This document shows, piece after piece, positions 1-36,702 of a stretch of DNA of 36,702 nt (position 1 is the stretch's first letter; the number at the start of each line of letters is the position of its first letter). Source of the stretch: Minisyncoccia bacterium. Its GTDB lineage: Bacteria; Patescibacteriota; Minisyncoccia; UBA6257. The translations under genes and the position numbers were made by a program. Under the pieces are notes generated by a model, which was not told the origin of the DNA, made no database searches, and was given only the letters and a program-made list of their open reading frames with translations. The DNA is taken from the NCBI GenBank assembly GCA_049699995.1, contig JBNAWD010000001.1, positions 28,831 through 65,532 on the forward strand. Reading direction: 5' to 3'.

Positions 1-759
1 CAAAATATTCCCTATAAAGGAGAAATGGCTTCAAAAATTAGATCAGCTTTTGAAGCGGAGAAGGATAATTTTTTAATTTCTTTAGATTATTCTCAAATAG
101 AACTGAGGTTAGCAGCTCATTTATCTTCGGACCCTTTCTTATTAGAAGCTTTTTCTCAAAATAAAGACATTCATAAAATGACTGCTAGTTATCTTTTTCA
201 AGTAAAAGAAGAAGAGGTAACTGAAAAAATGAGAAATCAAGCAAAAATGTTAAATTATGGAATTTTATATGGTTTAGGAGATAAAAATTTAGCCAGTTAT
301 ACTGGCCTAACGCTAGAAGAAGCAAAAAAATTCAAAACAGAGTACTTTTCTAAGTTTTTTGGCTTAAAAAATTTCTTAGATTATTCTTTAGAAAAAGCCA
401 AACAATTGGGGTATGCGGAAACGATTTTTGGCCGAAAAAGATTCTTGCCTTTATTAGGGGCATATAACCAGCAAGGGAAAGAACAAGAAAGAGCTGCTCT
501 TAATATGCCTATTCAAGGATTGGCCGCTGATTTAATGAAAAAAACGATGATTGAAATAAATAAATATCTCAAAGAAAATCAGCTGGAAGAAGGAATAAAA
601 TTAATAATCCAAATCCACGATGAATTGATTTTTGAAGGAAAAAAAGAGATAATAAATAAAGTAAAAAATAGATTAATAGAAATAGCAGAAAATATTCACC
701 CCTTGAATGTTCCTTTGAAGGTGGAGGCAAAAATTGGAAAAAACCTTTCAGAAATTTAA
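1..759 (+). CDS. polA: DNA polymerase I, C-terminal polymerase domain (5'-truncated by window edge)
   Basis: Frame is open from base 1 (QNIP...). Motif A DYSQIELR, motif B AKMLNYGILYG, motif C QIHDEL. Confidence 0.97.
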   Translation, partial: QNIPYKGEMASKIRSAFEAEKDNFLISLDYSQIELRLAAHLSSDPFLLEAFSQNKDIHKMTASYLFQVKEEEVTEKMRNQAKMLNYGILYGLGDKNLASYTGLTLEEAKKFKTEYFSKFFGLKNFLDYSLEKAKQLGYAETIFGRKRFLPLLGAYNQQGKEQERAALNMPIQGLAADLMKKTMIEINKYLKENQLEEGIKLIIQIHDELIFEGKKEIINKVKNRLIEIAENIHPLNVPLKVEAKIGKNLSEI

Positions 760-770
760 TTGCTAATTAA

Positions 771-2096
771 ATGAAAAATTTCCTGACTTTAATCAAAAAA
801 CATATTTTTTCTAGCCAATCGATTAATTTCTTATTTTTGGGGATAAGTATTTTTTTTGCCTTTTCTTTCGTCTTTTTTATGCCAGAAATTATTCCCCTCC
901 CTTTAATCAAGACGCTTCTTGTCTTATTAGTTATTTTTTTCTACCTATTGAACTTTATTACTCTTTTAAAATTAATAAATCAAACTTTTAGGCTAGATTT
1001 AGAAACTATCCAGGTCAACGCTATTATTAAAAGTATTAGCGACCCTGTCATTGCCTATACAAAAGACTTTGAAATAGTTTTAGTAAATACAGCTTTAGAA
1101 GAATTGGTGGGGTTGCCTCGAGAAAAACTAATTGGAAAAATTATTCGACCGGAAATGGTCAGTGATTCTTTTTACGGGTTTTTAACCAGATTAATTTTCC
1201 CTTCTTTAGCTCCGCTTGTGTTAGAAAGGTCGACTGAAGGTTATCCTCAAGTAATCAAAGTGAAGTTTTTGGAGCCAAAGGAATATATTTTTGAAATTGT
1301 TACTTCTAAGGTTTTAGATGAAAAAGGAAGAGTTTATGGTTTCTTAAAAATTATTCATGATTTAACAAAAGAAGAAGAAATAAAGAGAACCCAATCAGAT
1401 TTTATCACTGTCGCTGCCCATCAATTAAGGACTCCTTTAGCCGGCGCGGCTTGGATTTTAGAAGTTTTAACCTCGGAAGACGCTGGTAAATTAAACGAAG
1501 ATCAAAAGAAACTATTGAATGATGCCCACCTCGCTCTCAAAGAAGCTTTAGCAACTACAGAAGGTTTGTTACAGGCAGCTCAAATTGAAAGTGGAAAATT
1601 AGGATTTCAATTTCAAAAAGCAGATTTGATTCAATTAATTCAAGAAACTTTAACAAAATTTGAACCAGTAGCAAAGAAGAATAATATCAAGCTAATCTTT
1701 TATCCGCCACCTCCTTTGCAAGAAATAATTATTGATTCGTTTAGGATAAAGTTGGTCTTGGAAATCCTAATTGATAATGCCGTAAAATACAATGTCAAAA
1801 ACGGAGAAGTGAGGGTAAGAGTTGACCTGCCAAAAAATCAACCCTTTGTTGTTGTTAGTGTTGAGGATACTGGCATAGGAATTCCCGAAGAAGAATTGCC
1901 TTATCTTTTCCAAAAATTTTTCCGTTCAAAAGTGGCAATGAAAGAAAAAACATCTGGATTAGGATTAGGCCTTTATTTAGCAAAGAATATTATCGAAAGG
2001 CACGGAGGAAAAATTTGGGTAAAATCTGTTTACCAAAGAGGTTCGATTTTCAGTTTTGCTTTGCCCCTAGACCCCTCTTTAATACCTAAATATTAA
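771..2096 (+). CDS. Membrane sensor histidine kinase (2 TM, PAS, HisKA, HATPase; PhoR/WalK-like)
   Basis: H-box AAHQLRTPL, N-box IDNAVKYN, G1 DTGIGIP, G2 GLGLGLY; hydrophobic N-terminus. Confidence 0.93.
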   Translation: MKNFLTLIKKHIFSSQSINFLFLGISIFFAFSFVFFMPEIIPLPLIKTLLVLLVIFFYLLNFITLLKLINQTFRLDLETIQVNAIIKSISDPVIAYTKDFEIVLVNTALEELVGLPREKLIGKIIRPEMVSDSFYGFLTRLIFPSLAPLVLERSTEGYPQVIKVKFLEPKEYIFEIVTSKVLDEKGRVYGFLKIIHDLTKEEEIKRTQSDFITVAAHQLRTPLAGAAWILEVLTSEDAGKLNEDQKKLLNDAHLALKEALATTEGLLQAAQIESGKLGFQFQKADLIQLIQETLTKFEPVAKKNNIKLIFYPPPPLQEIIIDSFRIKLVLEILIDNAVKYNVKNGEVRVRVDLPKNQPFVVVSVEDTGIGIPEEELPYLFQKFFRSKVAMKEKTSGLGLGLYLAKNIIERHGGKIWVKSVYQRGSIFSFALPLDPSLIPKY

Positions 2097-2104
2097 TAGC
2101 AAAT

Positions 2105-2974
2105 ATGCCTGAATTAGCTGAAGTAGAAACTATCATCCGACAACTAGAAAAAGAAATAATCAATAAGAAAATTGAGGATGTTTTTTGTTTCGCTCCAGTA
2201 GTTTTAAAAAATATCCCTCTTTCTTCTTTTAAGCGAGATGTTATGGGTCAAAGGATTAAAAAAATAGAAAGAAAAGGGAAGAATATTTTGATTTATTTAA
2301 GCAATGAATTAGTTATTCTAATTCATTTAAAATTAACTGGCCACCTTTTAATAGGAAAATATGATGCAAAAAACAACCAGTTGATACCAAGGGAAGAAAG
2401 ATTAAAAGACCCAATTAACCGCTTTATTCGATTGGCTTTTCTTTTAAATGATAATCGTTTTTTGGTTCTTTCGGATTTAAGAAAATTTGCTAAGATTTTA
2501 TTATTAAAACCGGAAGAACTAGAAAAAGAATTACAATCCATTGGGATTGATCCTTTAAGCAATGATTTTAATTTAACAAATTTTAAAAATTTATTAACGA
2601 AAAAGAGGGGCCCGATTAAAAAATTCTTAATGGATCAAAAATATATCAGTGGAATAGGAAATATTTATAGTTCGGAAATTTTATTTGAGGCTAGAATTCA
2701 TCCTTTAAAGAAGATTGAAAAATTAACCGAGGAAGAAATAAAAAATTTATATAAAGCCATAAAAAAGGTTCTTTTAAAAGCAATAAAATATCAAGGAACC
2801 TCTGCCCAAGATGAATCTTACCGTAATTTATATGGAGAAAAGGGTGGGTATGAAAAATTTTTAAAAGTTTATCAAAGAGAAGGTCAAAAATGTCTAAGAT
2901 GCGGCCAAGTAATTAAAAGGATAAAGATTGATAATCGCTCGGCTTTCTTTTGTCCTGATTGTCAAAAAATTTAA
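2105..2974 (+). CDS. mutM: Formamidopyrimidine-DNA glycosylase
   Basis: MPELAEVE N-terminus, HLKLTG, GIGNIYSSE H2TH motif, C-terminal CLRC...CPDCQ zinc finger. Confidence 0.97.
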   Translation: MPELAEVETIIRQLEKEIINKKIEDVFCFAPVVLKNIPLSSFKRDVMGQRIKKIERKGKNILIYLSNELVILIHLKLTGHLLIGKYDAKNNQLIPREERLKDPINRFIRLAFLLNDNRFLVLSDLRKFAKILLLKPEELEKELQSIGIDPLSNDFNLTNFKNLLTKKRGPIKKFLMDQKYISGIGNIYSSEILFEARIHPLKKIEKLTEEEIKNLYKAIKKVLLKAIKYQGTSAQDESYRNLYGEKGGYEKFLKVYQREGQKCLRCGQVIKRIKIDNRSAFFCPDCQKI

Positions 2975-3031
2975 ATATGCTTATTTTTTATATAATTTTT
3001 TATATACTTATTTTTAATATACTTATTTAAT

Positions 3032-3997
3032 ATGCTCGTTTTAATTTTCGGAGAAGATACTTTTTCTTCTTTATCTTATCTAAAAAAGATTTCAAATTAT
3101 TATCAAGAAAGGAAAGACTTTAATGTCCATCATTTTGATATTGAAGAAGAAAGCGCCGAGGAAGGATTGCAAAACTTTGTAAAAACAATTAAAAATGTTA
3201 ATCTTTTTGCCCTGAAGAGATTAATAATAGCTAAAAATTTGCTCTCCTTTTTGAAAGAAAAATCAAAAGATAACCTCTTGGAATTTTTAAAAAAATACGC
3301 TCTTCCTTTTAAGGATATCATTATTTTTTATGAAACTACAGATCAGAATAAAAAAATTGTTGATTGGTTTTTAAATAACCAACAAAAAGTTAAACATTTT
3401 CCTCTGCCTGACAAAAAAACATTTAAGCTGTTAATCAAGAATATTTCTAAAAATTACCAATATCAACTTTCTCCTTTGGTAATTAACCTTTTAATGGATT
3501 ACGTTTATCCCGACACCTGGTTTTTAAATCAAGTTTTAAGCAAACTTTCATTGATTAATAAAAAATTTATAGATGAAAAAACCTTTAAAGAGTATATTTT
3601 TTTGCCCTCCCAGCCTTATATTTTTGATTTTTTAGATGCCTTGATTTTAAAAAACCCCATAAAAACTTTTTATATTTTAGAAGAATTAAAAAAAGAAGCC
3701 GGTTATCATCCTTTATATATTTTTAAAATGATAGAAAAAGAAATAAAAAATTTAATGATAATAAAAAAAACCCAAGAATTAAAAATAAAACCGCCTAAAA
3801 ACTTTTCCTTGAACAATTTTGCCCTTAGAAAACTTAGTTTATTAGCTTCTCGGTTAAAGTTTGAAGAACTAAAAAAAACTTATTATCTTTTATTTTATTA
3901 CGATAAAAAAATAAAAGAAGGCGCCCTAGACGCCCCTTCGGCTTTAGATCTTTTACTTTTCAATATTTTATTTTCTTATAAATATGTATCAATTTAA
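3032..3997 (+). CDS. holA: DNA polymerase III delta subunit
   Basis: N-terminal LIFGED, NLFA..RLII, IFDFLDA, C-terminal DKKIKEG; typical length. Confidence 0.85.
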   Translation: MLVLIFGEDTFSSLSYLKKISNYYQERKDFNVHHFDIEEESAEEGLQNFVKTIKNVNLFALKRLIIAKNLLSFLKEKSKDNLLEFLKKYALPFKDIIIFYETTDQNKKIVDWFLNNQQKVKHFPLPDKKTFKLLIKNISKNYQYQLSPLVINLLMDYVYPDTWFLNQVLSKLSLINKKFIDEKTFKEYIFLPSQPYIFDFLDALILKNPIKTFYILEELKKEAGYHPLYIFKMIEKEIKNLMIIKKTQELKIKPPKNFSLNNFALRKLSLLASRLKFEELKKTYYLLFYYDKKIKEGALDAPSALDLLLFNILFSYKYVSI

Positions 3998-4394
3998 AAA
4001 ATTGCACCATCCAGCTGATATTAAAATTCTGGTTAAAGCTGACAGTATTAAAAATTTATTTATTGGCTCAGCTAGGGCTTTAGCCGAGATTTTATCTTCC
4101 AAGGAAAATGTTAGAAAAGACCAAGTAATAGAAAAAGAAATTTCTCTTCAATCAATTGATATTAGCTCCCTTTTAATAGATTTCTTAAGCCAAATTTTAG
4201 CTTTTTCCGACATAGAAAATGCTATTTTTAAAGAAATAGAAATAATAAAATTAACAGAAAATGAGGTTTTTGCTAAAATAAAAGGACAGCCAGTAACAAA
4301 ATTTGATCAAGAAATTAAGGCTGTCACTTATTACCAATCATTAATAGAAAAACAAGGAAATCTTTATACTACCACTATTCTTTTTGATATATGA
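3984..4394 (+). CDS. Archease (RtcB cofactor)
   Basis: HPADI (HTAD-like), IKAVTYY, C-terminal FDI; ATGA overlap with rtcB. Confidence 0.92.
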   Translation: MYQFKKLHHPADIKILVKADSIKNLFIGSARALAEILSSKENVRKDQVIEKEISLQSIDISSLLIDFLSQILAFSDIENAIFKEIEIIKLTENEVFAKIKGQPVTKFDQEIKAVTYYQSLIEKQGNLYTTTILFDI

Positions 4395-5830
4395 TTTCTA
4401 AAAAAGATCTAATAAAAATCAACGATTATCTTTGGGAGATTCCTAAAAGTTTTAAAGCAGAAATGAAGGTTCCTGCACGTGTCTATAGTTCGGAAAAAAT
4501 GATTGAAGAAATTTTAAAAGATCGATCTCTAATTCAATTAATTAATCTTTGCTGTCTTAAGGGTATTGTTAGATATGGTTTAGCAATGCCAGATTGTCAT
4601 GAGGGTTATGCTTCGCCAATTGGCGGGGTGGCAGCCATTAAAATAGATGAAGGTATTATTTCTCCGGGTATGTGTGGATATGATATTAATTGTGGAATGA
4701 AGATTTTACTTTCCTCTTTAAAAATAAATGAAATTCAACCCTATTTAGAAAAATTAGCTCAAGAAATTTATGAAACTGTGCCTTCAGGTTTAGGTAAGGG
4801 ACATTCTAAAAAATTAGACCTTCATTATCTGGATCAAATTTTAGAAAAAGGAGCGTTAAAATTATTAGAAGATAATTTGGCGGAAAAAGAAGATATTATC
4901 AATTGCGAAGCTCAAAGTCATCTTCCTTGGGCAAAAGCAGAATTTGTTTCTTCTTTAGCTAAAGAAAGAGGAAGAGATCAATTGGGAACCTTGGGAAGTG
5001 GTAATCATTTTCTGGAAATTCAAAAAGTATCAGAAATATTTGACGAAGAAGTAGCAAAAAATTTTGGTCTTTTTAAAGATCAAGTCGTAAATATGATTCA
5101 TACTGGTTCTCGGGGTCTCGGTCATCAAATCGCTACAGATTACATCCGCCAATTTTTAGGGTTAATGAAAAGATATAATATTTTTGTCCCTGATAGAGAA
5201 TTTGCCTGTGTCCCTTTTAATTCGGTAGAAGGTCAGAGGTATTTTTCGGCTATGGCTTGTGGAGCTAATTTTGCTTGGGCGAACCGACAAATGATTACTT
5301 ATTATGTCAGAAAGGCTTGGAAAAAAATAATTGGCAATCAACCTTTAAAAGCGTTATATGATGTGGCTCATAACATTATCAAAAAAGAAACATATAATAT
5401 CAATGGTCAAAATTTAGAGTTAGCCGTTCATCGAAAAGGAGCAACAAGAGCTTTCCCGCCCCATCATCCTGAAATTCCAAAAGAATTTTTTAATGTCGGT
5501 CAGCCAGTTTTAATTCCTGGTTCTATGGGCACCGCTTCTTATATTCTAGTGGGAACAGAAAAGGCAGAAGAATCCTTTTACAGTACCTGTCATGGCGCTG
5601 GCCGAACGATGTCAAGACACTTAGCAGTAAAGTCTTTATCAGTTAATGAAATAATAAATCAATTGAAGAAAAAAAATATTATTTTTAAATGCGCTTCTTT
5701 AAAAGGATTGCAAGAAGAAGCGCCAGAGGCTTATAAAAACATAGAGGAAGTAGTGGAAGTAGTTCATCAGGCTGGCTTATCCAAAAAAGTGGCAAAGTTA
5801 GTACCCCTTGCGGTAATTAAAGGGGAATGA
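4391..5830 (+). CDS. rtcB: RNA 3'-phosphate/5'-OH ligase RtcB (archaeal/eukaryote-like type)
   Basis: PDCHEGY, GYDINCG, GSGNHF, HTGSRG, HRKGAT, PGSMG, HGAGR, EEAPEAYK. Confidence 0.97.
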   Translation: MISKKDLIKINDYLWEIPKSFKAEMKVPARVYSSEKMIEEILKDRSLIQLINLCCLKGIVRYGLAMPDCHEGYASPIGGVAAIKIDEGIISPGMCGYDINCGMKILLSSLKINEIQPYLEKLAQEIYETVPSGLGKGHSKKLDLHYLDQILEKGALKLLEDNLAEKEDIINCEAQSHLPWAKAEFVSSLAKERGRDQLGTLGSGNHFLEIQKVSEIFDEEVAKNFGLFKDQVVNMIHTGSRGLGHQIATDYIRQFLGLMKRYNIFVPDREFACVPFNSVEGQRYFSAMACGANFAWANRQMITYYVRKAWKKIIGNQPLKALYDVAHNIIKKETYNINGQNLELAVHRKGATRAFPPHHPEIPKEFFNVGQPVLIPGSMGTASYILVGTEKAEESFYSTCHGAGRTMSRHLAVKSLSVNEIINQLKKKNIIFKCASLKGLQEEAPEAYKNIEEVVEVVHQAGLSKKVAKLVPLAVIKGE

Positions 5831-5876
5831 TAGAATAACTATTAAGGAAAAGGTCGGAAATAAAAAGATAAAAAAT

Positions 5877-6128
5877 ATGGAAAAATTAATTGGTAAAGTT
5901 AATCATTATTTTAATAAAATTAGTGTTGCCATTGTAGAATTAGTAGATAATATAAGAGTAGGAAATAAAATTAAAATAAAAGACAAGGATAGAGAGATTG
6001 AACAAGAAGTAACCTCTTTGCAAGTTGACCACCAAAATGTCCAGGAGGCCAAAAAAGGAGAAATGGTTGGTATGAAAGTAGAAGGAAAGGTAAAAGAAGG
6101 CGATGAGGTTTATTTAATCACTGAGTAG
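5877..6128 (+). CDS. Small stand-alone beta-barrel protein (EF-Tu domain II / U32 C-terminal-like)
   Basis: IGKVNHYF..ISVA, VGNKI, V.SLQVDH..V..AKKG..VG pattern. Confidence 0.75.
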   Translation: MEKLIGKVNHYFNKISVAIVELVDNIRVGNKIKIKDKDREIEQEVTSLQVDHQNVQEAKKGEMVGMKVEGKVKEGDEVYLITE

Positions 6129-6154
6129 AATAAATTCATAATTATTTTAAAGAG

Positions 6155-7354
6155 ATGAGGTCTCTTTCTTCTTTATTTTATTTTACAGAAAGTGTAATGA
6201 TTTTAGCGGGTATCATTATTGGGGCAGGGGTTTTTGTATTGCCCTATACCGCTTATATTTCTGGTTTAATCCCAACCTTCTTTTGGTTAATTATTTCATT
6301 ATTTCTTATTACTTATCTCCATCTCGCTTTCGGAGAAATTATTTTAAAGACAAAAGAAGAGTATCGTTTGGTAGGATATACAGATTATTATTTAGGAAAG
6401 AAAGCCAAAATTTTAATTTCTTTAACTACCTTTTTAACATTTTCTTTTACTCTTTTAGTTTATCTCCTTTTAGGTGCTCAGTTTTTAAATAATATTTTTT
6501 CCTCCATTTTTCATGCTTCCTTTTCGACATTTTATGTCTTTTTAATTCTTTGGTTTTTGCTTAATATGATCACCCTTTTTCCTGACCAAAAAGGAGTGGT
6601 AAGTTTTAATTTCTTTCTTTCTTTTTTTATTTTGTTATTGTTTCTTTTAATTATTCTTTTTTACTATCCCTTTTTTCAGTTTAAAAATTTAAATTTTGTG
6701 CCGGTTTTTGAATCTCCTTTTAATTATTTTTTAAAATTAATTTTGCCATATGGTGTAATCTTTTTTGCCTTAAATGGACTGGTTGGTGTGCCGGAGCTAA
6801 TTAAAAATTTTAAAAATAAAAAAATATCATCAGAAAAAATAAAAAAAGCCATTATTATTGGCACCTTGATTCCAGCTATTTGTTATTTTTCTTTTATATT
6901 GTTTATTAACGGTTTTTGTGGCGAAAATGTGACCAAAGACGCTATTGGAGGTTTAAAACCTGTTATTGGAGAAAAAATTGTTATTTTAGGAAGTTTAATA
7001 GGTTTTCTAGCGGTGGCTACTTCCTATATTATTTTTGCTTTATATTTAAAAAATACCTTTTTAAAAGATTTCTCCCTTTCTCCTTTGTTAAGTAATTCCT
7101 TAATTTTTATTTTACCGCTCCTTTTTTATCTTCTTAATCTAAAAAATATTGTAAGTTTAATTTCTTTTTTGGGCGGATTAATAGGAGGAATGGAAGGTTT
7201 AATGGTTTTACTTATTTTCAAAAAAATAAAATCAATGAACACTAATTATTATCCCTATTCTTTGCCTTATAATAATTTTATTTTTATTTTCTTTTTAGTT
7301 ATACTAATTTTTGGAGCTTTGTGCCAAACCTTTCTTGTTCCTTTAATTAGTTAA
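6155..7354 (+). CDS. Amino acid permease (aromatic amino acid/HAAAP-like)
   Basis: GIIIGAGVFVLPY N-terminal motif, about 11 hydrophobic segments, AVATSY. Confidence 0.85.
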   Translation: MRSLSSLFYFTESVMILAGIIIGAGVFVLPYTAYISGLIPTFFWLIISLFLITYLHLAFGEIILKTKEEYRLVGYTDYYLGKKAKILISLTTFLTFSFTLLVYLLLGAQFLNNIFSSIFHASFSTFYVFLILWFLLNMITLFPDQKGVVSFNFFLSFFILLLFLLIILFYYPFFQFKNLNFVPVFESPFNYFLKLILPYGVIFFALNGLVGVPELIKNFKNKKISSEKIKKAIIIGTLIPAICYFSFILFINGFCGENVTKDAIGGLKPVIGEKIVILGSLIGFLAVATSYIIFALYLKNTFLKDFSLSPLLSNSLIFILPLLFYLLNLKNIVSLISFLGGLIGGMEGLMVLLIFKKIKSMNTNYYPYSLPYNNFIFIFFLVILIFGALCQTFLVPLIS

Positions 7355-7426
7355 GCCCTCGTAGTTTAATGGATAAAACTCAGGCCTCCGGAGCCTGCAA
7401 TGCAGGTTCGATTCCTGCCGAGGGCA
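7355..7426 (+). tRNA. tRNA-Arg(CCG), CCA not encoded
   Basis: Acceptor GCCCTCG/CGAGGGC, D arm GTTT/AAAC, anticodon arm CAGGC-CTCCGGA-GCCTG, T arm GCAGG-TTCGATT-CCTGC. Confidence 0.96.
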
Positions 7427-7461
7427 CATTTTAGTAAAAAATTTTTTCGTATTGTTTGTTT

Positions 7462-7489
7462 CAGAAATTCTTAGGAATTTCTGTTTTTT
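7462..7489 (+). terminator. Intrinsic terminator after the tRNA
   Basis: CAGAAATTC-TTAG-GAATTTCTG followed by T6. Confidence 0.8.
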
Positions 7490-7524
7490 ATTTCACCCTT
7501 TACTTTTTCTCTAATTTAGGATAA

Positions 7525-7587
7525 TATAATTTAGGGTTAGGCATAATGCTTAACTCAATCTGTACCTTGAAACTCAAAAGAGGAGGT
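7525..7587 (+). promoter_or_regulatory. Leader: TATAAT, hairpin, boxA-like TGTACCTTGAAA, strong SD
   Basis: TATAAT 7525-30; hairpin GGGTTAGGCA-TAA-TGCTTAACTC; TGTACCTTGAAA 7561-72; GAGGAGGT before ATG 7595. Confidence 0.5.
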
Positions 7588-7594
7588 CAAAGTC

Positions 7595-7870
7595 ATGAAT
7601 TTGTTTTCGTTGGCGATTGTAATTGGATTAACAGGATTGATTATGTTGCTTGTGGGAATTGGCCTTGGGAAACTATTCAGGACAACTGAAAAAATCCATA
7701 GACGTGGCTTTGATCGGCCCCTGAACTTAAATTTCACCGAACAAAGGATATTGTATTTCCACAACCTCGATATATCGATACCGATCACTTTTGTTTTTGT
7801 CGGCGGATTACTAATTATCGCATCAGTAGTAATAGCTATCTTGGGTATCGTCCAGAAATTCCTAGGTTAA
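7595..7870 (+). CDS. Hypothetical 2-TM membrane protein
   Basis: Strong SD, two hydrophobic helices; visibly more GC-rich than the flanks. Confidence 0.75.
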   Translation: MNLFSLAIVIGLTGLIMLLVGIGLGKLFRTTEKIHRRGFDRPLNLNFTEQRILYFHNLDISIPITFVFVGGLLIIASVVIAILGIVQKFLG

Positions 7871-7895
7871 AGTTAAATAAGAAAGGAGGAGGAGT

Positions 7896-8348
7896 ATGAT
7901 GTACGAAGAAAAGAATCATCCTTTTGTAGTTGGAGCCATTACTGGTTGTATTCTATGGGTAATCAGTTTCGGTTTCATTCACGCTTACGTGATTAGCCCC
8001 GACTGGGAAGTAATGGAGCAGAATACAATTAATGCAATTTTTGGTTGGCGGCCGTTTATAGCATTGGTAGTCACCGGGTTCGTTTTCGGTTTGTCTGTCG
8101 AGGTTGCTAGATTCATCGGAGTTGTATTCCGTTCCGAGGGAGCAATCCTTTTTCTACCCGTTTTCGCAGGCGCTGTGATTGGTGCGCTTCAAGGGAAGTT
8201 CGTTGCATCCAACTTATGGGGATTCGCGCCTGGTACAGTATTCAGAGATGAGTATTTTCGTCTTTGGACCGGAGCCGTAGGTGGTCTAATTCTCAGTGTT
8301 CCGACAGTGGTAATTGGTATTATTATTCGACACAGAAGTAGACCGTAG
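7896..8348 (+). CDS. Hypothetical 4-TM membrane protein
   Basis: SD AAAGGAGGAGGAG; four Gly-rich hydrophobic segments. Confidence 0.78.
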   Translation: MMYEEKNHPFVVGAITGCILWVISFGFIHAYVISPDWEVMEQNTINAIFGWRPFIALVVTGFVFGLSVEVARFIGVVFRSEGAILFLPVFAGAVIGALQGKFVASNLWGFAPGTVFRDEYFRLWTGAVGGLILSVPTVVIGIIIRHRSRP

Positions 8349-8541
8349 TAAAAGAACCATTGAATAAAGAACTAAGAAGGAAAATAAAATCATTGAGTAT
8401 AATTGGTCCTCCTCGTGTTCTTGTGATAGCGATTCATGCAAGCTATGGTGAAAATCGAGGACCGCACGCCGGACTTCACCGTGAACGAATTTGTAGCGAG
8501 TACAGTGCCAGTTAGATTCATTCATGAACGTTTAATCTCAT

Positions 8542-8594
8542 GCCCATTGAGAGTTTCGTCAACGACGAAAAATCTCAATGGGCTTTTTCTTTTT
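8542..8594 (+). terminator. Long intrinsic terminator
   Basis: GCCCATTGAGA/TCTCAATGGGC outer stem, TTTCGTC/GACGAAA inner stem, then TTTTTCTTTTT. Confidence 0.8.
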
Positions 8595-8635
8595 GTATTG
8601 GTTCGAACTATTTTCAACATAGAGCACCCGAGGAG

Positions 8636-8664
8636 TTGACTTATTATTTTTTTCTGGCTAAAAT
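8636..8664 (+). promoter_or_regulatory. Sigma70-type promoter for the GerMN gene
   Basis: TTGACT-17 bp-TAAAAT. Confidence 0.65.
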
Positions 8665-8710
8665 TTTATTAAGGGTCTTTTGTTAACTTTTTAAAAAATA
8701 ATTAAAAAAT

Positions 8711-9343
8711 ATGAAACAAAATTTTTTCTTATTCATTTTAGTTCTCCTTTTAGCTGTTGCTGGATTTTTTGTTTACCTTCAAAAAAATTATCTATCCCTT
8801 TCTAACAAAGATTTTATTCCTAACTATAGCTCTTCTTCGGTTACCAGCTTACCTTCAACATTGCCAGTTAAAATTTATTTTAGCAACGAGAAATTAAATC
8901 CCAACTTAAAAGATTGCTCTTTAGTTTATCCAGTAAACAGAACTATTTCTTTAAACGGAGATCCATTTTTGCAAACACTTAATCTTTTGTTTCTAGGCCC
9001 TACTGAGCAAGAAAAAGCTGAAGGATATACTTCTGTTTTTTCTCCGGAAAATAAAGATATTTTAAAAAACCTGGATATTTCTCCCGACGGCATTGTTTAT
9101 ATAGATCTTTATGATATTCGTTCTATTATGCCCGAAGTTTCTTCTTCTTGTGGCAGTAGTCAGTTTATGAAAAGTATCGAAGAAACTTTAAAGCAGTTTC
9201 AATTAGTTAAAAAGGTAATTTTTGCTATTAATGGTGATCCCCAAATGTTTTATGAATGGGTTCAATTGGGGTGCTCGGAGGAAAATAATAATTGCGATAA
9301 AACTCCCTTCTTAAAATTTTATTCTAACCAAGAAAGTCAATAA
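8711..9343 (+). CDS. GerMN-domain exported/membrane-anchored protein
   Basis: N-terminal TM; VKIYF..., VYPVNR, LGPTEQEK..GY.S, SSCG, IEETLKQF..VKKVIFAING. Confidence 0.8.
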   Translation: MKQNFFLFILVLLLAVAGFFVYLQKNYLSLSNKDFIPNYSSSSVTSLPSTLPVKIYFSNEKLNPNLKDCSLVYPVNRTISLNGDPFLQTLNLLFLGPTEQEKAEGYTSVFSPENKDILKNLDISPDGIVYIDLYDIRSIMPEVSSSCGSSQFMKSIEETLKQFQLVKKVIFAINGDPQMFYEWVQLGCSEENNNCDKTPFLKFYSNQESQ

Positions 9344-9361
9344 TCTCTAGCCAAAAAATCT

Positions 9362-9428
9362 AAGAAAATAAATGCTACCATCGCTGGAAAGAAGTAGCCG
9401 AAGCTATTTCTCACCTTTGATGGTAGCA
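9362..9428 (-). ncRNA. Candidate small hairpin RNA (cUUCGg loop)
   Basis: 13-bp perfect inverted repeat 9370-82/9419-31 enclosing GAAATAGC-TTCG-GCTACTTC, just downstream of a minus-strand promoter and followed by a U-rich tract. Confidence 0.45.
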
Positions 9429-9432
9429 TTTT

Positions 9433-9462
9433 ATTATAGCATAATTTTAAATTTTTTGTCAA
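9433..9462 (-). promoter_or_regulatory. Near-consensus sigma70 promoter, minus strand
   Basis: TTGACA-18 bp-TATAAT with extended -10 (TGcTATAAT). Confidence 0.7.
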
Positions 9463-9492
9463 GGTCCAAATTTTTAATAATTTTATCTTTTT

Positions 9493-9501
9493 TGCTATAA
9501 T
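9493..9501 (+). promoter_or_regulatory. Extended -10 promoter giving a probable leaderless EndoQ mRNA
   Basis: TGCTATAAT ends 6 nt before ATG 9508; no SD. Confidence 0.55.
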
Positions 9502-9507
9502 AAATCA

Positions 9508-10776
9508 ATGACTATTATTGCCGATTTTCATCTTCATTCCAAATATTCTCGAGCTACTTCAAGAAATATGGATCTTGAGCATATTTATTTAGCTGCCCGA
9601 GAGAAAGGAATTAATATTATTGGAACAGGAGATTTTACTCATCCTTTATGGCTCCAGGAAATAGAGGATAAATTAGAACCAGCCGAGGATGGTCTTTACC
9701 AACTTAAAAAAGAGATAAAAGAAGAAATAAATTCCCGCCTCGAAAACGAGGAAAAAATACGATTTATCGTTACCGGGGAAATATCCAATATTTATAGCAA
9801 AGAAGGGAAAGTTAGGAGAATTCATAATGTAATAATTCTACCGTCGATAGAATCGGCCCTCAAAATTAATAAGGTTTTATCTTGGCAGGGAAATTTAAAA
9901 TCCGATGGCCGACCGATTTTAGGCATGAGTACAGAAGAATTAATAAAAATCGTTTTTGAAATTGAACCAAAGGCAATGTTTATTCCTGCTCATATCTGGA
10001 CTCCTTGGTTTTCTTTATTTGGTTCAATGTCTGGATTTGACTCCTTGGAAGAAGCTTTAGGGGACTACAAAAAATATATCACAGCCCTTGAAACAGGTTT
10101 ATCTTCGGATCCAAAAATGAACTGGCGAGTTTCCGAACTTGATCCTTATTCTTTGGTCTCCAATTCCGACGCCCATTCTCCGGATAATATTGGTCGAGAA
10201 GCCAATGTTTTTGATCTTAATTTTTCCTATTCTGAAATTAGGGAAACTCTCATTAAAAAAGAAAAAAATAAATTTTTATATACTGTGGAATTTTTCCCGG
10301 AAGAGGGCAAATATCATTATGATGGGCATAGAATGTGTAAAATCAGAATGTCTCCCGAGGAAAGAAAAAAAGTTAACAGCCTTTGCCCGGTTTGTCATAA
10401 ACCCTTAACAATTGGTGTTTTATCTCGAGTAGATGAATTAGCAACAAGACCAGAAGGGGAGATGCCTTCTAATGCTATTCCTTTTAAAAGATTAATCCCT
10501 TTAAAAGAAATCATTGCTGAAGTTCTAAATACTGCTGAGAAAACAAAAATAGTTGATCAATATTATCGCGTTCTTATCAATAACTTTCAAAATGAATTCA
10601 ATGTTCTTCTAGAAGCTGATCCAAAAGAAATAGGAAAATTAACCGATGAAAGAATAGGGGAGGGAATAGAGAGGATGCGTAAAGAAGAGGTTTTTATTGA
10701 GCCGGGCTATGATGGGGAGTATGGCAAAATAAAAATATTAATCAATAATCATCATCCCACAAACACTCTCTTTTAA
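9508..10776 (+). CDS. Endonuclease Q family protein (PHP domain plus Zn ribbon)
   Basis: DFHLHSKYS, GTGDFTHP, PAHIWTPW, ETGLSSD, SNSDAHS, GKYH, CPVC, PGYDGEYG. Confidence 0.92.
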   Translation: MTIIADFHLHSKYSRATSRNMDLEHIYLAAREKGINIIGTGDFTHPLWLQEIEDKLEPAEDGLYQLKKEIKEEINSRLENEEKIRFIVTGEISNIYSKEGKVRRIHNVIILPSIESALKINKVLSWQGNLKSDGRPILGMSTEELIKIVFEIEPKAMFIPAHIWTPWFSLFGSMSGFDSLEEALGDYKKYITALETGLSSDPKMNWRVSELDPYSLVSNSDAHSPDNIGREANVFDLNFSYSEIRETLIKKEKNKFLYTVEFFPEEGKYHYDGHRMCKIRMSPEERKKVNSLCPVCHKPLTIGVLSRVDELATRPEGEMPSNAIPFKRLIPLKEIIAEVLNTAEKTKIVDQYYRVLINNFQNEFNVLLEADPKEIGKLTDERIGEGIERMRKEEVFIEPGYDGEYGKIKILINNHHPTNTLF

Positions 10777-10777
10777 T

Positions 10778-11134
10778 ATGACTAAAAATTTAATTGTCTA
10801 TTTTTTTAATAAAATTCTTTTTTATTTAAAAACATTTTTAACATTTTATTGCCTTGATTCTTTTACTTTCCTTCTTTCTTTTTATAAAAATTTCTCTAAT
10901 GAGTTTGAAAGAATAAATGGTTTTTTAATTCATTTCAAGTATTTCTTTACTCCTTTATGGAATATCTATTCTTTGCCAGCTTATATTTTAAGTATCCCTA
11001 TTAGAATTGTAAAAATATTATTTGGTTTACTTTGTCATTTAATAATGATGATACTTATTCTAATAACTTATCTTTTTTGGTTATTTTTGCCTTGGTCTCT
11101 CTTTTTTTGGAATATTTTTAAAAATAAATTATGA
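10778..11134 (+). CDS. Hypothetical membrane protein coupled to the Clp ATPase gene
   Basis: Hydrophobic C-terminal half, FFTPLW motif; ATGA overlap with the next gene. Confidence 0.75.
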   Translation: MTKNLIVYFFNKILFYLKTFLTFYCLDSFTFLLSFYKNFSNEFERINGFLIHFKYFFTPLWNIYSLPAYILSIPIRIVKILFGLLCHLIMMILILITYLFWLFLPWSLFFWNIFKNKL

Positions 11135-13635
11135 ATAAAAATAATTACTATTTTTTCGAAGATGCCTATTGTTTTTGGCCTGCTTATAAGAGAATAATCT
11201 ATAAGTCCCTCCTTACCGGCTTGATCTCTTTGGGGTTTATTTTTTCTTGTTTTTTTCTTATTTTTAAATTATCTTTTCTAAAAGAACTATCTCCTTTTTT
11301 ATTGTTTTTCTTTATTTATCTCAGTTTTAAAAAAAATCGTCCCGAATTATACTTCCCGCTCTCGGAAAAAAAGGGGGAGAGAAAGATTAATCTCGCTCAT
11401 TTTATTACCCCCTCTTTAAAGGAAGCGTTAATTTTTACCCGAGAAAATCTTTCCCTTCTTTTACCAGAAGCCAGTTTATTAATCATTTTATTGAATGAAA
11501 AAAAGATTAAAGAAAATCTTTTAAAATTAGAAATAAAAGAAGGGGAAATAAAAGAAATAAAGGAAAAGATATTTAAAGAATTTAAAATAGATTTCAACTA
11601 TGATCAAAAGTTAAAAGAAACTCTAAACAATTTAGCTCCAAGGCTAAAAGAGGTCGCCAATTCATTAAATTTAAATTATATCAATGAAGAAGTCTTCTTT
11701 TTAGCCTTAATTGAAAATTTTCCTGAATTAGAAGAAATCTTTTTAAACTATAAAGTGAGTAAAGAGGATTTAAAGATCATTTTTAAGTTGGCGCAATTAA
11801 AAAATAAAAAGATTAGTGTCTTGATTGGCCTTTCGGAATTAGAGAGAAATATTTTTAGAGAAATAGAAAAAATAAAAGTCAACCCTTCTTTAACCTCTCG
11901 GCCAACCCCTTTATTAAACAAATACGGCCTTGATTTTACTGAATTAGCTAATTCTTTAAAGATAGGAATAATGATAGGACATAAAAATGAGTATAATTCT
12001 CTATTAAATATTTTAACTCGAGAAGGTAAAAGAAATGTTCTTTTAATCGGACCGTCAGGAATTGGTAAAGAAACAATTGTCTCGTATTTGGCTTATAATA
12101 TTGTCAGAGACAATATTCCTCCAGTTCTAAAATATCATCGATTAATCTGTATTTCTTTAAGCTCTTTTTTGAGCGCGGAAAAAGATTATGTTGCTTTATA
12201 TAATATTTTAAAAAGAATAATTGAGGAAGTCATTTTGAATAAAGATTTAATTATTTATTTCAAAGACTTCTATCTCTTCAAAACTTTCTCTGATGAAAGT
12301 GGTTTTTCCGCTTTAGACGCCCTGCAACCTCTTTTCGACTCTCCTTTCATTAAAATTATTGCCGATAGTCCTTTAAATGAATTTCATCGTTATTTAGAAA
12401 ACCATCCTTTAATAAAAGAAAATTTTGACTTGATAGAAGTAAAAGAAGTTGACCCGAATGAAGCGGTTGAAATTTTAACCCTTCGGTCCTTAGAATGGGA
12501 AAAGAAAAAGAAAACAACGATTTCTTATAAAGCCATCAAAAGATCAGTCTTCTTGGCGGAAAGATTTTTTAAAAATATTCCTTTGCCCTCTTCGGCTGAA
12601 AATCTTTTAACCGAAACCATTGAAGGAGTTAAAAGAGAAAATAGAAAGATTGTTGAAGAAAACGATGTGATCAATTTGGTTAGCCGAAAAACGGAAATAC
12701 CTTTAGAAGTATCAACAGAAGAAGAAAAAGAAAAATTGTTAAATTTAGAAAACATTATCCATCAATATATCATCAATCAAGAAGAAGCAGTCAATTTGGC
12801 GGCTTCTTATTTAAGACAATACCGGGCAGGATTAGCAGAGACCAAAAAACCAATTGGGGTTTTTCTTTTTGTGGGACCAACTGGAGTAGGGAAAACAGAA
12901 CTTTCTAAAACTTTAGCTAAGATCTATTTTGGAAATGAAAAGCTAATGATAAGGTTTGATATGAGCGAATATCAAGATCAAAGAAGTATTTTCCGGTTTA
13001 TCGGAGATCCCGAAGGCAATATCGTTGGAGAATTAACAGAGGCAGTAAAAAGAAAACCTTATTCTTTGATATTATTAGATGAATTCGAAAAAGCCCATCC
13101 TAAGGTTTTAGATCTTTTCCTGCAAGTCTTTGATGAAGGTCGATTAACCGATAATTTTGGCGAAACAATTGATTTTACTCAAACAATTATTATTGCCACC
13201 TCTAATGCTCGGTCGGATTATATAAAAGAAGAATTATCAAAAAATACTCCTTATGAACAATTAAAGGAAGAATTCAAAAAAATTCTTTTAGATTATTTTA
13301 AACCAGAGTTATTAAATCGTTTTGACGAAATAATTATTTTTAAGCCCCTAACAATAAATAATTTAGAAGAAATTGTAAAATTAAAATTAAATTCGTTCAA
13401 AGAGCAAGTTTTTGAATCCCAATCTCTAATTATAGATTTTGAAAAAGAAGTGATAAAAAAAATAGCCGAGTTAGGATATAACCCAATTTTAGGAGCCAGA
13501 CCATTAAATTCTGTTATAAGAAAAATGATTAAAGATCCGTTAGCGAAGATGATTTTATCTTTTAAGGAACTACCAAAAGAAAAAAATATTGTTTTTTGTT
13601 TGGAAAATAACCAAATTATTTTAAAAGAGAAATAA
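11131..13635 (+). CDS. ClpA/B/C-family AAA+ ATPase with N-terminal TM helices and a degenerate first AAA module
   Basis: NBD2 GPTGVGKTE, RFDMSEYQ, LLDEFEKAH, FKPELLNRFD, GARPL; NBD1 GPSGIGKE and YFKDF are atypical. Confidence 0.92.
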   Translation: MNKNNYYFFEDAYCFWPAYKRIIYKSLLTGLISLGFIFSCFFLIFKLSFLKELSPFLLFFFIYLSFKKNRPELYFPLSEKKGERKINLAHFITPSLKEALIFTRENLSLLLPEASLLIILLNEKKIKENLLKLEIKEGEIKEIKEKIFKEFKIDFNYDQKLKETLNNLAPRLKEVANSLNLNYINEEVFFLALIENFPELEEIFLNYKVSKEDLKIIFKLAQLKNKKISVLIGLSELERNIFREIEKIKVNPSLTSRPTPLLNKYGLDFTELANSLKIGIMIGHKNEYNSLLNILTREGKRNVLLIGPSGIGKETIVSYLAYNIVRDNIPPVLKYHRLICISLSSFLSAEKDYVALYNILKRIIEEVILNKDLIIYFKDFYLFKTFSDESGFSALDALQPLFDSPFIKIIADSPLNEFHRYLENHPLIKENFDLIEVKEVDPNEAVEILTLRSLEWEKKKKTTISYKAIKRSVFLAERFFKNIPLPSSAENLLTETIEGVKRENRKIVEENDVINLVSRKTEIPLEVSTEEEKEKLLNLENIIHQYIINQEEAVNLAASYLRQYRAGLAETKKPIGVFLFVGPTGVGKTELSKTLAKIYFGNEKLMIRFDMSEYQDQRSIFRFIGDPEGNIVGELTEAVKRKPYSLILLDEFEKAHPKVLDLFLQVFDEGRLTDNFGETIDFTQTIIIATSNARSDYIKEELSKNTPYEQLKEEFKKILLDYFKPELLNRFDEIIIFKPLTINNLEEIVKLKLNSFKEQVFESQSLIIDFEKEVIKKIAELGYNPILGARPLNSVIRKMIKDPLAKMILSFKELPKEKNIVFCLENNQIILKEK

Positions 13636-13637
13636 TT

Positions 13638-14096
13638 ATGATCAAAGAAATCTCAGGGGGATTAGTTATTTATTCTTTAGACTGGAAAAATAAAAAGATA
13701 AAGTACTTACTTTTAAAATACAGAGGGTTAACCGGAAAAATCTACTGGGGTTTAGTCAAAGGGCACCAAGAAAAAGGAGAAAAAATCATTCAAACAGTTA
13801 AAAGGGAAGCGAAAGAAGAAACAGGGTTAGAAATAAAAAATATTGATACTAAATTTAAAAAAGAAGAAAATTACTTCTTTAAAAGAGGAAATGAATTGGT
13901 GGCCAAAAAAGTAATTTATTTTTTAGCCAAAGCGCCTTCTTTAAAAATAAAGCTATCTGAAGAACATTTAGACTATAAATGGCTAAACCTAGAAGAAGCA
14001 AAAAAATTATTAAAATTTAAAAATTTAAAAAAAATCCTTGAAGAAGCAGAAAAATACCTTCAAAGAAAAAGTCTTAAAAGTGGTAAAAAGAATTAA
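13638..14096 (+). CDS. NUDIX hydrolase (Ap4A hydrolase-like)
   Basis: WGLVKGHQEKGE...REAKEETGL Nudix box; LSEEH..YKW. Confidence 0.9.
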   Translation: MIKEISGGLVIYSLDWKNKKIKYLLLKYRGLTGKIYWGLVKGHQEKGEKIIQTVKREAKEETGLEIKNIDTKFKKEENYFFKRGNELVAKKVIYFLAKAPSLKIKLSEEHLDYKWLNLEEAKKLLKFKNLKKILEEAEKYLQRKSLKSGKKN

Positions 14097-14349
14097 AAAA
14101 GGGCAAGTTATGACCTATAAAGAGGTAGCTAAATTGGCTGGTTCGCCTTTGGCTTGGCGAGCAGTGGGTAATATTTTAAAAAGAAATTACGATCCTAAAA
14201 TTCCTTGTCATCGAGTAATAAGAAGTGATGGGAAAATAGGAAATTATAATCGAGGGGCAAAAAAGAAAAAAGAGCTGTTAAGACAAGAGAGAGCTCTTTT
14301 AAGCCTTCAAAATTCAAAAAGAAAAATTAACTTTTTACCAATTCTATAA
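14038..14349 (+). CDS. O6-alkylguanine-DNA alkyltransferase family protein (C-terminal domain only)
   Basis: GQVMTYKEVA, RAVGN, IPCHRVI with the active-site Cys; TTG start. Confidence 0.88.
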   Translation: MKKQKNTFKEKVLKVVKRIKKGQVMTYKEVAKLAGSPLAWRAVGNILKRNYDPKIPCHRVIRSDGKIGNYNRGAKKKKELLRQERALLSLQNSKRKINFLPIL

Positions 14350-14674
14350 TTTTTTCCATTACCTCGGGATTTTTTTCAGATAATTCAGCTAATATTTTTC
14401 GATCTAATTTAATATTCTTTTCTTTTAATAGTTTAATAAAATCTTTATAAGAAAGATTTTTAGAGCGGCAAAAGGCATTAATTTTTACTATCCATAATCT
14501 TCTTTTTTCTCTTTTTTTTCTCTTCCGATCTTTAAAAGCATGAGAATAAGCATGCAATAACGCTTCCCGGGCTAACCTTTCTTTTGATTTTCTTCCCCAG
14601 CGAAAACCTTTTGTTGCTTTTAAAATTTTCCTTCTTTTTTTACGAGCAATAATTGCTCCTTTAACTCGAGGCAT
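14327..14674 (-). CDS. rplT: 50S ribosomal protein L20
   Basis: MPRVK, KGFRWGR, DRKRKKR..RRLWI.KINA, LDRKILAEL. Confidence 0.97.
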   Translation of the reverse strand: MPRVKGAIIARKKRRKILKATKGFRWGRKSKERLAREALLHAYSHAFKDRKRKKREKRRLWIVKINAFCRSKNLSYKDFIKLLKEKNIKLDRKILAELSEKNPEVMEKIIELVKS

Positions 14675-14685
14675 AAATTGAAAAA

Positions 14686-14886
14686 TTATTTAATAGAAAG
14701 ATTTTTAAAAACAATGTTTTTTTTCACCCCTAAAGGAACTAGTTTTTTCTTGTTCCTTTTGGTTTTAGAAGAATCCAAAGTTCTAGTGTGGCCAATATGA
14801 GATTGGCGTCGCAGGATTTTTCTTTTTTTTGTAACTTTCAGTCTTTTTTCAAACAAATGTTTAGCCATTTTTGTTTTAGTACCCAT
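14686..14886 (-). CDS. rpmI: 50S ribosomal protein L35 (divergent)
   Basis: KRLKVT..KILR....H, basic, 66 aa, located between infC and rplT. Confidence 0.85.
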   Translation of the reverse strand: MGTKTKMAKHLFEKRLKVTKKRKILRRQSHIGHTRTLDSSKTKRNKKKLVPLGVKKNIVFKNLSIK

Positions 14887-14895
14887 AAAAAATTA

Positions 14896-15384
14896 TCAAA
14901 AACTTATAATAATAAAAAAACCGTTGGGAGTTCTTTTTAGGGGTTGTATTATTTTATACGATTTATTTATTTTTGTCAAAAAATTCTTAATTTTTTGTTC
15001 CGCAATATCAAAATGACTTTTTTCTCTGCCTTTTAAGAAAATTTCTATTTTTACTCTTTTTTCTTCCTCTAAGAATTCATTAGTTTTTTTAGCTTTAATG
15101 TTTAAATCATTTTCCCCTTCGTTAAAACCGATTCGGATAGTTTTTAAAATGTTCTTCCTTTCGCTTAACTCCTTTTTCCTTAATTTCTTTTCTAATAGAT
15201 ACCTTTCTTTTTCCCAATTGCCCAATTTATAAACCGGGGGATCGGCTTTTTTTGTTATTTCTATTAAATCTAAATGTCGCTCTTGGGCTATTTCAAGGGC
15301 TTTTTGATAAGAGATAATCCCTATTAATTTACCGTTTTCGTCAATTAAACGAATTTCGTTAGCCAAATTCTTTCTCTTGTAAAT
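14896..15384 (-). CDS. infC: Translation initiation factor IF-3, probable AUU start
   Basis: EIRLIDENG, ALEIA...LDLIEI...PPVYK, KGRE. The ORF-track start 15426 lies inside the tmRNA T arm; an in-frame ATT is at 15384 (alternative TTG 15366). Confidence 0.9.
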   Translation of the reverse strand: MYKRKNLANEIRLIDENGKLIGIISYQKALEIAQERHLDLIEITKKADPPVYKLGNWEKERYLLEKKLRKKELSERKNILKTIRIGFNEGENDLNIKAKKTNEFLEEEKRVKIEIFLKGREKSHFDIAEQKIKNFLTKINKSYKIIQPLKRTPNGFFIIISF

Positions 15385-15401
15385 AAATAATCTTTTATAA
15401 G

Positions 15402-15730
15402 TGGAGATGGTGGGATTTGAACCCACGTCTAAAAAGGTTCTTTAAAACCTTCTACGAGGATAGTTTATTTTTATTTTCTCAAGGAAAGGCAAATAAACAA
15501 ACCTTTTCCTTGATAGCTACCTTATTTTTTCTAATAGTTTCCGATAGCAAAAAACTATTAGATAAAGATTGAAATTCCCCGCTGTCTCTTAACTCAGCCT
15601 ATGCATAAGCATAAGCTGGTTGATAGTTGTTTTTGGCATTTATTGATCTCTCGATTTTTTAATGAGGTAACGAGAGTTCCTCGCCTCGCCAGTTTTAAAG
15701 AGCGCCTTTTTATCAAATCCGGTCATCCCC
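15402..15730 (-). ncRNA. ssrA: tmRNA (about 329 nt)
   Basis: 5' GGGGATG pairs with 3' CATCTCC-A (G3.U); T arm GTGGG-TTCAAAT-CCCAC; helix 2 TAAAAAGG/CCTTTTTA and TCTTTAAAAC/GTTTTAAAGA; pk1 GAGG/CCTC plus CTCTCG/CGAGAG; adjacent to smpB. Confidence 0.95.
15599..15637 (-). other. tmRNA tag reading frame (A)AKNNYQPAYAYA*
   Basis: ATAAAT|GCC resume context after pk1; TAG lies in the CAGCTTATGC/GCATAGGCTG hairpin. Confidence 0.85.
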
Positions 15731-16199
15731 AAATTTCTCCTTTTTTCGCTTTTTCAGTCCTTCTTTTTATTTCTCTCTCTTTAATTTTTAATTTCTTACT
15801 GTATTTCTTTCTCTTTTTAGCTAAAGCTAAATCTACTTTAATAAAGCCAGTATAATCATTATACACTTTTAGGGGTATTAATGTCAAGCGCTTCTGTTCT
15901 ATTAAATTCTTTAATCTTAAAATTTCTTTTTTATTTAAAAGAAGTTTTTTTGCTCTTTTAGGGTCATAATCAGAAGGAACATTATTGGGCTGATAGGGAG
16001 AAATATGAAAATTTATTAGAAAAACTTCGTTATTTTTATTAATAACACCATAGACTCCCTTTAAAGAGCCTTTTTTCGCCCTTAATGACTTCACTTCAGG
16101 GCCTCTTAAAACTATTCCGGCTTTTTTTACCTCTAATATTTCGTAATCATAAGGGGCCCGAGTGTTTTCTAATAAAATTTTGATTTCTTCTTTTTTCAT
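15723..16199 (-). CDS. smpB: SsrA-binding protein SmpB
   Basis: ENTRA.YDY, AGIVLRGPEVKSLR, HISPY, DPKRAKKLLL.KKEI, LIPLKVY. ATG 16199 is preferred over TTG 16217, which lies in the promoter. Confidence 0.95.
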   Translation of the reverse strand: MKKEEIKILLENTRAPYDYEILEVKKAGIVLRGPEVKSLRAKKGSLKGVYGVINKNNEVFLINFHISPYQPNNVPSDYDPKRAKKLLLNKKEILRLKNLIEQKRLTLIPLKVYNDYTGFIKVDLALAKKRKKYSKKLKIKEREIKRRTEKAKKGEIWG

Positions 16200-16207
16200 T
16201 TTCTTTA

Positions 16208-16236
16208 ATAATGACAAATTTTTTGAAATTTCTCAA
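16208..16236 (-). promoter_or_regulatory. Promoter for smpB-ssrA (near-leaderless)
   Basis: TTGAGA-17 bp-CATTAT with TG extension, 8 nt before ATG 16199. Confidence 0.5.
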
Positions 16237-16245
16237 AAAAAATAA

Positions 16246-16279
16246 CAAAAAAAGAAATTAGGGAGAGTTGCCTCTCCCT
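16246..16279 (-). terminator. Intrinsic terminator
   Basis: AGGGAGAG-GCAA-CTCTCCCT then AATTTCTTTTTTT on the minus strand. Confidence 0.75.
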
Positions 16280-16285
16280 TGAAAA

Positions 16286-16462
16286 TCAAAATTTATCTTC
16301 GGATAGACTATCCCACTCTTCTTGCCTAGACAAGGTGATCTTTAACTCTAATTGTTTTTTTAAAAATAACAATTTTTCTCTTTTCCCCTCACTAATATTG
16401 TTTTTCAATTTTTTTTCGATACCTTCTAAATTTTCTAAATATTTTAAGACTCTGCTTTTCAT
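16286..16462 (-). CDS. Small hypothetical protein (58 aa, helical)
   Basis: SD AAAGGAGGT 7 nt before ATG 16462 (MKSRVL...); has its own promoter and terminator. Confidence 0.7.
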   Translation of the reverse strand: MKSRVLKYLENLEGIEKKLKNNISEGKREKLLFLKKQLELKITLSRQEEWDSLSEDKF

Positions 16463-16469
16463 TGCCCAT

Positions 16470-16524
16470 ACCTCCTTTATTAAAGAACTCCCCATAGAAT
16501 AACATAAAAAGAACTAAAATTCAA
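16470..16524 (-). promoter_or_regulatory. Promoter, boxA-like motif and SD
   Basis: TTGAAT-17-TATTCT (TG-extended), GAGTTCTTTAATAA, AAAGGAGGT. Confidence 0.6.
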
Positions 16525-16548
16525 ACAAATTCATTTTTTCTTGACTTT

Positions 16549-17118
16549 ATGGTATATTTAGAAAAATGGGGGGGAGAAAATATAACTAAAGGGAAAACAA
16601 TCAAAGAACCAAAATCTTCAAGGTTTAAAGAAAGGCTAAAAAAGCATGAGGGATTGTTAATTTGCCGAAATTGCCAAGCTGTTTATATTAATAAAGCCTG
16701 GCGTCATTTAAAGGATAATCAAAATAAAAAGAACATTAAAAAGGCCATTTGCCCTGCCTGCCTAATGAGGAAAAATAAAAACTTTGAAGGAGAGATAACT
16801 ATAGAATTTAAAACCGATATTAGCAATTCTTTAAAAGAAGAGTTAAAGAATTTAATAAATAATATTTCCCACACCGCTTATCAATTTAATCCTTTATCGC
16901 GAATTGGGGAATTTAAAGAAACAAAGAATAAATGGAATATCTATTTCACCGATAACCAATTGGCAAAAAGAATTGCGACAAAAATAAAAAATAATTTCCT
17001 TAAAAAAATTACTCAATCAGAGAAGAATCCTTACTTAAATGCTTCTCTCAAAATCACCAATCTTCAAGATAAAATTTCCAAAACAAAAATTTTTTTAATT
17101 TTTTATGAAGGGAAATAA
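16549..17118 (+). CDS. BCAM0308/NMD3-like Zn-binding protein (start uncertain)
   Basis: CRNCQAVY..KAW...CPAC....EGEITI, PLSRI, TDNQLAKRI. Confidence 0.65.
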   Translation: MVYLEKWGGENITKGKTIKEPKSSRFKERLKKHEGLLICRNCQAVYINKAWRHLKDNQNKKNIKKAICPACLMRKNKNFEGEITIEFKTDISNSLKEELKNLINNISHTAYQFNPLSRIGEFKETKNKWNIYFTDNQLAKRIATKIKNNFLKKITQSEKNPYLNASLKITNLQDKISKTKIFLIFYEGK

Positions 17119-18781
17119 CCAAAAATTCATTTTTATTTGTGGGGGAGTAATGTCTTCAATAGGAAAAGGAATTACTGTTGCCTCCTTGGGTAGAATTTTA
17201 AAAAGTAAAGGTTTTAGAGTAACCGCTATTAAAATTGATCCCTATATTAATTACGATGCTGGCACAATGAATCCAATTGAACATGGAGAAGTTTTTGTCA
17301 CTGAAGATGGAACAGAATGTGACCAAGATGTTGGCAATTATGAAAGATTTTTAGATGAAAATATTTACGATTTAAATTATATTACCACCGGCCGAATTTA
17401 TTATAAGGTGATCTCAGACGAAAGATCTTTTAAATATAATGGAAAATGTGTAGAAACTATCCCTCATATTACTGACGAAATCATCAGAAGAATTAAATTA
17501 GTGGCCAAAAAAACAAAAGCTGACTTTATTTTGGTAGAAATTGGTGGAACTGTTGGTGAATATCAGAATTTAATTTTTTTAGAAGCTGGCAGAATTTTAA
17601 AAATTCAACAACCAAAAGATGTTTTGTTTGTCCTGGTAAGTTATTTACCAATCCCAAAAATGGTAGGAGAGATGAAAACCAAACCAACCCAATATGCAGT
17701 CCGCACTTTAAACTCTGCCGGCATTCAACCTGATATTATTATTGCCCGTTCAGATTATCCCTTGGATGATCTACGAAAAAGAAAGCTATCGATATTTTGC
17801 AATTTAGAAGAACAGGATATTATTTCTGCGCCGGATGTTAATTCTATTTATGAAGTTCCTCTAAATTTTGAAAAAGATAATTTAGGTAATAGAATCTTAA
17901 AAAAATTTAACCTTAGAAATAGAAAAAGCGATTTAAAAGATTGGGAGAAATTAGTGAAAAAAATCCAAAAACCAAAAGATAAAGTCAGGATAGGGATTAT
18001 CGGTAAATATTTCAAAACTGGTCATTTTACCCTTCTAGATTCCTATATTTCTGTCTTAGAAGCCATAAAACATGCTTCTTATTATTTTTCATTAAAACCA
18101 GAAATTATTTGGTTAGATAGTGAACTGTATGAAAAAAATTCCTCTCAATTAAAAAAAGATTTAAAAAATATCAATGGAGTGATTATCCCCGGTGGTTTTG
18201 GTCAAAGAGGAATTCTAGGAAAAATAAAAGCCATCAACTATTTAAGAGAAACTCACATACCCTTTCTTGGCCTATGTCTAGGTATGCAATTGGCAATAGT
18301 GGAATTTGCTCAAAATGTCTTAAAATTGAAAAATGCTCATTCTACAGAATTTAATCCTAATACTCCTAACCCTGTAATTGATTTAATGGAATCTCAGAAG
18401 AAAATACTTAAAAAAAGGCTTTATGGTGGAACAATGAGGTTGGGAGCTTATGAATGTGAGATTTTTAAAAATACTAAAAGCTATAAGATTTATAAGAAAT
18501 ATCCATTTCCAGAAAAGAAGGTACTAAAAAATGGCAATCTATTAATTTTAGAACGTCATCGCCATCGTTATGAATTTAATAATTATTACCTAAAGATCTT
18601 CCAAGAGAAAGGATTAGTTTTCTCAGGTATCAATCCCCAACAACAATTAGTTGAATTAATAGAGCTACCCTCCCATCCTTTTTATATCGCCTCTCAATTT
18701 CATCCTGAATTTAAGTCTCGACCATTAAGACCCCACCCCTTGTTTTTAGAATTTATTAAAACAAGTTATGAAAGAAAATAG
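17105..18781 (+). CDS. pyrG: CTP synthase
   Basis: GGVMSSIGKG, KIDPYIN.DAGTMNP.EHGE, KTKPTQ, GLCLGMQ, QFHPE. Confidence 0.98.
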   Translation: MKGNNQKFIFICGGVMSSIGKGITVASLGRILKSKGFRVTAIKIDPYINYDAGTMNPIEHGEVFVTEDGTECDQDVGNYERFLDENIYDLNYITTGRIYYKVISDERSFKYNGKCVETIPHITDEIIRRIKLVAKKTKADFILVEIGGTVGEYQNLIFLEAGRILKIQQPKDVLFVLVSYLPIPKMVGEMKTKPTQYAVRTLNSAGIQPDIIIARSDYPLDDLRKRKLSIFCNLEEQDIISAPDVNSIYEVPLNFEKDNLGNRILKKFNLRNRKSDLKDWEKLVKKIQKPKDKVRIGIIGKYFKTGHFTLLDSYISVLEAIKHASYYFSLKPEIIWLDSELYEKNSSQLKKDLKNINGVIIPGGFGQRGILGKIKAINYLRETHIPFLGLCLGMQLAIVEFAQNVLKLKNAHSTEFNPNTPNPVIDLMESQKKILKKRLYGGTMRLGAYECEIFKNTKSYKIYKKYPFPEKKVLKNGNLLILERHRHRYEFNNYYLKIFQEKGLVFSGINPQQQLVELIELPSHPFYIASQFHPEFKSRPLRPHPLFLEFIKTSYERK

Positions 18782-20045
18782 ATTCTCTTTTTTAAAAAAA
18801 AGCGATTTTAAGCTTTTTTCTTTAATTAAAAAAGAAATTTTAAGACAAGAAAATACACTTGATCTCATTCCTTCGGAAAGTATTGCCCCGATGGAAATTT
18901 TAGAAATTTTGGGGTCTCCTTTAACCAATAAATATTCCGAAGGCTATCCATTTAAAAGATATTATCCTGGTAATAAGTATTATGATCAAATAGAATTATT
19001 AGCTCAAAAAAGAGCTCTTGAAGCTTTTAATTTAAACCCAAAGAAGTGGGCAGTAAACGTTCAACCTTATTCTGGTTCACCAGCTAATCTTGCTATTTAC
19101 TTTGCTCTCTTAAAACCAAAAGAAACTTTGATGGGCATGGAGTTAACCAGTGGAGGTCATTTAACTCATGGCCATTTTGCAAACATTTCTGGGAAAATTT
19201 TTAAATCTATTCCTTATTCATTAAATAAAAACGAAGAAATAGATTTTAAGGAATTAGAGAAATTGGCCATTAAATATAAACCAAAAATTATCATTTGTGG
19301 GACTACCGCCTATCCAAGAAAAATTAATTTTAAAAAATTTTCAGAAATAGCTAAAAAAGTAAATGCCTTTTTATTAGCCGATATCAGCCATATTATTGGC
19401 CTTATCATTGCTAAACAGCATCCCTCTCCTTTTCCTTGGGCTGATATAGTAATGAGCACTACTCATAAAACCCTTCAAGGACCTCGAGGGGCAGTGATTT
19501 TTATTAATAAAAAAAGTAAAATAGCAAAAGAATTAAAAATAGATTTAGAAAATCAGATTAATAAAACAATTTTTCCCGGTTTTCAAGGCGGACCCCATAA
19601 CAATGTAATTGCTTCAATTGCTTTTGCCTTTAAACGAGCAAAAACAAAAGAATTTTTAAATTATCAAAAGCAAATCATTAAAAATGCTAAAGTTTTAGCT
19701 TCAGAATTGAAAAAATATGGTTTTAAATTGGTGACTGATGGCACAGATATTCATCTTTTAGTTTTAAATCTAAAAAATATCAATATTAATGGTAGGGAAG
19801 CTGAAAAAATTTTAGAAAAAGCTAATATTTTAGCCAATCGCAATACAATTGTAGGGGATTTAAGCCCTTTTAATCCATCCGGTTTAAGGCTTGGGACCCC
19901 AACGGTTACTTTTAGAAAAATGAAAGAAAAAGAAATGAAAAAAATCGCTGAATTTATCTATAGATTATTAATTAAAAGGGAAAGACCAGAAATTATCAAA
20001 AAAGAGGTCATTAACCTTTGTCAAAAGTTCCCTTTAATTTATTAA
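18768..20045 (+). CDS. glyA: Serine hydroxymethyltransferase
   Basis: NKYSEGYP..RYY, GGHLTHG, TTHKTLQGPRG, QGGP, SGLRLGTP. Confidence 0.98.
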   Translation: MKENRFSFLKKSDFKLFSLIKKEILRQENTLDLIPSESIAPMEILEILGSPLTNKYSEGYPFKRYYPGNKYYDQIELLAQKRALEAFNLNPKKWAVNVQPYSGSPANLAIYFALLKPKETLMGMELTSGGHLTHGHFANISGKIFKSIPYSLNKNEEIDFKELEKLAIKYKPKIIICGTTAYPRKINFKKFSEIAKKVNAFLLADISHIIGLIIAKQHPSPFPWADIVMSTTHKTLQGPRGAVIFINKKSKIAKELKIDLENQINKTIFPGFQGGPHNNVIASIAFAFKRAKTKEFLNYQKQIIKNAKVLASELKKYGFKLVTDGTDIHLLVLNLKNININGREAEKILEKANILANRNTIVGDLSPFNPSGLRLGTPTVTFRKMKEKEMKKIAEFIYRLLIKRERPEIIKKEVINLCQKFPLIY

Positions 20046-20077
20046 TCTAATTTATTAATCTTGGCTAAAAGAATTCT

Positions 20078-21076
20078 TTACAAGATATTGGCCAAAATAA
20101 AATAAAGAAAAACGAAGTAAAAACAAATCAAAATTAATCCTTCTTTTTTAGTCAAAATACCATCGGTTAAACTAAAAAGATAAAAAACTAAACTTAAAAG
20201 AGAAATAAATCCTCTCGACAAAAGAGCAAAAGAAAAATTGGTGAAATCAAAAAAAATAGGATTAATTAAAATTACTATTGATAAAACTAATACACTTAAC
20301 ATAAAAACAGAACCTAAAAGATCTCCTAGAATTACCCATTCTTGATTCTTTCTGGCAGAAGTAATAGCAACACTAATCTCCGGCAAAGCGTTTCCTATTC
20401 CAGTAATTAATATTCCCAAAAACATTAAAGAAAAAGAAAGATAATAAGATATTTTTTGGGCAAAAAATACTATTCCATAGGCAGAAAGTAGTAAAAAAAA
20501 GAAAAAGAAAAAAATAACAAATAAGCGTTTTAAAAATCCTATAAATTTATTTATTTCTTTTTCTATCAATTCTCCTGTTTTAAGATTATTCTGATTATTA
20601 ATTTCTTGATTTAAAAGAGTAAATCTTTCTTTGTCAGAAAATAACCATATAAGATAGAAAAGAAAACAACCAATTAAGATTAATCCGTCAAATCTAGTTA
20701 ATTTTTTGTCTAGCATTAAAAGAATTAATATCAAAGAAGTAATTAAAGTAAATAAAGATGTAAAATTTATAGTTCGGCTTTTTGTCGGAACACCTTTTGA
20801 GGAAAAAAGGGTAGCTAAGCCTATTCCTACGCTTAACACAATAACATTATTTCCAGCAATATCTCCAAAAGATAAAAGGGGAATACCTTTTAAAGCAGAA
20901 ATAATACCTGTCCATAAATTAGGTAAAGAAGAAGCTAAGGCGATTAATAAAAAAGAAGTAACAAATTCTCGCCAATTAAGGTATTGAGCAATAATAACAA
21001 GGTTCTTTAATACTTTCTCGGAAGAATAATTCAACAAAAAAATAGATCCAATTAAAATTATTATTGCGAAAATCAT
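20078..21076 (-). CDS. Na+/Ca2+ exchanger family (YrbG-like) antiporter
   Basis: Alpha repeats ASSLPN...GDIAGNN and GNALPE...GDLLGS; about 10 TM. Confidence 0.88.
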   Translation of the reverse strand: MIFAIIILIGSIFLLNYSSEKVLKNLVIIAQYLNWREFVTSFLLIALASSLPNLWTGIISALKGIPLLSFGDIAGNNVIVLSVGIGLATLFSSKGVPTKSRTINFTSLFTLITSLILILLMLDKKLTRFDGLILIGCFLFYLIWLFSDKERFTLLNQEINNQNNLKTGELIEKEINKFIGFLKRLFVIFFFFFFLLLSAYGIVFFAQKISYYLSFSLMFLGILITGIGNALPEISVAITSARKNQEWVILGDLLGSVFMLSVLVLSIVILINPIFFDFTNFSFALLSRGFISLLSLVFYLFSLTDGILTKKEGLILICFYFVFLYFILANIL

Positions 21077-21096
21077 AAATTTTTTATATAATTTTA

Positions 21097-22017
21097 ATGT
21101 TTTCTATGTTTACAATTATCGGAGATAAATTAGCAAAAAATTTAGCCCAATCTCTTCAATATCCTTTGATTTCTGTTAAAGAAACAACTTTCCCGGATGG
21201 AGAAGTAAAACCAATTTTAGAAAAAGAAGAAATTTTTGACAAGGGAGTTGTTTTTTTGCAAAAAAAGGAAAAAGAAAATATCAACTCTTATTTAATTAAG
21301 CTTTATCTTTTGCTAGAGAAACTTTCAAGTTTATCCAAAGAACTATTTTTAATTATACCTTATTTTCCTTACGCTCGCCAAGATACTATTTTTAGAAAAG
21401 GAGAACCTTTATCAAGTTATTACATCATAAAACTTTTAGAAAAAAATGTTTCTGGGATTATAACAATTAATTACCATCAACACCGACAGAAAATAGAAAA
21501 TTTATTCTCTAAAAAAGCAGAAAACATCTCTGTTTTTTCTTATTTTAAAAATAAGCTAAAAAAAATCGGAGAATTAAAAGAAAATTCTATTATTATCGGG
21601 CCTGACGAAGAATCTGAGTTTTTTGTTAAAGATTTTATAGAGGATGATTATTTCCCTTTCTATATTTTTAAAAAAATAAGAGATTTAAACACGGGAAAAG
21701 TAAAATTTCTTTACGACAAAAAGAAATTAAAAGAAATCTTAGAAAAAAAACAGGAAGCCATTATAGTTGACGATATTGTTTCTTCAGCCCAAACAATCAA
21801 AAAAATAAAAGACATTCTGCTCTCCTTAAATAAAAATCTCAAATTAAAATTGATCTTTGTTCACTCAATTTTAGGAAATCAAACTATTTTTAACCTTAAA
21901 AAATTGGGTTTTAAAAAAATTTATACCACAAACACTATTGAAAATCGTTATTATTTTCTGGATATAAATGAAATTTTGAAAGAAAAAATTATTGAAATTT
22001 TTAATTTTAAAAAATGA
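21097..22017 (+). CDS. prs: Ribose-phosphate pyrophosphokinase-like protein (divergent)
   Basis: FPDGE, PYFPYARQD..F..GE, GPD, K.R, IVDDIVSSAQT, TTNTI. Confidence 0.85.
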   Translation: MFSMFTIIGDKLAKNLAQSLQYPLISVKETTFPDGEVKPILEKEEIFDKGVVFLQKKEKENINSYLIKLYLLLEKLSSLSKELFLIIPYFPYARQDTIFRKGEPLSSYYIIKLLEKNVSGIITINYHQHRQKIENLFSKKAENISVFSYFKNKLKKIGELKENSIIIGPDEESEFFVKDFIEDDYFPFYIFKKIRDLNTGKVKFLYDKKKLKEILEKKQEAIIVDDIVSSAQTIKKIKDILLSLNKNLKLKLIFVHSILGNQTIFNLKKLGFKKIYTTNTIENRYYFLDINEILKEKIIEIFNFKK

Positions 22018-22682
22018 ACAAAAATTTAATCGAAAAAATTACTAACCACCCTCATATATTAGAATTTATTAAACTTTCGGAAGAAAGTTTAAAAGCTAAT
22101 GGATATACTAATCACGGTCTTTCTCATTGTCAATTAGTAGCAAAAAGAGCCCAAAAATTAGCTAAAGATTTAAAATTTAATAAAGAAATTCAAGATTTAT
22201 CCTATATTGCTGGCTTCTGTCATGATATGGGAAATTTTTTAAATAGAAAAAATCATCATCTTTTAGGAGCCCTCCTTTTTTATGATCTTTTTAAATCGGA
22301 AATTGAAACTAACCAGTTAATAACTATTATCCAAGCAATTGCCCTTCATGACAAAAAAGAAATGAATTTTATAAATCCTGTTTCGGCTATTTTGGTTATC
22401 GCTGATAAATCAGATGTTAGAAGGGAAAGAGTTTATTCTAAAAATATAGAAATAATCAAAAAAGATATTCATAATCGAGTTAACTATGCTGTTTATCAGT
22501 CGGATTTAAAAGTTGATTTTAAAGAAAAAACTATTAATCTTTTCTTAAAAATAGATACCGATTTTGTTCCTTTAATGGATTATTTTGAAATTTTTACCCA
22601 GAGAATGATTTATTGTCGAAAATCTGCCCATTATTTAGGATACCGGTTTCATTTATTTATCAATAATATTCAAATGCTTTAA
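22014..22682 (+). CDS. HD-domain phosphohydrolase
   Basis: HG..H, HDMGN, HD, ADKSD, HNRVNYAV. Confidence 0.88.
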   Translation: MNKNLIEKITNHPHILEFIKLSEESLKANGYTNHGLSHCQLVAKRAQKLAKDLKFNKEIQDLSYIAGFCHDMGNFLNRKNHHLLGALLFYDLFKSEIETNQLITIIQAIALHDKKEMNFINPVSAILVIADKSDVRRERVYSKNIEIIKKDIHNRVNYAVYQSDLKVDFKEKTINLFLKIDTDFVPLMDYFEIFTQRMIYCRKSAHYLGYRFHLFINNIQML

Positions 22683-22710
22683 ATCTTTAAATTTAAATTA
22701 GTTAATTAAT

Positions 22711-24225
22711 ATGGAAGAAAGAGATAATATATTTCTAAGGGCAAAAATCTTAGATATTAAAACCGGCCATCCGTGGGTAATAGTTCTCCATGAAGAAGAA
22801 GCCAAAAGGAGAGGAATTTACGCTGGCAATAAAGTAATTTTAAAATGGGGAAAGAAAAAAACCGAAGTGACAGTTGATCTTTCTAAAGACTTAGTCCAGA
22901 AGGAAGAAGTTGGGCTTTTTAAAGATATTATCGAAAAATATCCAATTCCAGAGGGTGAAATTATAGAATTATCTTTAGCTTCTCCGCCTTCTTCTTTAGA
23001 GGCAATTCGAAAAAAGTTAAAAGGCCAAAGATTAAATTATGAAGAGATACTTTCCATTATTTCTGACGTCGTCCATTATCATCTTGATGATATTCAAATA
23101 GCTTTTTTTATTGCCTCTGCTTTTTTAGAAAAAAATTTTTCTTTAGAAGAAATCTATTATTTGACAAAAGCCATTGCCGAAACAGGAGAAAAAATATATT
23201 GGGAAAAAGAAATTATTGCAGACAAACACTCAATTGGTGGTCTTCCCAATAATCGAACCACTCCTTTAGTTGTCTCCATTATTGCCAGTTTAAACATTCC
23301 TATTCCCAAAACATCTTCTCGGGCAGTGACTTCTGCTTGTGGAACAGCTGATGTTATTGAATCAATTGCCCAAGTTGAATTTAACCTCAAAAAAATCAAA
23401 GAAATAGTTGAAAAAACCAATGGCTGTTTAGTCTGGGGAGGGGCTTTAAAATTAGCGCCAGCAGATGATAGATTGTTAAAAGTAAGTTATGAATTAGGAA
23501 TCGAACCTTTTTCTAAAATGATTGTTTCTATTATGGCAAAAAAAGTAGCGATGGGGGCTACTCATTTAGTGATTGATCTACCTTTTAAAAAGGGAACAAA
23601 AATTTCTCACTATACCGAGGCTTTAAGGGTTAGGGATATCTTTTTAAAACTTTCTAAAAAATTTTCTCTCAAAACAGAAGTTGTCATTGAAGAAATAAAA
23701 AACCCGATTGTTGGTAATGGGGTTGGACCTTTATTAGAAATTATTGATATTTTGAAAATTTTAGAGCAAAAAGAAGATCGTTCAATTTATTTAGAAAATA
23801 GAGCAATCAAATTAGCCGGCGCTCTTTTGGATTTAATAGGTAAAACACCTAAAGGAAAAGGGGTAAAATTAGCCAGAAAACAGTTGGAATATGGCGAAGC
23901 CTTGAAAAAATTCCAGCAAATTATTAAAGCCCAAAACGGCAAAGAAAATATTTCTTTAAAGGATATTCAATTAGGTCAGTATTCAAAGGAAATCAAATCT
24001 TCTAAGAAAGGTATCATAAGAGATATTAATCCTTTTGAAATTAATCGATTAGTCCGACTTTTAGGAGCCCCAATTATCAAAGAGGCAGGAATTATAGTGA
24101 AGAAAAGAATAGGAGATACCATCAAAGAAGGAGAAATAATAGGAGAAATTTTCTCTAATAATGAACAAAGGATAAATTTAGCCTTAACAGAAATTCCCAT
24201 AGAAAATATTTTTGAAATTAAATAA
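22711..24225 (+). CDS. AMP phosphorylase (archaeal-type DeoA/AMPpase)
   Basis: N-terminal extension, DKHSIGG, KTSSRAVTS..GTAD, WGG...LAPADD, SIMAKK; 504 aa. Confidence 0.92.
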   Translation: MEERDNIFLRAKILDIKTGHPWVIVLHEEEAKRRGIYAGNKVILKWGKKKTEVTVDLSKDLVQKEEVGLFKDIIEKYPIPEGEIIELSLASPPSSLEAIRKKLKGQRLNYEEILSIISDVVHYHLDDIQIAFFIASAFLEKNFSLEEIYYLTKAIAETGEKIYWEKEIIADKHSIGGLPNNRTTPLVVSIIASLNIPIPKTSSRAVTSACGTADVIESIAQVEFNLKKIKEIVEKTNGCLVWGGALKLAPADDRLLKVSYELGIEPFSKMIVSIMAKKVAMGATHLVIDLPFKKGTKISHYTEALRVRDIFLKLSKKFSLKTEVVIEEIKNPIVGNGVGPLLEIIDILKILEQKEDRSIYLENRAIKLAGALLDLIGKTPKGKGVKLARKQLEYGEALKKFQQIIKAQNGKENISLKDIQLGQYSKEIKSSKKGIIRDINPFEINRLVRLLGAPIIKEAGIIVKKRIGDTIKEGEIIGEIFSNNEQRINLALTEIPIENIFEIK

Positions 24226-24231
24226 TTATTT

Positions 24232-25368
24232 ATGACTTCTAATAATTTTCATTTCTTTCGTCCTACTTGGATAGAAATTCGTTTAAATTACCTAAAACAT
24301 AATCTAAAAGAGATTAGAAAAATTATTGGTCCAAAATGTAAAATTATTGCCGTTGTTAAAGCAGACGCTTATGGTCATGGAGCAATAAGAATATCTCAAA
24401 AATTAGAAGAACTAAATATTGATTATTTGGCTGTAGCCACTTTAGAAGAAGCAATTGAATTAAGAATTAACGGAATTAAAATTCCTATTTTAATTTTTGG
24501 TTTTCTTTCTTTTTCTGATTTGCCTTATCTTTTTGAATACAATTTAACCCCTTCTATTTTTTCTTTAGAAACTGCCAAAAAGTTAAATCTTTTAGCCGAA
24601 AAAAATAAAAAGAGAATCAACATTCACATTAAAGTTGATACCGGAATGAATCGTTTAGGCTTTCCTTATAAATCTGCCTTAGAAAATATTAAAAAAATTT
24701 CTAATTTTAAAAATTTAAATATTGAAGGAATATATTCTCACTTGTCTTCTTCTAAAATCAAAAACGAACCTTTTAATTATTTGCAGTTTCAAAGATTTAA
24801 AGAAATTTTAAATCAACTAGAAAAAATAAAAATTAATATTCCATTAAAGCATATTGCCAATTCCGGGGCAGTTGCAAATTATCCTGAATTTAAATTAAAT
24901 GCGGTAAGAATAGGGGAAATTCTTTATGGTTTTTCGAAATTTTATTATGAAAATAAACTTATTCAAACTAAACCTTTGCTTTCTTTAAGAACTAAAATCA
25001 TTTTTTTAAAAACAATTAAAAAAGGCGAATCCGTTGGTTATGACAGAAATTTTATCGCTCAAAAATTAACAAAAATTGCTACCTTACCTATCGGCTACGC
25101 TGATGGATATCCTCGCATTCTCTCTAATAAAGGAAAGGTTATAATAAAGGGACAGGAAGCCCCTATTGTAGGAAATATCTGCATGGACTTAATGATGGTT
25201 GATGTTTCTAGGGCTAAAAACGTAAAATTACTAAACGAAGTTATTTTAATAGGAAAAAATAAAAATAAAGAAATTACCGTTGAAGAATTAGCTCAAAAAT
25301 CTTTGACTATCGGTGATGAAATTGTTGCTCGGCTAGGCAAAAGAGTGCCGCGGCTTTACCTTGACTAA
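24232..25368 (+). CDS. alr: Alanine racemase
   Basis: AVVKADAYGHG, KVDTGMNRLG, HIANSG, GYADG, GNICMD. Confidence 0.97.
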   Translation: MTSNNFHFFRPTWIEIRLNYLKHNLKEIRKIIGPKCKIIAVVKADAYGHGAIRISQKLEELNIDYLAVATLEEAIELRINGIKIPILIFGFLSFSDLPYLFEYNLTPSIFSLETAKKLNLLAEKNKKRINIHIKVDTGMNRLGFPYKSALENIKKISNFKNLNIEGIYSHLSSSKIKNEPFNYLQFQRFKEILNQLEKIKINIPLKHIANSGAVANYPEFKLNAVRIGEILYGFSKFYYENKLIQTKPLLSLRTKIIFLKTIKKGESVGYDRNFIAQKLTKIATLPIGYADGYPRILSNKGKVIIKGQEAPIVGNICMDLMMVDVSRAKNVKLLNEVILIGKNKNKEITVEELAQKSLTIGDEIVARLGKRVPRLYLD

Positions 25369-25433
25369 AACTAATAAAAATTATATAATATTTATTATAT
25401 AATTTTTAGAGTTCTTTAAAAAAGAAAGGAGGA
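25361..25433 (+). promoter_or_regulatory. Promoter, boxA-like motif and SD
   Basis: TTGACT-17-TATAAT (25361-89), GAGTTCTTTAAAAA (25409-22), AAAGGAGG. Confidence 0.65.
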
Positions 25434-25441
25434 ATAAAATA

Positions 25442-26215
25442 ATGATTCATTATGCTGGTCTATTGGGTAGAATTCATATTTTTTTTAGTAGTAAAAAAGA
25501 CGGAAATATGAGCCTAGAATACACCGCGAACGAGAGGGAGCAAAAAATAATTAAGAAAAACATCAAAAATTTTCTTCAACAAATCAATCTTCCAGAAAAT
25601 AATATAATTTTTATGAAACCTAATTTTGGGCAGAGAATAGAAATTATCACCCATAAAGACCCGCGATTGATCTCTAAAGACCCTGTCTTAGCTGATGGCC
25701 TATTAACCTATACTCCTTATCTAGCCTTAGCCTGTTGTTATGGTGACTGCTTGCCAATAATAATTTATGCAGAAAAATATGGCAATATAGTTTCATTGCT
25801 TCACGCAGGAAGAGCAAATTTAACAAAGATTATTCAAAAGGCTATCTCACTTTTGACTTTAGAATTTAAAATTAAAAATAAGAACCTTGTAATAGTTATC
25901 GGGCCAGCGATCAAAAAAGAGAGTTATATTCTTCCGGAGTTTTGTTTAAAAGAGGAAAAAAACAATTTTTTCTGGCAAGATTGTTTAGAAGAGACAAAAT
26001 TGGATGAAAAAAAAGAAAAATACTTTAAAGTTGATATGGTAAAAGCCGTCAAAAACATTGTTACGAACTCAGGTATACCTGAAGAAAACATAAAGGAAAT
26101 GCCTTTTGATACTTATAAAAATAATCTCTTCTTTTCGCATTATAGAGCCATGCGAAATCGAAATAATGAAAAAGAAGGAAGGTTTTTAGGGTTAGTGTAC
26201 ATAAGGGGAATTTAA
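25442..26215 (+). CDS. YfiH/PgeF (laccase-domain) family protein
   Basis: DGNMS, ADGLLT, GDCLP, HAGR, IGPAI, FFSHYR, GRF. Confidence 0.88.
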   Translation: MIHYAGLLGRIHIFFSSKKDGNMSLEYTANEREQKIIKKNIKNFLQQINLPENNIIFMKPNFGQRIEIITHKDPRLISKDPVLADGLLTYTPYLALACCYGDCLPIIIYAEKYGNIVSLLHAGRANLTKIIQKAISLLTLEFKIKNKNLVIVIGPAIKKESYILPEFCLKEEKNNFFWQDCLEETKLDEKKEKYFKVDMVKAVKNIVTNSGIPEENIKEMPFDTYKNNLFFSHYRAMRNRNNEKEGRFLGLVYIRGI

Positions 26216-26230
26216 GAAAGGAGGTTCAAA

Positions 26231-26428
26231 ATGATTAGGATAAAAAGAGTATACTGTGAAACATGCAAAAAATACATTAATTTAACTAAAATTCTACCAG
26301 AAATAACAACAATAGATCACCAAATAGTTGAAGTTGAAAAATGTCCTAATTGTCAAAGAATACTTCTCGTCAAAATCATAAAATATAATTTTAAATACAT
26401 TGAAATCCTAGGAAAGTCCTCGGAGTAG
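26231..26428 (+). CDS. Small zinc-ribbon protein
   Basis: CETC...CPNC; SD AAAGGAGGT. Confidence 0.72.
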   Translation: MIRIKRVYCETCKKYINLTKILPEITTIDHQIVEVEKCPNCQRILLVKIIKYNFKYIEILGKSSE

Positions 26429-26448
26429 CCCGCCTTTCGGCGGGCTTT
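26427..26448 (+). terminator. GC-rich terminator hairpin with a short U tract
   Basis: AGCCCGCC-TTTC-GGCGGGCT-TT. Confidence 0.7.
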
Positions 26449-26458
26449 AATAAAAAAA

Positions 26459-27889
26459 ATGATTAATTTTTCAAACATTAAAAAAATCCATTTTCTCGGC
26501 ATTGGCGGAGCGGGAATGATTCCTTTAGTTAACTTATTTAAAGAAAGAGATAAAAATTTAAAAATCAGCGGATCCGATATTAAAGATTTTCCTTTAAGGA
26601 AAAAATTAGAAAGAAAGGGGATAAAAATTTATTTGTCTCATAAAAAAGAAAATATTTCTAAAGCTGATTTAGTAGTTTATTCTTCAGCCATTAAGGAAAA
26701 TAATATTGAGTTAAAAGAAGCCAAGAAACAAAAAATTCCTATCTTTCATCGTTTTGATGCTCTTTTAGAATTACTAAAAGAGAAAAAAATTATTGCTGTT
26801 AGCGGTTCTCATGGAAAAAGCACCACCACTGCTTTATTGGGATATCTTTTAATTAAATCCGGTCTTCAACCAACAATTTATTTAGGAGCAAAAACAAAAT
26901 ACTGGCCTTTTGGCAGTCACTGGGGAAAAGGGGAGTATGCTATTATTGAAACAGATGAACATGATGCTTCTTTTTTGAAAACTCCAGCTTATTATTCAAT
27001 AATTTTAAATGTTGACAATGATCATTTAGATCCTTATGGCCCTTTTTTGGGAAAATTTGATTTACTAAAAAAAGCCTTTTTAGAATTCGCCTTAAAAACA
27101 AAAAATAAATGTGTCATTAATCTTGACGATTCATTTCTAAAAACATTTCTGGCAAAAAAGAAACTAAAAACTAAAGTTTTAACTTATAGCTTAAAAAATA
27201 AAAAAGCTACTCTTCTGGCGAAAAATATTAAAACCTTGCCTTTTTCTTTAAAAAGAAATTATATTAGTTTGGCGGATATTTATCACAACAATAAAACATA
27301 TCAATTAAAGTTAAAATTGCCATCTTCTATCAATATCTCTAATGCTTTAGCGGTTTTAAATATCGCTCTATTATTAAATATTCCTTTGAGAAAAAGCTTA
27401 AAAATAATTCAAAATTTTTTCCCAGTAAAAAGAAGATTTGAAATTTTTCCCTATAAAAGAATCACTATTGTTGATGATTATGCCCATCATCCCCAAGAAG
27501 TTCTGGCTACTTTAAAAATAGCCCAAAAACTATTTCCTCATAGAAGAATTATCGTTGTTTTTGAACCCCATCGTTTTTCTCGAGTTGCCCTTCTTTATAA
27601 AGATTTTGCAAAAATCTTTAAAAATTGTGACTTTTTATTCCTTTTAGAAATCGACTCGGCTGGCGAGATTAACTTTGACTCTATTTCTTCGCAATTAATC
27701 CTAAAAGAAATAATTAAAAATGGATATTTACCATTAAAAAAATTAAAGTTAACTAATTATGAAGATATAGAAAAAGAAATTTTTGATAAAATAAAAAAGA
27801 ACGATGTTCTTATTTTTATTGGTCCTGGCAAAATAGGAAATTTCGTAATAAACTTTAGAAAAAAATACAAAAATATTTTAAATTCTTAA
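26459..27889 (+). CDS. murC: UDP-N-acetylmuramate--L-alanine ligase
   Basis: GIGGAGM, SGSD, GSHGKSTTT, ETDEHDASF, RRFE, DDYAHHP, FEPHRFSR. Confidence 0.95.
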   Translation: MINFSNIKKIHFLGIGGAGMIPLVNLFKERDKNLKISGSDIKDFPLRKKLERKGIKIYLSHKKENISKADLVVYSSAIKENNIELKEAKKQKIPIFHRFDALLELLKEKKIIAVSGSHGKSTTTALLGYLLIKSGLQPTIYLGAKTKYWPFGSHWGKGEYAIIETDEHDASFLKTPAYYSIILNVDNDHLDPYGPFLGKFDLLKKAFLEFALKTKNKCVINLDDSFLKTFLAKKKLKTKVLTYSLKNKKATLLAKNIKTLPFSLKRNYISLADIYHNNKTYQLKLKLPSSINISNALAVLNIALLLNIPLRKSLKIIQNFFPVKRRFEIFPYKRITIVDDYAHHPQEVLATLKIAQKLFPHRRIIVVFEPHRFSRVALLYKDFAKIFKNCDFLFLLEIDSAGEINFDSISSQLILKEIIKNGYLPLKKLKLTNYEDIEKEIFDKIKKNDVLIFIGPGKIGNFVINFRKKYKNILNS

Positions 27890-27891
27890 TT

Positions 27892-28926
27892 ATGAATCTA
27901 TCTGAATTTGATTATCCTTTAGATAAAAATTTAATAGCTCAAGAACCAATAACCCCTAGAGATCATTCTCGTCTTTTAATTTTAGATAGGAAAAGAAAAA
28001 CTATTGAGCATAAATATTTTTATCAAATTATTGATTATTTGGATAAAAATGATGTTTTGGTCTTAAATGATTCAAAAGTTATTCCCGCAAAAATAGCAGG
28101 AAAAACAGAAAATAGTTCAAAAGAGATTTTGATTGTTAAACCATTAGAAGAATTAAAGTTCTTTTCTAATCATTGGCCATCGAAATGGCTAGTTTTAGGG
28201 AAAAAATTAAAAGAAGGCCAAAAAATCACTTTTTCAAAAAATTTAGAAGGAATCATCATTGAAAAGAGAGGGTATGAATCTATTATTGAATTTAATCAAG
28301 AAGGCAAAAATTTAAAAACAAATCTTTTAAAATTAGGAAAAATGCCCCTTCCACCTTATATTAAAAATCCAACTATTAAATCGTTTTTAAAATATCAAAC
28401 TATTTATGCTAAAAAATTAGGCTCTATTGCTGCTCCAACAGCGGGCTTTCATTTTACCAAAAGGTTATTAAAAAAAATCCAAAAAAAGGGAGTCACAATT
28501 ACTTATATTACTCTTCATGTGGGTTTAGGCACTTTTTTGCCAATTAAAGAAGAAAAAATCGAAAACCACAAAATGGCAAAAGAATGCTTTATCATTACTA
28601 AAAAAACTGCCTCTATTTTAAACAAAGCCAAAAAAGAAGGAAAACGAATAATTGCAGTGGGAACAACGGTTACCAGAACACTGGAATCAGCCACGGAAAA
28701 AGGAATTTTAAAACCAAAAATAGGCTATACCGACCTTTTTATCTACCCAGGATATAAATTTAAATTTATTGACGCTTTAATTACTAATTTTCACTTACCC
28801 AAATCCACCCCCTTGCTTTTGGTCTGCGCTTTCGCTTCTAAAGAGTTAATTTTAAAAGCCTATCAAGAAGCCCAAAAAAGAAAATATCGTTTTTATTCCT
28901 TTGGTGATGCAATGTTTATTATTTAA
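27892..28926 (+). CDS. queA: SAM:tRNA ribosyltransferase-isomerase
   Basis: IAQEP, PLPPYI, AAPTAGFHF, LHVGLGTF, VGTT, TNFHLPKST, YRFYSFGDAM. Confidence 0.97.
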   Translation: MNLSEFDYPLDKNLIAQEPITPRDHSRLLILDRKRKTIEHKYFYQIIDYLDKNDVLVLNDSKVIPAKIAGKTENSSKEILIVKPLEELKFFSNHWPSKWLVLGKKLKEGQKITFSKNLEGIIIEKRGYESIIEFNQEGKNLKTNLLKLGKMPLPPYIKNPTIKSFLKYQTIYAKKLGSIAAPTAGFHFTKRLLKKIQKKGVTITYITLHVGLGTFLPIKEEKIENHKMAKECFIITKKTASILNKAKKEGKRIIAVGTTVTRTLESATEKGILKPKIGYTDLFIYPGYKFKFIDALITNFHLPKSTPLLLVCAFASKELILKAYQEAQKRKYRFYSFGDAMFII

Positions 28927-28937
28927 TACCATAGAAT

Positions 28938-30068
28938 ATGTTTCAATTAATAAAGAAATCAAAATTTGGCCGAATTGCTAAAATCACCACTCCTCACGGA
29001 ATAATAGAAACTCCTGTTTTTATGCCTCCGGCAACAAAAGGTTATATTAAAAGTTTAGATTCTCAAGACTTAGAAAATCTTGGTTTAAACATTATCCTCG
29101 TTAACGCCCTTCATTTACACTTTAAACCAGGGGAAAGATTAATTAAAAAAATGGGTGGAATCCATAAATTTATGAATTGGAAAAAAGCAATCCTTTCTGA
29201 TTCAGGAGGATTCCAAGCATGGAGTTTTCAAAGGAAAGAAAAAAATTATTCCAAAGTCAATAATCAAGGAATTTATTTTATTTCTCCTTATGACGGCTCT
29301 ACTTCCTTTGTTAGTCCGGAAAAATCAATTGATATCCAGCTTAAACTAAAGGTTGATATTTTGATGGCTTTTGATGAATGTTCTCCTGATACTTTAGACA
29401 AAAGAAAAATTGAGGGATCTTTAGAAAGAACTCACCAATGGGCTTTAAGATCTTTTTCTTGCTTTCAAAAATCAATTTCTTCCAAAAAGAAAAGACCTTT
29501 ACTTTTTGGAATAGTTCAGGGAGGACCATTTAAAGATTTAAGAATTAAGTCTTTAAAATTTATTAATGATATTGATTTTGACGGCATTGCTTTAGGGGGA
29601 GAAACTATTGGTTTTAATTTTCCAAAAACATTGAAAATTCTAAAATGGCTTTCTCCTTATATTGACCAAAAAAGACCTTTGTATACAATGGGGGCTGGTG
29701 GATATCCGCAAAATGTTCTCGATTTAATTTCAAACAATGTTGATATGTTTGATTGCGTTAATCCTACTCGGCTAGCTCGTCATGGCGCTTTATTTACGGG
29801 TAAAATTGTTTATAAAAATAAGCAGTTAAAATTTGTCTCGAATTATAAAAACGGAATTTTGAAAATTAACCAATCAAAATTTAAAAATGACTTAAATAAA
29901 ATTGATAAAAACTGCGATTGCTTTACTTGTCAAAACTATACTCGAGCCTATTTAAGATATTTATACCTTCAGAAAGAACCTCTTTTCGCCCGACTCGCCT
30001 CTATTCATAATTTAAGATTTATGGTAAAATTAATAGAAGAAATAAAAAGCTATATTTATGGAAGTTAG
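28938..30068 (+). CDS. tgt: tRNA-guanine transglycosylase
   Basis: DSGGFQ, FDEC, GIVQGG, DMFDCV.PTR.ARHG, CDCFTC...H Zn site. Confidence 0.95.
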   Translation: MFQLIKKSKFGRIAKITTPHGIIETPVFMPPATKGYIKSLDSQDLENLGLNIILVNALHLHFKPGERLIKKMGGIHKFMNWKKAILSDSGGFQAWSFQRKEKNYSKVNNQGIYFISPYDGSTSFVSPEKSIDIQLKLKVDILMAFDECSPDTLDKRKIEGSLERTHQWALRSFSCFQKSISSKKKRPLLFGIVQGGPFKDLRIKSLKFINDIDFDGIALGGETIGFNFPKTLKILKWLSPYIDQKRPLYTMGAGGYPQNVLDLISNNVDMFDCVNPTRLARHGALFTGKIVYKNKQLKFVSNYKNGILKINQSKFKNDLNKIDKNCDCFTCQNYTRAYLRYLYLQKEPLFARLASIHNLRFMVKLIEEIKSYIYGS

Positions 30069-30981
30069 AGATTTAATTATTTTGGGCGGTGGCCCAGCTG
30101 GTTTAACTTCTGCTATTTATGCTGGCCGAGCTCTACTTGATACTTTAGTTATCACCGAAGGGATTACTTCTTCTCAATTATTTTTATCAACTGGCGTTGA
30201 GGATTATCCGGGTTTTCCAGAGATTATTTCCGGTTATGAACTATTAAAATCTATGGAAAAACAAGCAAAAAAATTTCAGATAGATTTTTTAGAAAAAAAA
30301 GCTATTGCTGTTGATCTAAAAGTTCATCCTTATAAAGTTATAACCGAAGATCAAAAAGAGCATTTCTCAAAATCGATCATTATTGCCACTGGCGCCTCTC
30401 ATAAACTTTTAGGTCTAGAAAAAGAAAAAGATTTTATTGGTAAAGGAATATCTGTTTGCGCTATCTGCGATGGTTTTTTTTATAAAGACAAAATAGTAGC
30501 CGTCATAGGCGGAGGTGATTCAGCGGTAAAAGAGGCAATTTATTTGTCAAAATACGCGCAAAAGGTTTATCTGATTTATAGAAGCAAAGAATTAAAAGCT
30601 GCCCCTGTCCTTCAAAAAAGATTAACAAAGGAAAAAAATATAGAACCTATATCTCCTTATGAAGTGATAAAATTAATAGGGGAAAAAACATTAGAAAAGA
30701 TAATTATCAAAAACAAAGAAACAGAGGAAGAAAAAGAAATCAAAATAGATGGAATGTTTTTAGCTATTGGTTCTAAACCAAATACTGATTTATTCAAAGA
30801 CCAACTCGAGCTATTACCTTCAGGTCATATAAAAACTTATGATTTAGTAAAAACCCAAAAAGAAGGAGTTTTTGCCGCCGGAGAAGTAATGGACCCATTC
30901 TATCGCCAAGCCATAACTTCTTGCGGTTTTGGAGCTATCGCTGCCTTGGAAGCAGAAAAATGGTTAAAGAATTATCAATAG
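30058..30981 (+). CDS. trxB: Thioredoxin reductase
   Basis: GGGPAG, IIATGA, CAICDG, GGGDSA, GVFAAG. Confidence 0.95.
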   Translation: MEVRDLIILGGGPAGLTSAIYAGRALLDTLVITEGITSSQLFLSTGVEDYPGFPEIISGYELLKSMEKQAKKFQIDFLEKKAIAVDLKVHPYKVITEDQKEHFSKSIIIATGASHKLLGLEKEKDFIGKGISVCAICDGFFYKDKIVAVIGGGDSAVKEAIYLSKYAQKVYLIYRSKELKAAPVLQKRLTKEKNIEPISPYEVIKLIGEKTLEKIIIKNKETEEEKEIKIDGMFLAIGSKPNTDLFKDQLELLPSGHIKTYDLVKTQKEGVFAAGEVMDPFYRQAITSCGFGAIAALEAEKWLKNYQ

Positions 30982-31538
30982 AAAAAGAAAACTATCTATT
31001 ACTTCATTGTTGTTGCGCAATTTGCGCTTTGCCGATTATAGAATACTTAAAAAGAAAAGAGAAAAAAATAGTTCTTTATTTTTATAATCCCAATATTTAT
31101 CCTAAAAAGGAATACTTAAAAAGATTTAAAGAATTACAAAAATTATCAAAAATTTATAAAATAAAAGTAGGAAAAGGCAAGTATGAACATCGAAAATGGC
31201 TAGAATATTTAAAAAATAATTTAAAATTCCCGCCTGAAAATTACCCAGAAAATAGTCTTAGATGTCAAAAATGCTTTGAATTAAGGTTAACTCAAACAGT
31301 AAAACATTGCTTAAAAAGAGGATACAAAGAATGGTCAACCACTTTATCAGTAAATAGATTCAAAGACACCAATTTTATTAATCAATTTGCAAAAACTATT
31401 TCCGAAAAAAATAATTTAGTATACTTTCAAATTAATTTAGAAGCTAATAAAGCTTTCCAAAAAGGAAGAGAATTGTCAAAAAAATACAATCTTTATCGTC
31501 AAAAATATTGCGGTTGCGAATTTTCTTTAAAAAAATGA
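30960..31538 (+). CDS. queH: Epoxyqueuosine reductase QueH
   Basis: LLLHCCCAIC, FYNPNIYP..EY, RC..CF..RL, TTL, YRQKYCGCEFS; ATG 30960 preferred. Confidence 0.92.
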   Translation: MVKELSIEKENYLLLHCCCAICALPIIEYLKRKEKKIVLYFYNPNIYPKKEYLKRFKELQKLSKIYKIKVGKGKYEHRKWLEYLKNNLKFPPENYPENSLRCQKCFELRLTQTVKHCLKRGYKEWSTTLSVNRFKDTNFINQFAKTISEKNNLVYFQINLEANKAFQKGRELSKKYNLYRQKYCGCEFSLKK

Positions 31539-32038
31539 AAAAAATGAAAAAGGAAAAAAATTTTAAAATTAAACTTTTAAAAAGACAAACATTTCTAAAA
31601 ATGCTAAGAAATTCCTGTGGGTCTTGTTTGTGGCGAAATAATTATGGGGTTATTAATAATAAAAAAGTTGATTTAACAGAAAACGGAAACCTATCTTGCG
31701 CATTTTTTGTTTCTTCGATATTAAAAATATTTAATCTTATTAGCGAGATTCATTTAACAGTTAATTCAACAGAAAAAGATTTAATAAATAATGGCTGGCA
31801 AGAAATTAATGCCTCAAAGAATATGCCTGAAGGAACAATATTAATCTGGGAAGAAAAAGAAGAATATAATCCTATAAAAAAAAGAAGAGAATCTCATTCT
31901 CATATTGGTTTTTACCTTAGTCGAGAAAAAGCCATTAGTATGAGTTCAGAAAATGGTTTTCCAATAATCCATCATTATACTTACGAAGAAAAAAAGAAAA
32001 TTGCTAAAGCCTATATTCATAATTTTTTACAGAAATGA
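31535..32038 (+). CDS. Hypothetical protein, possible NlpC/P60-like Cys-His hydrolase
   Basis: LSCAFFVS, G.ILIW, HIGFY; ATGA overlap with queH. Confidence 0.55.
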   Translation: MKKMKKEKNFKIKLLKRQTFLKMLRNSCGSCLWRNNYGVINNKKVDLTENGNLSCAFFVSSILKIFNLISEIHLTVNSTEKDLINNGWQEINASKNMPEGTILIWEEKEEYNPIKKRRESHSHIGFYLSREKAISMSSENGFPIIHHYTYEEKKKIAKAYIHNFLQK

Positions 32039-32979
32039 AACTTTTAATTAAAACATTGAATATAAAAAAATTCTTTCTAATAACAGGAATATCTTGTCTC
32101 ATTCTATTTTTTTTAATTAATCATTTTACTTATAGTTTTACAAATACTAACCAATCTGAAGAATATTTTGAGGTAATTATTTCTGACCAATTATCTCTAA
32201 CAAAAGATTTATCTGAAAAAGAAAATATTTTTCTAAACCTTGATCCCTTATCAATTATAGTTGTTTCTAGCGAAAAATATCCCTCTGTTTCTTTTTATTT
32301 AGAAAATTCTTCCAAAAATTCAATATTACTTTTCGAAAAAGATATTAAGCCAGGAGTTAATATTTATCCTTTAAATTTTCTTTTAGTGCCGGATGTTTAC
32401 AATGTAAAGATCAAAATAACAGAAAATAAAATTTACACTCAAAAATTCTTTGTTAAAAATTCATTTTTAAAATACCAATCTTTTTATCCTTTTAAAATTC
32501 AGTTCTTTTACCCTAATTGGCAAGTTTTAGACCCAGAAACTATTGAAAAAATCTACCAAAACCTTTTTCAAGATCAATTTAAAAAAATAGGGGAAGGAGT
32601 TAAAGTGCTGTTGTTAACAAAAGATAAAAATAATGCTCAATTTGCGGTCTTTATAAAAGAGATAGATGATTCAAAAAATGACTTAAATTTAAAAAATTAC
32701 TCGGAAAAATTAGCCGAACTTGAAGCCGAAGCTCTTAAACATTTTGACTTTATTCAAGAATATAAAATATTAAATAAAAATTTTACAGATAAAGAAGGCA
32801 CTTATCAAACGGAAATTCTTTCTCAAGGTATAAATTACCTCATTGTTTCTAAATCTATTTTGTTGAAAAATTTTCTTAATCAAAAATCATTATTAATTTT
32901 GAATTTTACTTTCCCGAAGCAATATTCTCTCTATTATCAACCTTTTATTGATTATATATTTAATGAAATTTCTTACTAG
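32035..32979 (+). CDS. Hypothetical membrane-anchored exported protein (possible PsbP-like C-terminal domain)
   Basis: N-terminal TM, FFYPNW motif; ATGA-coupled to the upstream gene. Confidence 0.55.
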   Translation: MKLLIKTLNIKKFFLITGISCLILFFLINHFTYSFTNTNQSEEYFEVIISDQLSLTKDLSEKENIFLNLDPLSIIVVSSEKYPSVSFYLENSSKNSILLFEKDIKPGVNIYPLNFLLVPDVYNVKIKITENKIYTQKFFVKNSFLKYQSFYPFKIQFFYPNWQVLDPETIEKIYQNLFQDQFKKIGEGVKVLLLTKDKNNAQFAVFIKEIDDSKNDLNLKNYSEKLAELEAEALKHFDFIQEYKILNKNFTDKEGTYQTEILSQGINYLIVSKSILLKNFLNQKSLLILNFTFPKQYSLYYQPFIDYIFNEISY

Positions 32980-33385
32980 TTGTTTTAAGTTTTTGAACAG
33001 ATCTCATAATCACTTTAAAAGTTAAATTTTCAATAGGTAGATATTTATAAAGCAAATTGATAACTTTTTTCTCATCAAAATTTCGACAAGAATAAATATC
33101 ATAAGCAATATAATTTTCTTCTGGCCAACTATGGCAAGAAATATGAGACTCTTCTAAAATACAAAAAGCGGTAATGCCTCCTTTTCCCTTTTTTCCTTTT
33201 CTTCCTTTAATATTTCTCTTGATTTTTATCAGGCTTGGGAATTGATAAAGAATGATAGGCAAAACCGCTTTCATTTCTATCTCTTTAATAATTATTTTAA
33301 AAAACTTTCTGGTAAATTTTTTATCTGAAAGTTTATCAGGTTTTTTCGTTAAAACATCAATAACCAAATGCTTACCTTGCTCCAT
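32960..33385 (-). CDS. speD: S-adenosylmethionine decarboxylase family proenzyme
   Basis: GKHL..D, GIT...LEE|SHISCHSWPE, DIYSC. Confidence 0.88.
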   Translation of the reverse strand: MEQGKHLVIDVLTKKPDKLSDKKFTRKFFKIIIKEIEMKAVLPIILYQFPSLIKIKRNIKGRKGKKGKGGITAFCILEESHISCHSWPEENYIAYDIYSCRNFDEKKVINLLYKYLPIENLTFKVIMRSVQKLKTTSKKFH

Positions 33386-33449
33386 AATTTTTATTTAATT
33401 TAATGAAATGGATGAAAGATCATAATTAAATTTTAATTTTTTATTTATA

Positions 33450-33478
33450 ATAATAGAAAAATATAAAAAATTTGTCAA
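33450..33478 (-). promoter_or_regulatory. Promoter for speD
   Basis: TTGACA-17-TATTAT. Confidence 0.6.
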
Positions 33479-33507
33479 TAAATAAGCGGCCCCATAGGAC
33501 CGCTTAT
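33476..33507 (-). terminator. Intrinsic terminator
   Basis: ATAAGCGGTCC-TATG-GGGCCGCTTAT followed by TTATT on the minus strand. Confidence 0.7.
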
Positions 33508-34010
33508 AAACAATAAGAAAATTTTTCTTTAACAAGGCATCTTTTTATTATTTTTTTGGACCTTCTTAAAATTTTTTTAAATTCTTCCTCGTCAAGACTA
33601 ACATTATGTTTCTTCTCAAGCTTTTTTAAAAAGAAAACCAAGAAATCTTCTTCATTTAAGGATTCTAAGGCTATGTTGTATTCTCTTTCCAATCTTTTTA
33701 AAACCAGTATTATCTTTGGCCATCTTTTTATTTCTTCTTTTATTTTTAATTTTATTTTTTCTAAAATATTATCTTTTGATTCTAATAGACAATCTTGAAT
33801 CTCATCAATCTCACATTCAGAAAAAACACACCTTAATATATCTTGAAGAAAAGTCTCATCATCTATTGCAATTAAAAAAGGTGTTTTACCCGCTATTCTA
33901 AAATAAATATGAACTAAAGTTATATCAACGATCTTTTTTAAAAAAACTAAAACTTTTTTCACTAAATCTGTTCTCTTCTTTCCTTCCAGGTTATTTCTTG
34001 TCCTAAACAT
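33504..34010 (-). CDS. Hypothetical helical protein (168 aa)
   Basis: Start reassigned to ATG 34010 (MFRTRN...) after SD AAAGGGGG; the longer ORF call overlaps its own promoter and amrS. Confidence 0.68.
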   Translation of the reverse strand: MFRTRNNLEGKKRTDLVKKVLVFLKKIVDITLVHIYFRIAGKTPFLIAIDDETFLQDILRCVFSECEIDEIQDCLLESKDNILEKIKLKIKEEIKRWPKIILVLKRLEREYNIALESLNEEDFLVFFLKKLEKKHNVSLDEEEFKKILRRSKKIIKRCLVKEKFSYCL

Positions 34011-34017
34011 TTTTATT

Positions 34018-34069
34018 CCCCCTTTCAAAGGACTTCTACTATTATAATCAAAAAACCATTTCTTGGCAA
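34018..34069 (-). promoter_or_regulatory. Promoter, boxA-like motif and SD
   Basis: TTGCCA-17-TATAAT, then AAGTCCTTTGAAAGGGGG. Confidence 0.6.
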
Positions 34070-34118
34070 GGCGCCTATTTCTTTCAGTCATAATAAATGT
34101 TATAATAGACTTATTGAA

Positions 34119-35138
34119 ATGGGGAAAGCACTCTTCTATAAAAAACCAAAAAAAGATTTTATTCAATGTTTAGCCTGCTATCATTTCTGCCTTATAGAAA
34201 AGGGGGGAAGAGGTTTTTGCGGGGTAAGAAAAAATCATAATGGAAAATTAAAACTGTTAGTTAAAAATAAACCCATTGCTATTAATATTGACCCAATAGA
34301 GAAAAAGCCTCTTTTTCATTTTTCACCCGGGGAAAAAGCTTTCTCTTTGGGAACATTGGGTTGTAATTTTTCTTGTGAATTCTGTCAAAATTGGGATATT
34401 TCTCAAGAACCAAAAAATAAAGACGAAAAATCTATTTATTGGGGAGAAAACTGGCCCCCCAAGAAAATAATTGATTACTGTCAAAAAAATGATTTAAAAG
34501 TTATTGCCTATACTTATAATGAACCCACTATCTGGGTCGAATATGCCCTTGAGATAATGAAAAGAGCAAAAAAGAAAAAAATAAAAAATGTTTGGGTTTC
34601 CAATGGATTTATGAGCGAAAAAACAATAAAAGAGATGGCGCCTTATCTAGATGCAATCAATATTGATTTAAAAAGTTTTTCTGATGAATTTTATCAAAAA
34701 ATTTGTCAAGGAAAACTTACACCGGTAAAAGAAAATATCCGAAAAATATATCAATTAGGAATTTGGGTAGAAATTACTACTTTGATTATTCCTGGTCTTA
34801 ATGACTCGGAAAATGAAATAAAAGAAATCGCCAACTTTTTAAAAAGCATTTCTCCAAATATAGTGTGGCATCTCTCTGCTTTTTATCCCGCTTATAAAAT
34901 GCTTGATCATAAAATTACTCCGACAGAAATTCTTTTTAAAGCCTATCAGATTGGAAAAGAAGCAGGGTTAAAATATATTTATACCGGGAATATCCCTAAT
35001 TTAGAAACCGAAAGCACATATTGCCCAAATTGTCAAAAAATGGTAATCCAAAGATTAGGGATTCAATTAATAGAGAATAAATTAATAAAAAATAAATGCC
35101 CTTTTTGTGGTTATAAAATAGAAGGAATTTTTGAATAA
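34119..35138 (+). CDS. amrS: AmmeMemoRadiSam system radical SAM enzyme
   Basis: CLAC...C......G.CGVR, DPIEKKPLFHF, GCNFSCEFCQNW, YTYNEP, C-terminal CPNC/CPFC. Confidence 0.95.
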   Translation: MGKALFYKKPKKDFIQCLACYHFCLIEKGGRGFCGVRKNHNGKLKLLVKNKPIAINIDPIEKKPLFHFSPGEKAFSLGTLGCNFSCEFCQNWDISQEPKNKDEKSIYWGENWPPKKIIDYCQKNDLKVIAYTYNEPTIWVEYALEIMKRAKKKKIKNVWVSNGFMSEKTIKEMAPYLDAINIDLKSFSDEFYQKICQGKLTPVKENIRKIYQLGIWVEITTLIIPGLNDSENEIKEIANFLKSISPNIVWHLSAFYPAYKMLDHKITPTEILFKAYQIGKEAGLKYIYTGNIPNLETESTYCPNCQKMVIQRLGIQLIENKLIKNKCPFCGYKIEGIFE

Positions 35139-35141
35139 AAT

Positions 35142-35972
35142 ATGACAAAAATAAGGCCGGCTGTTGTCAGTGGAATATTTTATCCAGAAAATCCTTCTCT
35201 TTTAGAAAAAGAAGTGAAATTTTATTTATCCCAAGCAAATATTGATGTTTCTTTAGCGCCTCGAGCCTTAATTGTTCCTCATGCTGGTTATCCCTATTCC
35301 GGTAAAGTAGCTGGCCATGCCTACAAAATCCTTGAGAATAAAAATTTTTCTGAAATAATTCTAATTGGCCCTAGCCATTCTTTTAGTTTTTTTGGAATTT
35401 GTTTCAGCCCTTCTGATTATTTCCAAACTCCTTTGGGTCAAGTAGAAAACATATCTCTTAAAAAAATACTAAAAGAAGAGAAAAACCAAGAAATAAAAAA
35501 TCTTTTGGGAAAAATAGCTTTTGAATCAGAAGAAATTCACCAACCCGAACATTGCTTAGAAGTCCAAATTCCCTTCCTTCAGGTGGTTCTAAAAAATCCT
35601 TTTAAGATAATGACAATTTTGGTTTCGAATTTTACCTCAGATAAAGAGATAGAAAGTATTGTCTTTTTCCTGAATAAAATCCTCGATCGAAATAGATTAC
35701 TAATTATTAGTACCGATTTGTCCCACTATTATCCTTATCAACAAGCAATCTCCTTAGATCAAAAAACAATTTCATTAATTTTAGAAAATGATGAGGAAAA
35801 CTTAAAAAGAGTAGGGGAGGCTTGTGGATTAAATGCCTTAATCCTTCTGTTAAAATTAGCCCAAAAAAGAAAACTTCAGGCTCAATTACTGAAGTATTTA
35901 AATTCAGGAGATATTACTAAAGACCACAAAAGAGTGGTTGGCTACGCCTCAATAGCTTTCTTTGAAAAATAA
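35142..35972 (+). CDS. amrB: AmmeMemoRadiSam protein B (MEMO1 family)
   Basis: RPAVVSGIFYP, PHAGYPYSG, GPSH, EHCLEVQIPF, STDLSHY, ACG, SGD, VVGY. Confidence 0.95.
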   Translation: MTKIRPAVVSGIFYPENPSLLEKEVKFYLSQANIDVSLAPRALIVPHAGYPYSGKVAGHAYKILENKNFSEIILIGPSHSFSFFGICFSPSDYFQTPLGQVENISLKKILKEEKNQEIKNLLGKIAFESEEIHQPEHCLEVQIPFLQVVLKNPFKIMTILVSNFTSDKEIESIVFFLNKILDRNRLLIISTDLSHYYPYQQAISLDQKTISLILENDEENLKRVGEACGLNALILLLKLAQKRKLQAQLLKYLNSGDITKDHKRVVGYASIAFFEK

Positions 35973-36006
35973 AAACTTTCAAAAATAATAAAAGCTTTCA
36001 AAAATA
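35969..36006. repeat. 19-bp tandem duplication (1 mismatch)
   Basis: ATAAAAACTTTCAAAAATA / ATAAAAGCTTTCAAAAATA. Confidence 0.7.
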
Positions 36007-36012
36007 AAAATT

Positions 36013-36594
36013 ATGAAAGAAAAAAATAAACAATATCTTTTAGAAATATCTCGAAGGGCCATTGAAAAGTATATTCACGATAAAGAGATATTAACTCTTG
36101 ACGAGGACTCTTTAGAGGAAGAACTAAAAGAAAACAGAGGAGTCTTTGTCACTCTTAAAAAAGGTAAAGAATTGCGAGGTTGTATTGGTAATCTTTTTCC
36201 CATTAAACCAATTTATCAAGCAGTTATAGACAATTCTTTAGCTAGCGCTTTTTTAGATAATCGTTTCTTGCCTCTTAGCCCGGAAGAACTAGAAGAGGTA
36301 GAAATTGAAATTTCCATACTTTCTCCATTAAAATTATTGCCTCCTTTTAATAACAAAGAAGATTTTTTATATTACCTTCAAAGAAAAAAACCGGGTTTAT
36401 ATTTAGCCTTTAATAACTATCAAGCAACCTTTCTTCCTCAAGTTTGGGAAGAATTAAATAATCCTGAGGAATTTCTTTCCCATCTTTTTTTAAAAGCTGG
36501 ACTTTCTCAAAACGATTGGCAAACAGAAAAAATCTGGAATAATCCCAAAGTTAAATTATATGAATATGAAGTCGAATGTTCTAGGGAAAAATAA
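36013..36594 (+). CDS. amrA: AmmeMemoRadiSam protein A (AMMECR1 family)
   Basis: GVFVTL...LRGCIG, D.RF, EISILS, ATFLPQVW, KAGL. Confidence 0.95.
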   Translation: MKEKNKQYLLEISRRAIEKYIHDKEILTLDEDSLEEELKENRGVFVTLKKGKELRGCIGNLFPIKPIYQAVIDNSLASAFLDNRFLPLSPEELEEVEIEISILSPLKLLPPFNNKEDFLYYLQRKKPGLYLAFNNYQATFLPQVWEELNNPEEFLSHLFLKAGLSQNDWQTEKIWNNPKVKLYEYEVECSREK

Positions 36595-36702
36595 AAGGGT
36601 ATAGCATTTCTCGCAAAACAGAAGGATCAATTCCCGGACATTGAGTTGGTTCTTCTTTAAAGTCTAACTCTTTATGACCTTTTATAAATTTATCGGTATA
36701 CT
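36581..36702 (-). CDS. 3' end of a probable N-acetylmuramoyl-L-alanine amidase (Amidase_2/PGRP-like), truncated by window edge
   Basis: Minus frame reads YTDKFIKGHKELDFKEEPTQCPGIDPSVLREMLYPFIFP*; GH.E...T.CPG motif. Not in the ORF track. Confidence 0.6.
   Translation of the reverse strand, partial: YTDKFIKGHKELDFKEEPTQCPGIDPSVLREMLYPFIFP

Follow-up and report, generated by a model that had tools for sequence, protein, structure and literature searches.

Analysis of the smpB-ssrA region of the window (the whole stretch of 36,702 nt studied here) revealed that the stop codon of smpB lies inside the gene for mature tmRNA, that the same layout recurs among the relatives of this bacterium, and that the predicted promoter of ssrA lies embedded in the coding region of smpB. 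Judging from comparisons of the sequences, the arrangement is rather more probably a compacted smpB-ssrA-infC junction than anything else, and it should not be taken for a demonstrated regulatory device.

The smpB gene occupies positions 16199..15723 of the minus strand and encodes a protein of 158 aa that matches PF01668 (E 6.5e-42), with residues 10-153 corresponding to profile positions 2-142 of 143, so that the C-terminal tail is covered along with the rest of the domain. The ORF enclosing the gene extends over 16217..15723 (minus), and the ATG at 16199 is the smpB start. The tmRNA gene (ssrA) was located at 15730..15399 of the minus strand by the Rfam model RF00023 (156 bits, gathering score 47; model positions 1-374) and at 15730..15401 of the same strand by ARAGORN. 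The latter program also reports the tag AKNNYQPAYAYA*, whose reading frame (GCC...GCA TAG) lies at 15599..15637 (minus; gene positions 94-132). Sequence inspection gives an acceptor stem of GGGGAUG/CAUCUCC with a G3-U pair; the 3' CCA is not encoded. The 3' end of smpB reads ...GGA GAA ATT TGG GGA TGA, with the TGA at 15725..15723 (minus), and its final 8 nt, GGGGATGA (15723..15730, minus), are nt 1-8 of the tmRNA. In the smpB frame, the shared nucleotides comprise the last two bases of a Trp codon, a Gly codon and the stop, which corresponds to tmRNA nt 6-8 and falls within the 5' strand of the acceptor stem. The smpB stop is located 3' of the mature tmRNA 5' end on the same strand, as in an overlap of the Carsonella type. 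Rfam, ARAGORN and the sequence itself all bear out what the preliminary description of this DNA had claimed, namely that the last 8 nt of smpB are the first 8 nt of the tmRNA.

Because the stop codon is tmRNA nt 6-8, every smpB mRNA that carries its stop also includes tmRNA nt 1-8. No terminator-like site was found between smpB and the tmRNA in a scan of 14200..16700; therefore, given the shared nucleotides, the predicted RNase P cut at 15731/15730 would leave an smpB mRNA that ends in ...AUU-U and has no stop. An RNase P RNA is encoded in the genome of the window (G000:C3:16373-16764, 103 bits). An important question is whether the overlap could be an artefact of a mis-called tmRNA 5' end, of an assembly error or of TGA being read as an amino acid. 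We regard this as the least likely of all the explanations considered, with almost no weight left to it: Infernal and ARAGORN place the 5' end identically, both here and in all 124 relatives called by the two programs, and the layout recurs unchanged in G003, an independent assembly, and in ten further genomes. As for the codon, 38 of the 244 stop-to-stop ORFs with 200 aa or more in the genome of the window are closed by TGA, two RF-1-domain genes are present there, and the use of TGA as a sense codon was rejected on these grounds.

To what extent is the layout shared by related bacteria? The tmRNA was searched in 151 genomes of the family and order, and 144 loci were analysed; the seven dropped genomes comprised six without a match above the cut-off and G138, in which the gene is cut by the contig end. 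The smpB gene was found upstream on the same strand in 123 loci and on the opposite strand in 2, and it was absent from the fetched locus in 19, five of which had less than 200 nt of upstream sequence. Stop positions are given for the final base of the smpB stop codon, counted from tmRNA +1. Among the 123 linked order loci, the stop lies inside the tmRNA in 23, belonging to 11 families, at 0 to -6 in 40, at -7 to -20 in 19, at -21 to -50 in 14, at -51 to -200 in 23 and beyond -200 in 4. The most frequent overlapping position is +8, with 12 loci (the window and G003 of family f1, G027, G068, G121, G051, G052 and five g42 species), followed by +41 in three genera of f17 (3 loci), +21 in one genus of f1 (2 loci) and +10 in f22 (2 loci, G047 and G098); the positions +1 (f10), +18 (f19), +24 (f19) and +33 (f6) are represented by one locus each. 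In the rest of the phylum, smpB was upstream in 44 of the best-scoring 89 matches above the cut-off, with one overlap (+8), which gives 24 overlaps in 167 linked loci and 12 families for the phylum (the 123 order loci plus the 44 from the best-scoring 89).

Counted by family and position together, the overlaps fall into 14 or more combinations. Genus g42 has the overlap in each of its five species, and the shared overlap state spans SmpB identities of 58-95% (68.8% between G000, the genome of the window, and G003; 67-70% among the three f17 genera). Stop positions in f1 vary between -75 and +21, and G013 (+21) and G001 (-26) have SmpB proteins that are 75% identical. The overlap is recurrent yet not conserved, and close relatives have stops 0-43 nt upstream. 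The preliminary description had allowed for a one-off extension, to be recognized by relatives with upstream stops. This holds only in part, as the layout recurs (23/123), although most relatives do stop upstream of the tmRNA.

A further question is from where ssrA is transcribed. It had been stated initially that no separate ssrA promoter was obvious, which is wrong: a predicted sigma-70-type promoter is located within smpB at 15858..15887 (minus), with the -35 hexamer TTGACA at 15887..15882, an 18-nt spacer and the -10 hexamer TATAAT at 15863..15858. This 12/12 match, the sole perfect one in 14200..16700, ends 128 nt before tmRNA +1, and its hexamers occupy the Leu-Thr and Tyr-Asn codons of the conserved stretch LTLIPLKVYN. 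Genome-wide, six perfect matches were found on both strands of 397,586 bp, where 20 first-order Markov simulations of the genome yielded 0.25 on average, and 11/12 matches numbered 38, against 13.6 in the simulations. According to an inspection of the ORF list, the remaining five perfect sites sit outside long same-strand ORFs.

Protein constraint was tested on a codon alignment of 123 linked smpB genes (same strand, upstream of ssrA) and 17 unlinked ones from the same order. The motif, scored as at least 10/12 at the homologous codons, is present in 109/123 linked genes versus 1/17 unlinked genes (one unlinked row being a gap). Constraint at synonymous sites is visible at each of the four codons. 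The Leu of the site is encoded by TTG in 113/117 linked genes, while TTG makes up 15% of the Leu codons elsewhere in those genes and was used by one of the seven unlinked genes with Leu at this place. For the linked genes, the Thr is ACA or ACT in 111/116 (53% elsewhere), the Tyr is TAT in 108/118 (66% elsewhere) and the Asn is AAT in 69/72 (61% elsewhere). Linked genes without the motif mostly have long spacers (-195 and -464 in f25; -76, -135, -77 and -59 in other families), which another promoter could occupy; those with short spacers are G049 (-6), G077 (-12) and G100 (-21). The exception among the unlinked genes, G091, retains the motif in perfect form; the 392 nt of contig that follow this gene contain no tmRNA. 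In tmRNA genes without smpB upstream, a promoter-like site ends 8-15 nt before +1. The embedded motif also occurs in many other families of the phylum where smpB is upstream.

These patterns suggest that ssrA is transcribed chiefly from the predicted promoter inside smpB. The pre-tmRNA would then have a 5' leader of ~121 nt (15731..15851, minus, placed from the -10 position and the sequence), to be trimmed off by RNase P, which is the 3' part of smpB and, on inspection, contains no in-frame ATG, GTG or TTG. Since the internal promoter is conserved, most tmRNA precursors probably do not come from a translatable smpB message. The preliminary claim of a stop-less smpB message from every tmRNA maturation is thus unsupported, the embedded promoter predicting precursors that do not contain the smpB start codon. 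A promoter inside smpB had also been named in the preliminary description as speaking against its model, and one is now predicted.

Upstream of smpB, a promoter-like site is predicted at 16208..16236 (minus; TTGAGA-17-CATTAT, with TG before the -10 hexamer; 9/12 match). Its -10 hexamer ends 8 nt ahead of the ATG, and the smpB mRNA is therefore probably leaderless. A TATAAT-like hexamer ending 6-8 nt before the smpB ATG was detected in 52 of 120 loci of relatives, and an SD-like motif upstream of smpB in one of the 120. The scan of 14200..16700 revealed no terminator-like site from the hairpin at 16279..16260 through to rplT. On the other side of ssrA lies infC, encoding IF-3 (14896..15378, minus; matches to IF3_N and IF3_C), followed by rpmI and rplT (Ribosomal_L20). 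The homology to IF-3 starts 21 nt past the tmRNA 3' end, and an ATT is found at 15384..15382. A GTG at 15426, inside the tmRNA, is unlikely to be the infC start, as the IF3_N match begins only at residue 22. In 85 of the 138 order loci with enough downstream sequence, infC is found after ssrA in the same orientation.

How might the overlap of the window have originated? The consensus C-terminus of SmpB in family f1 is ...RGE(I/Y), and the protein of the window ends in ...KGEIWG. The junction of genus g3 reads GGAGAAATT-TAA-TAAT|GGGGATGA, and that of the window reads GGAGAAATTT|GGGGATGA. A 6-nt deletion probably took out the ancestral TAA together with a short spacer, after which the smpB frame became two codons longer, with the UGA at tmRNA nt 6-8 serving as a fallback stop. 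The added residues are Trp-Gly because the tmRNA sequence dictates those codons. TGA is present at nt 6-8 in 76 of the 144 tmRNA genes of the order.

Tight junctions of this kind also occur at tRNA genes. In the genome of the window, 24 of 37 tRNAs have a same-strand ORF (at least 80 aa) that ends no more than 400 nt upstream, and the stop of a same-strand ORF, unvalidated as a gene, falls 0-10 nt before the tRNA in nine of the 37, including the tRNA-Arg at window position 7355. One further ORF, an MgtC-family gene (E 4e-40), stops inside a tRNA, at nt 10 of tRNA-Lys. Among junctions of up to 50 nt, overlaps account for 23/96 at smpB-ssrA in the order versus 1/14 at tRNAs in the genome of the window, a comparison between differing samples with a small number of tRNAs; the tRNA background from relatives is too small for this purpose, with only 7 tRNAs, 3 of them with an upstream ORF, in 165 fetched loci. 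That CDS stops are butted on tRNA 5' ends in the same genome points to general compaction, and the smpB/ssrA junction is probably one instance of t(m)RNA processing punctuating messages.

The deepest overlaps were identified in three f17 genera (G042, G133 and G150), in which the smpB ORF extends as far as tmRNA nt 41, and the 13 C-terminal residues of SmpB, REWSRLRR(K/N)(V/I)ETR*, are specified by tmRNA nt 1-38. The sister genome G095 has the usual distal tail, ...IKKKDVEREIDRKLKN*, which is replaced in the f17 trio; the length after the DKR motif, 18 aa, is identical in all four. The Pfam SmpB match in f17 reaches residue 142 of 147, and phmmer aligned the f17 segment KKREWSRLRR to tails of solved SmpB structures, e.g., DIKEREWQV of chain 7acj_5. 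In the SmpB proteins studied so far, the tail is needed for function. If it is needed here as well, functional SmpB in f17 can come only from the unprocessed co-transcript, and the layout implies, as far as the sequences can tell, that translation proceeds productively into unprocessed tmRNA and precedes cleavage.

The reading that we favour, a compacted junction, can be outlined as follows. The tmRNA would be made mainly from the strong conserved promoter in smpB, so that most of its maturation would spare the translatable smpB message. SmpB would be synthesized from read-through transcripts, probably leaderless, on which smpB and ssrA are co-transcribed, and ribosomes would reach the UGA before the acceptor stem folds and RNase P cuts. 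After the cut, the smpB mRNA would be stop-less, and any ribosomes left on it would need rescue by tmRNA-SmpB. The stop-less message would then be an unavoidable by-product that lowers the yield of SmpB per transcript. As a counterpoint, the persistence of the overlap across divergence could reflect selection and not tolerance. The higher share of overlaps at smpB-ssrA (23/96) than at tRNA junctions (1/14), the perfect motif of unlinked G091 and the missing motif of G049, G077 and G100 also speak against this reading.

The principal rival is the adaptive feedback put forward in the preliminary description: by cutting the smpB-ssrA co-transcript, RNase P would generate a stop-less smpB mRNA, and the SmpB translated from this message would be tagged and destroyed as long as trans-translation is in good supply, which would balance SmpB against tmRNA. 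The geometry speaks for it, since a stop-less message is guaranteed after the cut and RNase P RNA is present, and the product truncated at the cut would end in ...KGEI, the family-consensus C-terminus. The number of family-by-position combinations in which overlaps are found and their persistence within genera also agree with it. Tag-directed proteolysis is plausible in the overlap genomes: of the five searched, ClpP was identified in three and FtsH in four; G003, the nearest relative, has both, and neither was found in G000, which is incomplete. Against it, the conserved embedded promoter uncouples most tmRNA synthesis from smpB mRNA, the stop position drifts between genomes as close as G013 and G001, the same geometry exists at the MgtC/tRNA-Lys junction, which is unconnected to rescue, and f17 indicates that reading into unprocessed tmRNA is productive. 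Moreover, an RNB-family exonuclease (RNase R) was found in none of the five overlap genomes searched. The release of untagged SmpB is a further difficulty. Two RF-1-domain matches were found in 20 of the 23 overlap genomes, one in G150 and three in only two (G068 and G135); G000 (68% complete) is among those with only two such genes, and no ArfB candidate was found in it or in four other overlap genomes. RqcH (NFACT_N) gave no match above the cut-off in five overlap genomes, including G000, so that no route of untagged release was found via ArfB or RqcH. With no such route, nascent SmpB would be stuck when rescue is low, and the loop could lower the amount of SmpB but not raise it. The logic of arfA, which the preliminary description had invoked and which needs untagged release when trans-translation is short, is accordingly not supported, and the feedback as a whole, sound in its geometry but weakened by the promoter, the missing release route and the drifting stop, is possible in a weaker form than proposed; we consider it rather unlikely.

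Two other explanations concern the use of the shared nucleotides themselves. SmpB binds the tRNA-like domain of tmRNA, and this established interaction would allow autogenous control in which SmpB in excess binds the folding domain in its own co-transcript, stabilizes the acceptor stem where it covers the final smpB codons, favours the RNase P cut or blocks termination, and so lowers its own synthesis. The stop is part of the acceptor stem (5' strand), which makes a terminating ribosome and the folded domain mutually exclusive, and very tight junctions predominate in the order, with 63 of 123 stops from -6 to +41. However, the acceptor stem needs the 3' end, which is transcribed ~330 nt later, and the ordinary tRNAs of the genome show equal tightness; we find this control improbable. 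Even less credence is due to a completion of the stop as in mitochondria, in which A residues added to ...AUU-U would create UAA and SmpB would end in ...KGEI, the family-consensus end. The window and G003 both have T at base -1, and the many CDS stops that butt tRNA 5' ends recall mitochondrial punctuation, but other lineages with the stop at +8 have A at -1, which would yield AAA and no stop, and the T at -1 is accounted for as a relic of the deleted TAA. A broader, order-wide scheme joins several of these elements. Leaderless smpB would have no untranslated ends, its 3' end being carved by RNase P at tmRNA +1; where the stop is inside the tmRNA, SmpB synthesis and tmRNA maturation would compete for the same nucleotides and form an autogenous loop, running from SmpB-assisted folding of the tRNA-like domain through cleavage and a stop-less message to tagged SmpB; and in f17, tmRNA nt 1-38 would be the coding sequence of an essential SmpB tail (REWSRLRR...), a dual-use sequence serving an RNA and its protein partner. 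We put this scheme forward as speculation with a small chance of being correct, comparable to that of the feedback, and return to the compacted junction as the preferred reading.

Several known systems resemble parts of the arrangement. The thrS-infC-rpmI-rplT cluster of E. coli contains intragenic promoters; there, as here, the promoter of a downstream gene lies inside an upstream CDS, and infC of the window also holds an 11/12 promoter-like site, upstream of rpmI. The difference is that the promoter in smpB is predicted to drive a stable RNA and that codon usage preserves its hexamers throughout the phylum. In animal mitochondria, transcripts are punctuated by tRNAs, and stops consisting of T or TA are completed by polyadenylation; the likeness consists in CDSs that butt or overlap t(m)RNA 5' ends, with RNase P setting the 3' ends of mRNAs. 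In E. coli, an RNase III cut yields a non-stop arfA mRNA, from which truncated, active ArfA is released when tmRNA is lacking. Both systems have a cut upstream of the stop that would make the product a substrate for tmRNA tagging and tie its level to rescue capacity; they differ in that no ArfB or RqcH release route was found in the genome of the window and that the product regulated here would be a component of the tagging system. The regulation of E. coli arfA is mentioned in PMC4131195.

The closest precedent is the insect symbiont Carsonella ruddii, whose smpB extends into an ssrA gene of the same orientation (Hudson, Lau and Williams 2014, PMC4131195, citing Mao et al. 2009). According to that paper, a non-stop feedback was already proposed for Carsonella, and the smpB/ssrA overlap was found nowhere else among 2031 genome projects. 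The likeness is that the smpB CDS enters ssrA and that the logic proposed there is the same as in the preliminary description. The differences lie in the full tail of the SmpB of the window, in the occurrence of the overlap at 24/167 linked loci of 12 families in an unrelated phylum of small genomes, and in the ssrA promoter embedded in smpB. Same-strand overlaps of a CDS with a tRNA in bacteria are given in Table 4 of the same source (PMC4131195), e.g., an FtsW-family gene with tRNA-Ile in Helicobacter; the MgtC/tRNA-Lys pair in the genome of the window is alike in that the stop lies inside the downstream tRNA gene. The frequency quoted in PMC4131195 is ~1 in 15,000 mRNAs, compared with two cases in the 398-kb genome of the window. 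A literature search for smpB/ssrA overlap in candidate-phyla bacteria yielded only PMC4131195 for the overlap idea, and a search for an ssrA promoter inside smpB yielded nothing; PMC3534368 and bioRxiv 10.64898/2026.09.08.750226 have no bearing on the overlap or the embedded promoter. The feedback idea is thus not new, and no earlier report was found of the recurrence in this phylum with intact SmpB or of the embedded promoter.

The balance between SmpB and tmRNA in cells is only partly understood. The Carsonella overlap, the single published case, has been regarded as an oddity of a symbiont in degeneration. The layout described here recurs in bacteria with intact SmpB, which provide a natural series of stop positions from -43 to +41 for testing regulation. 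Two aspects are independent of any feedback: the predicted ssrA promoter is written into smpB and kept by codon choice across the phylum, and in f17 the 5' part of the tmRNA also codes for the tail of SmpB.

Two alternative C-terminal peptides may be expected for the SmpB of the window: ...GEIWG if the message is read to the UGA, or else ...GEIAAKNNYQPAYAYA. A tagged product would gain one extra Ala, from the charged alanine, ahead of the tag as printed by ARAGORN.

In three genera of one family of the order (f17), nucleotides 1-38 of the tmRNA encode the final 13 residues of SmpB (REWSRLRRKVETR), and these residues align to the conserved tail of solved SmpB proteins. In f17 locus L012, smpB lies at 1806..2249 on the minus strand, and the tmRNA gene at 1846..1501 overlaps its 3' end; the same layout is present in loci L088 and L027. 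Since the start of the tmRNA encodes the protein tail in this family, the 5' end of a stable RNA doubles there as protein-coding sequence.

A related arrangement was identified at tRNA genes in the genome from which the window was taken (G000). On contig C34, the TAG stop of an MgtC-family gene (locus L168, 305..772; E 4e-40) corresponds to nucleotides 8-10 of tRNA-Lys (763..833), and, judged by this overlap, the gene would be the second in the genome to lose its stop upon RNase P processing. Moreover, for 9 of the 37 tRNAs of G000, a putative same-strand ORF stops 0-10 nt upstream of the tRNA 5' end; at tRNA-Arg CCG (window position 7355), this distance is exactly 0. In the placement of putative ORF stops relative to tRNA 5' ends, G000 resembles mitochondrial punctuation. 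Searches for an RNB-family exonuclease (RNase R/II) in five genomes with the smpB-ssrA overlap (G000, which is only 68% complete, G003, G055, G051 and G042) found none in any of them, even though tmRNA-SmpB usually acts together with RNase R when non-stop mRNAs are degraded.

At the other end of smpB, the message looks leaderless, both in the window (16199..16236, minus strand) and at the homologous place in relatives. In 52 of the 120 loci in which smpB precedes ssrA on the same strand, the 3' edge of a TATAAT-like hexamer is 6-8 nt from the smpB ATG (exactly 6 nt in 30), and an SD-like motif was detected in only one of the 120. In the window, TG-n-CATTAT ends 8 nt 5' of the ATG.

Downstream, the window tmRNA gene, which has no encoded 3' CCA, is followed by infC (14896..15399 region, minus strand), with IF-3 homology beginning 21 nt after the tmRNA 3' end and a possible ATT start at 15384..15382 (minus strand). 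A sequence scan revealed no terminator-like site between the two genes, and ssrA and infC are arranged on the same strand in 85 of 138 loci of the order. Within infC, upstream of rpmI-rplT, there is a further promoter-like site close to the consensus (TTGACA-17-TAAAAT, 11/12; 14951..14979, minus strand).

A perfect match to the predicted promoter embedded in smpB is retained in a relative, G091 (L146/L169), in which the tmRNA is absent from the 392 nt downstream of smpB on its contig and is found on another contig, 99 nt from the contig start; the locus may have been rearranged recently, or the assembly may be broken there. Among the six perfect promoter matches in G000, two are intergenic and directed away from the flanking long ORFs, one in the window (9462..9434, minus strand; C1:38292) and one outside it (C1:23307, plus strand). 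These two sites may drive unannotated small RNAs.
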